From: Anaeromyxobacteraceae bacterium
Lineage (GTDB): Bacteria; Myxococcota; Myxococcia; Myxococcales; Anaeromyxobacteraceae
NCBI GenBank assembly: GCA_047602405.1
Contig: JASGHJ010000001.1
Location: 1,632,001 to 1,696,000 of the forward strand
Direction: 5' to 3'
DNA: 64,000 bases
In this document: positions 1 through 64,000 of the stretch, in pieces
Numbering within the stretch: the stretch's first letter is position 1
Layout: each line of letters opens with the position of its first letter
The notes under the pieces: model-generated
What the model saw: only the letters and a program-made list of their open reading frames with translations
Database searches by the model: none
Told to the model about the DNA's origin: nothing
Program-made: the position numbers and the translations under genes

Positions 1-968
1 CTCCGGGATGGTGCGGGGGTTCGTGACCTCGAGGACGAGGTGGCTCCCGTCGGCCCGGGCGCCGAGCGTCACCTCGTCGCCCTCGTCGCTCGCCTCGCAC
101 GCGTTCACGAGCATGTTCACGAGCACGTGCTGGACGAGGAGCGGATCGGTCGGGAGCGCCACCCGCGGCGCCGGGAGCACGCGCAGCTGCCGCCCGCGCG
201 CCGCGGGCGTGTGCGCCAGCACGGCGTGGGCCCGGTTCAGGAGCTCCTGCGCGCGGGTGACGACGCGCGAGGGCTGGTAGCCGGCGGGGTCGTCGGAGAC
301 GAGCGCCCGGTGCAGGCCGATCTCCTTGAGGAGCTGGGCCGAGAGCAGGCGTGCGTCGCTCACGACCTCCGCGTCGGGCGGCTGGCCCGGGGCGAGCTCG
401 GCCACCACGCCCGGAGCCCTTGCGCGAGGTTGGCGAGGTCGTGGGTGAAGGCGCGCTCCGCCTCGGCGTGCCGCTGCTCGCCCGTGACGTCGGTGAGCGC
501 GATGACGACGAACCGCGCGTCCTCGAGCTCGAGCGGGGCCGCGCGCACCTTGAGCATGCGGGCGCCGCCGCCGGCGAGCTTGAGCGCGCAGCTCCGCTCC
601 GTCTCGCCGTGGCGGCTCGCCGCGACGATGCCCGCGGCGAGGCCGCAGCTCGCGCACGGCACGCAGGTGCCGCAGCCGTCGGGGCCGGTGGCGGGGAACG
701 CGCACCCGAGCACCTCCCCCGGGCGCGCGCCGAGGACCGCCTCGGGCGCGCCGTCGCCCACGAGCGCGAGCCACGCGGGGTTGTACGCGACGATGACCCG
801 CTGCGCGTCCACCACCGCGGCGGCGCCGGCGGTGCTCCTCAGGAGCGCGGTGACGATGGGACTCCCGGTGACGCGGGCGATCTCCGCCCGGAGCGCCTCC
901 GGTGACGGCCGCCCGGCGGGCAGGTGATGCGTGGACTTCGACCTCCCGGCTCCGGGCCCGTCGGTCAT
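1..968 (-). CDS. Cys-rich PAS-like sensor histidine kinase (frameshift near 410; runs off window start)
   Basis: Cys-rich sensor ([20 protein letters not shown]) and H-box HDLANL. After a frame change near 410 it continues to the N-box [12 protein letters not shown]. Confidence 0.75.
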
Positions 969-1044
969 GGCGATCCCCCGGGCGCGAGGATGGTCGTTCC
1001 GCGCGCCCTTGGCAATCCTCACCCGTGCGAGCCCCCGGGCTCCG

Positions 1045-1656
1045 TCACCCGGGCGCGCCGGCCGTCCGGTGGAACACCAGCAGCCGGTCGCCCTCCTCCG
1101 GCATCGGGAGGTCGGCGGCGAGCGCGAGCCCGCGGCGGGCGGCGGCCCGGACGAGGGCGTCGCCGTCGCGCACGCCGAGCGCGGGGTCGTACGCGCGGAG
1201 CTTCCCGTCGATGCGCCGGAGGCGCTCGCCCATCGGCGCGCCGCCGCGGGTGAACGGACCGTGAACGGCGAGCGGCGCGCCTGCGGGCAGCACCCGGACG
1301 GCGCCGGCCCAGAGCGCCTCGGCGCACGCAGGGGGCGCGGCGTGCAGGACGTTGAGGCACAGGAGCGCGTCGGCGCTGCGGGCGGTCCAGGCGGGTGCGA
1401 GGAGGTCGAGGTCGAGGGGCGCGAGCAGGTTCGGGAGGCGCGCCTCGGCGGACCACGCGCGGATCGACGCGCGCGCCTCGGGATCGGGGTCGGAGGGCTG
1501 GAAGGTGAGGCCCGGGTAGGTCGCCGCGAGGTGCAACGCGTGCTCGCCGGTGCCGCTGCCGAGCTCGAGCACGAGCCCGGTCCGGGGGAGGTGGTCCCGG
1601 AGCGCGTCGGCGATGAACGCGCGGTTCGCGAGGGCGGCGGCGGCGGTGCGCTTCAC
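1045..1656 (-). CDS. DUF938-like SAM-dependent methyltransferase
   Basis: [15 protein letters not shown] motif, FQPSDPD, GPFTRGG and D..LR..DP..GVRD; GTG start at 1656. Confidence 0.8.
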
Positions 1657-1683
1657 GGTGGGAAGGGCTACGGTGAACGCACC

Positions 1684-2854
1684 ATGCCCTCCGCCGCCCG
1701 CCCCGTCCACCGCGCGCTGATCGGGGCCCTCGCGCTCGCGGCCTGCGCGGGGCCACGCGAGGCGGCGCCCGCCCGCCCGGCCGGCGCCGCGCCCGCCGCG
1801 CGCGGACCTTCGCGGCACCCGGCGGAGCGCGAGCCCGCGGAGCGCCAGACCTTCCCGGTGCTCGACCAGGGCCGGCTCTCGATCGAGATCCCGAAGGGGT
1901 GGACGGTGCGCGTGGCGGAGCTCGCGCCCGGCATGCCGCCGTCCATCCGGATCGATCCCCCGGGCGGCGGCGCGCTCTTCGTCGCGCCGCTCTACGACCC
2001 CGAGCAGGGCGACGGCGCCGCGACCGCGCGCCTCTTCACCGAGCTCGCCCGGCGCAAGGCCCTCGAGTCCGCGGACGGCGAGCCGGCGATCCAGCTCATC
2101 GAGGGGCCCGCCGGCGAGGAGCTCGGGAGCTGGTTCGTCGCGGCCGACCGGGACTACGCCACGCCGGGCCCCGGCGAGGAGCGCTGGCGCAACATGCTCC
2201 GCGGCGCGGTGCACCCCGGGCGCCTGCTCGTGTCGTTCACCTGGTTCGACGACGTGGCCGGCCCGCAGCGGGAGCAGGTGCTCGCGCTCGTGCGCGGCGC
2301 GCGCCACGAGGCCGCGGCCGCGGCGCAGGCGCCGGCCGCGCCGCCGGCCGGCGGCGAGGGGAAGTTCGAGCTCACGCCCGATCCCGGCGCGTCCACCGTG
2401 CCGCTCGCGGTGCAGGAGCCCGGCGGCGCGTTCACGGTGCTCGTCGACCTGCCCGGCTTCAAGCTCTACGCGCCGCGCGCCTCGCCGGACGGCGCCGGCA
2501 CGCTCGTGCTCGGCGAGGATCCCGGGAGCGGGATCGTGGCGTCGGTGACCATCGGGCCCGCCGACGGCGCCGCCGACGCGCGCGCGTGCCGCGACGCGAA
2601 GCTCGCGCGCCTCCGGAAGGCCGCGCCCGAATCTCGCCGAGGTCCGCACCGCGGAGGCCGCCGAGGCGGCGCGCCTCACCTACGCGCTCCGGGAGCTCCG
2701 CGGCCGCGAGGTCCGCCAGGAGCACGCGCACACCTTCCTCCTCCGCGCCGGGCGGTGCGTCGACGTGCACGCCTCGAAGGCGGACCCCGCGCCGGGGGAT
2801 GGCGCGACGCTCCAGAAGATCCTCGCGAGCGCCCGCTTCGCGACCACGCTCTAG
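1684..2854 (+). CDS. Hypothetical lipoprotein (frameshift near 2630)
   Basis: Signal peptide with lipobox LAAC. The reading frame changes near 2630 and ends at TAG 2852-2854. Confidence 0.6.
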
Positions 2855-2872
2855 GCGGTAGAGTGGCGGGCC

Positions 2873-4525
<1,653 letters not shown>

Positions 4526-4543
4526 GTTTCGCGGGGGGCTCGT

Positions 4544-4592
4544 CCCTCGACTCCGGGCCCGCTTGCGCGGGCCCTACGCTCGGGATGAGCGG
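4544..4592 (+). repeat. Palindromic REP-like repeat, copy 1
   Basis: CCCTCGACTCC-GGGCCCGC/TTGC/GCGGGCCC-TACGCTCGGGATGAGCGG; matches 8 other loci in the window. Confidence 0.85.
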
Positions 4593-4621
4593 GCTGTTCA
4601 TCCCGGCAGCGAGGTCCACTC

Positions 4622-5362
4622 ATGCTCGAGCACAGCGCGTCGTTCACGGTCCACACCTTCGAGGTCGACGCCTTCGGCGCGCTGGAGGTCCCGGCGCTCT
4701 CCGGCTTCCTCGGCGAGATCGCCGGGCGCCACGCCCAGGAGCTCGGCGTCGGCATGGAGGCGATGTTCTCCCGCGGCATCACCTGGGTGCTCGGGCGCCA
4801 GCGCATCGAGGTGCCGGCGGAGGTGCGGCTCGGCGACGTGCTCGAGGTCGTCACCTGGCCGGCCGGCATCGAGAAGCTCGTCGCCATGCGGCACTTCCGG
4901 GTGCTGCGCGGGCAAGAGGTCGTCGCGCAGGCGACCTCGCACTGGCTCGTGCTCGACCTCGCGACCCGCCGGCCCCGGCCGCCCGCCGAGGTGGTCGACC
5001 CGCGGCTCCCGCGCGAGGTGCTCCCCCCGGTCGTGCCGCCGCCCTCGAAGCTCCCCGCCCTCGAGGCCTGGGACGAGGATCGCCGGTTCACGGTGCGTTA
5101 CTCGGACATCGACATGAACCTCCACGTCACGAACACGAGCTACGTGGCGTGGGCGGTCGAGGCGGTGCCGAAGGACGTCTGGAAGGCGCGCCGCCTCGCC
5201 TCGGTGGACGTCTCGTTCCTCGCCGAGTGCCACCACGGCGCGGCGATCCGCTCGCGCGTGAAGCAGACCGGCGAGGGCACCTTCGCCCACGCCATCGTGC
5301 GGGAGGAGGACGGCAAGGAGCTCGCCCGCCTCGCGACCGGCTGGGTGCCGCGGAGCGCCTGA
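4622..5362 (+). CDS. Acyl-ACP/acyl-CoA thioesterase (double hotdog, FatA/B-like)
   Basis: VRYSDIDMNLHVTNTSY catalytic motif; N-terminal FEVDAFG and WVL motifs. Confidence 0.88.
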   Translation: MLEHSASFTVHTFEVDAFGALEVPALSGFLGEIAGRHAQELGVGMEAMFSRGITWVLGRQRIEVPAEVRLGDVLEVVTWPAGIEKLVAMRHFRVLRGQEVVAQATSHWLVLDLATRRPRPPAEVVDPRLPREVLPPVVPPPSKLPALEAWDEDRRFTVRYSDIDMNLHVTNTSYVAWAVEAVPKDVWKARRLASVDVSFLAECHHGAAIRSRVKQTGEGTFAHAIVREEDGKELARLATGWVPRSA

Positions 5363-5375
5363 CGCGGGGGGTCCG

Positions 5376-5969
5376 GTGATGGCCGAGATGCGCGCCGCGC
5401 AGCTGCAGGAGGACCTCGTCGCGCTCGCCGCGCTGGGCGACGAGGTCGCCCGGCGGGTGCTCGCGGATCTCCCGCCCGAGGTGGTGGCGCGCATCCGGGA
5501 GGCGACGCGGGTCGACTGGCTCTCCATCCGCGAGGTCCACGAGCCGTTTCTCCACGCCGTCCGCAGGCACGCCGGGGACGAGGGGCTGCGGACCTTCGCG
5601 CGCGTCGCCGCGCTCCGCTCCGCGACCTCGAGGTTCGTCGGGCCCATCATCGAGCCGCTGGTGCGCGTGTTCGGCCTGGGGCCGGAGGTCATGCTGCGCG
5701 TTCCGCCCACCGCCTACCGCGCCACCTTCCGGGGCATGGGCGAGCTCGTCCGGCTCTCCGCGGCGCCGAACCTGGTGCGGTTCGCGCTGCGCGGCCTGCC
5801 CTCGGACATCGACCGCGAGCCGATGTACCTGGTCGTGGCGGGCGCCCTCGAGGGCGCGGTGGCCCACGCGAAGGTGGCGGGGCGGGCGGAGATCCTCGCC
5901 GGCGAGGGCGGCGCGGACGCGGTGTTCGAGGTGCGCTGGCCGTCGCCCCGGCCGTCCCGCGATCGGTGA
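5376..5969 (+). CDS. Myxobacterial hypothetical protein (loosely DUF2378/4VR-like)
   Basis: Host-like codon usage; LPPEVVARI...DWL at the N-terminus and FEVRW at the C-terminus. Confidence 0.55.
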   Translation: MMAEMRAAQLQEDLVALAALGDEVARRVLADLPPEVVARIREATRVDWLSIREVHEPFLHAVRRHAGDEGLRTFARVAALRSATSRFVGPIIEPLVRVFGLGPEVMLRVPPTAYRATFRGMGELVRLSAAPNLVRFALRGLPSDIDREPMYLVVAGALEGAVAHAKVAGRAEILAGEGGADAVFEVRWPSPRPSRDR

Positions 5970-5975
5970 ACGGGT

Positions 5976-6338
5976 TCAGCCGTCGAGCCAGCTGTTCCCG
6001 GCGCTGATGCAGGACGACTTCACGACCTGGACCTCGCTGGCGCCCAGCCCGTAGTACGCGTAGATGACCTGCAGCGAACCCGCGGCGGCCACGCAGCGGC
6101 CCGAGCGCCCGGCGTCGGGACAGGACGCCGTCGAGAACGTCCCGCCGGTCGAGGCGCAGCTCGTCTGGAGCTGCTGCAGCTGGAACTGATCGATCCCGCG
6201 GTGCTCGTGGCAAATGGCCGGCGACTCGATGCACGAGCCGGCCAGCCCGCCGCCGCCCGCCGGGTCACCGTCGCTGGAGCCGCCGCCGCACGCCGAGAGG
6301 GCGAGGCCGAGCCCCGCCGCGATCCAGAGCCGCGTCAT
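5976..6338 (-). CDS. Small Cys-rich lipoprotein
   Basis: Lipobox LSAC-GGG, six further Cys, C...GG.F and C...G..W repeats. Confidence 0.7.
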   Translation of the reverse strand: MTRLWIAAGLGLALSACGGGSSDGDPAGGGGLAGSCIESPAICHEHRGIDQFQLQQLQTSCASTGGTFSTASCPDAGRSGRCVAAAGSLQVIYAYYGLGASEVQVVKSSCISAGNSWLDG

Positions 6339-6559
6339 GCGTTCACCCTCCGTACGGAGAGCCTTCCACGCGCCGGCCGGTCCTGCAACGGCGGGGATGA
6401 CGCACCCTGGGCGGCGCGCCCGGCCCGCGGTGATACGTCGCGGACTGCCTGCGCACCGCGGGTGTGGCGGGTGGCACGCCCCGGAAGTTACACCACCGGT
6501 GGAGCGCATGACGGATTCCGGGTTCACCAGAAGGTGAGGGGCGCGCGGCGAACGCCGCC

Positions 6560-7096
6560 CTACCGCCCGAACATCCACGTCACGACGACCACCGCCGCCG
6601 CGAAGCCGGCGAGGTCGGCGAGCAGCGCCGCGGGGAGCGCCTGGCGGTACCGCGAGACGCCGACGGCGCCGAGGTAGACCGCGAGCACGTAGAAGGTCGT
6701 CTCGGTCGAGCCCGCCATGACCGACGCGAGCCGGCCGGCATAGGAGTCCGGACCGTCGGAGCGCAGCACGTCGGCGACGACGCCGTTCGCGGCGCTGCCG
6801 GACAGCGGCCGCACGAGCACGAGCGGGAGCACGCTCGCCGGGATGCCGAGGCGGTCCGTGAGCGGCGCGACGAGGGCCGCGAAGGCGTCCATCGCGCCGG
6901 AGGCGCGCAGCATGCCGAGCGCGACGAAGACCGCGACGAGCGGCGGGATGATCCGGAGCGCGGTCTCGAAGCCGCCCTTCGCGCCCTCGAGGAACGCCGG
7001 GTAGACCTTCACCCTGCGGAACGTGGCGAGGAGCGGGATGCCCGCGAGGAGGAGCGGGATCGCCCAGGTCGAGACGGCGTCGACGGCCTCGCGCAT
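6560..7096 (-). CDS. spmB: SpmB-family (nucleoside recognition gate) membrane protein
   Basis: F.EGAK.GF, RPLSGS, GSTETTFYVLAVYLGAVG. Confidence 0.88.
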   Translation of the reverse strand: MREAVDAVSTWAIPLLLAGIPLLATFRRVKVYPAFLEGAKGGFETALRIIPPLVAVFVALGMLRASGAMDAFAALVAPLTDRLGIPASVLPLVLVRPLSGSAANGVVADVLRSDGPDSYAGRLASVMAGSTETTFYVLAVYLGAVGVSRYRQALPAALLADLAGFAAAVVVVTWMFGR

Positions 7097-7097
7097 C

Positions 7098-7700
7098 TCA
7101 GGGACCCCCGGCGGGAGCGGCGGGCGGCGGGAAGAGCGGCGCGAGGAGGCGGGAGGCGACGGCCGCGACGACGACGCCGCAGGCCGAGGCGACGAGCGTC
7201 GGCCCGAGGATCTCGGCGGGCGCGTGCGAGCCGGCCGCGGTGCGCAGCGCGATGACGGTCGCGGGCACGAGCTGGATGGAGGCGGTGTTGAGCGCGACGA
7301 GCGTCGCCTGCGCGTCGGTCGCCGTGCCCCGGTGCGGGTTCAAGGACTCGAGCTCGGCCATCGCCTTCATGCCGAACGGCGTCGCGGCGTTGGCGAGCCC
7401 GAGCAGGTTCGCGCCGAGGTTCATGACGATGGCGCCCATGGCCGGGTGGTCGGCGGGCACGGAGGGGAAGAGGAAGCGCAGGAGCGGCCGGAAGGCGCGC
7501 GCGATCGCGCGGACGACGCCGGCCTCCTCGGCGACCTTCATGAGCCCGAGCCACAGCGCGAGGACGCCCGCGAGCCCGATCGAGAAGGTGACCGCCCTCC
7601 CGGCCGACTCGACGGCGGCGGCGGTGAGCGCGGCCATGCGACCGTTCCACGCGGCGAACGCGACCGCGATCGTGACGAGCGCCGTGAAGAGCAGGCCCAC
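7098..7700 (-). CDS. spmA: SpmA-family membrane protein
   Basis: LWLGLMKVAE, ANLLGLANAATPFGMKAM, NTASIQLVP; adjacent to spmB. Confidence 0.88.
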   Translation of the reverse strand: MGLLFTALVTIAVAFAAWNGRMAALTAAAVESAGRAVTFSIGLAGVLALWLGLMKVAEEAGVVRAIARAFRPLLRFLFPSVPADHPAMGAIVMNLGANLLGLANAATPFGMKAMAELESLNPHRGTATDAQATLVALNTASIQLVPATVIALRTAAGSHAPAEILGPTLVASACGVVVAAVASRLLAPLFPPPAAPAGGP

Positions 7701-7754
7701 GGCGGGATGGTCGCACGACGGGTGCCGAGGTCCATTTCTTGATAGAACCCGGGC

Positions 7755-9308
7755 GTGAACCGCCCCTCGCGCGCCGCCGCACTCCTGGTCTCCCTCGCCG
7801 CGCTGCTCTCCGCCTGCCCCGAGCGGCGCGAGGCGCTGCAGCCGCCCGCGAAGAAGCCACCGCAGGCGGCGCTCGCGCCCGCGCCGCAGGGCGGCCCCGA
7901 CGTGCTCTCGGTGCAGCGGCCGGACGGGCCGGAGTGGTTCGGGCTGTACCTCCTCGGCAAGAAGGCCGGCTGGACGAAGCTCTCGTTCGCCCGCGAGATG
8001 CGCCGCGGCCAGGCCGTGCTCGTGGGCCGGAGCGAGACCGTGCTCTCCGCGACCGTGGGCACGAACACCGTCGAGCGGAAGGTCGTCGAGGAGCGCGTCT
8101 ACGAGGCGCGCCCGGCCGGCCCGCTGCTCGAGTTCTCCGGCGAGTGGTCGGGCGACGGCGGCGAGCGGAAGGTGTCCGGCAGCTGCGCCGCCGCGATCTG
8201 CCAGCTCACCGAGAGCACCGCGAGCGGCACCCACCGGAAGACCATCGAGGGCGTCGCCGAGACCGCCGACCAGGCCGACGCGGTCCGGCTCGCCTCCGCG
8301 CGTCGGGCGACCCAGCGCGGGCGGCAGCTCGACCTCGAGAAGCTGCGCGTGAAGGACGTGGAGACCGCCTTCCTCCGGCGGGACCGCATGGCCGGCGGCG
8401 GCGTGGAGACCCCGGTCTCGGTGGTCGCCGAGGCCGAGGTGGGCGACCGGATGGCGGTCGAGTACCGCGTCGCCGACGACGGCCGGCTGCTCGAGATGCG
8501 CCTCGGCGAGGCGCTCGTCGCGCGGCCCGAGGCGGAGGACGTCGCGAAGAAGCTCGACGAGCTGGATCTCTTCGAGCTCGCCCGCGTGCAGGTGCCGTCG
8601 CCGCTCCCGCGCGACGTGCCCGCCACCGTGAAGTACCGGCTCTCCGGCCTCCCGGCCTCGTTCCAGGTGGCCGACGCCCGGCAGCGGTACGAGCGGGCCC
8701 CGGGCGGCGGTGACCCCGTCCCCGACGCGGTGCTCACCGTCACCGCGAAGGTCCCGGCCGCGGCCGACCCCTCGAAGGACACGCCGCTCGCGCGCGCGAG
8801 GGCGGGCGTCGACCCGGACGAGCTCGCCTCGGGGCCGCAGGCCGACTCCGAGGATCCCGGCATCCAGGCGCTCGCGCGCCAGGTCGTGGGCGACACGAAG
8901 GGCACCTACGCCGCGGCGCTCAAGCTCTCCGACCACGTGTTCCACCGCCTCGAGAAGGCCTACGGCGCGAGCCACGACCGCGCGAGCGACGTGCTCCGCG
9001 CGGGGAAGGGCGACTGCACCGAGCACTCGGTGCTGCTCGTCGCGCTCGCCCGCGCCGCCGGCATCCCGGCCCGCGGCGTCCACGGCCTCGTCTACGCGCG
9101 CTACGACGACAAGGTCGACGCGCTCTACTGGCATGCCTGGGTCGAGGTGCGGAGCGCCGGCGAGTGGATCGCCGTCGATCCGACCTTTGGCCAGGCGGTC
9201 GCCGACGCCACCCACGTCGCGCTCGGCCGCGGCACGCAGGTCGACGCGGTGGGCCTCCTCGGCGCCCTGAAGGTGAAGTCCGTCGAGGTGAGCGTGGGGA
9301 AGAAGTGA
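7755..9308 (+). CDS. Transglutaminase-like domain lipoprotein
   Basis: Lipobox LSAC; catalytic-triad motifs GDCTEHS, HAWVEV and W..VDPT. Confidence 0.88.
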   Translation: MNRPSRAAALLVSLAALLSACPERREALQPPAKKPPQAALAPAPQGGPDVLSVQRPDGPEWFGLYLLGKKAGWTKLSFAREMRRGQAVLVGRSETVLSATVGTNTVERKVVEERVYEARPAGPLLEFSGEWSGDGGERKVSGSCAAAICQLTESTASGTHRKTIEGVAETADQADAVRLASARRATQRGRQLDLEKLRVKDVETAFLRRDRMAGGGVETPVSVVAEAEVGDRMAVEYRVADDGRLLEMRLGEALVARPEAEDVAKKLDELDLFELARVQVPSPLPRDVPATVKYRLSGLPASFQVADARQRYERAPGGGDPVPDAVLTVTAKVPAAADPSKDTPLARARAGVDPDELASGPQADSEDPGIQALARQVVGDTKGTYAAALKLSDHVFHRLEKAYGASHDRASDVLRAGKGDCTEHSVLLVALARAAGIPARGVHGLVYARYDDKVDALYWHAWVEVRSAGEWIAVDPTFGQAVADATHVALGRGTQVDAVGLLGALKVKSVEVSVGKK

Positions 9309-9382
9309 GGCCCACGCCGTCGACGAGCAGTGAACCCGTCACAGCGCCGGCGCGCAGCCGGCGTGAGCAAGGAGAAGAACCC

Positions 9383-9790
9383 GTGAGAGGTCTCGACCAC
9401 GTCGCCATCCTCGTCAGCGATCTCGACGCCGCGGTGAAGCTCTACCGCGACGTGTACGGCCTCGAGCTCGCCGAGATCGAGGAGGTCCCCACCGAGAAGG
9501 TGCGGGTCGCCATCTTCGGCCACGGCACCGGCCGCATCGAGCTCGTCTCGCCCTCCGGTCCGGACAGCCCGATGGCGAAGGCGCTCGAGAAGCGGGGCGA
9601 GGGGCTGCACCACGTGTGCGTCGAGGTCCCCGACATCGAGAAGGCGATGGCGGCGCTGAAGGAGCAGGGCGCGCCGCTCCTCGACGAGAAGCCGCGCCCG
9701 GGCGCGGGCGGCGCGCGGGTCGCCTTCGTGCACCCGAAGGGCAGCCGCGGGGTGCTGGTGGAGCTGCGCCAGGGCCCGCCGCGGAAGTGA
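9383..9790 (+). CDS. mce: Methylmalonyl-CoA epimerase (VOC family)
   Basis: LDHVAILV, IELVSP, GEGLHHVC, AFVHPK..GVLVEL; SD AGGAG upstream of the GTG. Confidence 0.85.
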   Translation: MRGLDHVAILVSDLDAAVKLYRDVYGLELAEIEEVPTEKVRVAIFGHGTGRIELVSPSGPDSPMAKALEKRGEGLHHVCVEVPDIEKAMAALKEQGAPLLDEKPRPGAGGARVAFVHPKGSRGVLVELRQGPPRK

Positions 9791-9901
9791 TCGAACGCGC
9801 GCGGCGGCGAGGCATTCCCGGGGCGAGGGACGGCTTGACCGGCCCCCGGCTTCGTGTTTTGGAGAGCGGTCCACGTCCCACCGTCCGATCGGGGAACGCT
9901 C

Positions 9902-11845
9902 ATGATCCGCCTCGCCGCCGCCCTCGCGGCCTCCCTCCTCCTCGCGCCCGCCGCGCTCGCCCAGGCGAAGCCGGACGCCAAGCCCGAGGCGACGAAGCCC
10001 GACGCGGCGAAGCCGGACAAGCCGGCCGCGCCGCTCGACCTCGACGCGAAGACGCAGGAGGCGATCCGGCGCGCGGTCGAGAAGGCCAAGGAGGAGATCC
10101 GCGACGAGGTCCGCGCCGAGCTCCAGGGCGCGCAGTCCGCGGCCGAGTTCCTCGGCACCGCCGCCGAGGGCCCGAAGCTCGAGTTCTTCGAGCTCGACGG
10201 CTACTTCCGCACCCGCGGCCAGCTCTACGACCAGCTCGGCCTGGGCGTGAACTCCGACGCCGCCGGCTTCCCGTTCTTCCCGAAGCCGCTCTTCAGCCCC
10301 GACCGTCGCTCCACCAACGCGACGACGAACATGCGGCTCCGCCTCGAGCCGACCCTCAACGTCTCGGACAACGTGCGGGTGAAGGCGCAGATCGACGTGC
10401 TCGACAACTACGTCCTCGGCTCGTCGGCGAACCTCACGATGGACTCGAGCTGGAACCCGTACTTCGCCTCCGGGTTCTACGGCTCGTCCCGCGTCGCCTA
10501 CGACGGCGACAACCGCAACGACCGCCCGGCGATCACGCCGAAGCGCGCGTGGGCGGAGGCGCAGACCCCGGCCGGCCTCCTCTCCTTCGGCCGCATGCCG
10601 TCCGCCTGGGGCCTCGGCATCCTCACGAACGCGGGCACCGGCCTGGACCAGGACTACGGCGACACCGTCGACCGGATCCAGTTCGCGCTGCCGCCGGTGG
10701 CGACGCCCATCGGCCAGCTCACCTTCATCCCCATGCTCGACTTCGACTCGGAGGGCGCGCTGCAGCTCGACCGCGCCTGGGGCAGCGGCGTGGGCCAGCC
10801 CTTCGACGTCGACTCCGCGGACGACGCGCGCACCTACGCGATCAAGGCGGTGCGGATCGACACCGAGGACGAGCTCCGTCGCAAGCTCGATCGCGGGGAG
10901 TCCTCCTTCAACTTCGGCGCGTACTACAACTACCGCACCCAGCGGAACGTCTTCCCCGACTGGCTGGTGAGCGGCTACAACGCGAACCTCGTCGCGGGCA
11001 TCGGGAACGAGGGCGCCGAGACCTTCGCGAACCGCCGGGCCTACGGCCACGTCATCGACGGCTGGGCGCGCTGGGTCAGCCCGCGCTGGCGCCTCGAGTT
11101 CGAGGGCGTCGGCGCGCTCGGCCACATCGGCAACGCCTTCGTGGTCGCGAACGCCAACATCGGGACCGTCGCCGACCCCGCCATCAAGAGCATGGGCTCG
11201 GTGCTGGTGCGGCAGTGGGGCGCCGTGCTGCAGACCGAGTTCAAGGCCATCCCGAACAAGGTCAGCCTCGGGCTCGAGATCGGCCTCGCCTCGGGCGACA
11301 ACGCGCCGGGCATGGGCAACTCGACCCGCGGCGCGACCTACGACGCCACCTCCGACTCCTTCACCTACCAGCCGTACGGCTCGCTCGAGGGCCCGCAGTT
11401 CGGCGACTTCGCGGCGCTCTCCGGCGCGGGCGGCATCCACCACGACCGGGACATCCGGAACTTCCGCTTCAACCCGGCCTACCGGATCGACGAGGTGCTC
11501 TTCCGCACCATCCTCGGCGGCATCACCGACACGCTCTACGTCCGCCCGAGCCTGCGCTGGGACATGTTCCCGGGCCTCGCCTTGGACACGGCGATCATCT
11601 ACTCGCAGGCGATGTACGGCGAGTCGACCCCGAGCGCCGCGCAGCAGGGCGACGTGAACACCCAGGTCGTCTACGACCACGGCAACAAGGCGCTCGGCCT
11701 CGAGCTCGACACGAAGCTCACGTACACCGGCGTGGACGGCTTCGCGGGCTGGTTCTCGTACGGCCTGCTCCAGCCGCTCGGCGCCTTCGGCACCGGGCTC
11801 TCCCGCGGCCACGCCCTGCAGTTCGGCTTCGCGGCGAAGTTCTGA
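9902..11845 (+). CDS. Myxobacterial outer-membrane beta-barrel (TIGR04551-like)
   Basis: Signal peptide, LDGYFRTR, NMRLRLEP, GRMPSAWGLGILTN, C-terminal Phe. Confidence 0.75.
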   Translation: MIRLAAALAASLLLAPAALAQAKPDAKPEATKPDAAKPDKPAAPLDLDAKTQEAIRRAVEKAKEEIRDEVRAELQGAQSAAEFLGTAAEGPKLEFFELDGYFRTRGQLYDQLGLGVNSDAAGFPFFPKPLFSPDRRSTNATTNMRLRLEPTLNVSDNVRVKAQIDVLDNYVLGSSANLTMDSSWNPYFASGFYGSSRVAYDGDNRNDRPAITPKRAWAEAQTPAGLLSFGRMPSAWGLGILTNAGTGLDQDYGDTVDRIQFALPPVATPIGQLTFIPMLDFDSEGALQLDRAWGSGVGQPFDVDSADDARTYAIKAVRIDTEDELRRKLDRGESSFNFGAYYNYRTQRNVFPDWLVSGYNANLVAGIGNEGAETFANRRAYGHVIDGWARWVSPRWRLEFEGVGALGHIGNAFVVANANIGTVADPAIKSMGSVLVRQWGAVLQTEFKAIPNKVSLGLEIGLASGDNAPGMGNSTRGATYDATSDSFTYQPYGSLEGPQFGDFAALSGAGGIHHDRDIRNFRFNPAYRIDEVLFRTILGGITDTLYVRPSLRWDMFPGLALDTAIIYSQAMYGESTPSAAQQGDVNTQVVYDHGNKALGLELDTKLTYTGVDGFAGWFSYGLLQPLGAFGTGLSRGHALQFGFAAKF

Positions 11846-11878
11846 TCCGATCGGATCCTTGATAACGTCGCGCTCCTC

Positions 11879-13366
11879 ATGGCCAAGAGGAGCACGCCGC
11901 CCGACGCGAAGTCGGGGAAGCAGCCGTCGGGCAAGCAGTCGTCGGGCAAGCAGTCGTCGGGCAAGCAGTCGTCGGGGAAGAAGCCCGCGCCCATCTCTCG
12001 CGCCGCGCTCGCCGGGGACGCAGATCCCCGGCTCGTGGCGCTCTCCGTCTCCATCCAGGACGACGGCGCGCTCCACGCGGAGGACATCCGCGGCAGCCAG
12101 GCCCACGTGGGCATGCTCGCGGCCCGCGGCATCGTCCCGCAGGCCGTCGCGCGCCGCGTGACCGCCGCGCTCGACCAGGTCCGGGCCGAGTTCGCGGCGG
12201 GCAAGATCCGCTTCGATCCCGCGCTCGAGGACGTGCACACCCACGTCGAGCGCCGCCTCGGCGAGCTCGTCGGCAAGGACGCCGGCTACCTCCACGCCGG
12301 CCGCAGCCGCAACGACCAGGTCGCGCTCGACGAGCGGCTCTTCATCGTGGCCGCCTGCGACCGGTGCGACGCGGCCCTCGCCGGGCTGCAGCGCGCGCTC
12401 GTCGGCCAGGCCCGCCGCCACGAGGCCACCATCCTCCCCGGCTACACGCACCTCCAGCGCGCGCAGCCGGTCTCGCTCGCGCACCACTTCCTCGCCCACG
12501 TCGAGGCGCTCGGCCGCGATCGCGACCGGCTCGCCGACGTGCGCCGCCGCGCGGCGATCTCGCCGCTCGGGTCGGGCGCGCTCGCCGGCTCGACGCTCCC
12601 CCTCGACCGCGAGGCCGTGGCGGCCCGGCTCGGGCTCGCGGGCGTGACCCGGAACTCGCTCGACGCGGTCTCCGACCGCGACTCGGCCGCGGAGCTGCTC
12701 TTCGCGGTCGCGCTCGCGGCGGTGCACCTCTCCCGCCTCGGCGAGGAGATCGTGCTCTGGACGACGAAGGAGTTCGGCTTCATGACGCTCGCCGACGCCT
12801 TCGCGACCGGCTCGTCGCTCATGCCGCAGAAGAAGAACCCGGACGTGGGGGAGCTCGCGCGCGGCCGCGCCGGGCGCGCCATCGGGGACCTCGTCTCCCT
12901 GCTCGCGATCCTGAAGGGGCTGCCGCTCTCGTACAACCGCGACCTGCAGGAGGACAAGCGGCCGCTGCTCGGCGGGCCGGAGGCCCTCGCGCTCACCGCC
13001 GCGGCGCTCGACGGCGCGGTCGAGACCGCCACCTTCCACGCCGACCGCATGGCGGAGGCGCTCGGCTCGGGCGAGGCGCTCGCCACCGACGCGGCCGAGT
13101 ACCTCGTCGAGCGCGGGGTCCCGTTCCGCGAGGCGCACGAGGCGGTCGGGAAGGCGGCGGCGCTGTCGGCGCGGACGGGCCGGCCCATCGCGAAGCTGAC
13201 CGCGGCGGAGTGGGCGAGCTTCCACCGGAAGTTCGAGAAGGACGTGCTCAAGGTGTTCGACGCCCGCAAGAGCCTGCGCCGCCGGGACCTCCCCGGCGCG
13301 CCCGGGCCGAGGCAGGTGCGGGCGGAGCTCCGGCGGTGGGAGAAGGCGCTGGGGAGGAAGCGGTGA
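11879..13366 (+). CDS. argH: Argininosuccinate lyase
   Basis: [46 protein letters not shown]. Confidence 0.97.
11911..11980 (+). repeat. 15-bp tandem repeat in the argH 5' end (SGKQ[P/S], about 4.6 copies)
   Basis: GTCGGGCAAGCAGTC units read directly. Confidence 0.85.
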
Positions 13367-13581
13367 GGGTCCCTCGTCTTCGTCCGCTCATGCCGAGCGT
13401 AGGCTCCGCGGTGCGTAGCACCGCGGGCCGGAGTCGAGGCACGCTCGGGACGAACGGGCTCTTGATCGTTGCGTGTCTGGTCTTCACCGCCGCCTGCGGC
13501 GTGAAGGCCCCGCCCCGGCCCCCGAAGGCGCCCGCGGCGCCGGTGCAGCCCGCCCCCAGCTCCAGCCCGGACGGCAAGTGA
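13363..13581 (+). CDS. Small LptM/YifL/LppL-like lipoprotein
   Basis: Lipobox [13 protein letters not shown]; position upstream of lysA is typical; GTGA overlaps with argH and lysA. Confidence 0.7.
13371..13457 (+). repeat. Nested REP-like repeat, copy 2
   Basis: Outer forward unit enclosing an inverted inner unit; reverse complement nearly identical to 14830-14916. Confidence 0.85.
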
Positions 13582-14963
13582 ACCACTTCCAGCGCAGGCG
13601 CGGCGTGCTCCACGCCGAAGGGATCACCGTCGAGGCCCTCGCGGCCGAGCACGGCACCCCGCTCTACGTCTACTCGACCGCGACCCTCACCCGGCACTGG
13701 CGCGTGCTGCACCGCTCGCTCGCCGGCGTCCGTCACACCGTCTGCTACGCGGTGAAGGCGAACTCGAACCTCGCCGTGCTCTCGCTCTTCGCGAAGCTCG
13801 GCTCGGGCTTCGACATCGTCTCGGGCGGCGAGCTGTACCGCGTGCTCCAGGCGGGCGGCGACGCCTCGAAGGTGGTCTTTAGCGGCGTGGGCAAGCGCGA
13901 CGACGAGCTCGCCTTCGCGCTCTCCGCCGGCGTGCGGGTCATCGACGTCGAGAGCGCGCCGGAGCTCGCCCGGATCTCGATCGTGGCGCGCCGCCTCGGC
14001 GTGCGTGCGCCCATCGCGCTGCGGGTGAACCCGGACGTCGATCCCCGGACGCACCCGTACATCGCGACCGGCCTGCGCGAGTCGAAGTTCGGCGTGGACG
14101 TGGCCGAGGCGCGGCGGCTGTACGCGCTCGCGGCGAAGGACGAGGCCCTCGAGGTGAAGGGCATCGCCTGCCACATCGGCTCGCAGATCACGACGATGCG
14201 GCCGTTCCTCGACGCGGTGGGCCGGGTGCTCTCGCTCGCCCGCGATCTCCGGAGGCAGGGCATCCCCATCCGCCACCTCGACGTCGGCGGCGGCCTCGGC
14301 ATCCGCTACAAGGACGAGGACCCGCCGCACCCCGACGCGTACGGCGAGGCCATCCGGAAGGCGCTCGGCGGGTTCGACGGCGAGGTGCTGCTCGAGCCGG
14401 GCCGGGTGCTCGTCGGCAACGCCGGCGTGCTCGTCACCCGCGTGCTGTACGTGAAGCGGAGCGGGAAGAAGGTGTTCGTGGTGGTGGACGCCGCCATGAA
14501 CGACCTCGTCCGCCCCGCGTTCTACGACGCCCACCACGAGCTCGAGCTCGCCGGCCCGCCGAGGAAGGGCGCCCGCGAGATCGTCGCCGACGTGGTCGGC
14601 CCGATCTGCGAGTCGTCCGACTTCCTGGCGAGGAGGCGGCGGCTGCAGGAGCCGGAGCCGGGCGACCTCCTCGTCGTGCGCTCGGCCGGTGCGTACGGGT
14701 TCACGATGTCCTCGAACTACAACGCCCGCCCGCGCGCGGCGGAGGTGCTCGTCGACGGCGCGCAGGCCTTCGTGGGCCGCCGCCGCGAGACCTACGCGGA
14801 CCTCGTCCGGGGCGAGCGGCCGCTCCCGACCGCTCATCCTGAGCGTGCTTCGACTTCGGCCCGCGGTGCTACGCACCGCGGCGCCTACGCTCAGCATGAG
14901 CGGCCGAAGTCGAAGGGGGCGGGCGCGAAGTCGAAGGACCCGAAGCGCGCCCGGATCGGTTAA
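13578..14963 (+). CDS. lysA: Diaminopimelate decarboxylase
   Basis: YAVKANSN, HIGSQI, LDVGGGLG, EPGR, GPICESSD, AGAYGFTMSSNYN. Confidence 0.97.
   Translation: MNHFQRRRGVLHAEGITVEALAAEHGTPLYVYSTATLTRHWRVLHRSLAGVRHTVCYAVKANSNLAVLSLFAKLGSGFDIVSGGELYRVLQAGGDASKVVFSGVGKRDDELAFALSAGVRVIDVESAPELARISIVARRLGVRAPIALRVNPDVDPRTHPYIATGLRESKFGVDVAEARRLYALAAKDEALEVKGIACHIGSQITTMRPFLDAVGRVLSLARDLRRQGIPIRHLDVGGGLGIRYKDEDPPHPDAYGEAIRKALGGFDGEVLLEPGRVLVGNAGVLVTRVLYVKRSGKKVFVVVDAAMNDLVRPAFYDAHHELELAGPPRKGAREIVADVVGPICESSDFLARRRRLQEPEPGDLLVVRSAGAYGFTMSSNYNARPRAAEVLVDGAQAFVGRRRETYADLVRGERPLPTAHPERASTSARGATHRGAYAQHERPKSKGAGAKSKDPKRARIG
14830..14916 (-). repeat. Nested REP-like repeat, copy 3, inside the lysA 3' end
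   Basis: Inverted near-copy of 13371-13457, translated in frame as [29 protein letters not shown]. Confidence 0.85.
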
Positions 14964-15001
14964 GTTTCCCGCCTCGAGGCTCTCCCCCGGAGGTTCCGTA
15001 G

Positions 15002-15892
15002 ATGGCCAGGCTGGAAGGCTCCATGGTGGCGATCGTCACGCCCATGAAGGACGGGCGCGTCGACACGAAGGCGCTCGCCGACCTCGTGGCGTGGCAGGTC
15101 TCCGAGGGCACCGACGGCATCGTGCCCTGCGGGACGACCGGCGAGGGCGCGACCCTCACCGCCGCCGAGGCCGCCGAGGTGGTGAAGACCACCGTCGAGG
15201 TCTGCCGCGGGAAGGCGCTCGTCGTCGCCGGCGCCGGCTCGAACGCGACCCACGTGGCCATCGAGGGCGTGAAGTCGGCGAAGGCGCTCGGCGCCGACGC
15301 CGCGCTCGTGGTGACGCCCTACTACAACAAGCCCACGCAGGAGGGGCTCTACCGGCACTACGTCGCGATCTGGGAGGCGACCCGCTTCCCGGTGGTCGCC
15401 TACAACGTGCCCGGCCGCACCTCGGTCGACATGCTGCCCGAGACCGTCGCGCGGCTCGCGAAGGCGGGTGCCATCGTCGGCATCAAGGAGGCGACGGCGA
15501 GCATGGACCGCCAGGTCCAGCTCGTCGAGAAGGTCGGGAAGGACGCGCTCTCCTACCTGTCCGGCGACGACTTCACGACGCTCCCGTACCTCGCCTGCGG
15601 CGGCCACGGCACGATCTCGGTGACCGCCAACGTCGCGCCCAGGGCCGTGAAGGAGCTCGTGGTCGCGGCCCGGAGGCCCGACCTCGTGACCGCGCTCCGG
15701 CTCCAGGCGGCCATGGGCGAGCTCAACCGCGCCATGTTCCTCGAGACGAACCCCGGCCCGGTGAAGGCGGGCGTGAACCTGCTCGGCCGCTGCGGTCCGG
15801 AGCTGCGCCTCCCGCTCGCGCCCGTCTCCGACGCGAACCTCGCGAAGGTGCGCGAGGCGATGGTGAAGTTCGGCCTCCCGGTGAAGGGGTAG
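15002..15892 (+). CDS. dapA: 4-hydroxy-tetrahydrodipicolinate synthase
   Basis: GTTGE, PYYNKPTQEG, YNVPGRT, GIKEA, NPGPVK. Confidence 0.97.
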   Translation: MARLEGSMVAIVTPMKDGRVDTKALADLVAWQVSEGTDGIVPCGTTGEGATLTAAEAAEVVKTTVEVCRGKALVVAGAGSNATHVAIEGVKSAKALGADAALVVTPYYNKPTQEGLYRHYVAIWEATRFPVVAYNVPGRTSVDMLPETVARLAKAGAIVGIKEATASMDRQVQLVEKVGKDALSYLSGDDFTTLPYLACGGHGTISVTANVAPRAVKELVVAARRPDLVTALRLQAAMGELNRAMFLETNPGPVKAGVNLLGRCGPELRLPLAPVSDANLAKVREAMVKFGLPVKG

Positions 15893-15895
15893 GAC

Positions 15896-16699
15896 ATGAC
15901 GAAGGTGGTGGTCACCGGCGCCGCGGGCCGGATGGGCGGGACGATCATCCGCCTGCTCGCGGGCGCGGACGGCCTCTCGCTCCACGCGGCCGTCGAGCGC
16001 CCGGGCGGCCCCGGCGGCGACGCCGGCGTCGCGGCCGGGCTCCCGGCGAACGGCATCACGATCGGCCACGACCTCGCCGCCGCGCTCCAGGGCGCCTCGG
16101 TGGTCGTCGACTTCACGAGCCACGAGGCCTCCGCCCGGCACGCGGCGCTCTGCGCCGAGCGGGGCGTCGCGCTCGTGGTCGGCTCCACCGGCTTCACGCC
16201 CGAGTCCCGCGCGAAGGTGGCCGAGGCGGCGAAGCGGATCCCGGTCGTCCTCTCGCCCAACATGAGCGTGGGCGTGAACGTGCTCTTCGACCTCGTCCGG
16301 CGCGCCGCCGCCACGCTCGGCGACGCCTACGACGTCGAGATCGTCGAGCTCCACCACAGGAAGAAGAAGGACGCGCCCTCCGGCACCGCCGAGAAGCTCG
16401 CCGAGGTCGCGGTCGAGGCGCTGGGCCGGTCGCGCGACGTCCTCGCCTACGAGCGCCACGGCATGATCGGCGAGCGGCCGGCGAGGGAGATCGGCGTGCA
16501 GACGCTCCGCGGCGGCGACGTCGTGGGCGAGCACACCGTCTACTTCTGCGGCGAGGGCGAGCGGCTCGAGCTCACCCACCGCGCCACCTCCCGCGAGCAG
16601 TTCGCGCGCGGCGCCCTGCGCGCCGCCGGCTGGCTCGCCGGGAAGCCGGCGGGGCTCTACGACATGGCGGACGTGCTGGGCCTCCGGGAGAAGAAGTGA
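15896..16699 (+). CDS. dapB: 4-hydroxy-tetrahydrodipicolinate reductase
   Basis: [31 protein letters not shown]. Confidence 0.97.
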
Positions 16700-17448
16700 G
16701 GGTCTGCCGCTACCGCCTCCGCGGTCAGGACCGCTACGGCCTCGTCGAGGGCGACCGCGTGAAGCCGCTCACCGCGGCGCCGTGGTCGGGCGGCACGCCC
16801 GAGGGCGCGGTCGTCCCGCTCGCCGACGTGCGGCTGCTCGCGCCGGTCGAGCCGTCGAAGGTGGCCTGCGTCGGGCGGAACTACCGCGCCCACGCGAAGG
16901 AGCTCGGCAACGAGGTGCCCGTCGAGCCGATGTTCTTCCTGAAGCCCTCCACCGCGGTCGTCGGCCCCGGCGAAGAGATCCGCTGCCCGCCGCAGTCGAA
17001 GGAGGTCCACTTCGAGGCGGAGCTCGCGGTGGTGATCGGGCGGACGCTCACCCGCGCGACGCCGGTCGAGGCGCGGATGGGCATCTTCGGGTACGCCTGC
17101 CTGAACGACGTCACCGCCCGCGACATCCAGCGCGCCGAGAAGCAGTTCACCCGCGCGAAGGGCTTCGACACCTTCTGCCCGATCGGCCCGGTGGTGGAGA
17201 CCGGCGTCGACCCGCTCGACCTCGGCGTGATCTGCCGCCTCAACGGCCAGGAGCGCCAGCGCGGCTCGACGCGCGACATGGTCCACGACGTCTTCGCGCT
17301 CGTCGCGTACGTCTCGCAGGTGATGACGCTGCTCCCGGGCGACGTCGTCTCCACCGGCACGCCCGAGGGCGTGGGCCAGCTGCAGCGCGGCGACTGGGTC
17401 GAGGTGGAGATCCCCGGGATCGGGCTGCTCAGGAACCCGGTGGTGTAG
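16696..17448 (+). CDS. Fumarylacetoacetate hydrolase family protein
   Basis: [47 protein letters not shown]. Confidence 0.92.
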
Positions 17449-17467
17449 TGGCCGGCGCCGCGGCGGC

Positions 17468-18112
17468 TCAGCGCTTGCGGCCGAAGAGGTTCAGCCGGAC
17501 GCCGACCTCGAAGGTCACCCCGCCGATCCAGGCCGGGTTGTACGCGAAGAACGTCGCGTAGGCGCCGTCGTAGCTCACCCCCGCGAGGAGATCGATCCGG
17601 TCGCCGAGCGGGATGGCGGCGCCGCCGCTCACGTGCAGGCCCATGCGGCGCTGGGTGCTCCAGCCGACGACCTGGCTCGTCGCGTCGGTCGTCGTGCGGT
17701 GGGCCGACGAGCGGGAGACACCGAGCCCGACGGAACCCTCGGTGTGCACCGGGCCGAGGCTGCCGAAGATCCGCAGCGCGGGGACCGCCACGAACTGGGT
17801 GATGCGGTCGAGCCGGCCCTGGTCGGCGGAGTCCCGCGAGGTCGCGGAGCGGCGGGCCTCGAGCTCGAGGCCGTAGCTCGTGCCGAAGCGCCAGCCGAGG
17901 CGGCCGCCGAAGGCGTAGCCGAGCGGCAGGTCGCCGAGCTCCGGCCCCTCGCCGGTCGGCAGGAACGGGCCGCCGAGGACGGTGAGCTGGAGGCCCCGCG
18001 GGCCGGTATCGGGGGCGTCCTCCTCGTCGACCTGCGCCATGGCGAGGGCCGGGGTCAGCGCGAGGGCGAGGGCTGCGAGCCGGGCGGAGGCGAAGCGGGC
18101 GGAGGCGAGCAT
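17468..18112 (-). CDS. Small outer-membrane beta-barrel protein
   Basis: Signal peptide and alternating amphipathic strands ending GVRLNLF. Confidence 0.65.
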   Translation of the reverse strand: MLASARFASARLAALALALTPALAMAQVDEEDAPDTGPRGLQLTVLGGPFLPTGEGPELGDLPLGYAFGGRLGWRFGTSYGLELEARRSATSRDSADQGRLDRITQFVAVPALRIFGSLGPVHTEGSVGLGVSRSSAHRTTTDATSQVVGWSTQRRMGLHVSGGAAIPLGDRIDLLAGVSYDGAYATFFAYNPAWIGGVTFEVGVRLNLFGRKR

Positions 18113-18208
18113 CGGTGGGTGGCTCCAGGGTGGTGGCCGCGGGCACAGGTTCTCCCGGCACGCACGTTCGGTCAACCCCTGGCCCCGTCCGTGGTCCCGG
18201 GCTATGGG

Positions 18209-18709
18209 ATGCGCGTGCGCGCGTACGTGGCGGTGGGCAGCAACCTCGGGGATCGGTGGGCACGGCTGGGCGCCGCCGCCCGCGGGATCGCGGCGCTGCC
18301 GCGCACGGCGGTGGTCGGCGCCTCCCGGGTGTTCGACACGGCGCCCGTCGGCCCGCCGCAGCCGCGGTACCTGAACGCCGTCCTCGCGCTCGAGACCGGG
18401 TTGCCGCCCGAGGCGCTCCTCCGGATGCTGCGCTCCGTCGAGGCCCGCGCGCTCCGCCGCCGCGACCAGCGCTGGGGCGCGCGCACGCTCGACCTCGACC
18501 TCCTCCTGCACGGCGAGGCCGTCCTGCGCACGCCGGCGCTGGTCCTGCCGCACCCGGGGCTCACCGCGCGGCGCTTCGTGCTCGCGCCCCTCGCCGACCT
18601 CGCGCCGGGCCTGGTCGTCCCCGGCACGGGGCTCGACGTCGCGGCGCTGCTCGCGCGCGCGCCCGGCGCGGCGGACGAGGTCGTGCCGGTGGGGCGCTAC
18701 CCGCGCTGA
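18209..18709 (+). CDS. folK: HPPK, folate pyrophosphokinase
   Basis: GSNLGDR, YLNAV, RWGARTLDLDLL, LPHP, RRFVLAPL. Confidence 0.95.
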   Translation: MRVRAYVAVGSNLGDRWARLGAAARGIAALPRTAVVGASRVFDTAPVGPPQPRYLNAVLALETGLPPEALLRMLRSVEARALRRRDQRWGARTLDLDLLLHGEAVLRTPALVLPHPGLTARRFVLAPLADLAPGLVVPGTGLDVAALLARAPGAADEVVPVGRYPR

Positions 18710-18715
18710 GCCACC

Positions 18716-19258
18716 TCAGAGCAGGTCGGGATCGAAGTCCGACGGCTCGAGCGCGTTCCACTGCCAGTCCATCGCGGCGAGCACGCGGGCCTCGTCGCCG
18801 TCGCGCTCCGGGAGGCGCTTCCTCGCCGGGCCGGGGGTGACGGCCCCCTCGGCGAGGCCGAGCCGCTCGAGGACCGGGCCCCAGCGCCCGGCCGGGCCGA
18901 ACGCGGTGACGACGCCGCGGCGGTCGAGGGCGAGCGTGGAGGGCTCCGCGCCGGACATGATCCACAGGCCGTGACGGCCGTCCTGCTCGAGGAAGTCGCC
19001 GAACGCGCCGAGGAGCTGGTCGAGCGCCGAGCGCAGCACCGGCCGCGGCGACTGGTACCGGCCCTCGGGCCGGAAGGTGTGCGACTCGAGGAGCACGTAG
19101 ACGACCGCGAAGGGCTCGCCGAGCTCGGCCGAGAGCGCGCGGAACAGCTTCATCGGCTCCAGCGGCGCGGCCGCGAGCTGCTCGGCGCCGCCCTCGAGGC
19201 GGCGCTCGTAGGTCTCGCGCGGGGCCGCGCTCCCGTCGACTCCGGACGTCTCGCCCAT
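18716..19258 (-). CDS. Hypothetical protein
   Basis: Host-like ORF; VYVLLESH, GRYQSP, FLEQDGRHGLWI look like conserved motifs. Confidence 0.65.
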   Translation of the reverse strand: MGETSGVDGSAAPRETYERRLEGGAEQLAAAPLEPMKLFRALSAELGEPFAVVYVLLESHTFRPEGRYQSPRPVLRSALDQLLGAFGDFLEQDGRHGLWIMSGAEPSTLALDRRGVVTAFGPAGRWGPVLERLGLAEGAVTPGPARKRLPERDGDEARVLAAMDWQWNALEPSDFDPDLL

Positions 19259-19303
19259 GGGGCGGGTCTACCACGGCCCAGGCCCGCGCGCAGGCCGCCG
19301 AGA

Positions 19304-19750
19304 TCACCGCGCGCCCGCCCCGGCGCCGGCCGGCTCGCGCGCGCCGCGGGCCAGGCGGGCCACGAGGTGGGCCATCACGCGCAGGGCGAGCGGCTCCAGG
19401 AACGGGCCGGGGCTGGTCGCGAGCCGCCAGAGGAGCGCCGCGAGGGCGGCGTCGCTCACCCGCTCGCGCTCGCTCGACCACCAGTCGGCGATCCGGATCA
19501 TCGGCCAGTGCGTGACCATGTCCTCGAAGGGCGCGGTGCAGGCGTCGAGCGCGCCCTCCACGGCCCGGGCGAGCGCGCAGGCGCGGGTGCTCGCCACGAG
19601 GAGCCGGATGCGGAGGGCGTCCTCGCGGGGCTCGAGCGCGTCTCCGCACGTGCGGGCCACGAGCGCGCGGAGGTCCTCGCCGCCGAGCAGCACGCTCACG
19701 GCGAGCGACGTCACCTCGGGGGAGACGTCCCAGAATCCGCCGCGCCGCAC
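19304..19750 (-). CDS. Hypothetical protein divergent from the feo operon
   Basis: 148-aa ORF with host-like composition; start uncertain. Confidence 0.5.
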   Translation of the reverse strand: MRRGGFWDVSPEVTSLAVSVLLGGEDLRALVARTCGDALEPREDALRIRLLVASTRACALARAVEGALDACTAPFEDMVTHWPMIRIADWWSSERERVSDAALAALLWRLATSPGPFLEPLALRVMAHLVARLARGAREPAGAGAGAR

Positions 19751-19833
19751 GACCGGAGGCGTGCGCGCGGGTCGGGTCCGAGTCCTCGCAGCCGGGGCAT
19801 TCGCGGACCCGAGGGCCCTCGCCAGAGTTGCGA

Positions 19834-19850
19834 ATGAGACGCAGTTTCAT
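19834..19850. promoter_or_regulatory. Possible second iron-regulator-like inverted repeat
   Basis: ATGAGAC-GCA-GTTTCAT (6/7 inverted match), AT-rich in a GC-rich background. Confidence 0.35.
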
Positions 19851-20121
19851 GTTTCGAGGGTAGGCGGTACCGCGGCGAAGATCAACCCGGGCGGCCAGGA
19901 GGGGCGCCGAGAACGGTCTCGTTCCCCGTCGGCGCGTGCGGCAAGTGGTCGCGCTCCGGCCCGCGCCGGATCCCCGCAAGAGGCCGATTACCGCCCGGAT
20001 CCCGGGCGTCTCGCGGCGGAGGGCGACCCGCCGTCGAGAGAACGAGTCGCAACAAGACGCATCGAAATTGATCCCGCGCAAGGTCCGGCGCGGCGGGTGC
20101 CTGTAGAACGGCGTCCGAAGT

Positions 20122-20136
20122 TGAGAATGATTCTCG
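20122..20136. promoter_or_regulatory. Fur box
   Basis: TGAGAAT-G-ATTCTCG 7-1-7 inverted repeat about 50 bp upstream of the operon containing feoAAB. Confidence 0.8.
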
Positions 20137-20184
20137 TTTTAGTTTGCAGTGCCCGCGCAGCCGCAGCTCTCAGGAGTGCCCGCC

Positions 20185-20922
20185 ATGCCCCTCGCCGCCT
20201 CGCTCCGCGCCGCCGTTCACGCGCTCACCGCCGCCGCGCTGCTCGCCGCCGGCCCCGCCCTCGCCCAGGGCGAGGAGGCCGAGGAGGTCGCCGGCGACGA
20301 GATCGTCGCCGAGGCGCTGTTCCTCGCCGACACGCTCCCGCCGGGGAGCCGGGACTTCAACCTCCAGCTCTCGGTGGCGCGCGACGAGGCCCACCGGCTC
20401 ACCACGTCGCCGACGCTGCAGTTCGCGGCCCCGCTCGGCGAGCGGCTCGGCTTCACGGTGGACGTCGGCATCCCCCGGGACAGCGGCGCCCTCGAGAACC
20501 CGGCCGCGTCGCTCAAGCTCGTCCTCCGCGAGGCGGCCGCCGACGCGACGGGCCTCTCGGCCTGCGCGGACGTGTACGGCTCGACGCACCGGGCCGCCGA
20601 CACGGAGGTCGCCCTCGGGCTCGGCGCGCTGCGCGCGGCGGGGCCCCTCGCGCTCCGCGCCTCGGCGCTCGTCGCGACCGGCGCCGGCGCCTGGGCGCCG
20701 CACCTCCACGCCGGGGCCTCCGCGGCGCTGGCCCTCTCGCCGCGGTGGCGCGCGCTCGCCGAGGTGGTCGCCGAGGTGAGCCGCGGGGGCACCGTGTTCT
20801 CGGCGGGCCCGACGTTCAAGGTGGCGCTCACCGACACCTTCGCGGTCATGGGTGGCGCGCTGTTCGAGCTCGGGAAGAGCGCCCTGCCGGTGTTCACCCT
20901 GCAGCTCTCGAGCACCATGTGA
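20185..20922 (+). CDS. Putative outer-membrane beta-barrel, first gene of the feo operon
   Basis: Signal peptide ending ALA, acidic N-terminus, amphipathic strands; SD CAGGAG. Confidence 0.6.
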   Translation: MPLAASLRAAVHALTAAALLAAGPALAQGEEAEEVAGDEIVAEALFLADTLPPGSRDFNLQLSVARDEAHRLTTSPTLQFAAPLGERLGFTVDVGIPRDSGALENPAASLKLVLREAAADATGLSACADVYGSTHRAADTEVALGLGALRAAGPLALRASALVATGAGAWAPHLHAGASAALALSPRWRALAEVVAEVSRGGTVFSAGPTFKVALTDTFAVMGGALFELGKSALPVFTLQLSSTM

Positions 20923-20932
20923 GGAGGCCGCG

Positions 20933-21139
20933 ATGATGCCGCTCGGGCTGCTCGGGGTCGGAGAGTCGGGAGAGATCGTCGGGGACGTCGCCGCGCAGCG
21001 CGCGGAGGACCTCGGGCTGCGCGCGGGACGGCGGGTGCAGATGCTCGCCAACGTCGGCGGCCCCGTGCTCGTGAAGGTGGACGGCTCGCGCATCGCGGTG
21101 GACCGCGGCGTGGCCATGCGCATCCAGGTGAGGATCTGA
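20933..21139 (+). CDS. feoA: FeoA family protein
   Basis: RAEDLGLRAG, GPVLVKVDGSRIAVDRGVAMRI. Confidence 0.85.
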   Translation: MMPLGLLGVGESGEIVGDVAAQRAEDLGLRAGRRVQMLANVGGPVLVKVDGSRIAVDRGVAMRIQVRI

Positions 21140-21141
21140 CC

Positions 21142-21369
21142 GTGAACCTGTCGAACCTGAAGCCGGGCCAGCGCGCCCGCATCACCGCCCTCGGGGCGCT
21201 CGGGCCGATGAAGCGCCGGCTCATGGACATGGGCCTGCTGGCCGGCGCCGACGTGGTCGTCGAGAAGGTGGCGCCGCTCGGTGACCCCATCGAGGTCCGC
21301 ATCCGCAGCTACCACCTGTCGCTCCGCAAGGCCGAGGCCGAGGGCGTCGCAGTGGAGGTGCAGCCGTGA
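21142..21369 (+). CDS. feoA: FeoA family protein
   Basis: RRLMDMGL, APLGDPIEV, LSLRKAEA. Confidence 0.93.
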   Translation: MNLSNLKPGQRARITALGALGPMKRRLMDMGLLAGADVVVEKVAPLGDPIEVRIRSYHLSLRKAEAEGVAVEVQP

Positions 21370-23567
21370 GCGCCGCCCTCGAGCTCGTCCCGCCGCTCGC
21401 CCCGGCCCGCCCGCTCGTCGTGGCGGTCGCCGGCAACCCGAACTCGGGCAAGTCCACCCTCATCAACGCCATCGCCGGCACGCGCCTGCACGTGGGCAAC
21501 TGGCCGGGCGTGACGGTCGTGAAGAAGGAGGCCTCGTTCGAGCACGCCGGCCGGCCGATCCGGCTCGTGGACCTCCCCGGCACCTACTCGCTCTCGCCAC
21601 ACTCGCAGGAGGAGATCGTCGCCCGCGATCACCTCGCGCTCGAGCGGCCCGACGTCGTCGTCGACGTGGTGGACTCGACGAACCTCGAGCGGAACCTCTA
21701 CCTGACCGTCCAGCTCCTCGAGCTCGGGCTGCCGGTGGTGGTGGCGCTCAACATCCACGACGAGGCGGTCGCGAAGGGGCTCCGCATCGACGCCGCGGCG
21801 ATCTCGGCGAGGCTCGGCGTCCCGGTGGTGACCACCTCGGCGACGCGCAAGGAGGGGCTCTCCGCGCTGCTCGACGCCGCCCTCGCCGCGGCCGACGCGG
21901 GCGCCTCCGCGCGGGCGCCGCTCTCCTACGGCGCCGACCTCGACCGGGCCATCGCCCGCGTGGCCGGGGAGCTCGAGCGGCGGCCGGAGGTGGCCGGCCG
22001 GTTCCCGCTCCGCTGGCTCGCGACGAAGCTCGTGGAGGGCGACGCGCACGCGGCCGCCCAGGCGGGCGTGGAGGCCGAGGAGGTCGTGGCGGAGCCGCTG
22101 CGCCACCTGCGCTCCGCCCATGGCGACGTCGAGACGCTCCTCGCCGAGGCGCGCTACGGCCTCGCCGCCGGGCTCACCCGCGAGGTGCTGACCCGCCCCG
22201 AGGCGAGCCGGGTCGAGCTCACCGAGCGGATCGACCGGATCGTCCTCGACCGCTTCCTGGGCATCCCGATCTTCTTCCTCGCGATGTGGCTCGTGTTCAA
22301 GCTGACGTTCGACCTGTCGTCCCCCTTCGGCGACTGGATCGACGGCATCGCGAACGGCCCCGCGAAGCGCTGGGCCGCGGCCGGCCTCGCGGCGCTCGCC
22401 GCGCCGGACTGGACGGTCTCCCTCGTCAACGACGGCATCATCTCCGGCGTGGGCTTCGTGCTCGTGTTCGTGCCGGTGATCCTCGCGATGATGTTCTTCA
22501 TCACGCTCCTCGAGGCCTCGGGGTACATGGCCCGGGCCGCGTTCGTGATGGACCGGGCGATGCACGCCATCGGGCTGCACGGGAAGTCGTTCATCCCGAT
22601 GGTGCTCGGCTTCGGCTGCAACGTGCCCGGCGTGTACGCGACCCGGATGCTCGAGAGCCACCGCGACCGGGTGCTCACGTCGTTGCTCGTCCCGTTCATG
22701 TCCTGCGGCGCGCGGCTGCCGGTGTACGTGCCTCTTCGCCGGGGTGTTCTTCGCGGGGCGGGCCGGCACCGTGGTCTGGTCGCTCTACGTGCTCGGCATC
22801 GCGCTCGCGATCCTGACCGGCCTCGTCTTCAAGAAGACGCTGTTCCGCGGCGAGGCGCCGGTCTTCATCATGGAGCTGCCGCCGTACCGACTGCCCTCGC
22901 TCTCGTCCCTGCTCCTCCACACCTGGGAGAAGGGGAAGCACTTCGTCTACAAGGCCGGCACCTACATCCTCGCGGTGTCGGTGGTGGTCTGGTTCCTGCT
23001 CAACCTGCCCTGGGGCGTCGAGCACAAGCGCGACTCGTACCTCGGCAAGGCGGGGGCCGTCGTGGCGCCCGCGCTCGCGCCCGCGGGCTTCGGCACCTGG
23101 GAGGCGGGCGCGGCGCTCATCACCGGCATCATCGCGAAGGAGATCGTCGTCGGCACGATGGCGAGATCTACGCGGAGGGCGCGAAGGGGGAGGCGTCGGC
23201 CGTCGAGGCGCCGACCGTCGCCGCCGAGCTCCGCGGCATCGGGGTGGGCTTCCTCGCGGCGAGCCGGGACGCGGCGCTGAACGTCGCGTCCAACCTCGGG
23301 GTGGCCTCGCTCTCGATCCAGGAGGAGGCCGGCGAGGAGACGCCGCTCCAGGCCGCGCTCCGCCGGAGCTTCACGCCGCTCACCGCGGTCGCGTTCATGG
23401 TGTTCGTGCTGCTCTACATGCCCTGCGTGGTGGTCGCGATCGCGATGCGCCAGGAGCTCGGCGGCTGGCGCTGGTCCGCCCTCGCCGTCGCCTGGCAGAC
23501 CGGGGTGGCCTGGCTGATCGCGACGGTGGTCTTCCAGGCCGGGCGCCTGTCCGGGATCGGGGGCTGA
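21366..23567 (+). CDS. feoB: Ferrous iron transporter B (two compensating frameshifts, near 22730 and 23160)
   Basis: GNPNSGKS, VGNWPGVTV, DLPGTYSL, GFGCNVP, MSCGARLPVY. The segment with FIMELPPY and AKEIVV lies in another frame; LYMPC near the end. Confidence 0.93.
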   Translation: MSAALELVPPLAPARPLVVAVAGNPNSGKSTLINAIAGTRLHVGNWPGVTVVKKEASFEHAGRPIRLVDLPGTYSLSPHSQEEIVARDHLALERPDVVVDVVDSTNLERNLYLTVQLLELGLPVVVALNIHDEAVAKGLRIDAAAISARLGVPVVTTSATRKEGLSALLDAALAAADAGASARAPLSYGADLDRAIARVAGELERRPEVAGRFPLRWLATKLVEGDAHAAAQAGVEAEEVVAEPLRHLRSAHGDVETLLAEARYGLAAGLTREVLTRPEASRVELTERIDRIVLDRFLGIPIFFLAMWLVFKLTFDLSSPFGDWIDGIANGPAKRWAAAGLAALAAPDWTVSLVNDGIISGVGFVLVFVPVILAMMFFITLLEASGYMARAAFVMDRAMHAIGLHGKSFIPMVLGFGCNVPGVYATRMLESHRDRVLTSLLVPFMSCGARLPVYVPLRRGVLRGAGRHRGLVALRARHRARDPDRPRLQEDAVPRRGAGLHHGAAAVPTALALVPAPPHLGEGEALRLQGRHLHPRGVGGGLVPAQPALGRRAQARLVPRQGGGRRGARARARGLRHLGGGRGAHHRHHREGDRRRHDGEIYAEGAKGEASAVEAPTVAAELRGIGVGFLAASRDAALNVASNLGVASLSIQEEAGEETPLQAALRRSFTPLTAVAFMVFVLLYMPCVVVAIAMRQELGGWRWSALAVAWQTGVAWLIATVVFQAGRLSGIGG

Positions 23568-23569
23568 CC

Positions 23570-23755
23570 GTGAGCCCGACCGATCTCCTCCTCGCGACCG
23601 CGATCCTGGGTGCCGCCCTCGCCGTGCTCGCGCGGTCCTTCAGGAAGCCGGGCGGCGGCTGCGCCGGCTGCCACGGGGCCTGCGCGACGCGCGGCGCCCC
23701 GCGGGACACCGTCCAGCTCGGCACACCGGGCCGTCCCACCCGCTGCGGCCCTTGA
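23570..23755 (+). CDS. FeoB-associated Cys-rich membrane protein
   Basis: TM helix followed by GGCAGCHGAC, directly after feoB. Confidence 0.75.
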   Translation: MSPTDLLLATAILGAALAVLARSFRKPGGGCAGCHGACATRGAPRDTVQLGTPGRPTRCGP

Positions 23756-23783
23756 TTCGTACACCACACCAGGAGGTCTCACC

Positions 23784-24279
23784 GTGATCAGCAAGACCAT
23801 GCAGGACGCGCTCAACGCGCAGATCAACCTCGAGCAGTACTCCGCGCAGCTCTACCTCGCGATGAGCGCGCACTGCGAGGGCAAGAGCTTCAAGGGCTTC
23901 GCCCACTGGCTCCGCGTGCAGGCCGGAGAGGAGACGGCCCACGCCATGAAGCTCGTGGGGTTCCTCCTGGACCGCGGCGGGCGCCTGGAGCTCGGCACCA
24001 TCGCCGCGCCGAGGACCGAGTACGGCGGCATGCTCCAGGTGTTCGAGGAGACGCTCGCGCACGAGAAGAGGCATCACCGGGAAGATCTCGGCGCTCTTCG
24101 CGCAGGCCCGCGAGGAGCGGGACTGGGCCGCCGAGATCGCGCTGCAGTGGTACGTGACCGAGCAGGTCGAGGAGGAGGCCACGGTCGGCCAGATCGTCGA
24201 TCACCTCCGCGCGGTCGGCGACCAGGGCGGCGGGATCTGGTACCTCGACTCGAGGATGGGGAAGCGCGGCGAGGCGTGA
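23784..24279 (+). CDS. ftnA: Non-haem ferritin (frameshift near 24070)
   Basis: ALNAQINLEQYSAQLYLAMS, EETAHAMK, and LQWYVTEQVEEE after the frame change; SD AGGAGG. Confidence 0.9.
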
Positions 24280-24312
24280 GCCGGTCCCCGCCTGCCCTCG
24301 CGGCGGGCGGGG

Positions 24313-24576
24313 TCAGCCGTGCTTCTTCTCGAGCTCCGCGACGAGCGCGACGTACGCCTTCCTCGCGTCCGCCGTCGCGGTGCCCTTGCGCGCGGTCCAG
24401 GCGTCGAACTTCGCGCGGCCCTTCGGGTCGAGCATGCCCGGGCGGCTGCCCGTGACGTCGCCCTCGGTGGCCTGCTTGTAGAGCCCGTACAGCGCGAGCA
24501 GCTCGTCGTTGGACGGCCGGCGCTTCAGCGTCTTGACCCGCTCCTGCGCGGCGGCGAACCCGTCGTCGTTGGCCAT
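24313..24576 (-). CDS. Acyl-CoA-binding protein
   Basis: LLALYGLYKQATEGD, GRAKFDAW. Confidence 0.93.
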   Translation of the reverse strand: MANDDGFAAAQERVKTLKRRPSNDELLALYGLYKQATEGDVTGSRPGMLDPKGRAKFDAWTARKGTATADARKAYVALVAELEKKHG

Positions 24577-24607
24577 GGCCCGAGGGTGAGGCCGACGGGC
24601 GCCCCGG

Positions 24608-24976
24608 TCAAGGCCGGGCGCGCCGCAGCAGCCACAGCGCGAGGAGGCCGACGCCGAGGTTCGCGACCATCCCCGCCGGGGAGGCGCGCCCGTACAGGAT
24701 CGCGCCGTTCACGAACCCGGCGAACACGTGGAGCACGACCGCCCCGAGCGCGAGCGGGAACATCGCCGGCTTGCCGCGCAGCGCGGCGAAGCCGGCCGCG
24801 AGCGCCGCCGCGCCCACCGCCACGAGGACGGCTCCGAGGAGGCGCGCGACGCCCTCGTCGGCCGCGGAGCCGACCGCGGCGGGGCCGCCGACGAGGAGCG
24901 CCACGCCACCCGCGCCGCGGGCGAGCCCGAGGACGATGAGCACGAGGGCGGCCGGCAGCGCGGGACGGGCGACCAT
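24608..24976 (-). CDS. Small 4-TM membrane protein
   Basis: Four hydrophobic segments. Confidence 0.6.
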   Translation of the reverse strand: MVARPALPAALVLIVLGLARGAGGVALLVGGPAAVGSAADEGVARLLGAVLVAVGAAALAAGFAALRGKPAMFPLALGAVVLHVFAGFVNGAILYGRASPAGMVANLGVGLLALWLLRRARP

Positions 24977-25003
24977 GGCGGGGCGGGAGTGTATCCTCGT
25001 GGC

Positions 25004-25360
25004 ATGGCGCTCGCGACGAAGCTCAACCTGAAGCCTGGCGTGAAGGTCCGCGTGGTGGGGAAGCCGCGCTCGGTCGACCTCGACGACGTCACCACCACGG
25101 CGGCCGCCGCCGCGCCGGCCGTGCTCGTCTTCGCGGCGACGAAGGCGGCGCTCGACGCGAAGGGCGCGCCGTTCGTGGCGGCCGCGCGCGAGGACCGCAT
25201 CGCCTGGGTGGCCTACCCGAAGGCGGGCCAGCTCGACACCGACCTCTCTCGCGACGTGGTCTGGAAGCACCTCGCCGGGAAGGGCATCCAGCCGGTGCGG
25301 CAGATCGCGATCGACGGCGTCTGGAGCGCGCTGCGGTTCAGGCCGGGGACGCGGGGCTGA
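25004..25360 (+). CDS. DUF3052-like hypothetical protein
   Basis: LATKLNLKPG, WVAYPK, DLSRD, VRQIAIDGVWSALRFR. Confidence 0.75.
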   Translation: MALATKLNLKPGVKVRVVGKPRSVDLDDVTTTAAAAAPAVLVFAATKAALDAKGAPFVAAAREDRIAWVAYPKAGQLDTDLSRDVVWKHLAGKGIQPVRQIAIDGVWSALRFRPGTRG

Positions 25361-25423
25361 GCGACGGGCGGCCGGTGCCGGCCGCCGGGCACGGCGGGCG
25401 CCCAGGCGTCTTGCGCGCTCGCA

Positions 25424-27268
25424 TCACACCCGCTCCGCGCGCGTTCGGCCGAACTGCCCGTCCTTCCAGACGACGCCGTTCACGCGGAACTCGACGGCCT
25501 CGGGGAAGATGCCGGTGATGGTGGCGTGGCCGCCGTGGACGACGACGTGGTGGTGGAAGGCGCAGAGCGGCATGCGGTTCCAGGCGTCCTCCGAGCCGCC
25601 GTGGCTGCGGAACTCGATGTGGTGGCCGTGGTCGCTGCGTCGGCTGCAGCCGGGGAAGCAGCAGCGCGGGTACTTCGCGCGCTGCTTCTGGGACACGGTC
25701 TTCGGCTCCATCACGTCGCCGCCCCAGACCGCGATGAAGTGGTCCGCGAGCTTCCCGAGGAAGGCGCCGTCCAGGGTGGCGGACTGCGGTCTTTCGGCCT
25801 CCTCCGGGGTCACGGGAAGCGCCAACGACGCCAGGAACGCCTGATGGAGCAGCAGGGCGACCCGGCGGGGGACCCATACGCGGAATCGCTTCGACGCAGA
25901 CATATGCGCGTCGGTCCGCGCCTGGACGGCCTCCTTGAGCTCGACCACCGTCAGGGTCTCGGCCCGCTTCGCGAATTCGAGGATCTGGTCCTGCGGGACC
26001 TCCTTCAGGAGGAGGAGCTTCGAGTAGCTGAGGCCCATCTCCTTCGCGACCTTGAGCTCGGGCTTCTCCCAGAGGTGCTTCTCGAGCGCGGCGCGGGTCT
26101 CGATGGTGCGGGCCGGGACGCCGAGCCGCTCGGTCGCGTAGTGACGGAAGTCGACGAAGCCGGCCTCCTTGTGGAGCCGGGCGCCCTTCACGACCGCCGA
26201 GCAGAAGCCGATGAGGTCCTCCCAGCTCTTGATCTCCAGGGAGAGGCCGAGCGCCGTGCCGTAGAGGTCGTCGTCGGTGGCAGCGTCGAGCGGGTCGAGC
26301 TCGACGGCCGGGACCGGGACGACGGGATCGAGGAACTCCCAGGAGGAGGTCTCCGACTCGAGCTTCGCCTCCGCGGCGTTCCGCTTCGTCGGGACGTCGA
26401 GCGGGTGCAACGTTCGATCGAGGGCGAGCTCCGCGCCCTTCACGTCCCACTCGTCCCCCGGGTGCTCGGAGAGGAACTCCTGCCCGAGCGCCTCGAGCTG
26501 GACGAACCGGTGCGGGCTCTCGACGAGCTCGCCGGCGAGGGCGAGGGCCTTGTGGAGCCGCTCGCTGGCCCGATCCGAGACCGGCACGTCGAGGTGCACC
26601 CAGGGCGCCTCGTCCTCCTCCCTCTTCTCCTCCGCCGCGTCGGGCCCCGGCAGCGCCTTCCGCTCCTTCAGCGCCCGCTTCACCTCCTGCTTGAGCCTGC
26701 GGACCGGCAGCTCGGCCGCGCGCTCGACCCAGCGCGCCTCGTCGTCCCCGGGCGTGACCGGCAGCACCGCGAGCGCCGCCGACGGGCTCACCGTGCCGGC
26801 GTGCACCGCGGCCCTGAGGAGCGGCCGCTCCCGCAGCGCCTTCGAGAGCTGGACCTCCACCTGCGCGGCGCGCCGGCGGGTGCCGAGGAGGTTCTCGGTG
26901 AAGTCGCCGAGGCTCGAGAAGCCCAGCCGGGCGAGCCGGTCACCCTCCGTGAACTTGGCGAGCACCGCGGCGCGGCTGACCTGCAGGGCCCGCAGCATGC
27001 GAGCGCCCTGGGCGAGAGCGCGTTCGTACTTCTCGAGGCCGCCGTCGCCGCGCAGCCAGAGCTCGCGCAGCTCGAACAGCGTGAAGGTCGGGAGATCCCA
27101 CCGCGGCGCGCGGAGATCCCAGCGGTCGCCGAGCGGGTCGCGGTGGGTGATGCTGCTCGCGGCCTGCGCGGAGACGGCGTCGTTCGAGGCAGCCGCCGGG
27201 GCGAGCTCCGGAGGTACGAGCTCCGGAGGCACTCCGCCGACGATTTCGCTGGCCGCGCACGCGTCCAT
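25424..27268 (-). CDS. Large HNH endonuclease with a long helical N-terminal region (DUF222-like architecture)
   Basis: C-terminal CCFPGC...HHIEFRSHGG......N...LC..HH...H; duplicated GF.....Y/F..E.LG module. Confidence 0.85.
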   Translation of the reverse strand: MDACAASEIVGGVPPELVPPELAPAAASNDAVSAQAASSITHRDPLGDRWDLRAPRWDLPTFTLFELRELWLRGDGGLEKYERALAQGARMLRALQVSRAAVLAKFTEGDRLARLGFSSLGDFTENLLGTRRRAAQVEVQLSKALRERPLLRAAVHAGTVSPSAALAVLPVTPGDDEARWVERAAELPVRRLKQEVKRALKERKALPGPDAAEEKREEDEAPWVHLDVPVSDRASERLHKALALAGELVESPHRFVQLEALGQEFLSEHPGDEWDVKGAELALDRTLHPLDVPTKRNAAEAKLESETSSWEFLDPVVPVPAVELDPLDAATDDDLYGTALGLSLEIKSWEDLIGFCSAVVKGARLHKEAGFVDFRHYATERLGVPARTIETRAALEKHLWEKPELKVAKEMGLSYSKLLLLKEVPQDQILEFAKRAETLTVVELKEAVQARTDAHMSASKRFRVWVPRRVALLLHQAFLASLALPVTPEEAERPQSATLDGAFLGKLADHFIAVWGGDVMEPKTVSQKQRAKYPRCCFPGCSRRSDHGHHIEFRSHGGSEDAWNRMPLCAFHHHVVVHGGHATITGIFPEAVEFRVNGVVWKDGQFGRTRAERV

Positions 27269-27275
27269 ACCCGCG

Positions 27276-27297
27276 ATCCTGCCACCCCGGTCTGACA
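27276..27297 (-). promoter_or_regulatory. PafBC/RecA-NDp-like promoter motif
   Basis: TGTCAG-N10-CAGGAT, 7 nt before the HNH ATG. Confidence 0.5.
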
Positions 27298-27354
27298 GTG
27301 AGATCGCAGGATCCGGCTGGGGCTCAGGGAGGATTCGAGCCCCCGGGCCCCTGT

Positions 27355-27402
27355 CCCTCGTCTCCGCCCCCGCTGCGCGGGGGCTACGCTCGGGACGGAC
27401 GG
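27355..27402 (+). repeat. REP-like repeat, copy 4
   Basis: CCCTCGTCTCC-GCCCCCGC/TGC/GCGGGGGC-TACGCTCGGGACGGACGG. Confidence 0.85.
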
Positions 27403-27500
27403 AGGGGGGAGCGGGACGGGCGGGGAGGAGAGGGACGGACGGGGGGAGAGGGACGGGCGGGGGGAGAGGGACGGACGGGGGGAGAAGGACGGGCGGGGAG
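27392..27500 (+). repeat. G-rich tandem repeat of about 18 bp (5-6 units)
   Basis: Units GGGACGG(A/G)CGGGGGGAGA; no T on the + strand. Confidence 0.8.
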
Positions 27501-27541
27501 CCTGGCCCGGGCGGCTTCCGGCGCGGCGCCCACAGGGGTCC

Positions 27542-29566
27542 CTACGGCGCGAACCCGACCGACGCCCACAGGCGGGCCGGGTCGTACGCCACGCCGGCCG
27601 CGACGACGAGCTCGAGCCTGCGCAGCGCGCGGATGTCGGCGAGCGGGTCGCCGTCCACGACGATGAGGTCGGCGCGCTTCCCGCGCGCGAGGGTTCCGAC
27701 CTCGCCGTCGAGCTTCATCGCGCGCGCCGGCACGAGCGTCGCGGCCTGGAGGGCCTCCATCGGGGTGAAGCCGAGCTCGACGAGGAGCTCGAGCTCGCGG
27801 AACTCGCTGAAGCCCGGCACCGCCTGGTCGGTGCCCACGACGACGGGAACGCCGGCCCGGTGCAGCGCCGCGACCACCGCCCGCGCCGCGGCGCGCACCT
27901 TGCCCGCGAGCGCCGCGCCCTCGGGCCGGACGCCGAGGTCGGCGTAGGCCGCGCCGATCGCCGCCGGCAGGCGGGCGAGCCCGGGCTCGTGCTGCACGAT
28001 CTCGTCGTGGGGCGCGCCGAAGAGCTCGCCCAGCGCGAGCGTCGGGTCGACGACCGGCTTCCTCGCCGCGAACTCCCGCGCGACCGCGCGCGCCGCCGGC
28101 GAGGCGAGGTCGAGCCCGTCGAGCGCGCGCCGCAGCTCCGACGGCGGAAGCTCCTTCGCGGGGTCGGTGCCCGGCGCGAGGAAAGGCCGGACCAGGAACT
28201 GGGAGTGGCTGATCATGTCCATGCCTGCCCGGAGCGCCGCAATCGTGCCGATGCCGCGCGGGACGTGGCCGGTCACGGTCATGCCCGCGGCGTGGGCCGC
28301 CTTCGCGAGCGGCGCGATGAGGCGCGGATCCAGGCTCGAGTAGATCTTCACCTGGCGGCAGCCCGCCTTCCTGAACCGGGCCACGAGCGCCGGGATCTCG
28401 TCCGCGGAGCGCAGCCGATCCTTGCCGAGCGCCGCCGCGCCCTCGCCGTCGACGATGCAGGCCATGAGGATGCGCGGCCCGACCCCCCGGCCCGAGGCGA
28501 CGGCGTCGCGGACCGAGGTGATGAAGTCGAGCTCGTTGCCGCAGTCGCGCACGGTGGTCACGCCGGCGGCGAGGTAGAGGGGTCCCCACTCGACCTGCTC
28601 GAAGTGGGCGTGCATGTCCAAGAGCCCGGGCAGGACCGTCTTGCCGGACACGTCGACGGTGCGGGCGCCGGCGGGGACGGGGACGCTGGCGCGCGGGCCG
28701 ACGTCGACGATGCGGTCGCCGTCCACGACCACCACCGCGTCCGGAACGGGCGGCGCGCCGCTGCCGTCGATGAGGCGGGCCCCCACGTAGGCGACTGTGC
28801 CGCCGCGTGCGCCGGCCGGGCGGAGCCCCGCGGCCGCCTCCTCGAGCGCGGCCATGCCGTCCGCTGCCGCGCGGGACACGAGCCCCGACAGCGCCTCGGA
28901 GAAGCCCCGCGCGGTCGCCTCGAAGTGATCGAACTCGGCGTCCACGCCCTTCAGCGCGGCCACGTTGCCGGCCTCGTCGAGCCAGACGGTCTCCCGTCCC
29001 CAGGTGAGCCCGCCGAGCGCGAGGCGGTGCAGCGTCCGTGGCTTGCCGTCGTCGTCGGTGACCACGTCGTCCCCGCGCCGCTCCACGGTGACCTCGCCGA
29101 TGGGGACGACCGGCAGGCGCGCCGGCTCGCCGTGGCTCGCCCAGTAGCGCAAGAGCGCCTCGGTGACCGCCACCGGGGCGTAGGCGGAGCCGACGAAGAA
29201 CGTCGCCGGCGCCGGGATCGTGCGGGTCTCGCCCCGCTGCGTGACGACGAGCTTGCCGCCCGCCACCTCCACCCGATCGTCGACGCGGGTGGGACGCGAG
29301 GTGGCGCCCCAGACCTGGAAGGACCGGGGCGCGCCGTCGCCGCCCACGCGCAGGACGGCGGCGAGCGGCACCGGCGTCGCGCGGTCGGTGAAGGCGAAGG
29401 CGCTCTTGATCTCCGCGCCATCGCCGTCGCGTGCGATCAGCACGTCCTCCCGGCCGACGCGGCTCTGCCACTTGTAGAGCGTGAAGCTCCTCCGCTCGGG
29501 AGGTGCCGCGTGCGCGGCGGCGGACGCGAGACCGCCGACGAGCAAGGCCAGCAGGCGAGGGCGCAT
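27542..29566 (-). CDS. Secreted amidohydrolase family protein
   Basis: Signal peptide; PGLLDMHAH, GVTTVRD, GTD, GKRADL, GDPLADI. Confidence 0.9.
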   Translation of the reverse strand: MRPRLLALLVGGLASAAAHAAPPERRSFTLYKWQSRVGREDVLIARDGDGAEIKSAFAFTDRATPVPLAAVLRVGGDGAPRSFQVWGATSRPTRVDDRVEVAGGKLVVTQRGETRTIPAPATFFVGSAYAPVAVTEALLRYWASHGEPARLPVVPIGEVTVERRGDDVVTDDDGKPRTLHRLALGGLTWGRETVWLDEAGNVAALKGVDAEFDHFEATARGFSEALSGLVSRAAADGMAALEEAAAGLRPAGARGGTVAYVGARLIDGSGAPPVPDAVVVVDGDRIVDVGPRASVPVPAGARTVDVSGKTVLPGLLDMHAHFEQVEWGPLYLAAGVTTVRDCGNELDFITSVRDAVASGRGVGPRILMACIVDGEGAAALGKDRLRSADEIPALVARFRKAGCRQVKIYSSLDPRLIAPLAKAAHAAGMTVTGHVPRGIGTIAALRAGMDMISHSQFLVRPFLAPGTDPAKELPPSELRRALDGLDLASPAARAVAREFAARKPVVDPTLALGELFGAPHDEIVQHEPGLARLPAAIGAAYADLGVRPEGAALAGKVRAAARAVVAALHRAGVPVVVGTDQAVPGFSEFRELELLVELGFTPMEALQAATLVPARAMKLDGEVGTLARGKRADLIVVDGDPLADIRALRRLELVVAAGVAYDPARLWASVGFAP

Positions 29567-29755
29567 GCCCGAGGCTAGCACTCATTGACGTACAGTGGAG
29601 CCGCTCGGATGGAGTCGCCCTGGCCGGGGGACACCCCGATGGCATTCTCCAGCCGCGCCGCCGGAAAGCGCTCGCTCACTCCCCGTCCAGGGAGGGCCGC
29701 CGGGAACACCACCGGGCGCGGCGGGTTCCGACCCTCGAGGCGAAAGGAGAACCCC

Positions 29756-30241
29756 ATGAACACCCAGACGACGAAGCAGCGCGTGATCCGGAGGCGGCTC
29801 GTGGGCGTGGCCGTCGCGTTCGCGGTCCTGGCGGCGGCTCCGGCCCGGGCGGCCGACGTCGGCGTGCGGGGCGGCATCTACTCGTTCGAGCACGGCCCCG
29901 ACAGGCCGTTCCTCGGCGCCGAGCTGCTGCTCCACGCCGGGGGCGGCTTCTACGTGAACCCCAACGCCGAGTTCGTCTTCGTGGACGGCAGGCGGTTCTT
30001 CACGCTCAACCTCGACGCCCACTACGACCTGCCGGTCCGCGGTCCGTACCTCTGGATCGGCGGAGGCCTCGCGGTCGAGGTCGCCGATCCGGACGGCCCG
30101 GCCGCGAGCTCGACGGAGGCCCACGCCAACGTCCTCGCCGGGATCGGCTTCCGCACCGGCGCCGTGGTGCCCTACGTCCAGCTGAAGCTCGTCACGGGCG
30201 CGCCCACCATCGTCGTGGCGGCGGCCGGGATCCGCTTCTGA
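29756..30241 (+). CDS. Small outer-membrane beta-barrel protein
   Basis: SD AAGGAG, signal peptide ARA, amphipathic strands, terminal GIRF. Confidence 0.75.
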   Translation: MNTQTTKQRVIRRRLVGVAVAFAVLAAAPARAADVGVRGGIYSFEHGPDRPFLGAELLLHAGGGFYVNPNAEFVFVDGRRFFTLNLDAHYDLPVRGPYLWIGGGLAVEVADPDGPAASSTEAHANVLAGIGFRTGAVVPYVQLKLVTGAPTIVVAAAGIRF

Positions 30242-30243
30242 GC

Positions 30244-31635
30244 TCAGGCCTCGAAGCTGCGCGTGAGCTTCGCGATCGCGGCGGGCGTCGAGCGCACGCG
30301 CACGTGCCGGCCCGCCTCGTCGAAGGTCTCGGAGACGACGCGCGCCGTCTCGTAGATCTCGGCGACGCGCCCCTGGCTCGCGTACGGGACGAGGAGCTCG
30401 GCCTCCACCATCTGCGCCTCGAAGAAGTCGAGGATGGTCTGCCGGAGGGCGGCGACGTCGCCGGGCGCCTTGGCCGAGAGCAGGATCGCGTCGGGGTACC
30501 GCTCCTTCAGCGCGCGCCGGGCGGCCGCGTCGACCTTGTCGCCCTTGTTGAGCAGGAGCAGGTTCGGCACCTCGGCCGCCCCGATGTCCCTGAGGACGGT
30601 CCGGGTGACCTCGAGCTGCGCCTCGAAGGTCGGGTCGGAGGCGTCCACGACGTAGAGGAGCAGCGAGGCCTCGAGGGCCTCGTCGAGCGTCGAGCGGAAC
30701 GAGGCGACGAGGTCGTGCGGCAGCTGCCGCAGGAAGCCCACCGTATCCGAGACGAGCACCCGCGGGCGGGACTCCGGCTGCAGCGCCCGCACGGTCGTGT
30801 CGAGCGTCGCGAAGAGCCGGTCCGCGACCAGCACCTCGCTCCCGGTGAGCGCCCGCATGAGCGAGGACTTGCCGGCGTTCGTGTAGCCGACGAGCGCCAC
30901 CCTGAGCTGGTCCCGCCGGGCGTGGCGGCGGTGGTCCTGGTCGCGCTCCACCGCGGCGAGGCCGGCGGTCAGCTCCGCGAGCCGGTCGCGGATCTTGCGG
31001 CGATCGAGCTCGACCGCGGAGTCGCCCGCGCCCCGCCCCTGCTGGCGCTCCGAGCGGCCCGCCGACTCCCGCAGCCGGGGAGCGAGGTACTTCAGCCGGG
31101 CGATCTCGACCTGCATGCGCGCCTCGCGGCTGCGCGCGTGGCGGTGGAAGATGTCGACGATGACGCCGGTGCGATCGAGCACCGTCGCGCCGGTCGCCTT
31201 CTCGAGGTTGCGCAGCTGGCTCGGCGAGAGCTCGTGCGCGACCACCACCACCCTCGGCGGCTCGCCCGCCACGACCTGCCCCGCGTCGCGGTCGTCGTCC
31301 CCGTCCTCCGGCTCGGGCTCCACGTCGGCCGCCGCCTCGGCGGCCCGTGCCTCCCAGCGCTCCTTCGCCTTCGAGGTGCGGTCGGCGGCGCCCGAGGCGA
31401 CGAAGCCCGGGCCGCCGGTGAGCCGGGCGAGCTCCATGAGCTTGCCCGAGCCGAGCACCGTCCCCGACCCCGTCCCCCCGCGCCGCTGGCTGACCGTCGC
31501 GACGGTCTCGTAACCCAGGGTGTCCACGAGCCGACGGAGCTCCGCCAGGTGCGACGCGTGCGCTTCGTCGGTGACGTCGGGGAGCTGGACTCCGACGAGG
31601 ACCGCCCTGGGGCGGGCGGCGGTGGGGGTCGACAT
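30244..31635 (-). CDS. hflX: Ribosome-splitting GTPase HflX
   Basis: GYTNAGKSS, LFATLDTT, DTVGF, NKGD, SA motifs. Confidence 0.95.
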   Translation of the reverse strand: MSTPTAARPRAVLVGVQLPDVTDEAHASHLAELRRLVDTLGYETVATVSQRRGGTGSGTVLGSGKLMELARLTGGPGFVASGAADRTSKAKERWEARAAEAAADVEPEPEDGDDDRDAGQVVAGEPPRVVVVAHELSPSQLRNLEKATGATVLDRTGVIVDIFHRHARSREARMQVEIARLKYLAPRLRESAGRSERQQGRGAGDSAVELDRRKIRDRLAELTAGLAAVERDQDHRRHARRDQLRVALVGYTNAGKSSLMRALTGSEVLVADRLFATLDTTVRALQPESRPRVLVSDTVGFLRQLPHDLVASFRSTLDEALEASLLLYVVDASDPTFEAQLEVTRTVLRDIGAAEVPNLLLLNKGDKVDAAARRALKERYPDAILLSAKAPGDVAALRQTILDFFEAQMVEAELLVPYASQGRVAEIYETARVVSETFDEAGRHVRVRSTPAAIAKLTRSFEA

Positions 31636-31778
31636 GGGCGGTGCTTCGTACCAGAATCCGGGCGATCGCTGGGCCACCCGCGAGATCGTCGGTGGGCCAC
31701 CCCGGAGACCTCGGCTCCGGGCCTGATCGCGCGCGTACGCTGGAGCCCGTCGCACGCCCTCTCACCAGGCAGGCTCCG

Positions 31779-32822
31779 ATGTCCTCCGCGCGCCGCGTCC
31801 TCCTCCCGCTCCTCGTCGCCGTCTCCTCGGGCTGTGGAGGAGGCTCCCCCGCGCCCGGAGCACCCGGGGGGGAGGAGGTCGTCATCACGACCCAGCCGGC
31901 GGACCGCTCGGTCATGGCCGGCGCCCCGGCGACCTTCTCGGTCGCCGCGACCGGCGCGCAGGCCTACCAGTGGCAGCGGAGCGCGAACGCCGGCGCGAGC
32001 TTCACCGACCTCGCCGGCGCGACCGCCGACACCTTCACGCTCTCGCCCGCGACCCTCGCCGACGACGGCGCGAGGTTCCGGGTGCGCGTCACCGGTGCGC
32101 GCGGGAGCCTCGCGAGCGGGGCCGCGGTGCTGACGGTGACCGCCCCGCCCGCGCTCGAGATCACGAGCGCGTCGCCGCTCTCCGGGGCGGTGGTGGGGAC
32201 GGCGTACTCGACGACGTTCCTGGCGACCGGCGGGACGCACCCGCTCACGTGGAGCGCCGACAACGTCCCGGCCGGCCTCGTGCTCGACGCCGGCACCGGG
32301 GAGCTCCACGGGACGCCCACGCAGGAGGCGTTCCACCGCCTCACCGTCCGCGTCGAGGACTCCGCCCAGCCGCACGCCACCGCGCAGCGGGCCTTCGACC
32401 TCGACATCGTCGCGCCCTGCGACAAGGGCTGGGGCTCGCTCGTGGTCGAGAACGCGCCCGCCTCGACCGGAGGGAGGCTCTGTCCCGAGGAGGCGCAGCC
32501 GCCTTCACCGGCGAACGCGTTCGATCAGCAGCACGTGGTCTGGGCCGAGAACCACGACTACGGCAGCTTCCAGTACCGCGAGGCGGTCCTGGTGACCTAC
32601 GACCGGGCCTCCGGCGTGGTCTACTCGGTCGACTACTTCCTGAACGACAAGACCAACCTCCTGAGCGTCCTCTGCTCGCCCGAGGTCTTCGCGCCCCCGC
32701 CGTGCGCGGGCGTCACCGTGGATCCCTTCGTGGGGACCGCGACCTTCGCGGGCACGGCCGTCGGCGTGATGGCCCCGCCCATCCAGCTCACCGGCACGCT
32801 GAAGTTCGGGTCGGCGCCGTAG
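31779..32822 (+). CDS. Lipoprotein with Ig-like and putative Ig (He_PIG-like) domains
   Basis: Lipobox SSGC; ITTQPAD...YQWQ and PAGLVLDAGTGELHGTPT. Confidence 0.75.
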   Translation: MSSARRVLLPLLVAVSSGCGGGSPAPGAPGGEEVVITTQPADRSVMAGAPATFSVAATGAQAYQWQRSANAGASFTDLAGATADTFTLSPATLADDGARFRVRVTGARGSLASGAAVLTVTAPPALEITSASPLSGAVVGTAYSTTFLATGGTHPLTWSADNVPAGLVLDAGTGELHGTPTQEAFHRLTVRVEDSAQPHATAQRAFDLDIVAPCDKGWGSLVVENAPASTGGRLCPEEAQPPSPANAFDQQHVVWAENHDYGSFQYREAVLVTYDRASGVVYSVDYFLNDKTNLLSVLCSPEVFAPPPCAGVTVDPFVGTATFAGTAVGVMAPPIQLTGTLKFGSAP

Positions 32823-32833
32823 CCGCGGGCTCG

Positions 32834-33556
32834 CTACCGATCGCCGATCTTGACCTGCAGCGCGGGCGCGGCGCTCCGGGCGAGCGCGTCCGCGACCACC
32901 CGGGCCTCCCAGAACACGCTCGCGATCTGGACGAAGAGGAGGAACATGCCCGCGGAGACCAGCCCGGGGCGGAGCTCGTGCCACCGCAGCGGCCAGCGGG
33001 AGAGCGCGGCGCGGACGGCGGGCCGGTTGACCCCGGCCGCCACGAGGATGCCCATCGCCGCGCCCGCGAGGATGTCGGTCGGGTGGTGGAGCCCGAGGTA
33101 GACCCGCGGCACGCCGATGAAGAGGAACGCGAAGACGTGCGAGGCGACGCCGAGCGGGCGCGACACGAACCAGGCGGCGGTCGCGAGCGTCGCGAACAGC
33201 ATCGAGTGGTCGCTCGGGAACGCCGAGGGCCAGTCCCTGAGCGGCTCCTGGCCGAGGGGCACGATGAAGCCGAGGTCGGCGTTCTGCACGGGGCGCACGC
33301 GGTACGGCAGGAGCTTCTGCAGCACGAGGCAGAGGCCGATCGACAGGAAGCAGCCGAAGACCGTCGCCACGATGATCTCGCGGTTCTTCCGCCCCCGCTC
33401 GCCCTTCTCCAGCCACGGGTACCAGAGGAAGAGGCCGACGAAGCTCGCCTTCGCAATCGTGCCGTTCGCGAGCAGCATCATCCCGCGGTCGAGGAACGAC
33501 GAGCGCTGGGCGAACGAGTTCAGGAGGTGCAGGATCGTCTGGTCGAAGGCGTTCAT
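32834..33556 (-). CDS. PAP2 family phosphatase
   Basis: R.RP, AFPSDH, PRVYLGLHHPTD. Confidence 0.9.
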   Translation of the reverse strand: MNAFDQTILHLLNSFAQRSSFLDRGMMLLANGTIAKASFVGLFLWYPWLEKGERGRKNREIIVATVFGCFLSIGLCLVLQKLLPYRVRPVQNADLGFIVPLGQEPLRDWPSAFPSDHSMLFATLATAAWFVSRPLGVASHVFAFLFIGVPRVYLGLHHPTDILAGAAMGILVAAGVNRPAVRAALSRWPLRWHELRPGLVSAGMFLLFVQIASVFWEARVVADALARSAAPALQVKIGDR

Positions 33557-33798
33557 GCGCGGCGCTCGGGAGCCTCGGGCTGGCGACCTTGGCACATTCG
33601 GTCCGGGGCGGACATCCCGAGGCGAAGGGGCCGGCCAAATGCTCAGGCGCCTTGCGGCCGTGAGGCGGCGCGCTTGCGCGGGGTCAAGGGAGCCGGACCC
33701 GGGGTGAAGCGGGCCCGGCGTCCGTCGACGCGCTGCGCAGCGCGTCGTTCCCCCGCCGCTTCGGCGCCGTCACGGCGCAGACGTCTGCGTGGGGCGAC

Positions 33799-34533
33799 TC
33801 ACCGCCTGCGCGGCGGCTTCCCGGCCGCGACGAGCACCCGGTCCACGACGTCCGGTGCGAGCGGCTCGCAGGAGCCGGCGAGCCGGGCGACGAGCGCGAT
33901 GCGCGCCACGCGCTCGAGCGTCTCCATCCGGTCGAAGGCCTCGCCGAGCGTGCGGCCGAAGGTGAGCGCGCCGTGGCGCTCGAGGAGCAGGACGTCGTGC
34001 CCGGCCCAGAACGGCGCGAGCGACGCGGGGACCTCGTCGGTGCCGGGCGTCGAGAAGCGGGCCACCGCGACGGGGCCCAGCGTGACCGCGGCCTCGGGGA
34101 CGAGGTCGCCCGGCGGCGGCGCGCCGGCCACGGTGAGGGCGACGGCGGTGATGGGGTGCGCGTGCACGACGGCCTCGACGTCGGGCCGGGCGGCGTAGGC
34201 CGCGAGGTGCATCCTGAGCTCGGTCGAGGCGCGGGCGCCCGGAGGGCCCTTCACGACCTCGCCGGCGGCGTCGACGACGACGAGGTCGGCGGCGCGCAGG
34301 TAGCCCTTGTTCGCGCCGGAGGGCGTGACGAGGAAGCGGCCGGGGCCGAGGCGGACGGAGACGTTGCCCTCGCCGGCGCCGATGAGGTCGCGGGCGTGGA
34401 GGCGGCGGCAGAGCTCGACGAGGGACGAGCGGAGGGTCCGTTCGTCCTTCGACTTCGCGGCCGCTGCGCGGCCGCTACGCTCAGGATGAGCGGCCTTCGA
34501 CTTCGCGGACCTCGTCTTCTTGCGCCCGCTCAC
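33799..34533 (-). CDS. Class II aldolase/adducin family protein
   Basis: [28 protein letters not shown]. Confidence 0.9.
   Translation of the reverse strand: MSGRKKTRSAKSKAAHPERSGRAAAAKSKDERTLRSSLVELCRRLHARDLIGAGEGNVSVRLGPGRFLVTPSGANKGYLRAADLVVVDAAGEVVKGPPGARASTELRMHLAAYAARPDVEAVVHAHPITAVALTVAGAPPPGDLVPEAAVTLGPVAVARFSTPGTDEVPASLAPFWAGHDVLLLERHGALTFGRTLGEAFDRMETLERVARIALVARLAGSCEPLAPDVVDRVLVAAGKPPRRR
34446..34508 (+). repeat. REP-like repeat, copy 5 plus a partial arm, inside the aldolase 5' end
   Basis: CCTTCGACTTCG-hairpin-CTACGCTCAGGATGAGCGG followed by CCTTCGACTTCGCGG. Confidence 0.85.
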
Positions 34534-35594
34534 AGGATCTTCGCCGCGAGGAGGTCCTGCACGTCGAGCAGGCCCACGGGGCGGCCCTCGGAGTCGACGA
34601 CGGGGACCTGATCGATGGCGGCCTGGCGCAGGACGCGGGCGCCGTCGCCGACGAGCGCGTCGGGGCGGATGGTGCGCGGGTTGCGGCCCATCGCGGTCGA
34701 GACCGGGCGGTTGAAGTCGTGGTGGCCGTGCTCGACCAGGCGGCGGAGGTCGCCGTCGGTGAAGATCCCGACGAGCTTCCCGGCGGCGTCGACGACGCTC
34801 GCGGCGCCGGGCCGGCCGGCGGTGCCGGTCATCACGGCGACGGCGGCGGAGAGCGGCTCGTCCTCGCGCACGACCGGGTTCGACTCCCCGGCGCGCATGA
34901 TCTCGTGGACCTTCATGAGGCCGCGGCCGAGCTTGCCGGCGGGGTGGTAGAGCGCGAACTCCTCCTCGCGGAAGGAGCGGTTCTGGAGGACGGTCATCGC
35001 GATCGCGTCGCCGACCGCGAGCAGCACCGCGGTCGAGGCGGTCGGGGCGAGGCCCATCGGGCAGGCCTCCTCGACGTCGCCGATGGCGACGACGAGGTGG
35101 GCGGCGCGGGCGAGCGGGTTCTGGCGGTCCTTCGTGAGCGCGACGATGCGCACGCCCATCTTCTTGAGCGCCGGCAGGAGCCGGACGATCTCCTCGGTCT
35201 CGCCCGAGTTCGAGAGCGCGAAGACCACGTCGTCCTTCGCGATGCGGCCGAGGTCGCCGTGCGCCGCCTCCGCCGGGTGGACGAAGAGCGAGGGGGTGCC
35301 GGTGGAGGCGAGCGTCGCCGAGATCTTCTGGGCGACGAAGCCGGGCTTTCCCATCCCGGTGACCACCACCCGGCCCTTGCAGTCGAGCACCCAGCGCACC
35401 GCCTCGGCGAAGCTCTCGCCGAGGACCACCCGGCCGATGGCCCCGGCCTCGGCCGCGAGCACGGTCTTCCCGTAGTCGACGAGGGCCTTCGCGGAGGGCT
35501 TCCGCGGCGAGACGGGCCTGCGGGGCGGCGCCGCCTCCTGGGGCCGTGCGAGCTTGCGCCGGGGGAGCCTGCGGACCTTCGAGCGGGCGGCCAT
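34530..35594 (-). CDS. kdsD: Arabinose-5-phosphate isomerase (KpsF/GutQ; SIS plus CBS domains)
   Basis: TGMGK, EAAHGDLG, SNSGET, EACPMGLAPTAST, HPAGKLG, TDGDLRR. Confidence 0.92.
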   Translation of the reverse strand: MAARSKVRRLPRRKLARPQEAAPPRRPVSPRKPSAKALVDYGKTVLAAEAGAIGRVVLGESFAEAVRWVLDCKGRVVVTGMGKPGFVAQKISATLASTGTPSLFVHPAEAAHGDLGRIAKDDVVFALSNSGETEEIVRLLPALKKMGVRIVALTKDRQNPLARAAHLVVAIGDVEEACPMGLAPTASTAVLLAVGDAIAMTVLQNRSFREEEFALYHPAGKLGRGLMKVHEIMRAGESNPVVREDEPLSAAVAVMTGTAGRPGAASVVDAAGKLVGIFTDGDLRRLVEHGHHDFNRPVSTAMGRNPRTIRPDALVGDGARVLRQAAIDQVPVVDSEGRPVGLLDVQDLLAAKIL

Positions 35595-35685
35595 GTCGAG
35601 CGGGTCATAGCACACACGGCCCTTGCGAGGCGCGCGGGCGCCGCGCTATGCAGAATCCTCCCGCGCAGCACGGAGGTGGTTCGCC

Positions 35686-36333
35686 ATGCAGTTCTTCATC
35701 GACTCGGCCGACGTCAACGAGATCAAGAAGGCCCTCGCCCTCGGCCTGTGCGACGGCGTGACGACCAACCCCTCGCTCGTCGCCAAGACGGGCCGCTCCT
35801 TCGACGACGTGCTGAAGGAGATCGTCTCCATCGTCCCCGGCCCCATCTCCGCGGAGGTCACCTCGACCGACGCCGAGGGGATGCTGAAGGAGGCCCGGTA
35901 CTACGCGAAGTTCGGGAGCCAGATCGTCGTCAAGGTCCCGCTCATCGTCGAGGGCCTGAAGGCGGTGAAGGTGCTCTCCGACGAGGGCGTGAAGACGAAC
36001 GTCACGCTCTGCTTCTCGGCGGTGCAGGCGCTCCTCGCCGCGAAGGCGGGCGCGACGTACATCTCGCCGTTCGTCGGCCGGCTCGACGACATCAGCCAGG
36101 ACGGCATGGCGCTCATCGCCGACATCGTCCAGATCTACCGGAACTACCAGTTCAAGACGAAGGTGCTCGTCGCCTCGGTGCGCCACCCGGTGCACGTGCT
36201 CGAGGCCGCGAAGCTCGGCGCCGACGTGTCGACGATCCCGTACGGCGTCATCGAGCAGCTCGCGAAGCACCCGCTCACCGAGTCCGGCCTGAAGAAGTTC
36301 CTCGCGGACTGGGAGAAGGTGCCGAAGAAGTAG
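35686..36333 (+). CDS. Transaldolase / fructose-6-phosphate aldolase (TalC/FSA family)
   Basis: [34 protein letters not shown]. Confidence 0.93.
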
Positions 36334-36337
36334 ACGT

Positions 36338-36383
36338 CCCTCGTCTCCGGCGCGCTGCGCGCGCCTACGCTCGGGACGAACGG
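36338..36383 (+). repeat. REP-like repeat, copy 6 (between convergent genes)
   Basis: CCCTCGTCTCC-GGCGCGC/TGC/GCGCGCC-TACGCTCGGGACGAACGG. Confidence 0.85.
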
Positions 36384-36385
36384 GG

Positions 36386-36829
36386 TTACTGGGTCACCCG
36401 GAACAGGCGCCGCTCCAGGAGCTTCAGGCTCGCCGAGAGGTCCGCGCGCGACAGGCGCGCGGCCTCGGCGCGCTCCTTGAGCTCGAGGCAGCGCTCCGTC
36501 ACGAGCGTCACGAGCAGGTGGAGCGCCGCCTCCTCCGCCGGCGTCTGCAGCCGGTGGCGGCCCTCCTCCAGCGCGCACTCGTAGCCGTCGAGGGCGTGCG
36601 CGAGGTCGAGCCGCGCCAGCTCGAGCGCGAACCGGACCACGTCCTCGCGCGGGCGCGCCGCCGCGCCGGCGGCCCACCGTGCGCGGGCGGCGTCGTCCAC
36701 CCACTCGAGCTCGGCGGGGGGCCAGGCCTCGAGCTCGCGGGCGAGCTCCTCGGCGAACTTCTCGAGGATGTACTCCCGGACGGGCTGCTTCTGGCGGTCG
36801 TAGAGCCAGTCGAAGCGGCGGTCGCGCAC
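36386..36829 (-). CDS. Hypothetical helical protein
   Basis: MRDRRFDWLYD...WPP; host-like codon usage. Confidence 0.65.
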   Translation of the reverse strand: MRDRRFDWLYDRQKQPVREYILEKFAEELARELEAWPPAELEWVDDAARARWAAGAAARPREDVVRFALELARLDLAHALDGYECALEEGRHRLQTPAEEAALHLLVTLVTERCLELKERAEAARLSRADLSASLKLLERRLFRVTQ

Positions 36830-36843
36830 GGGCCAATTGTACG

Positions 36844-37692
36844 CTACGCGGCGCCGGTGCTGGACACGCGCCGGCGGGCGGGAGCGCGCTCGGCGCCCTT
36901 GCCGCCCACGAGGCCGGTCAGCTTCCCGCGGACGCGCGGCGCGTGCTCCTCGGCGGCGCGCAGCTCGGCGAGGAGCGTCCCGTAGACGCGCTTCGAGGTG
37001 AGGAGGTCGAAGTGGTCGCCCTTGACCTCGACGTTCACGAGGTGCGGGAGCCCCTGCGTGTCGAGCACCGAGGTCGGGTAGCGCGCCCAGGGATCGGTCC
37101 GGCTCCAGAGCGAGGCGAGCCGCACCGAGGCCGGCCACGGCCCGTCGCCGAGCCGGCCGAGGAACGGGCTCCCCGGGATCATCTGCAGGATCGAGCGGGC
37201 GACGGTCACGATGGGCAGGCCGAGCCACGCGCGGGCGGTGCCGTGGTACGGCGCGCCGAGCGTGACGACCGCGCGCGTGCGCCGCCAGCCGCCGAGCTTC
37301 TTCACGTAGTACGCCGCGACGAGGCCGCCCTTCGAGTGGCCCACGATGGTGAGCGGCCCGAGGGAGGGGTTGCGCCCGTAGATCCGCTCGACCTTGGTGC
37401 GCACGAGGTCGGCGAGGTCGTCGATGCCGCGGTTGTTGAGCGACTGCCCGAGCCCGCCGAGGTCGAGCGAGAACGGGCCGTAGCCGTCGCGGCGCAGGCG
37501 CTCCTCGAGGACCTCCAGCGTCCGCCGGCCGGACATGAAGCCGTGGAGCAGGAGCACCGGCCGCTCGCAGCGCGAGAAGTCGGTGCGCTTCACGATGCGG
37601 TTCTCGATGCCCGGGATGTCGAGCGCCCGGGCGATCCGGTCGACCGCCTTCGCCACCCTCCGCACCGCCTTGATCGCTCGTCTCGCGTCCAC
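36844..37692 (-). CDS. Alpha/beta hydrolase (lipase/esterase)
   Basis: LLHGF, GHSKGG nucleophile elbow, TLGAPYHG, C-terminal His. Confidence 0.88.
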   Translation of the reverse strand: MDARRAIKAVRRVAKAVDRIARALDIPGIENRIVKRTDFSRCERPVLLLHGFMSGRRTLEVLEERLRRDGYGPFSLDLGGLGQSLNNRGIDDLADLVRTKVERIYGRNPSLGPLTIVGHSKGGLVAAYYVKKLGGWRRTRAVVTLGAPYHGTARAWLGLPIVTVARSILQMIPGSPFLGRLGDGPWPASVRLASLWSRTDPWARYPTSVLDTQGLPHLVNVEVKGDHFDLLTSKRVYGTLLAELRAAEEHAPRVRGKLTGLVGGKGAERAPARRRVSSTGAA

Positions 37693-37902
37693 CCGGTCGC
37701 CCCTCTCGTCGGAACATAGGGAACCCGAGGTGCATCCCGCAGTGCCCCGGATCACATCTGGCGCCCCGTATCCCGGGGACGGGTCCCCGCCACCGTGCCG
37801 CGCCCCGGGGCCACCCGCGCCGTCGGGCCGGCTTGAGCCGCCCCCGCCCCTGCGCTAAGAGACCGCCCGGCCACCCACTTTGGACACCCGGAGCCCTCGA
37901 AC

Positions 37903-38916
37903 ATGCTCGTGGTCATGAAGAACAGCGCGACGCCCGAACAGGTCGAGGCCGTGAACGCACGGATCCGTTCGCTGGGGTTCGAGCCACACCCCATCCCGGG
38001 TGCGCAGCGCGTCGCCATCGGCATCACGGGCAACAAGGGCGCGGTGGACCCGGGCCAGTTCGAGGGCCTCCCGGGGGTGGCCGAGGCCATCCGGGTGTCC
38101 CAGCCGTTCAAGCTCGTGTCCCGCGAGGTGAAGCCGGACGATACGGTCATCGACGTCGGCGGCGTGAAGCTGGGCGGCGGCCGCATCGCGGTCATGGCCG
38201 GTCCGTGCTCGGTCGAGTCGAAGGAGCAGCTCCTCGAGGCCGCCCACGCGGTCAAGGCAGCCGGGGCGACCTTCCTCCGCGGCGGCGCCTGGAAGCCGCG
38301 CACGAGCCCCTACGAGTTCCAGGGGCTCGCCGAGGAGGGCCTGAAGCTCCTCGCGCTCGCCCGCGAGCAGACCGGCCTCAAGGTCGTGACCGAGGTGATG
38401 GACGTCGAGACGCTCCCGATGGTCGTAGAGCACGCCGACGTGATCCAGATCGGCGCCCGCAACATGCAGAACTTCTCGCTCCTGAAGCAGCTCGGCACGC
38501 TCAAGAAGCCCATCCTCCTGAAGCGCGGCCCGTCGGCCACGCTCAAGGAGTGGCTCATGGCCGCCGAGTACATCCTCTCCCGCGGCAACTACCAGGTCGC
38601 GCTCTGCGAGCGCGGCATCCGCACCTTCGAGACGATGACCCGCAACACGCTCGACCTCAACGCGGTGCCGGTGCTCAAGACGCTCACGCACCTGCCGGTG
38701 GTGGTCGACCCGTCGCACGGCATCGGCCTGCGCGCGCACGTCGCCGCGATGGCCCGCGCCGGCGTCGCCGCGGGCGCCGACGGCCTCATCGTCGAGGTGC
38801 ACCCGCGCCCGGAGAAGGCGCTCTCCGACGGGCAGCAGTCGCTGATGCCGACCGAGTTCGAGGCGCTGATGCGGCAGGTGAAGGTGATCGCCGGCGCGGT
38901 GGGGCGCGAGGTCTGA
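37903..38916 (+). CDS. aroF: DAHP synthase type I-beta, copy 1
   Basis: [40 protein letters not shown]-terminal regulatory domain. Confidence 0.95.
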
Positions 38917-38917
38917 C

Positions 38918-38965
38918 CCCTCGTCTCCGCGCCGCCTCCGGCGGCGCCACGCTCGGGGTGAACGG
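38918..38965 (+). repeat. REP-like repeat, copy 7 (between convergent genes)
   Basis: CCCTCGTCTCC-GCGCCGCC/TCC/GGCGGCGC-CACGCTCGGGGTGAACGG. Confidence 0.8.
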
Positions 38966-38968
38966 AAC

Positions 38969-39499
38969 CTAGCGGACGAGCCGGGCCGTGAACGCCAGGA
39001 TCGCGTCCTTCCGGCACGCGATCTTCCGCTCGAACGGGCGGTAGCCCTTCGCGACGGCGCGCACCACCACGTCCTCGCCGGGCTGGCAGGAGATCGAGGT
39101 GAGCACCGGCGCCCCGCCGAGCTCCTGGCCGTTCACCGTCACGTGCGCGCCCTCCGGCGCGGAGTCGATCGAGAGGCCGAAGCCGTCGAACGGCCGCCAG
39201 GCGTCGCCCGCGTCGTCGCGCGGCGCGAACACCTCGGCCTTCTCGAGGTTGCGCTTCTCGAGCGCGGCGTGCGCGGTCGCGGCCCAGCGCGCCTTCTCGA
39301 GCTCCTCGGAGGTCGGCTGCTCGGGGTGGCGCGGGGGCGTGCCGGCCGCGTCCCGCGCCGCGGGATCGGCGGGCGCGAGCGCGGCGGCGGGGAGGGTCGG
39401 CGGCCGGAAGAGCCGCGGGACGAGGAACGCGCCGGCGACGAGCGGCAGCACGAGCGACGCGGCCCACACGGCGAAGCGGCGGGGGTTGGGCTCCTTCAC
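38969..39499 (-). CDS. Membrane-anchored PEGA-domain protein
   Basis: TM helix; [21 protein letters not shown]. Confidence 0.75.
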
Positions 39500-39677
39500 G
39501 GAGGCATCCTACCGCCGCTGTGGGCGGCCTCCCACCGCGGCGCACGGGTGCCGGACGTGCCCCGGGTCCGCGGGCGCGGCGCGGCGGCGTGCGTCAAGCG
39601 CGCGTGCCCGCTGGCCTCCGGTGCTGCCGGCGGCCGGCCCGGCTCGTGCTCTCCGTGCCGCCCGGAGGCCACACGCC

Positions 39678-40400
39678 ATGCCCAGGTTCCCGACCCTCGC
39701 CGTCCTCGCCCTCGCCGCCGCGGCCGCCGCCTGCGGTGGCAAGGCCGACGTGAAGCTCCGCGTCGACAACCAGACCGTCGCCGGCGCGCTCGTCGCCGGG
39801 ACCGACCGCTCGCTCGAGCTGAAGCTCATCGCGGTCTACCTCGCGGAGGACGTCGATCCGCAGACGCAGGACAACGTCGGCGAGACCCAGATGATCTGGC
39901 TCAACGCCCAGTGCAACGACGACATCCAGGGCTGCCTGCCGAGCGGCATGCCCGGCGGCGGGCCGCGGGTCACGAGCTTCTTCGACTTCGGCCAGCCGAC
40001 CGACGTGGTCAACGCCGCCATCAACGGGCAGGGCCGCGCCGTGAAGACCGGCACCTACCGCTACGCCCGCATGGAGTTCTGCAAGTACGGCATGCCCGGC
40101 GAGCCGAACCTGCGTTGGAGGGGGCCGGGCATGACCGGCGCTCGCGAGATGATCGTGGGCGACTGCGGCCGCACGAGCCAGGTGTTCTCGCCGCCGCTCA
40201 CCCTCGCCGACGGCGAGTCCGTGACGGTCACGCTCGGCTACGACATGGCGCAGTCGATCCGGTCCGGCGCGCCGGGCCCGAACGGCTCGATGTCGATCGC
40301 GGGCGTCGACCACTGGTTCCGCGACTGCGAGGACCTCGCCGGCGGCACGCGGGTCTGCATGGACTTCCCGGACTTCCAGCCCACGGCGACGAAGCAGTAG
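39678..40400 (+). CDS. Hypothetical lipoprotein
   Basis: Lipobox AAAC-GG; six further Cys. Confidence 0.75.
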   Translation: MPRFPTLAVLALAAAAAACGGKADVKLRVDNQTVAGALVAGTDRSLELKLIAVYLAEDVDPQTQDNVGETQMIWLNAQCNDDIQGCLPSGMPGGGPRVTSFFDFGQPTDVVNAAINGQGRAVKTGTYRYARMEFCKYGMPGEPNLRWRGPGMTGAREMIVGDCGRTSQVFSPPLTLADGESVTVTLGYDMAQSIRSGAPGPNGSMSIAGVDHWFRDCEDLAGGTRVCMDFPDFQPTATKQ

Positions 40401-40418
40401 TCCGAGGCCCAAGACACG

Positions 40419-40449
40419 AGAAGAGGCCCGTTCAAGGGGCCTCTTCTCA
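40419..40449. terminator. Bidirectional intrinsic terminator-like hairpin
   Basis: GAGAAGAGGCCC-GTTCAAG-GGGCCTCTTCTC, a perfect 12-bp stem with pyrimidine tails on both strands. Confidence 0.7.
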
Positions 40450-40596
40450 CTTCTTCGCTCTGTGGCGGAGGCGCTCTGTAGACGAGCACCGGTCCGGCTT
40501 CACGCCGGTATGGACTGCGGTTCTGTCGAGTCCTGCGACGGCTCTGCTATCTCAGGCCTCCTTGTGGACACCGCGGTGTGAAACAGCGCGCTGTGT

Positions 40597-40638
40597 TGCT
40601 TCGATGCTGCTGCTTCGATGCTGCTGCTTCGGTGCTGC
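40597..40638 (+). repeat. 3 x 14-bp tandem repeat TGCTTCG(A/G)TGCTGC
   Basis: Read directly from the sequence. Confidence 0.85.
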
Positions 40639-41039
40639 GTGCTGCCGTGGTCGTGTGAAGCCTCGCTGCAACCACAACTCCACGCTACGCCTCTCGCGCG
40701 ACGATCGGAAGTGGCCCCGGGCCACGCCGAACGGGGCGTGTCGCGCCGCACCGGAGCCCACCCGAGGAAGCTCGGGCACTTCGCGAGCGCGCGTCCCTCG
40801 GCAGTGGGAGGGCCCGCCCGGCGACCACCGACCCGCAGACCCACTCCGCGGGTCCGGGTCGAAACGATCGTCCACGCGCGGGCGCAGCGGCACGCGAGGC
40901 CGGCGCGACGGGCGCAGCGCGATGGCCAGGACGCGAGCACGCAGCGGAGCGAGAGCGCGGCCGCCTGGGCGCGGCCGGGCGGGGTGGCAGGGCGCCGAGC
41001 CGTGATACCGTTTCCGTCTCCCACGCCCCGAGGACGCCG

Positions 41040-42059
41040 ATGTTCATCACGATGAAGCCCCACGCGACCGAGGCCGAGTACGCCGACGTCGTCGAGAAGA
41101 TCCGCGCGCTGGGGCTCACCCCGCACCCCATCACCGGCATCGAGCGCAAGGTGGTCGCGGTCATCGGCCACACCTCCGGGCACGACCCGGAGGACCTCTT
41201 CGGCTCCATGCCCGGCGTCGCCGAGGCGCTGCGCGTCTCGCAGCCCTTCAAGCTCGTCTCGCGCGAGGTGAAGGAGGAGGACACCGTCCTCGACGTCGGG
41301 GGCGTGCCGCTCGGCGGGAAGGCCATCGCGGTCATGGCGGGGCCGTGCTCGGTCGAGTCGAAGGAGCAGATCTTCGAGGCCGCCGCGGCCGTGAAGCGCG
41401 CCGGCGCCACGTTCCTGCGCGGCGGCGCCTTCAAGCCGCGCACGAGCCCCTACGAGTTCCAGGGGCTCAAGGAGCAGGGGCTGAGGCTCCTCGCCGAGGC
41501 GCGGGAGCGGACCGGCCTCAAGGTCGTGACCGAGGTGAAGGACACCGAGACCCTCGAGCTCGTGGCCGAGTACGCGGACGTGCTGCAGGTCGGCGCGCGC
41601 AACATGCAGAACTACTCGCTCCTCGAGCGGCTCGGCACGATCGACAAGCCCGTCCTCCTGAAGCGCGGCCTCTCCGCCACGATCAAGGAGTGGCTGATGG
41701 CGGCCGAGTACATCGTCGCGAAGGGCAACCACCGCGTCGCGCTCTGCGAGCGGGGCATCCGCACCTTCGAGACGATGACCCGCAACACCCTCGACATCAA
41801 CGCGGTGCCGGTGCTGAAGGCGCTCACGCACCTGCCGGTGGTGGTGGACCCGTCGCACGGGATCGGCCTGAGGCCCCACGTCCCCGCCATCGCGCGCGCG
41901 GGCGTCGCGGCCGGCGCCGACGCGCTGATCATCGAGGTCCACCCGCGCCCGGAGAAGGCGCTCTCCGACGGCCACCAGTCGCTCACGCCGGCGGAGTTCG
42001 AGGGGCTCATGCAGCAGGTGCGGGTCATCGCCGGCGCGGTCGGGCGGTCGATCCTGTAG
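41040..42059 (+). CDS. aroF: DAHP synthase type I-beta, copy 2
   Basis: Same catalytic motifs as 37903-38916, with a more divergent N-terminal domain. Confidence 0.95.
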
Positions 42060-42065
42060 GCGGCC

Positions 42066-43079
42066 ATGGCCCTCGCCCCGCTCCTCCTCGCCGCGCTGCT
42101 CGCCGCGCCCCCCGCCGACCCCGCGCCGCCGCGCGGCCCGGCGGTCGTGGTCCACGGCGGCGTCGGCTCCGCCCGCGTCCGGATGGACGCGACCGGCCCC
42201 GCCGCCGCGCGGGGCCTCGCGCTCCTCCGCGATGGACGACCGGCGCTCGACGGCGCCACCGCCTCGGTCGTGGCGCTCGAGGACGACTGCCGCTTCAACG
42301 CCGGCACCGGCGCGAACATCCGCATGGACGGAAAGACCGTGCAGATGGACGCCGCGGTGATGGATGGGGCCACGGGCGGCTTCGGGGCGGTGGCGGCCAT
42401 CGAGCGGGTGAAGAACCCGGTGCTCGTGGCGCGCAAGGTGCTGGAGACGCCGCACGTGCTCGTGGTCGGCGAGGGCGCGACGCGCCTCGCGCGGCTCTTC
42501 GGCTTCCCGGACCACGATCCGCGCTGCAAGGACAGCCTCGAGAAGCTCGAGCGCGTCCGGCGGATCCTGCTCGGCAAGGAGACCGGCCCCGCGCTCGGCG
42601 CCTGGAAGCGGTTCGACTGGCGCCGGTTCTGGAACTTCCCCGGCCCGCTGCCGGAGGAGCTGAAGGCCGCCGCCGGGACGCCGGACACCGTGGGCGCGGT
42701 CGCGAGGGACGCGCGCGGGAGCTTCGCCGCGGCCATCTCGACCGGCGGGACGACCATCACGTTCTACGGCCGCGTCGGCGACGTGCCGATCGCCGGCGCC
42801 GGCATCTGGGCGGGCCCCGCCGGCGCCGTCGCGTGCACCGGGCAGGGCGAGGAGATCATCCGCCGCGCAGTCGCGCGCGCCGTCTACGAGGAGCTCGCGC
42901 GGGGGACCGAGCCGCAGGAGGCCGTGGACCGGACCCTCGCGGCGTTCCCGGCCGACGTGGACCTGGGCGTCGTCGCCGTGGGCCCCCGCGGCGAGGGTGG
43001 CGGGGCCAACTACTCGGCGGAGCGCAAGGCGTTCGGCGGGCCTTTCCGCGACAACATGGCCTGGTCCGTGGCACGCTGA
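42066..43079 (+). CDS. Exported isoaspartyl peptidase/L-asparaginase (Ntn hydrolase)
   Basis: VHGG, FNAGTG, MDAAVMDG, D-TVGAVA autocleavage site, STGG, GRVGD, TGQGE. Confidence 0.9.
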   Translation: MALAPLLLAALLAAPPADPAPPRGPAVVVHGGVGSARVRMDATGPAAARGLALLRDGRPALDGATASVVALEDDCRFNAGTGANIRMDGKTVQMDAAVMDGATGGFGAVAAIERVKNPVLVARKVLETPHVLVVGEGATRLARLFGFPDHDPRCKDSLEKLERVRRILLGKETGPALGAWKRFDWRRFWNFPGPLPEELKAAAGTPDTVGAVARDARGSFAAAISTGGTTITFYGRVGDVPIAGAGIWAGPAGAVACTGQGEEIIRRAVARAVYEELARGTEPQEAVDRTLAAFPADVDLGVVAVGPRGEGGGANYSAERKAFGGPFRDNMAWSVAR

Positions 43080-43157
43080 CGCAGTTGCACGGCCAGGTCG
43101 CAGCGGTCCACACTCGGACCCGCGGGCGCGGGGAGGGGGGCCGCCCAGGAGCACTCG

Positions 43158-45096
43158 ATGTCGAGCGGCGTGATGGTCGTCGCCGTGTTCGTGGCCCTCG
43201 CCGCGGGTGTCGCGGTGGGCACGCGCCTCCGCGCGGCCCGCCGCGGCCCGCAGGATCGCTTCCTCCCCGTCTTCAAGACGGTCCCGAGCCCGCTCGCGCT
43301 CAGCCGGCTCGACGACGGCAGGCTCGTGGCCGTGAACGACAGGTTCACCGAGCACACGGGCATCGAGGAGGCCCGCGCCGTGGGGCGCACGGCCATCGAG
43401 CTCGGCATCTGGCCCGATCCGGCCGAGCGCACGCGCATCCAGGACGAGATCGCGCGCGGGGAGGTCGTGCGCGAGCGCGAGGTCCGCGTGCGGCGCGCCG
43501 ACGGGCGGGAGCGGATCGTGCTGATGTCGGCCAGCCGGGTGGACCTCGACGGCGTCCCGCACCTGCTCTCGTCCGCGCGCGACGTGACCGAGGAGCGCGC
43601 GGCGGCGACGGCGCAGGCCCGGCTCGAGGGCGAGCTCCGGCAGGCGGAGGAGCGGAGCCGCGCGGTGCTCCGGAGCCTGCCCGTGGTGCAGTGGGTGCTC
43701 GATCGCGACGGCGTCTTCACGCTGTCGGAGGGGCAGGGGCTCGCGGCCTTCGGGCTCAGGCCGGGCGAGGTCGTCGGCCGGAGCGTCACCGACGTCTACG
43801 CCGGCTTCCCGGAGACGATCGCCGACTTCCACCGCGCGCTCGCGGGCGAGTCCTTCGCCACCGACAACGTCTTCGGGCCGGTCGTCTTCGAGAGCCGCTG
43901 GGCGCCGATGCGCGACGGGGCCGGCCGGATCGTCGGGGTGACCGGCCTCGGCCTCGACGTCACGGGGCGCCGCCGCGCCGAGCAGGCCCACCGGGAGGGC
44001 GAGCTCAAGGTGCAGGTGCTCGAGCGGCTCGCCACGATGGGCCGCGCGGCGGCGGGGCTCGCCCACGAGGTGAACAACCCGCTCACCTACGTGCTCGGGA
44101 ACCTCGAGGCCGCGGTCGAGCGGCTCCCCGCCGGGGAGGTGCGCGACCTCGTGGCCGACGCCCGGGAGGGCGCCGAGCGGGTCCGCCGGATCGCCGCCGA
44201 CCTCGCGGTGTTCGCGAGCGCGCGCCCGCAGGCGGGCGCGGCGAGCGACGTCGAGGCCGTGGTGCGCTCGGCGGTCGCGTTCACGCGCAACGACGTCCGC
44301 CACCGGGCGCGGCTGGTCGTCGAGGTCGACCCCGGCTGCCGCGTGGCGCTCGCCGAGGGCCGGCTCGGACGAGATCCTCGTGAACCTCCTCTCGAACGCT
44401 TGCGAGGCGATCCCGGAGGGGCGCGCGGCCGACAACGTCATCGGCGTGCGGGTGCGTGCCGAGGGCGGCCAGGTCGTGTTCGCGGTCTCCGACACCGGCG
44501 CGGGCATGACACCCGAGGTGCAGGCCCGGGTCTTCGAGCCGTTCTTCACGACCGGCGGCGGGCTCGGGGTCGGCCTGCCGCTGGTGCGCGGGATCGTCGC
44601 GGAGGCGGGCGGCGAGATCACGGTCGAGAGCGCGCCGGGGAAGGGGAGCACCTTCCGCGTGCGGCTCCCCGCGGCCGCGCCGCCGCCCGCGGCGGTGGGC
44701 CCGCCGGAAACGGCGGCCGCGCCCGCGCGGATCCTCGTCGTCGACGACGAGCCGCTCGTGGCGCGCTCGGTGGCGCGCCTCCTGCGGCCGCACGCGGTCT
44801 CCATCGAGACCGACGGCAAGAAGGCGCTCGAGCGGCTCCGCGGCGGCGAGGCCTTCGACGTCGTGCTCTGCGACCTCATGATGCCGGACCTCACCGGCAT
44901 GGACCTGCACGACGCGCTCGTGGCCGACCGGCCCGAGGTGGCGCGGCACCTGGTGTTCCTCACCGGTGGCGCGTTCACCGACCGTGCGCGCGAGTTCCTC
45001 GCGCGGACCCGCTGCCCGGTGCTCGACAAGCCGGTGGACGCGGCGGCGCTGCGCGACGCGGTGGGCCGGGCCATGGCTCCCGGCGGGCAGGCGTAG
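43158..45096 (+). CDS. Hybrid PAS-PAS histidine kinase with receiver domain (frameshift near 44370)
   Basis: [45 protein letters not shown]. Confidence 0.9.
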
Positions 45097-45163
45097 GGCG
45101 GGCTCCCTCCCCGCGGGGCCGACGGCGACTTGCCACGCCCCATTTCGTCCTTACGGTCCCCAC

Positions 45164-45388
45164 ATGAGGTACGACGACGAGGAGACCGGCCCGGTGAACG
45201 AGGCCGTGGCCGACGCGGACGTGGAGGTGGAGGAGGGCTGCATCCTGTGCGGCGGGACGCTCTCCATGCGGCTCGTGGGCGGCTCGGCCGGCAGCTACTG
45301 CCGCGCCTGCCACTGGATCTCGAGGCCGCACGTGCACCGCCACGCGGACCACGTGGCGCTCGTCCACCCTGCGAGGCTGGTCGCGTAG
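45164..45388 (+). CDS. Small zinc-ribbon-like protein
   Basis: CILC...CRAC with a His-rich tail. Confidence 0.6.
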   Translation: MRYDDEETGPVNEAVADADVEVEEGCILCGGTLSMRLVGGSAGSYCRACHWISRPHVHRHADHVALVHPARLVA

Positions 45389-45431
45389 CGAGAGCGAGGG
45401 GGGGCGTCGGCGACGTCGAGGTCAGGTCCGG

Positions 45432-45842
45432 CTACCGCGGCTCGTCGCCGCGGATCCAGTGCAGGGCCTCGACGGGCGAGTCGAAGATCCGCGCGATCAC
45501 GCCGTCCGCCGCTGCGTTCTCGACGAAGCGCCGGACGTTCATCTGCCCGTAGATCTTCTCGGGCTGGACCATCGCCCAGTGCTTCCAGCCCGCCTGGATC
45601 GCGGCGGGGCGCCAGACGTTGTCCGCCCACTCGCCGTCCTCTCGCGGGAGGGCGCCGTTCATGCGGTCGTCGGAGATCCACTTCGTGGCGCCGTGCCTCC
45701 GCAGGAGCTCGATGCCGGCCTCGAGGACCTTCTTGAACTCGGCCCCGTGCACGAAGCCGTGAAACTCGTGGTGGACGATCCGCTCCTCCGGGTAATAGAG
45801 GAGCGAGGCGAGCGGTCCGTCGAGGATGACGAGCTTCTGCAT
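45432..45842 (-). CDS. STAS/SEC14 (SpoIIAA-like) small protein
   Basis: KWISDDR, W....W.P..IQAGWKHWAMV, F....EAL.WI. Confidence 0.7.
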   Translation of the reverse strand: MQKLVILDGPLASLLYYPEERIVHHEFHGFVHGAEFKKVLEAGIELLRRHGATKWISDDRMNGALPREDGEWADNVWRPAAIQAGWKHWAMVQPEKIYGQMNVRRFVENAAADGVIARIFDSPVEALHWIRGDEPR

Positions 45843-45900
45843 TCGGGGTGGACTCGTGCGTGGCGGTGGGCGCGGCGGCCTCGTCGACCCCGCTGCAACA

Positions 45901-45915
45901 GCAAGTGAGGTGCCA
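45901..45915 (-). promoter_or_regulatory. Sigma-54 promoter
   Basis: TGGCAC-CTCAC-TTGC, an exact -24/-12 match about 60 bp upstream of 45842. Confidence 0.8.
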
Positions 45916-46018
45916 CCCTGGCGCCGCCCGTGGCGCGGGGTTACCACGGAATCCGATCAGCCCCGGGGTCCCGTCCTACCCGGAGGGGAACCCATCCGGG
46001 GAGTGCGAGGGGTCGCGA

Positions 46019-46699
46019 ATGGGAAGGTGGGACGACGCCGGCACGGTCGGCAGCTTCGCGAGCGCGAAGCCGAACGCGGTGCTCATGGCCTGGGCGGCGG
46101 CCGAGCTCGCCCGGCGCCGCGGCGCCGCGAGGGTGCTCGATCTCGGCTGCGGCGCCGCGAGGAACACCGGGCCGCTCGCGGCGCTCGGCGCGGAGGTGGT
46201 CGGCACCGACCTCTCGCTCCCCATGCTGGCGGCGGCGCGGGCGAGGGTGGACGCGGCCGGGCTCGGCCGCCGGGTGGAGCTCCTGCGGGCGGGCATGGAC
46301 CGGCTGCCGCTCGGGGACGGTGTGTTCGACGTGGTGATCGCGCACGGCATCTGGAACCTGGCCCGCTCCGGCGACGAGCTCCGGCGCGCGCTCGCGGAGG
46401 CGGCGCGCGTCGCGCGGCGCGGGGCCGGCCTGTTCGTCTTCACCTTCTCCCGCCACACCCTGCCCCCGGCGGCGGAGCCGGTCGCGGGCGAGACGTTCGT
46501 CTACACGCAGTTCTCGGGCGAGCCGCAGGTGTTCCTCGAGGAGCCGGAGCTCGTCGCGCTGCTGGCCGAGGCCGGCTTCGTGCGCGACCCGCCGGGACCG
46601 CTGACCGAGTACAACCGGGCCCCGTCACCGGTGCGGGTCGCCACCGGCCCGGTGATCTGGGAGGGGACGTTCCGGCGAGAAGCAAACCGCTCATCCTGA
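46019..46699 (+). CDS. Class I SAM-dependent methyltransferase
   Basis: VLDLGCGAARN, GTDLS, LPLGDGVFDVVI. Confidence 0.88.
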   Translation: MGRWDDAGTVGSFASAKPNAVLMAWAAAELARRRGAARVLDLGCGAARNTGPLAALGAEVVGTDLSLPMLAAARARVDAAGLGRRVELLRAGMDRLPLGDGVFDVVIAHGIWNLARSGDELRRALAEAARVARRGAGLFVFTFSRHTLPPAAEPVAGETFVYTQFSGEPQVFLEEPELVALLAEAGFVRDPPGPLTEYNRAPSPVRVATGPVIWEGTFRREANRSS

Positions 46700-46752
46700 G
46701 CCCTTCGACTTCGCCGCTGCGCGGCTACGCTCAGGGTGAACGAAGTCGAGGA
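46687..46752. repeat. Nested REP-like repeat, copy 8 (supplies the methyltransferase stop codon)
   Basis: CCGCTCATCCTGAG-[CCCTTCGACTTCG-hairpin-CTACGCTCAGGGTGAA]-CGAAGTCGAGGA. Confidence 0.85.
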
Positions 46753-46754
46753 AG

Positions 46755-48515
46755 CTACATCGAGATCGAGCCCTTGCGGAAGTCGCTCCGCGCGAGGTGC
46801 ACGTTCACGCAGACCGGGTGCCCGGCGCGGGCGAGCGCCTTCGCCTCGTCGAGCACGGCGTCGATGCGCGCGTCCTCGGTGAGGAGCAGGCCCTTCCCGC
46901 CGTAGCCCTCCGCCACGCGGTGGTAGTCGCAGCGGGCGAGCACGGTGCCGACGTCGTCGCCGAGCATCTCCACCTGCTCGCGCGCGATCTGCTGCCAGGA
47001 GCCATCGTTGCCGATGACCGCGATGGGCGCGAGGCCGTGGCGGGCGAAGGTGTCGAACTCGGCGAGGCTGTAGGCGGAGGAGCCGTCGCCGTAGACCAGC
47101 CAGACCTCCTTGCCGGGCCGGAGCACCGCCGCGCCGGTCGCGAAGCCGCCGCCCACGCCGAGCGTGCCGAACACGCCCGGGTCGAGCCAGGCGAGCGGCG
47201 CGCGGGGTCGGAGCGTGTAGGCCGCCGTGGCGACGAAGTCGCCGCCGTCCACGACGAGCGTCGCGTCGTCGGCGAGCTTCTCCTCGAGCCGCGTGAAGAA
47301 CGCGAGCGGGTTCACGAGCTCGCCGCGCGCGCGGGCGCCCTCGGCGATCTCGGCGTCGCGGGCCGCCTCGCGCTCCCGCAGCGTGGCGAGCCAGGGCTCG
47401 AGGCGCCCCTCCGCGCCGCCGGCCGCGGCGGCGAGGTCGACGAGGAACTCGCCCGGGTGCATCCGCAGGGCGACCTCGGGCGAGCGGTTCTTCCGGAGCT
47501 CCGCGGAGGACAGGTTCGCGGCGGCGACGAAGGCCTTGCCCGCGATCGCGCGGCCGTAGCCGAGCCGGAAGTCGAACGGGAAGCCGGCGACGAGGACGAG
47601 GTCGGCCTCCTTCAGCGCCTTCCCGCGGGCGTGGCGGAACTGGAGCGCGTCCTTGCGGCCGAGGAGCCCGCGGGCCATCCCGCCGAGGAACACCGGCACG
47701 CCGAGGCGCCGGATGGCCTCGGCGACGGGGCCCGGGTCGGGCGTGTTCACGAGGGCCTGGCTGCCGACGACGAGCACCGGCCGCTTCGCGCGCGCGAGCC
47801 GGCGCGCGACGTCGGCGACCTTGCCCCCGGGCGAGCGGAGCGCGGGCAGCGAGAGCTCCACCGGTGGCGGATCGAGCACCGCGGGCAGGCGCGGCGCGTG
47901 GAACTGCCGGAGCAGGTGCGCGTCGAGGTAGGCGCCGAGCGCCATCGCCCCGAGGCCGCGCATCTTCTCGACGCCCGACTCCTTCACGTACCACTCGCGG
48001 ACGGTCGCCTCCGGGTAGAGGAGGTCCACCGGCACCTCGACGAAGACCGGCCCCGGCACGCCGCTCCGGGCCACCTCGAGCGCGCGCGCCACCGTGGGCC
48101 CGAGGTTCGCGTAGGTCGTCACGCGGGTCGCCCACTTCGTGAGCGGCTTCATGAGCGCGAGCTGGTCGATGTCCTGGAGCGAGCCGCGGCCCCGCAGGAT
48201 CGTGGCGGTCGCGCCCCCGAGGAGCAGCACCGGCGACTGCGCCATCTGCGCGTTCTTGAGCGCGGTGACCGCGTTCGTCACGCCCGGCCCGGCGGTCACG
48301 GCGGCGACGCCGGGGAGCCCGGTCATGCGGGCGACGGCGTCGGCGGCGAACACCGCGTTGCCCTCGTCGCGCACGTCCACGACCCGGAGGCCCCGGCGCT
48401 TCGCCTCGACGAGGATCGGCGAGATGTGGCCGCCGCACAGGGTGAAGAGGTGCCGCACGCCGGCGGCGTGGAGCGCCTCGGCGACGCGGACGCCGCCGTT
48501 GTCGGGGGTGGACAT
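46755..48515 (-). CDS. ThDP-dependent acetolactate-synthase-like protein (ILVBL/2-hydroxyacyl-CoA lyase-like)
   Basis: [45 protein letters not shown]...ND. Confidence 0.88.
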
Positions 48516-48640
48516 GGCGCGGCAGTGTAGCCGAGGGCGCGCGCCCGGGCGCCGGGTTCCGGGGTCAAGGGCTGCGGCTCGCCCCCGGAGGTGCGCCCGG
48601 GGCGGCCCGGGTTGTGGGCGCTACCCCGGGCCCCGGTCCG

Positions 48641-51160
48641 TCACCTCGCCACGAAGGTGCGCAGGGCGACGCTGCCCCCGTGGCCCGCCGTCGAGGACAG
48701 GCCCACCCAGGGTGTGAAGAGGAGATCGGCGGTCCAGGTGTACTTCGCGTCGGCGAAGTAGGTGGCCCGCCAGCCGTACGTGCCGCCGGAGGGCAGCCCG
48801 ATCCCGAGGGCGGTGAGGTCGGGGACCGTCACCGTGTCCGCGCTGGCGAACACGGTGAGGAACGGGCCCGTGGTGGGGTACCTCGGGGACAGCGTGAAGT
48901 AGCGGTAGCCGTCGCCGCCCGTCACCGTCAACGCGTCACCTGGGCCGATCCCGGTCGCGCCCGCCGCCGGGGACACGGCGGTGGGCGCGGGGCGGAGCTC
49001 GAGGGCGACGCCCGCCTCGCCGGGTACGACGATGACGCTCGCGTTCGTCGTGTCGTTCGACGCATCCGAGGCGGTGGCGCGCGCCGTGAACCGCACCCCG
49101 GGGATCACCGGGGCGGGGTAGCTCCAGGCGCCGGCCGCGGCAGGCGCGAACGGGAGCCCCATGCCGAAGCCCGGCAGGCGCAGCGTCGGGGAGAGCCGGA
49201 CGTTCACGTGGCCGGCGGGGACGAGGAGCGTTCCGGACACCGCCGCCGAGGCGAGGGCGGGGCCGTCGAGGGCCAGCTCGACGCTGGCGTCGATCGCGTC
49301 CGTGACCGGCGGGCTCGCCTTCAGGAACCGGCCCCACGCCGCGGGGGCGCCGCCGGCCCCGGGCTGCCACTCCAGCGCGTAGACGTCGAACGGCTGGGTG
49401 GGCGGCCCGACCCAGCTCGCGAAGAGCGAGCCGGCGGCGGTGTCGCCTGCGCCGTGGTCGAACGCGCCCGCGGCCGCGGCCGAGACGCGCACCGAGAGGC
49501 CCGGGGTCCGCCCGGTCACGGTGTAGGAGAGCGTGGTGTCGCGGGACGCGGCGAAGCCCCAGGCGATCCGGTCGGCGGTGAGCCCCTGGCCGATGGTCGC
49601 GCCCCCTTCGAACGGGAACACCACGTCGTAGGGCGGATGGACGCCGTGGAAGGTCAGGCGTCCCGACGCGGGCGCGCGCTGCACCTCGCCGCCGAGCATG
49701 ATCTTTCCGGAAGGGCTCGCCCAGCCGTCGCCCGGGTCGAACACCTCGACGTCCATGCCCTCGGGACCGACCACGAGGACCGGAACCTCCACCCTCGCCT
49801 CGCCGGCCTGGATGCCGATCGTCGCGGTCGACGTGCCGACCTGGGCGGGCGGCGTGTACACGACGGCGTCGCCGTCCTGGGCCAGCGTCCCGGGGCCACG
49901 CGAGAGCGTGAACGTGCGGGAGAGCCCGGCGGGCGTGGTGGCGGTCTCGAGCCTCACCGGCTTCCCGCCGGCCAGGGCCACCGCGCGGGGCGGATGGACC
50001 TCGAGCGCGTCGACGAGCGGCGCGGGGTGGAGCACCACGGAGGCGGTCGCGGTCAGGCACCCCGCGATGGCGTAGAGGGTCGTGCCGGACGCCGAGGTGA
50101 GGCCGCTCGCCGGCGGCGGGGCGTACGAGGTTGCGGTGCCCTCCTCCGCGACGAGCGCTCCCCGGTTCGTCGGGTAGAGCGCCCAGCGCACCGGCCCGTG
50201 GGCCCCGCCGGCGAGGAGGGCGGTGACGGCGGTGGGGGGATCGCCCGCCGCGAGCTCCAGCGTGGCGGGCTCGATGGCGAGCGTGCCGACCTGCTTCACG
50301 GCGATCGCGGTGGTGGCGCTCGCGGAGAGGCCCCCGTACCCCGCGACGGTCGAGGTGACCGTGGCGGACTCACCCTCCGTGTACACGCACTCCGCCGGGG
50401 GCAGGTAGCTTCCGGTGTCGCCCGTGGCGCTCACGCTGCCGCGGCCGGCGGTGACCGCGAAGGCGACCGGGGCGCTGGCGTTCGCGGCGGCCGCCGCGAG
50501 CGCGACCGGGGCGCCCCCGAAGGTCGCCTCGGCCGCCGCGGGGACGGCGAGCGTCGGGGCGAGGTGCACGGTGACCGTGGCGTGCGCGACGAGGTCGCCG
50601 AGCGTCGCGGTGAGCTCGACCGGGGTCCCCGCGCCGAGCGCAGGCGGCGGCGTGAAGGTGGCCAGGTTGCCGGCCGAGGCGAGCGTGCCCGCCGCCGGCG
50701 TCGACCAGACGACGGTGCCGGCCGCGCCGCCGGACGGGACGGCCTCGAGGTGCACCACCGCGCCGCCCACCGCCGTGTCGGCCGACGAGGCGGTCAGGGT
50801 GAGCGCGGGCACCGGGGCGGGCTTCACGGTGAGGGTGGCCTTCGCGGAGCGCCCGGCCGCCGAGGCGGTCACCGTCACCTCGGTGGCCACGCCCACGGCC
50901 GCGGGCGGGAGGTAGCGCGTCGAAGGCCCCGACGCGCTCGAGAGGGCCCCGACCGCCGGGGCGAGGCTCCACGCGATGGTGGCGCTCGAGTGGGTGAGCG
51001 TGGCGGTGAGCTCCACAGGGCCCGTGCCGGCCACGAGCGTGGCGGCCGCGGGCGTGACCTCGAGCGCAGGCGGAGCGGGGTCGCCGGGGCCTCCGGTGAC
51101 TCCCTCACCGGTGCAGGCGGCGAACGCGGACGCCAAGCAGACGACGAACCAGGACCTCAT
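48641..51160 (-). CDS. Large surface lipoprotein with repeated Ig-like domains
   Basis: Lipobox FAAC; about five repeats ending G.L........Y/F.PP. Confidence 0.75.
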
Positions 51161-51286
51161 GGTCGACCCCCCAGCGCCCCACGGCGTCTCCGGGCTGGAT
51201 GCCGCGGAGGCGGACGGGGCGTGAAGGATGGACAGCGGGCCGGGGAGGATTCGACTCCGGGCGGCGACGCCCTGGGCAGCGGCGGC

Positions 51287-52078
51287 TCAGAGCGCCTTGC
51301 GGAGCGAGCGCACGAACCGCCGTGCCCGCTCCGCGCGGGCCGCGCGGGTGCCGGGCGCGGCCACCTTCTTCACGATGGCGCTCCCCACGACGACGCCGTC
51401 GGCGAGCTTCCCGAGCTGCCGCGCCTGCTCCGGGGTCGAGACGCCGAAGCCGATCACCACCGGCACGCTCGCCTTCGCGCGGACGGCGGCCACGAGCGCG
51501 CCGATCTCGCCGGCCACCGCGCTGCGGGCGCCGGTCACGCCGGTGACCGAGACGAAGTAGACGAACCCGGTCGCGGCGCGCGCCGCGGCCTCGACGCGAG
51601 CGGGGCCGGAGGTGGGCGCCACCAGGAACACCGAACGGACGCCGCTCCTCGCGAGCGCGGGGGCGAGCTCGCCCGACTCCTCCGGGAGGAGGTCGGGGAT
51701 GATGAGCGCGTCCACGCCGGCCTTGCCGCAGTCGGCCGCGAAGCGATCGAGGCCGTGGGCGAGCATGGGGTTGAGATAGCCCATGAGCGCGATGGGGACG
51801 TCGCACCGGGCGCGGACGTGCGCCGCGACCTCGAGCACCTGCTTCGTGGTGGTCCCGTGCGCGAGCGCGCGCTCGGCCGCGGCCTGGATGGTCGGGCCGT
51901 CGGCGATGGGATCCGAGAAGGGCACGCCCAGCTCGAGCAGGTCGGCCCCGCCCTCGACGCAGGCCATCGCGACGGTCTTCGAGGTCGCGAGGTCGGGGTC
52001 GCCGGCCATGACGTAGGTGACGAGCGTCGGCCGGCCCTCGGCCCTCGCCCGGTCGAACGCGGCCTGGATGCGGTTCAC
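51287..52078 (-). CDS. trpA: Tryptophan synthase alpha
   Basis: [29 protein letters not shown]. Confidence 0.97.
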
Positions 52079-53346
52079 CGATGCCCCCTCTTCTTCGTCT
52101 TCTTCCCCGTCCGCCCCGAGCGTAGGCCCGCGGAGCGGGCCGGAGACGAGGGGCGCGCCGCGAGCGCCCTGCGCACGTGATCCACGTCCTTGTCGCCGCG
52201 GCCGGAGACGTTGACGACGACGAGGCCGTCCGGCCCGAGCGCCTTCGCGACCTTGCGCGCCGCGGAGACCGCGTGGGCGGTCTCGAGCGCCGGGATGATG
52301 CCCTCGGTGCGCGCGAGGTACGTGAGCGCCTCGAGCGCCTCCTGGTCGGTCGCCTGCATCAGCGTGAGCCGGCCCGAGTCCTTGAGGTACGAGAGCTCCG
52401 GCCCGACGCCCGGGTAGTCGAGCCCGGCGCTGATCGAGTGGGCCTCGGCGATCTGGCCGTGCGTGTCCTGGAGCACGTAGCTCCTGGAGCCGTGCAGCAC
52501 GCCCGGCGTGCCCTTCGCGAGCGCCGCGCCGTGCTTGCCCGTCGAGAGCCCGAGCCCGGCCGCCTCGACGCCCACCAGCTTCACGGTGGCGTCGTCCAGG
52601 AAGCCGGAGAAGATCCCCATCGCGTTCGACCCGCCGCCGACGCACGCGACCACCGCGTCGGGCAGCCGGCCCGCGACCTCGAGGCACTGCCGCCGCGCCT
52701 CGCGCCCGATGACCGACTGGAAGTCGCGCACGAGCGCGGGGTAGGGGTGCGGCCCGGCCACCGAGCCGATGATGTAGTGCGTGTCGCGGACGTTCGTGAC
52801 CCAGTCCCGCAGGGCCTCGTTCATCGCGTCCTTGAGCGTGCGCGAGCCGGCCTGGACCGGGATCACCCGCGCCCCCATCAGCTCCATCCGGAAGACGTTG
52901 AGCGCCTGCCGCTCGACGTCGAGCGCGCCCATGTAGACGTCGCACGGCAGCCCGAACAGCGCCGCGGCCGTCGCGGTCGCCACCCCGTGCTGCCCCGCCC
53001 CCGTCTCCGCGATGATGCGCGTCTTGCCCATCCGCCGGGCGAGGAGCACCTGCCCGAGGGTGTTGTTCACCTTGTGCGCCCCGGTGTGGCACAGGTCCTC
53101 GCGCTTCAGCAGCACGCGGCACCCGCCCGCGTCCGCGGACATGCGTCGCGCCTCCCCGAGCGGCGTCTCCCGCCCCGCGAACCGCACGAGGAGCTCCTCG
53201 AGCTCCGCCTGGAACGCCGGCTCCGCGCGCGCCGCCTTCCACGCCGCCTCGAGCTCGTCGAGCGCCGGCACGAGCGTCTCCGGCACGTACCTTCCTCCGT
53301 ACGTCCCGTACCGTCCAAGCGCGTCCGGCAACGTCCCCGTGCTCAT
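52075..53346 (-). CDS. trpB: Tryptophan synthase beta
   Basis: [49 protein letters not shown]. Confidence 0.97.
52107..52152 (-). repeat. REP-like repeat, copy 9, inside the trpB 3' end
   Basis: Reverse complement CCCTCGTCTCCG-hairpin-CTACGCTCGGGGCGGACGG, translated as [15 protein letters not shown]. Confidence 0.85.
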
Positions 53347-54038
53347 ACGTCCCTCTCCCGATGCAGAGGCGGATGCGCCGCCCCCCGCGCCCCCGCCACG
53401 AACGCCCTCATCTTCCCCTCGTCCTTCACCCCTGGCGCGCTCTCCACCCCGCTCGCCACGTCCACCGCCCAGGGGCGAACCACCCGCACCGCCTCCCCCA
53501 CGTTCTCCTCCCGCAACCCACCCGCGAGCACGATCTTCATCCCCTTCGCGACCGCCCTCCGGGCAAGGTCCCAGTCGAACACGACCCCCGCCCCCCCGAA
53601 CCCCGCCGACGGCGCATCGAGCAGCACCGCCACCGCCCCCGCCGCGAGCCACGCCGCCCCCGCCTCCACGTCGCCCTCCGACGAGACCCGCAGCGCCTTC
53701 ACGACCGGCACCCCGAGCCCGCGCGCGAGCTCGAGCGGCTCGTCCCCGTGCAGCTGCACCGCCTGCACTCCCGACACACGCACCGCCTCCACGAGCTCCG
53801 CCCGCGAGAACCCGACGGTCACCGCGACGGCCGCGACGCGCGAGGGCAAGAGCTTCACCAGCCCCGCCACCTCCGCCGCCGCGACGTACCGCTTCGACCC
53901 CGGCCACAGGTTGAACCCGATCGCGTCCGCGCCCGCCTCGACCGCCGCCCGCACGTCCTCCGGCCGGCGCACGCCGCAGATCTTCACGAGCGGCCGCGCG
54001 GCCGGAGGCGCGCCCGGGTCGAGGAACCGCGGGATCAC
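53343..54038 (-). CDS. trpF: Phosphoribosylanthranilate isomerase
   Basis: [28 protein letters not shown]. Confidence 0.95.
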
Positions 54039-54814
54039 GCCGTCATCTCCCGGATCATCGCCCCGGGATCCGCCGCGCGCACGAGCGCCTCGCCCACGAG
54101 CAGGTTCGCCGCCCCCGCCCGCCGGAGCCGCCGCGCGTCCTCCGCGGTCCGCACCCCGCTCTCCGCGACGCCTCGCACCGAGGCCGGCAGCCCGGGCAGG
54201 ATCCGCTCGGACGCCGCGAGGTCCACCTGGAACGTGCGCAGGTCGCGGTTGTTCACGCCCACGATCCGCGCCCCCGCCGCGAGCGCGACCTCGACCTCGG
54301 CGGCGTCGTGCACCTCGACCAGCGCGGCGAGGCCGAGGGCCTCGCAGTCGTCGTGGAGCCGCCGGAGCACGTCCGGCGCGAGCGCCGCCACGATGAGGAG
54401 CGCGGCGTCCGCGCCGTGCGCGCGGGCCTCGAGGAGCTGGTAGCGGTCGACCGTGAAGTCCTTGCGGAGCAGCGGCACGCCCACCGCCGCGCGCACCGCG
54501 GCGAGGTCGGCGAGCGAGCCGCCGAAGCCCGGGCCGTCGGTGAGGACCGAGACGCAGGCCGCGCCCGCCGCGGCGTAGCGCCGGGCCTGGTCCACCGCGT
54601 CGAGCCCGCTCGCGATGGCGCCGGCCGACGGGCTCGCGCGCTTCACCTCGGCGATCACCCGCACCGGGCCGCCGGGCAGGGACAGCGCCGCCTCGAACGG
54701 CCGGGGCGGGGCGGCGTCGCGGGCGCGCGCCTCGAGCTCGCGGTCGGGCTCGGTGGCGCGGCGCGCGGCGACCTCGTCGCGCTTGCGGGCCAGGATGTCG
54801 GCGAGGAACTTCAT
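54035..54814 (-). CDS. trpC: Indole-3-glycerol phosphate synthase
   Basis: [31 protein letters not shown]. Confidence 0.96.
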
Positions 54815-55821
54815 GGCGCCCGCGTGGCGGCGACGAGCCGGGCGAGCTTGTCGGCCGCGTGGCCGCGGTCGATCGCCTCGGCGCCGACCCGGACGCCCTC
54901 CGGGAGGTCCTTCGCGGCGCCGGCGCAGACGAGCGCCGCGGCCGCGTTCGCGAGGGCGGCGTCGCGGCAGGCGCCCTTCTGGCCGCCGAGCACCTCGCGC
55001 AGGATGGTCGCGTTCCGCTCGGCGTCGCCGCCCAGGATCTCGCGCTCCTCGTGGCGGCCGAGGCCGAGGTCCTCGGGCTGCACGGTGAAGCGCTCGACGC
55101 CCGCGCCCTTCACCTCGCAGACGTGAGTCATGCCGGTGACCGCGATCTCGTCGAGCCCCGCGCCGTGCACCACGAAGGCGTGCGCCGCGCCGAGGGCCGA
55201 CAGCACGCCGCCGATGATGGGGACCCACCGCGGCTCGTACACGCCCATGACCTGGTGGCGCGCGCCGGCCGGGTTCGCGAGCGGCCCGAGCAGGTTGAAG
55301 ACGGTGCGCACGCCGAGCTCGCGCCGGATGCCGGCGACCGCCTTGAAGGCGGGGTGCAGGCGCGGCGCGAAGAGGAAGCCGATGCCGACGACGTCGATGG
55401 CGCGCTCGACCGCCTCCTTCGGCGCGTCGACGTTGACGCCCAGCGCGGCGAGCACGTCCGCCGACCCCGAGCGCGAGGAGACCGCGCGGTTGCCGTGCTT
55501 CGCGACGGTCACGCCCGCGCCCGCCACGATGAACGCGGCGGTCGTCGAGATGTTGAAGGTGTGCCGCCCGTCGCCGCCGGTGCCGCAGGTGTCCACGAAG
55601 ACCGGCTTCGCGACGTGGACGCGATCGACGCGGGCGCGCATGACCTCCGCCGCGCCCGCGATCTCGTCCACCGACTCGCCCTTGAGCCGGAGCGCCGCGA
55701 GGTACGCGCCGACCTGCGCGGGCGTCGCGCCGCCGTCGGCGATCTCGGTCATGACCTCGGCCGACTGGGCGCGGGTGAGGGACTTCCCGTCGAGGAGCGC
55801 GGCCACCGCCTGCTGGATCAT
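54811..55821 (-). CDS. trpD: Anthranilate phosphoribosyltransferase
   Basis: DTCGTGGDG, NIST, KHGNRAVSS, GPLANP. Confidence 0.96.
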   Translation of the reverse strand: MIQQAVAALLDGKSLTRAQSAEVMTEIADGGATPAQVGAYLAALRLKGESVDEIAGAAEVMRARVDRVHVAKPVFVDTCGTGGDGRHTFNISTTAAFIVAGAGVTVAKHGNRAVSSRSGSADVLAALGVNVDAPKEAVERAIDVVGIGFLFAPRLHPAFKAVAGIRRELGVRTVFNLLGPLANPAGARHQVMGVYEPRWVPIIGGVLSALGAAHAFVVHGAGLDEIAVTGMTHVCEVKGAGVERFTVQPEDLGLGRHEEREILGGDAERNATILREVLGGQKGACRDAALANAAAALVCAGAAKDLPEGVRVGAEAIDRGHAADKLARLVAATRAP

Positions 55822-56411
55822 GGCGCCTCCACGGGCGCGAGCCGCGCGAGCCAGTTGCCGAGGAGCCGCTTGCCCTCGACGGTGAGGATGGACTCGGGGT
55901 GGAACTGCACGCCCTCGACCTCGAGGCCCGCGTGGCGGAGCCCCATGATCTCGCCCTCGTCGGTCCAGCTCGTGACCTTCAGGGCGGCGGGGAGCGTCTC
56001 GCGCTCGACCACGAGCGAGTGGTACCGGCCCGCCTCGAACGGCCGCGAGAGCCCGGCGTAGAGGCCGGTGCCGTCGTGGAGCACCGGGCTCGCCTTGCCG
56101 TGCACGATGCGGTGGTTGCGGACCACCTTCCCGCCGAAGGCCTGGCCGATGGCCTGGTGGCCGAGGCACACGCCGAGGATCGGGAGCACGCCCGAGAGCT
56201 CCCGGATCGCCGCGAGCGTGACGCCCGCCTCGTCCGGGGTGCACGGGCCCGGCGAGAGCACGAGCCCGTCGGGCCTCCGCGCCCGGATCCCCGCGACGTC
56301 AATCTGGTCGTTGCGGTGGACCTCGACGTCCGCGCCGAGCTCGCCCAGGTACTGGACGAGGTTGAAGGTGAACGAGTCGTAGTTGTCGACGAGCAGGAGG
56401 CGCGGGCTCAT
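55818..56411 (-). CDS. trpG: Anthranilate synthase component II
   Basis: DNYDSFT, SPGP, GVCLGHQ, RYHSL, QFHPES. Confidence 0.95.
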   Translation of the reverse strand: MSPRLLLVDNYDSFTFNLVQYLGELGADVEVHRNDQIDVAGIRARRPDGLVLSPGPCTPDEAGVTLAAIRELSGVLPILGVCLGHQAIGQAFGGKVVRNHRIVHGKASPVLHDGTGLYAGLSRPFEAGRYHSLVVERETLPAALKVTSWTDEGEIMGLRHAGLEVEGVQFHPESILTVEGKRLLGNWLARLAPVEAP

Positions 56412-57932
56412 GACCGGCTCCTCTTCTTCTTCGCGGCCGGCCGCTTCATCACCCGCGCCCCGGCCGTGAGCCGCTGCTCCGCCTGCGCCACCGCCGTGAA
56501 CACCGCGCGGGCCTTGTTCATCGTCTCCTGGTACTCCGCCGCGGGCACCGAGTCGTAGACGACGCCGGCCCCGGACTGGGCCGAGACGCGGCCCTTCGAC
56601 GCCATCAGGGTGCGGATGGCGATGCACATCTCCATGTCGCCGCCGCGGTCGAAGTAGCCGACCGCCCCCGCGTACGGGCCGCGGCGGGCGGGCTCGAGCT
56701 CGTCGATGATCTCCATCGCCCGCACCTTGGGCGAGCCGCTGACGGTGCCGGCGGGGAAGCTCGCCCGCAGCACGTCGACCGCGTTCTGCCCCTCGGCGAG
56801 CCGGCCGCGCACCTCCGAGACGAGGTGCATCACGTGCGAGTACCGCTCGACCACCTTGAGCTGGGCCACCTTCACGGTGCCGGTCGCCGCGACGCGGCCC
56901 ACGTCGTTGCGGCCGAGGTCGACGAGCATGACGTGCTCGGCGTTCTCCTTCGGGTCGGCGCGCAGCTCCGCCTCGTAGCGGCCGTCCTCCTCGGGGTCCT
57001 TGCCGCGCGGGCGGGTCCCGGCGATCGGGCGCAGGGTCACCTCGCCGGCCTCGAGCTTCACGAGCGTCTCGGGCGAGGAGCCCACGAGCGCGCGGTCCCC
57101 GTCCTTCACGAAGAAGAGGTACGGCGACGGGTTCACCCGCCGGAGCGCGCGGTAGATCTCGAACGGCGCGAGGTCGGTCTCGGCGTCGAAGCGCTGCGAG
57201 AGCACGATCTGCTGGCAGTCACCGGCGGTGATGTAGGCGCGGGCGCGGGCGACCGCGGCCTCGAACACCTCGCGCGGCACCCGGGGGCGGAGCTCGGCGT
57301 GCCGCCTCGGCACCGGGCGGCGGTCGCGCAGCGGCCGGGCGAGCACCGCGAGGCGCCGGCGGAGCTTCCCGAGCGCGGCCCGGTAGAGCCGCCGCGGGTC
57401 GTCGTCCGCGCCGACCCGGACCTCGCAGATCACGTGGATGGAGTGGCGGAGGGCGTCGAACGCCACGACCTCGTCGAAGTCCATGAGGAGGACGTCGTCG
57501 AAGCCGGACTCGTCGGCCTTCGCGATGGGCACCCGCGGCTCGAACTCCTTCACCGCGTCGTACGAGACGTGGCCCACCAGGCCGCCCGAGAAGCGCGGCG
57601 TGCCCGGGACGCGGACCGCGCGGTGCGAGGCGAGCGCGGCGCGCACCACGCCGAACGGGTCGCCCGGCTGCCCGAGCCTCCAGCGCAGCACGCTGCGCGG
57701 CCCGGCGCCGAGGAAGGAGAACCGCGCGCTGCGCTCCCCGCCCTCCACCGACTCGAGCAGGAACGCGTGCTTCTCGCCGCGCGAGAGCTTGAGGAAGGCC
57801 GACACCGGGGTCTCGGTGTCGGCGTCGACCTCGACCCGCACCGGGACCGCGCGGCCGGGCCGCGCGAGCTCCAGGAACGTCTCGAGGTCGGGGACCGCCT
57901 TCAGATCAGCCGCGCCAAAGAAACACCGTCAT
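56408..57932 (-). CDS. trpE: Anthranilate synthase component I; the start ATG at 57932 needs a +1 shift near 57917
   Basis: [45 protein letters not shown]. The frame is open to 57928 but has no ATG/GTG/TTG upstream of 57841. Confidence 0.93.
57906..57932 (-). other. 8-codon zero-frame [11 protein letters not shown] with a CTT-TGG-C putative +1 frameshift site
   Basis: ATG ACG GTG TTT CTT TGG CGC GGC TGA; the ATG overlaps the panD stop (ATGA); GGAG lies upstream. Confidence 0.55.
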
Positions 57933-58340
57933 GACGTGAGGCTCCGTTCCCGCGATGCACGCTGGGGGCCGGCGACCTCGACGGCGTTCCCGTTCGCGAT
58001 GTGGTTGTGCGCGTCGACGAGCACGACCGTGGGCTTCCACTCCCGCGCCTCGGACTCTTCCATGTCCGCGAAGGTGGCGAGGATGACGAGGTCGCCCGGC
58101 TGGTTGAGGTGGGCGGCCGCGCCGTTGATGCAGATGACGCCGCTGCCCCGCTCGCCCTTGAGGGCGTACGTCTGGAGCCGGGTGCCGCGGGTGACGTTCC
58201 AGACGTGGACCGCCTCGTGCTCCCAGAATCCCTGCCGCGTCCATGAGCGCCTCGTCGATCGTCACGGAGCCCTCGTAGTCGAGGTCCGCGTGGGTCACGG
58301 TCGCGCGGTGGATCTTGGACTTGAAGAGTGTGCGCCGCAT
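57929..58340 (-). CDS. panD: Aspartate 1-decarboxylase (frameshift near 58223)
   Basis: [10 protein letters not shown]...YEG-SVTID, then [20 protein letters not shown]. Confidence 0.93.
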
Positions 58341-58392
58341 CGGGAAGATTTCGATCTGTACAACCCAATCCGACCCTGCGCAAGGCTTCCCC

Positions 58393-60223
58393 ATGACGAA
58401 GACCCTCGCCGCCGTCGCCGCGCTGGTACTCGCGGGCTGCGCCCATCCTCGCGCCGCCGCACCGGCGTCGCCCGCGCCGGCGGAGCCGGCGATCGACGCC
58501 GCCCGCGCCCGCGCCGAGGTGACCTGGCTCGCCGACCCCGCCCGCACGGGCCGGGGGACCGGCACCCCGGGCAACCCCGCCGCCGCGGCCTGGATCGAGG
58601 AGCGCCTCCGGGAGGCCGGCCTCGCGCCCGCCTTCCCGGGCGGCTACACGCAGCCGCTCGAGGCCCCGTACCAGGCCTCGCTCCGGCCCGGCAACGCGCT
58701 CTCGGTCGGCGCGCGGGCGCTCGCGCTCGGCGAGGGGTTCGTGCCCTTCGGCTTCTCCGACGACGGCACGGTGCGCGGCGAGCTCGTCTGGGCGGGCTAC
58801 GGCATCACCGCGCCGGAGCTCGCCTACGACGACTACGCCGGCCTCGACGTGAAGGGGAAGATCGTGCTCGTCGCGCAGGACTTCCCGCGCGAGGAGGACG
58901 CCGCCTCGCCCTTCCGCGACCCGCGCAACTACCGCTACGGCGAGTGGCGCCACAAGGCCGCGAACGCGCGCGACCACGGCGCGGCGGGCGTCGTGATGGT
59001 GCGCGACGGCTGGAACCACGCGGGCGCCGACACGCTGCCGCCGTGGAAGGGGCAGGTCGCCTCCCGCGCCGGCATCGTCGCGGCGCGCGCGACGGCGCAG
59101 GCGCTCGCCGCCGCCGACGTCAACGTGGCCGCGCTCGCCGCGCCCGGGCAGGTGGACGGGAAGCCCCACTCGCGGGCGCTCGGGGTCCCCGCCTCGATCA
59201 GCGCGGCCATCGAGCACGAGCACGCGACCACCGCGAACGTCGCGGCGCTCCTCCCGGGCGCCGACCCCGCCGTCGCGGGCGAGTGCGTGGTCGTGGGCGC
59301 GCACTACGATCACCTCGGCCTCGGGGGCGAGACGTCGCTCGCCCCCGATCGGCTCGGCCAGGTCCACCCCGGCGCCGACGACAACGCGTCGGGCGTGGCC
59401 GCGATGCTCGCGGTCGCCCGGGCGCTCTTCGCCGGGCCCGCGCCGCGCCGCACCGTCCTCTTCGTCGCGTTCGCCGCCGAGGAGATCGGCCTCCTCGGCT
59501 CCGCCGAGCTCGTGCGCGCCCCGCCGCCCGCGTGCCCGGTCGAGCGGATGTCGCTCATGGTGAACCTCGACATGGTCGGGCGCCTGCGCGCGCGGCGGCT
59601 CTACGTCGACGGCGCCGACACCGGCAAGGGACTCCGCGACGTCGTGAAGGCGGCCGCGGCGGGCCCCTCCGCGCTGCCGCTCGACCTCGCCTTCGGCGGC
59701 GACGGGAACGGCCCCTCCGACCACACGAGCTTCCACGCGCGGCGGGTCCCGGTGCTCTACCTCTTCACCGGCGCGCACGGCGACTACCACCGCCCGGGCG
59801 ACACCGCCGACAAGGTCGACGAGGGCGGGATCGCCACCATCGCCCGGCTCACCGCCCGCACGGTGGCGGCGGTGGCGGCGCTGCCCGCCCGGCTCGAGGT
59901 GGTGATGAGCGCGGGCGGGCCACCCTCGCAGGCCCGCGGCGGCGAGCGTGGGTACGGCGCCTACCTCGGCACCATCCCGGACTTCGGCGAGCGGAAGGCG
60001 CCCGGCGTGCTCGTGAGCGGCGTGAAGCCGGGCAGCCCCGCCGAGAAGGCGGGGATCGCGGGCGGCGACGTCCTCCTGCGCATCGGCGCGAGGAAGATGG
60101 CGAGCCTGCACGACCTCGTGGACGCGCTGCGGGCCGGTCGCCCGGGCGACGTCGTCGAGGTCGAGCTCCAGCGCGCCGGCGAGACGAAGGTCGTGAAGGT
60201 GACGCTGGAAGAAGCGGAGGTAG
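58393..60223 (+). CDS. M28 peptidase lipoprotein with PA and PDZ domains (frameshift near 60210)
   Basis: Lipobox [43 protein letters not shown] motif YLGTIPD...GSPAEKAG. Confidence 0.9.
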
Positions 60224-60244
60224 CGGCGGTACGTTGGCCCCGGC

Positions 60245-62854
60245 GTGACCTCTCCCCTCGCAGCGCGGCGCCTGGAGGTGTTCGCGGCCGCCAGGGCGGA
60301 CGCCGGGTTCCTGCGGCTGTCGTCCGACCGGCTGCGCTTCTCGCTCGGGACCTCGCTCGCCGACCTGAAGGTGCCGGTCGAGGTCGCGGCGGACGTGCGC
60401 GCGATCGTGCAGGGCGCCATGGTCGAGGTGGCGCTCCTCGTCTCGAGCCAGCACCGGAGCATCCTCGGCGCCGAGCTCACCGACCGGATCATCCTGCGCG
60501 AGGAGTTCGCGCGGATGCCGCAGCCGCCCGCGCAGCTGTCGGCCCCGGGCGGCAACCCCGACCTCCGCACCGCCGCGCAGACCGCGCCCGCCGTGCACCC
60601 CGCGCTGTGGGGCGGCCTCGTCGGCGCGTGGATGGGGAAGGGCGGCCGGGGGCGATCGCTCGTCGCGCTCTGGATCGAGCTCCTCCGCCGCGGCTTCGAG
60701 GAGATGCGCCGGTGGCGGCGCCACGAGGAGACGCCCTACCTCGTCGCGCTCGTGCTCGCCGCCGAGACGCTCGCCGCCGAGCGCGCGCTGCGGGACGCCC
60801 TGCCGCCGCCGCCGGTCGACCGCTGGGTGTCCTCCGCGGCGATGGCGGCCGGCTGGCTCGCGGCGCGGACCGGCCTCGCCCGGGCGTGGCGCGACGCCGG
60901 GCTCGACCACGCCGACCCGCTCCTCGCCCGCCTCGAGGCGGTGCTCTCGCCCGGCGCGCTCGCGGGCGCCCGCGCCGCCGCGGCGGCCGGCGGCCTCACC
61001 GTCTACGGCTGCGAGCTCCTCGCCGGGATCCCGGCCGGCGACGCCCACGCCGAGGCGCTCGCGGGCGGCGCCGATCCCGCCGACGTGGAGGCGCTCGTCC
61101 GGCAGGCCGTCGACGCCGACCGGGAGGTGGCGCGCGCCGCCGAGCAGGCGGTGGCCGAGGCGCGGCTGCGTGACATGCTCGGCGAGGGCATCGTGCGCGC
61201 GGAGGCCGACGGGCTCGGGCCCGCGCTCGACCCGCTCCGCCGCCGCTTCACCGCGCCCGGCGTCATCGCCGCGACCATCGAGGACGAGGCCGAGCGCGCC
61301 GCCTTCGAGGCCGAGCTCGCCGCGCTCGGCAAGCGCACGCAGGACGGACCGCTCACGCCGCTCGCGCGCACGCTCTCGCGCTGGCGCGAGACCGATCCCG
61401 CGGCCTCGGTGGGGCTCGGGCACGGCGCGGCGCGGGACCAGTACGCCCGCGCCGCGACCACCTACCTCTGCGACGTCGCGCTCGAGCGCCGGGTCGCGCA
61501 GGCGCGCCGGCACCTCGTCGTCCGGACCGGCCGCGAGGCCGAGGGCGGCGCGCAGGTGGAGTGGGAGGCCGGCCGGCTCTACCGGTTCTCGGTGAAGCCG
61601 GGGCGCATCCTGCAGGACCGGCCGGACAAGCCGGTGGCGCACCTCTTCGCCGACATGAAGGACTTCACGCGGCGGACCGAGCTCCTCGGACAGGCCGCGA
61701 TGGCGGAGTTCCTCCGCAGCGCCTTCTACGGCCCGATCCTGACCCTGGCCCGCGAGCACGCCGGGGGGATGACCCACCTCTCCGACCGCGGCGGCGTCGC
61801 GGTGAACAACCTCATGGGCGACGCGATCAGCCTCTCCGGCGAGATCGGGTCCATGGTCGGCGTCTCCCGGGGGATCCGCGCCCACCTCGCCGGCATGGCC
61901 GCCCGCCTCGCGCGCGAGATCTCGCAGGAGGCCATCGCCCGCGAGCTCACCGCCATCGAGGCGGCGCACGGGGAGGCGGCCGCGGGGGCGGGGGCGGCGC
62001 GCGCGCAGCTCGAGGAGGCGCTGGCCGCGGAGCCGCAGGGGACGCCGCGGCACGCGGCGCTCTGGCACCGCGCGGTGCGCGCGCGCGCCGAGGAGGACCG
62101 CGTGCGCGGCGAGCGCGAGCGGGCGCTGGCGCGGGCGCGGGGCGAGGAGCTCGAGGCGGGCGTGTTCCTGTCGTTCGGGGCGCCGCCGGTGGTGGTCGTC
62201 GTCGAGGACGAGATCTTCGGCGTGAACCGCGTGGCGGTGGCCGAGAAGATCAACGAGTCGGCCCGCGGCACCGCCCGCGTGCCCTCCGCGCGGGCGCGCG
62301 CCGACGCCGCGCTCGCGCGGGAGCGGGCCCGGCCCGGCGCCGCCGGCGTCGCGCACGCGTGGTCGGTGTTCGTGGGCCAGCCGCTCGCCATCCCGATCCC
62401 GCCGGACCTCGAGGAGGCTGCGCTCCGGCAGCTCAGGCTGGGCGACGGCGCGGGCGCGATGCGCACGCTCTCGCCGCCGGTGCGCGAGGCGCTCGACCGG
62501 CTCGGGCGGCAGGACGTGGAGCGCCCGGGCGACGTGTGGAACGGCGGGGCGGCGCTCTCCGAGGAGGCGCTCGAGGCGTTCCTCGCCGACGCGGGCGCGA
62601 CACGGACGGTGAAGCGGCTCGAGCTCGAGCTCGAGGCGATCCCCCAGGCGCTGCGCGACCGCTGGTTCTACGGCGAGGAGCCGCTCACGCTCGTCGCCTG
62701 CTTCGACCCGGGCTCCGGCCGGCTCTCCGAGCTGTTCCGCCGGGTCGGGCGGGCGGCGTTCAAGGGGATGGCGGGGGTCACCGTGTGGGAGCTCTGCGCC
62801 GAGGGCGGCGGGCCTGGCGCCCTCGGCGCCGCCCTGGCCCCGACCTGGCGCTAG
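60245..62854 (+). CDS. Large protein with a split class III nucleotidyl-cyclase-like domain
   Basis: HLFADMKDFT, NLMGDAI and INESAR motifs separated by a helical insert. Confidence 0.55.
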   Translation: MTSPLAARRLEVFAAARADAGFLRLSSDRLRFSLGTSLADLKVPVEVAADVRAIVQGAMVEVALLVSSQHRSILGAELTDRIILREEFARMPQPPAQLSAPGGNPDLRTAAQTAPAVHPALWGGLVGAWMGKGGRGRSLVALWIELLRRGFEEMRRWRRHEETPYLVALVLAAETLAAERALRDALPPPPVDRWVSSAAMAAGWLAARTGLARAWRDAGLDHADPLLARLEAVLSPGALAGARAAAAAGGLTVYGCELLAGIPAGDAHAEALAGGADPADVEALVRQAVDADREVARAAEQAVAEARLRDMLGEGIVRAEADGLGPALDPLRRRFTAPGVIAATIEDEAERAAFEAELAALGKRTQDGPLTPLARTLSRWRETDPAASVGLGHGAARDQYARAATTYLCDVALERRVAQARRHLVVRTGREAEGGAQVEWEAGRLYRFSVKPGRILQDRPDKPVAHLFADMKDFTRRTELLGQAAMAEFLRSAFYGPILTLAREHAGGMTHLSDRGGVAVNNLMGDAISLSGEIGSMVGVSRGIRAHLAGMAARLAREISQEAIARELTAIEAAHGEAAAGAGAARAQLEEALAAEPQGTPRHAALWHRAVRARAEEDRVRGERERALARARGEELEAGVFLSFGAPPVVVVVEDEIFGVNRVAVAEKINESARGTARVPSARARADAALARERARPGAAGVAHAWSVFVGQPLAIPIPPDLEEAALRQLRLGDGAGAMRTLSPPVREALDRLGRQDVERPGDVWNGGAALSEEALEAFLADAGATRTVKRLELELEAIPQALRDRWFYGEEPLTLVACFDPGSGRLSELFRRVGRAAFKGMAGVTVWELCAEGGGPGALGAALAPTWR

Positions 62855-62930
62855 ATCCACGGGTCCGTTGGGGAATTTGCGAGTTTCCGGGTTCTGCGCC
62901 TCGGACCGAGGTTGACAGCGGGTCAGTCAT

Positions 62931-62955
62931 ATAGTTTGTTCGCCGTACAAACAAA
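62931..62955. promoter_or_regulatory. ROK-family (XylR-like) operator
   Basis: ATAGTTTGT-TCGCCGT-ACAAACAAA inverted repeat just downstream of TTGACA (62912). Confidence 0.65.
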
Positions 62956-63032
62956 GCTGAAGGGGTCAGCTCGCCGCCCTTGGCGGCCCCACGGCCCCCC
63001 ACCGCGCCCGCTCCCGTCTCGGAGGATTCCCG

Positions 63033-64000
63033 ATGACCGCTGGAACCTGGACCCGCACCGCCGCCGCCGCCCTCACGGGGCTCCTCCTCGCGGCCTGCTC
63101 GAGCGACCCCGAGCCGGCGCCGAAGCCGGAGGACAAGGTCTTCGTCGACAACTTCGGACCCGGCGTCCACTACGAGAACTTCTCCGGGTCGAACGCCGTC
63201 GTCACCGTCGACACGGCCGAGAAGCACTCGGGCACGGCGTCGCTCAAGATCACGATCCCGGGCGCGACGTCCTACGGCGGCGGCGCGTTCCCGACCTCCG
63301 CGAAGCGGGACCTCACGAGCTTCAACGCGCTCACCTTCTGGGCGAAGGCCTCGAAGGCGGTGACCTTCGACAAGGCCGGCTTCGGCATCAACAACAAGGC
63401 GCCGCCCGACGACGGCAAGTACGTCGCCACGATCCTGAACTTCCCGGTCACCACGACCTGGACGAAGTTCGTCGTGCCGCTGCCCGTGCCGGCGAAGCTC
63501 ACCGCCGAGGACGGCCTCTTCTACATCGCCGACGGCGGCGACGGCGACTACACGCTCTGGATCGACGACCTCCAGTTCGAGACGCTCTCCGGCCTCTCGG
63601 CCCCGCAGCCGTCCATCGAGGGCGGCGTCACGAACACCGTCAACAAGCTCGTCGGCGGCACCGGCGCGGTGTCGAAGACGATGGTGAAGTACACGCTCGA
63701 CGGCGCGACCATCGACGTCGAGGCCGCGGCTCGCTACTTCACCTTCACCTCCTCGGCGCCCGCGGTCGCGACCGTCGACCAGGACGGGAAGATCGCCGCG
63801 GTCGCGGTCGGCACCGCCGACGTCACCGCGAAGCTCGGCACCGTGGACGCGACGGGCAAGCTCTCGCTCGTCGTCACGGTCGCGAACGTCCCCACCGCGG
63901 CCGCCCCGACGCCGGACAAGGCCACCGCCGACGTCATCTCGCTGTTCTCGAACGCCTACACGAACCGGACGGTGGACACCTGGTCGGCGACCTGGGACCA
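63033..64000 (+). CDS. Lipoprotein with carbohydrate-binding-like and Ig (Big_2) domains, partial
   Basis: SD GGAGG, lipobox LAAC; RDLTSFNALTFWAKAS, FTSSAPAVATVD..G, PTAAAPTP...DVISLFSNAY. Confidence 0.75.
   Translation, partial: MTAGTWTRTAAAALTGLLLAACSSDPEPAPKPEDKVFVDNFGPGVHYENFSGSNAVVTVDTAEKHSGTASLKITIPGATSYGGGAFPTSAKRDLTSFNALTFWAKASKAVTFDKAGFGINNKAPPDDGKYVATILNFPVTTTWTKFVVPLPVPAKLTAEDGLFYIADGGDGDYTLWIDDLQFETLSGLSAPQPSIEGGVTNTVNKLVGGTGAVSKTMVKYTLDGATIDVEAAARYFTFTSSAPAVATVDQDGKIAAVAVGTADVTAKLGTVDATGKLSLVVTVANVPTAAAPTPDKATADVISLFSNAYTNRTVDTWSATWD

Follow-up and report, generated by a model that had tools for sequence, protein, structure and literature searches.

The closest described relative of the locus reported here is the +1 autoregulation of prfB, whose traits we compared from the available parts of PMC5009743 and bioRxiv 10.1101/2024.09.24.614795. 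In prfB, a short frame-0 ORF carries an internal Shine-Dalgarno (SD)-like element 3-4 nt upstream of a CUU-U slip, functional protein is made in the +1 frame only and the slip serves a negative-feedback logic; the trpE locus described below appears to share each of these traits. Hungry-codon frameshifting, studied by Gallant and co-workers, resembles the predicted trpE event in that the slip occurs where an aminoacyl-tRNA is limiting, and tRNA supply and starvation alter frameshifting at the cognate codon (available parts of PMC5009743 and PMC2941156 for the former, PMC2941156 for the latter). In the available sections of a 2016 review (PMC5009743), it is said of useful starvation-specific trans-frame products that 'no examples are known', frameshifting at pheL is described as incidental and the Ty1 slip site is given as CUU-AGG-C. 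Two further groups are related by their logic. In trpL/pheL attenuation and in the Chlamydia YtgR system, as far as the accessible accounts go, a ribosome at cognate codons upstream senses the amino acid, as is predicted for trpE, and antizyme, Ty1 and ABP140 all slip by +1 where the codon in the A site is slow, antizyme being a sensor circuit.

Here we analyze trpE in a window of 64,000 nucleotides from an Anaeromyxobacteraceae bacterium (contig JASGHJ010000001.1), where a first-pass annotation had proposed a tryptophan-sensing +1 frameshift and knew of no description of one for this gene. We likewise found no description of frameshifting at trpE, or of an amino-acid-sensing frameshift, in the open-access literature (subscription journals lay mostly outside this scope). 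Neither trpE nor Anaeromyxobacter is mentioned in the text and two of the three supplements of the GeneTack survey (PMC3711429), and a review of archaeal recoding (PMC8211752) gave no match for a trpE frameshift.

The trpE frame break and its operon

The features of the locus, with codon -28 numbered from the D of the DTETP motif, are as follows.

57929..58340, minus strand: panD, first gene of the operon (TIGR00223 match); its TGA overlaps the leader ATG
57942..57945, minus strand: candidate SD GGAG 5' of the leader ATG (-5.8 kcal/mol)
57906..57932, minus strand: out-of-frame leader, with an equivalent in 57/57 loci of the host family
57924..57927, minus strand: internal SD-like GGTG, 3 nt 5' of the slip codon, predicted frameshift stimulator
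57921..57923, minus strand: E-site codon TTT, variable among relatives with a bias to weak codons
57917..57920, minus strand: slippery CTT-T, with a P-site Leu codon, predicted re-pairing on TTT and base 57917 skipped
57915..57917, minus strand: A-site Trp codon TGG, predicted sensor, invariant in the compared loci
57906..57908, minus strand: frame-0 stop TGA, end of the unshifted product
57902..57904, minus strand: CTG at codon -28, possible weak restart, at the start-codon position of slip-less orthologues
56408..57916, minus strand: body of trpE, read in the +1 frame (507 aa including five leader residues)
51287..56411, minus strand: trpG, trpD, trpC, trpF, trpB and trpA, joined by 4-nt stop/start overlaps

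On the minus strand the leader ATG (57932-57930) overlaps the panD TGA (57931-57929), and the leader reads ATG ACG GTG TTT CTT TGG CGC GGC TGA, or MTVFLWRG*, in a frame different from that of trpE, just as the first-pass annotation had it. When CTTT is read as one step, an uninterrupted TrpE of 507 aa results, which ends at 56408 and whose alignment to a solved anthranilate synthase (5cwa) begins at residue 8. This protein matched the TrpE family TIGR00564 with an E value of 5e-151 and 503.8 bits, slightly below the cut-off of 517.7, and its gene is followed by trpGDCFBA; judged by family match and trp operon context, the product is anthranilate synthase component I. The earlier statements on the surrounding frame and junctions also held: the first ATG, GTG or TTG in the trpE frame is the GTG at 57841, which lies within conserved sequence, and all seven junctions from panD through trpE-G-D-C-F-B-A are ATGA or GTGA.

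The break at 57917 is genuine and not an assembly indel, a conclusion that we regard as virtually certain. The first-pass annotation had pointed to an apparent indel in panD about 300 bp away and cautioned that one spurious T could mimic the break. The extra panD base, 58227, about 310 bp from the break, is indeed an assembly error, since it was absent from all six runs that cover it (X1, X2, X3, X4, X8 and X9), and it shows that errors of this kind do occur in this long-read assembly. However, short-read contigs of X1, X3, X4 and X9, which come from four studies of near relatives, span the trpE break without a gap and retain three Ts rather than CTTGGC (X8 leaves the site uncovered). As the panD indel vanishes in the relatives' contigs and the trpE break stays, the former is an error and the latter is not. 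The same break was present in the single-contig genomes G007, G015, G021, G023 and G057, and the slip site in 24 of 24 loci of the genus that include the 5' end of trpE, counting the locus in the window (four of the 24 come from single-contig genomes). Orthologues thus keep the ATG out of frame together with CTT-TGG, and a spurious T at this site has a negligible chance of being the explanation.

Neither is the layout a chance occurrence. GGTG-NNN-CTTTGGC occurs once in 6.16 Mb, compared to 123 occurrences of CTTTGG. Furthermore, a genome-wide scan for long coding frames that lack a start and are overlapped by a short ATG-started ORF gave a single match at strict settings, the trpE locus, and eight rows at loose settings, two of which were the trpE locus. 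The GGTG-CTT-TGG arrangement at trpE is therefore not due to chance. The genome's own prfB site reads CGG GGG GCG CTT TGA C (C2 near 969377, plus strand). Two 38-nt prfB-like copies ending TTGGGGGTTTCTTTGACA were also seen in this genome, at C1 near 90427 (plus strand) and at 0-based position 2323359 on the reverse strand; they probably mark a mobile-element terminus.

Conservation of the leader and predicted slip site

A class-wide search of 368 genomes for the pattern CTTTGG...D-T-x-T-P-V found it in the host genome (G000) and in 87 of the 91 other genomes of its family, f1, which the database names of the closest homologues place with Anaeromyxobacter. It was also found in 5 of 208 genomes of family f6, one of them the unpublished G268, which is flagged in this tally and left out of all other counts, and the reversed control gave 0 throughout. 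The lengths of all 93 matches (114, 117, 120 or 126, from the listed coordinates) each set the CTT off the TrpE frame by one base. In the four f1 genomes without a match, which are 70-87% complete, the 5' end of trpE was not assembled.

We compared 57 f1 loci, one per genome, from related genomes that are not independent samples. GGTG at -7 to -4 and CTT TGG C were invariant in these loci, and CTT-TGG was present in all 81 usable loci compared and in 10 of 10 further loci. The f1 leader has 3-9 codons before the CTT, and a frame-0 stop follows 3-10 codons past it in 57/57 loci, compared to a chance rate of 0.13% per codon. In 46/57 loci the T of this stop is drawn from GCT, a codon that makes up only 0.4% of Ala codons before GAN. 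Thus, the frame-0 stop appears to be under selection, as in prfB. The E-site codon varied across loci (TTT 36, TTG 8, CGT 3, CTT 3, CTA 3, TTC 3, TGT 1), whereas CTT-TGG was constant. UUU and UUG, which belong to a fast-release class of E-site codons at the RF2 site according to the available part of PMC2377451, together occupied the E site in 44/57 loci; in G000, TTT accounts for 0.7% of Phe codons and CTT for 0.9% of Leu codons. A -2 slip at trpE and a tRNA-Phe slip at TTT-CTT were both rejected because the codon before CTT varies.

The SD-like element about 3 nt 5' of the CUU was GGTG in 57/57 f1 loci, CGGAG in 22/22 loci of a second family (f8, below) and CGGGGG in genome G294, where GGTG is substituted by a sequence identical to that of the G000 prfB site. 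This swap argues that what is conserved is pairing with 16S rRNA and not a required valine. The internal element is weaker than that of prfB (-5.7 versus -9.4 kcal/mol), and the anti-SD pairing register of the f1 GGUG is 2 nt off that of prfB. SD strength 5' of the leader start averaged -7.9 kcal/mol in f1, and an in-frame ATG, GTG or TTG 5' of the slip was found in one f1 locus. L086, L153 and L154, all of genus g20, no longer have panD upstream but retain the leader and slip site, which here follow a sequence resembling a promoter. At L032 (G126), L082 (G114), L148 (G007) and L149 (G003), a second trpE-like copy has an ordinary in-frame start, and each of these genomes also carries the trpE with leader and slip site.

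Family f8 belongs to the same order, has a long-branch TrpE and had no panD in the fetched loci. We fetched 23 f8 5' regions, one of which was too short. The 22 readable regions all consist of an ATG, 8-10 frame-0 codons and CGG AGY NGK CTT TGG (CGGAG-N4-CTT-TGG), and in all 22 frame 0 runs for a further 8-13 codons to a TGA stop that coincides with the conserved D-L-L-T-P anchor or lies near it. Furthermore, TAnnnT is found 6-9 nt 5' of the leader ATG in 22/22, with a TTG 16-18 nt further upstream in 21/22, compared to 3 of 624 control positions. As this promoter-like site abuts the leader, the f8 trpE mRNA likely begins at or just before the out-of-frame ATG and would then be leaderless, with no room for an attenuator and with most upstream in-frame starts outside the transcript. 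Such in-frame ATG, GTG or TTG codons 5' of the slip occurred in 8/22 regions, at variable positions and several of them in or before the predicted promoter; between the slip and anchor-12 they were absent in 21/22. In L278, L279 and L301 of this family, trpE is divergent from an apparent rsmB/sun-type gene, as judged by eye from its translation. G049, also of f8, contains a GGAGCGGGCTTT-like motif 91 times (10 times in the reversed control), on many contigs and often in close pairs, which suggests a dispersed repeat or REP-like element.

Four f6 genera carry the slip site (G269, G275, G377 and G414), and in G275 and G377 the E-site codon is a Trp codon as well. A single clade of slip-bearing TrpEs was rejected (AU test, p 0.00045, on 29 of 31 intended rows), and at least four changes are needed on the tree. 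G269 is sister to the slip-less G279 (100/100), each the only genome found for its genus, and the slip-less G173 is sister to f1 (97/96). Gain and loss are indistinguishable, since the tree is unrooted and the f8 branch is long. In close orthologues lacking the slip, the start lies at codon -28 or -30, suggesting that the leader was put in front of an older start.

Beyond these families, 49 loci of other families in the phylum comprised 8 with no anchor, 9 weakly anchored, 7 with the slip and 25 with an ordinary in-frame start, the last group without a usable CTT-TGG by eye. Two large sequence collections were searched with patterns that each allowed a single SD type and a single distance window, and a blank result therefore does not imply absence. 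The pattern GGAG-N3-4-CTTTGG-N70-100-anchor in genome contigs gave 120 loci from 45 of 64 parts, with one trpE (L272) that was identical in sequence to G268 and was dropped from the counts, and GGTG-N3-4-CTTTGG-N60-90-anchor in metagenome contigs gave trpE in 0 of 120 loci from 25 of 64 parts. We saw no codon-swapped cassette at any other amino-acid gene in G000, where non-trpE candidates were judged by eye, and the 30 of 133 pattern matches that were read in five f8 genomes had the leader layout at four trpE sites only.

Routes to full-length TrpE and the nature of the input

Full-length TrpE is very likely reached by a +1 ribosomal frameshift at CUU-UGG, and the pattern of conservation leads us to propose, with a probability of about 0.78, that this frameshift is gated by Trp-tRNA. 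Ribosomes would initiate at the leader AUG. Once UGG enters the A site while peptidyl-tRNA-Leu sits on CUU, the tRNA would be encouraged to re-pair on UUU by base-pairing between GGUG and the 16S tail and by a weak codon in the E site. When Trp-tRNA is ample, UGG would be decoded fast and the ribosome would terminate two codons on; when it is scarce, the slip would yield anthranilate synthase, the enzyme of the committed step, and so close a feedback loop. Genes for tRNA-Leu(GAG), tRNA-Leu(UAG) and a single tRNA-Trp were found in G000.

The first-pass annotation's reading, a slip at CTT-TGG-C during Trp scarcity with GGTG 3 nt upstream, is supported by these data, the dependence on Trp being drawn from comparison. 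The slip would work with any codon that starts with U. That TGG is nevertheless fixed, and fixed at two different protein positions, in separate lineages and in the committed step of Trp synthesis, points to Trp as the input. So does the search for other Trp sensors. TrpR (PF01371) was found in 0 of 31 genomes searched, with a positive E. coli control, and we detected no Rfam trp leader in 50000-60000 and no minus-strand terminator in 56000-58600. Alignment of 29 of the 57 f1 loci revealed no conserved RNA structure (the consensus fold had 4 pairs without a compensatory change, at -1.98 kcal/mol), in line with the earlier remark that no attenuator hairpin was seen. The interval 50000-60000 gave no T-box match.

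It had also been proposed that the slip drives the translationally coupled genes along with TrpE. The TrpE part of this claim fits our data, but control of the whole operon through coupling alone looks doubtful, as an SD of their own (-7.6 to -10.4 kcal/mol) precedes five of the six trp genes further down, all but trpC (-2.6), and such control would need Rho polarity. Untranslated trpE may bring Rho polarity onto the downstream genes, and rho is present in G000 at C1:2160685. A second rho-like gene lies at C2:2991797-2992873 (plus strand; E 2.5e-143, below the cut-off).

A genuine slip might instead act as a constant throttle, or respond to Leu-tRNA, tRNA modification or growth rate rather than to tryptophan. 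This reading would draw on the facts that CUU-U with an upstream SD slips unaided, that CTT is rare in G000 and that, in a source available in part, such slips may be inhibited by uncharged tRNA. We consider it unlikely, because TGG is invariant at two protein positions in two TrpE lineages whose monophyly was rejected, two genera have the additional E-site Trp codon and trpE encodes the first step of Trp synthesis. Alternatively, TrpE could arise mainly by re-initiation at an NTG behind the leader stop, with the leader tuning the coupling and the slip playing a minor part. This alternative, a leader-driven form of which has been proposed before (PMC4833913, available in part), is improbable, even though codon -28 is an NTG in 48/57 f1 loci (CTG 31, GTG 13, TTG 4), more than the roughly 30-60% expected from context, the slip-less orthologues L103, L107 and L090 start at the same position and 81 of the best 120 database homologues are annotated from it (26 begin at -7 or -9, inside conserved sequence, and none includes the leader). 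In 9/57 f1 loci there is no ATG, GTG, TTG, CTG or ATH within 8 codons past the slip, codon -28 is CAC, AGC, GAG, CTC or TCC in five of ten further loci, and the SD before it averages only -2.1 kcal/mol in f1. In f8 the leader stop lies so close to the D-L-L-T-P anchor that a restart behind it would cost TrpE its conserved N-terminal first strand. Moreover, stalling at UGG at low Trp would lower restart, the wrong direction, and CUU-U with its internal SD would be left unexplained. Initiation at the CTG at 57904, which the first-pass annotation had named as an alternative, is thus backed by the frequency of NTG at this position and contradicted by the nine loci that lack a near-cognate start. 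Basal restart at codon -28 may nevertheless run beside the slip in f1, and this weak restart may supply a basal level of TrpE in part of the family.

Two further routes bypass a ribosomal slip altogether. RNA polymerase might drop one base at the T run and so produce some in-frame transcripts, and TTTCTTT is indeed found in 36/57 f1 loci. Only three Ts are invariant, however, with CGG, CGT, AGG, AGT, GGT or TGG as the upstream codon in f8 and f6, and the SD-like element and frame logic point to the ribosome; one contig from an RNA run is gap-free at the site, which weighs little with just 13 nt on one side. This makes polymerase slippage very improbable. Readthrough of the panD TGA, which lies in the trpE frame, for example as selenocysteine, would give a PanD-TrpE fusion. 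Here, panD and trpE share a frame, a tRNA-SeC gene is present in G000 (C2 1906940) and a fusion of this kind exists in the databases (P0019); set against this, the slip site is kept where panD is missing (3/57 f1 loci, with none within 700 nt upstream, and f8, where none was found), the residues after the TGA vary freely (RCFFG, RCCFG, RCYFG, RCSFG, RCVFG, WCFFG) and a conserved hairpin was not found in the aligned loci. The likelihood of readthrough is minimal. P0019 is a single such entry, in which the two proteins are joined in frame and Cys takes the place of the panD stop; it reflects either an error in the sequence or a natural mutation by which the gate is bypassed.

Relation to known regulatory systems

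If Trp-gated slippage at trpE is borne out, it would add a mode of trp regulation beside repression, attenuation, the T-box and TRAP, and a cassette of 15-30 nt with a swappable codon would constitute a minimal amino-acid biosensor. In f8 the complete regulator would fit into the first 30 or so nt of a leaderless mRNA. The locus makes the use of starvation-induced frameshifting testable in cultured Anaeromyxobacter species and in E. coli, and it exposes a blind spot of annotation, as public TrpE entries omit the leader.

The trpE gate appears to be a variant of the prfB kind and not a member of it: the predicted slip machinery is the same, and the input and use appear new. In contrast to prfB, where RF2 reads a stop codon (UGA/UAA), the A-site codon at trpE is sense UGG in every locus, the predicted competitor is Trp-tRNA instead of RF2 and the product is anthranilate synthase instead of RF2. 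In the trpE leader, 2-12 more codons would be read before termination, the SD-like element (GGTG/GGAG) is weaker and 3-10 codons precede the slip, compared to about 25 in prfB. RF2 sites with sense codons, UGG included, were reportedly described by Sipley and Goldman in 1993 and Gao in 1995. While hungry-codon frameshifting has been studied as a starvation error, the trpE site is conserved and the product probably depends on it. Unlike trpL/pheL attenuation, the trpE locus has no terminator or antiterminator that we could find and a single Trp codon (two in G275 and G377), and its predicted output, unlike that of attenuation and of YtgR in the accounts accessible in part, is a change of frame. 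Antizyme, Ty1 and ABP140 differ in being eukaryotic, in lacking an SD and in responding to polyamines or a rare tRNA and not to the pathway's own amino acid. Altogether, the trpE leader is probably a naturally selected hungry-codon frameshift that serves as an amino-acid sensor, a protein-free and hairpin-free form of biosynthetic control that is one base from the prfB cassette, is fixed family-wide and, within the Myxococcales, either arose two or more times or was transferred between distant trpE lineages. It would then represent a third kind of sensor frameshift, beside those of RF2 and antizyme.
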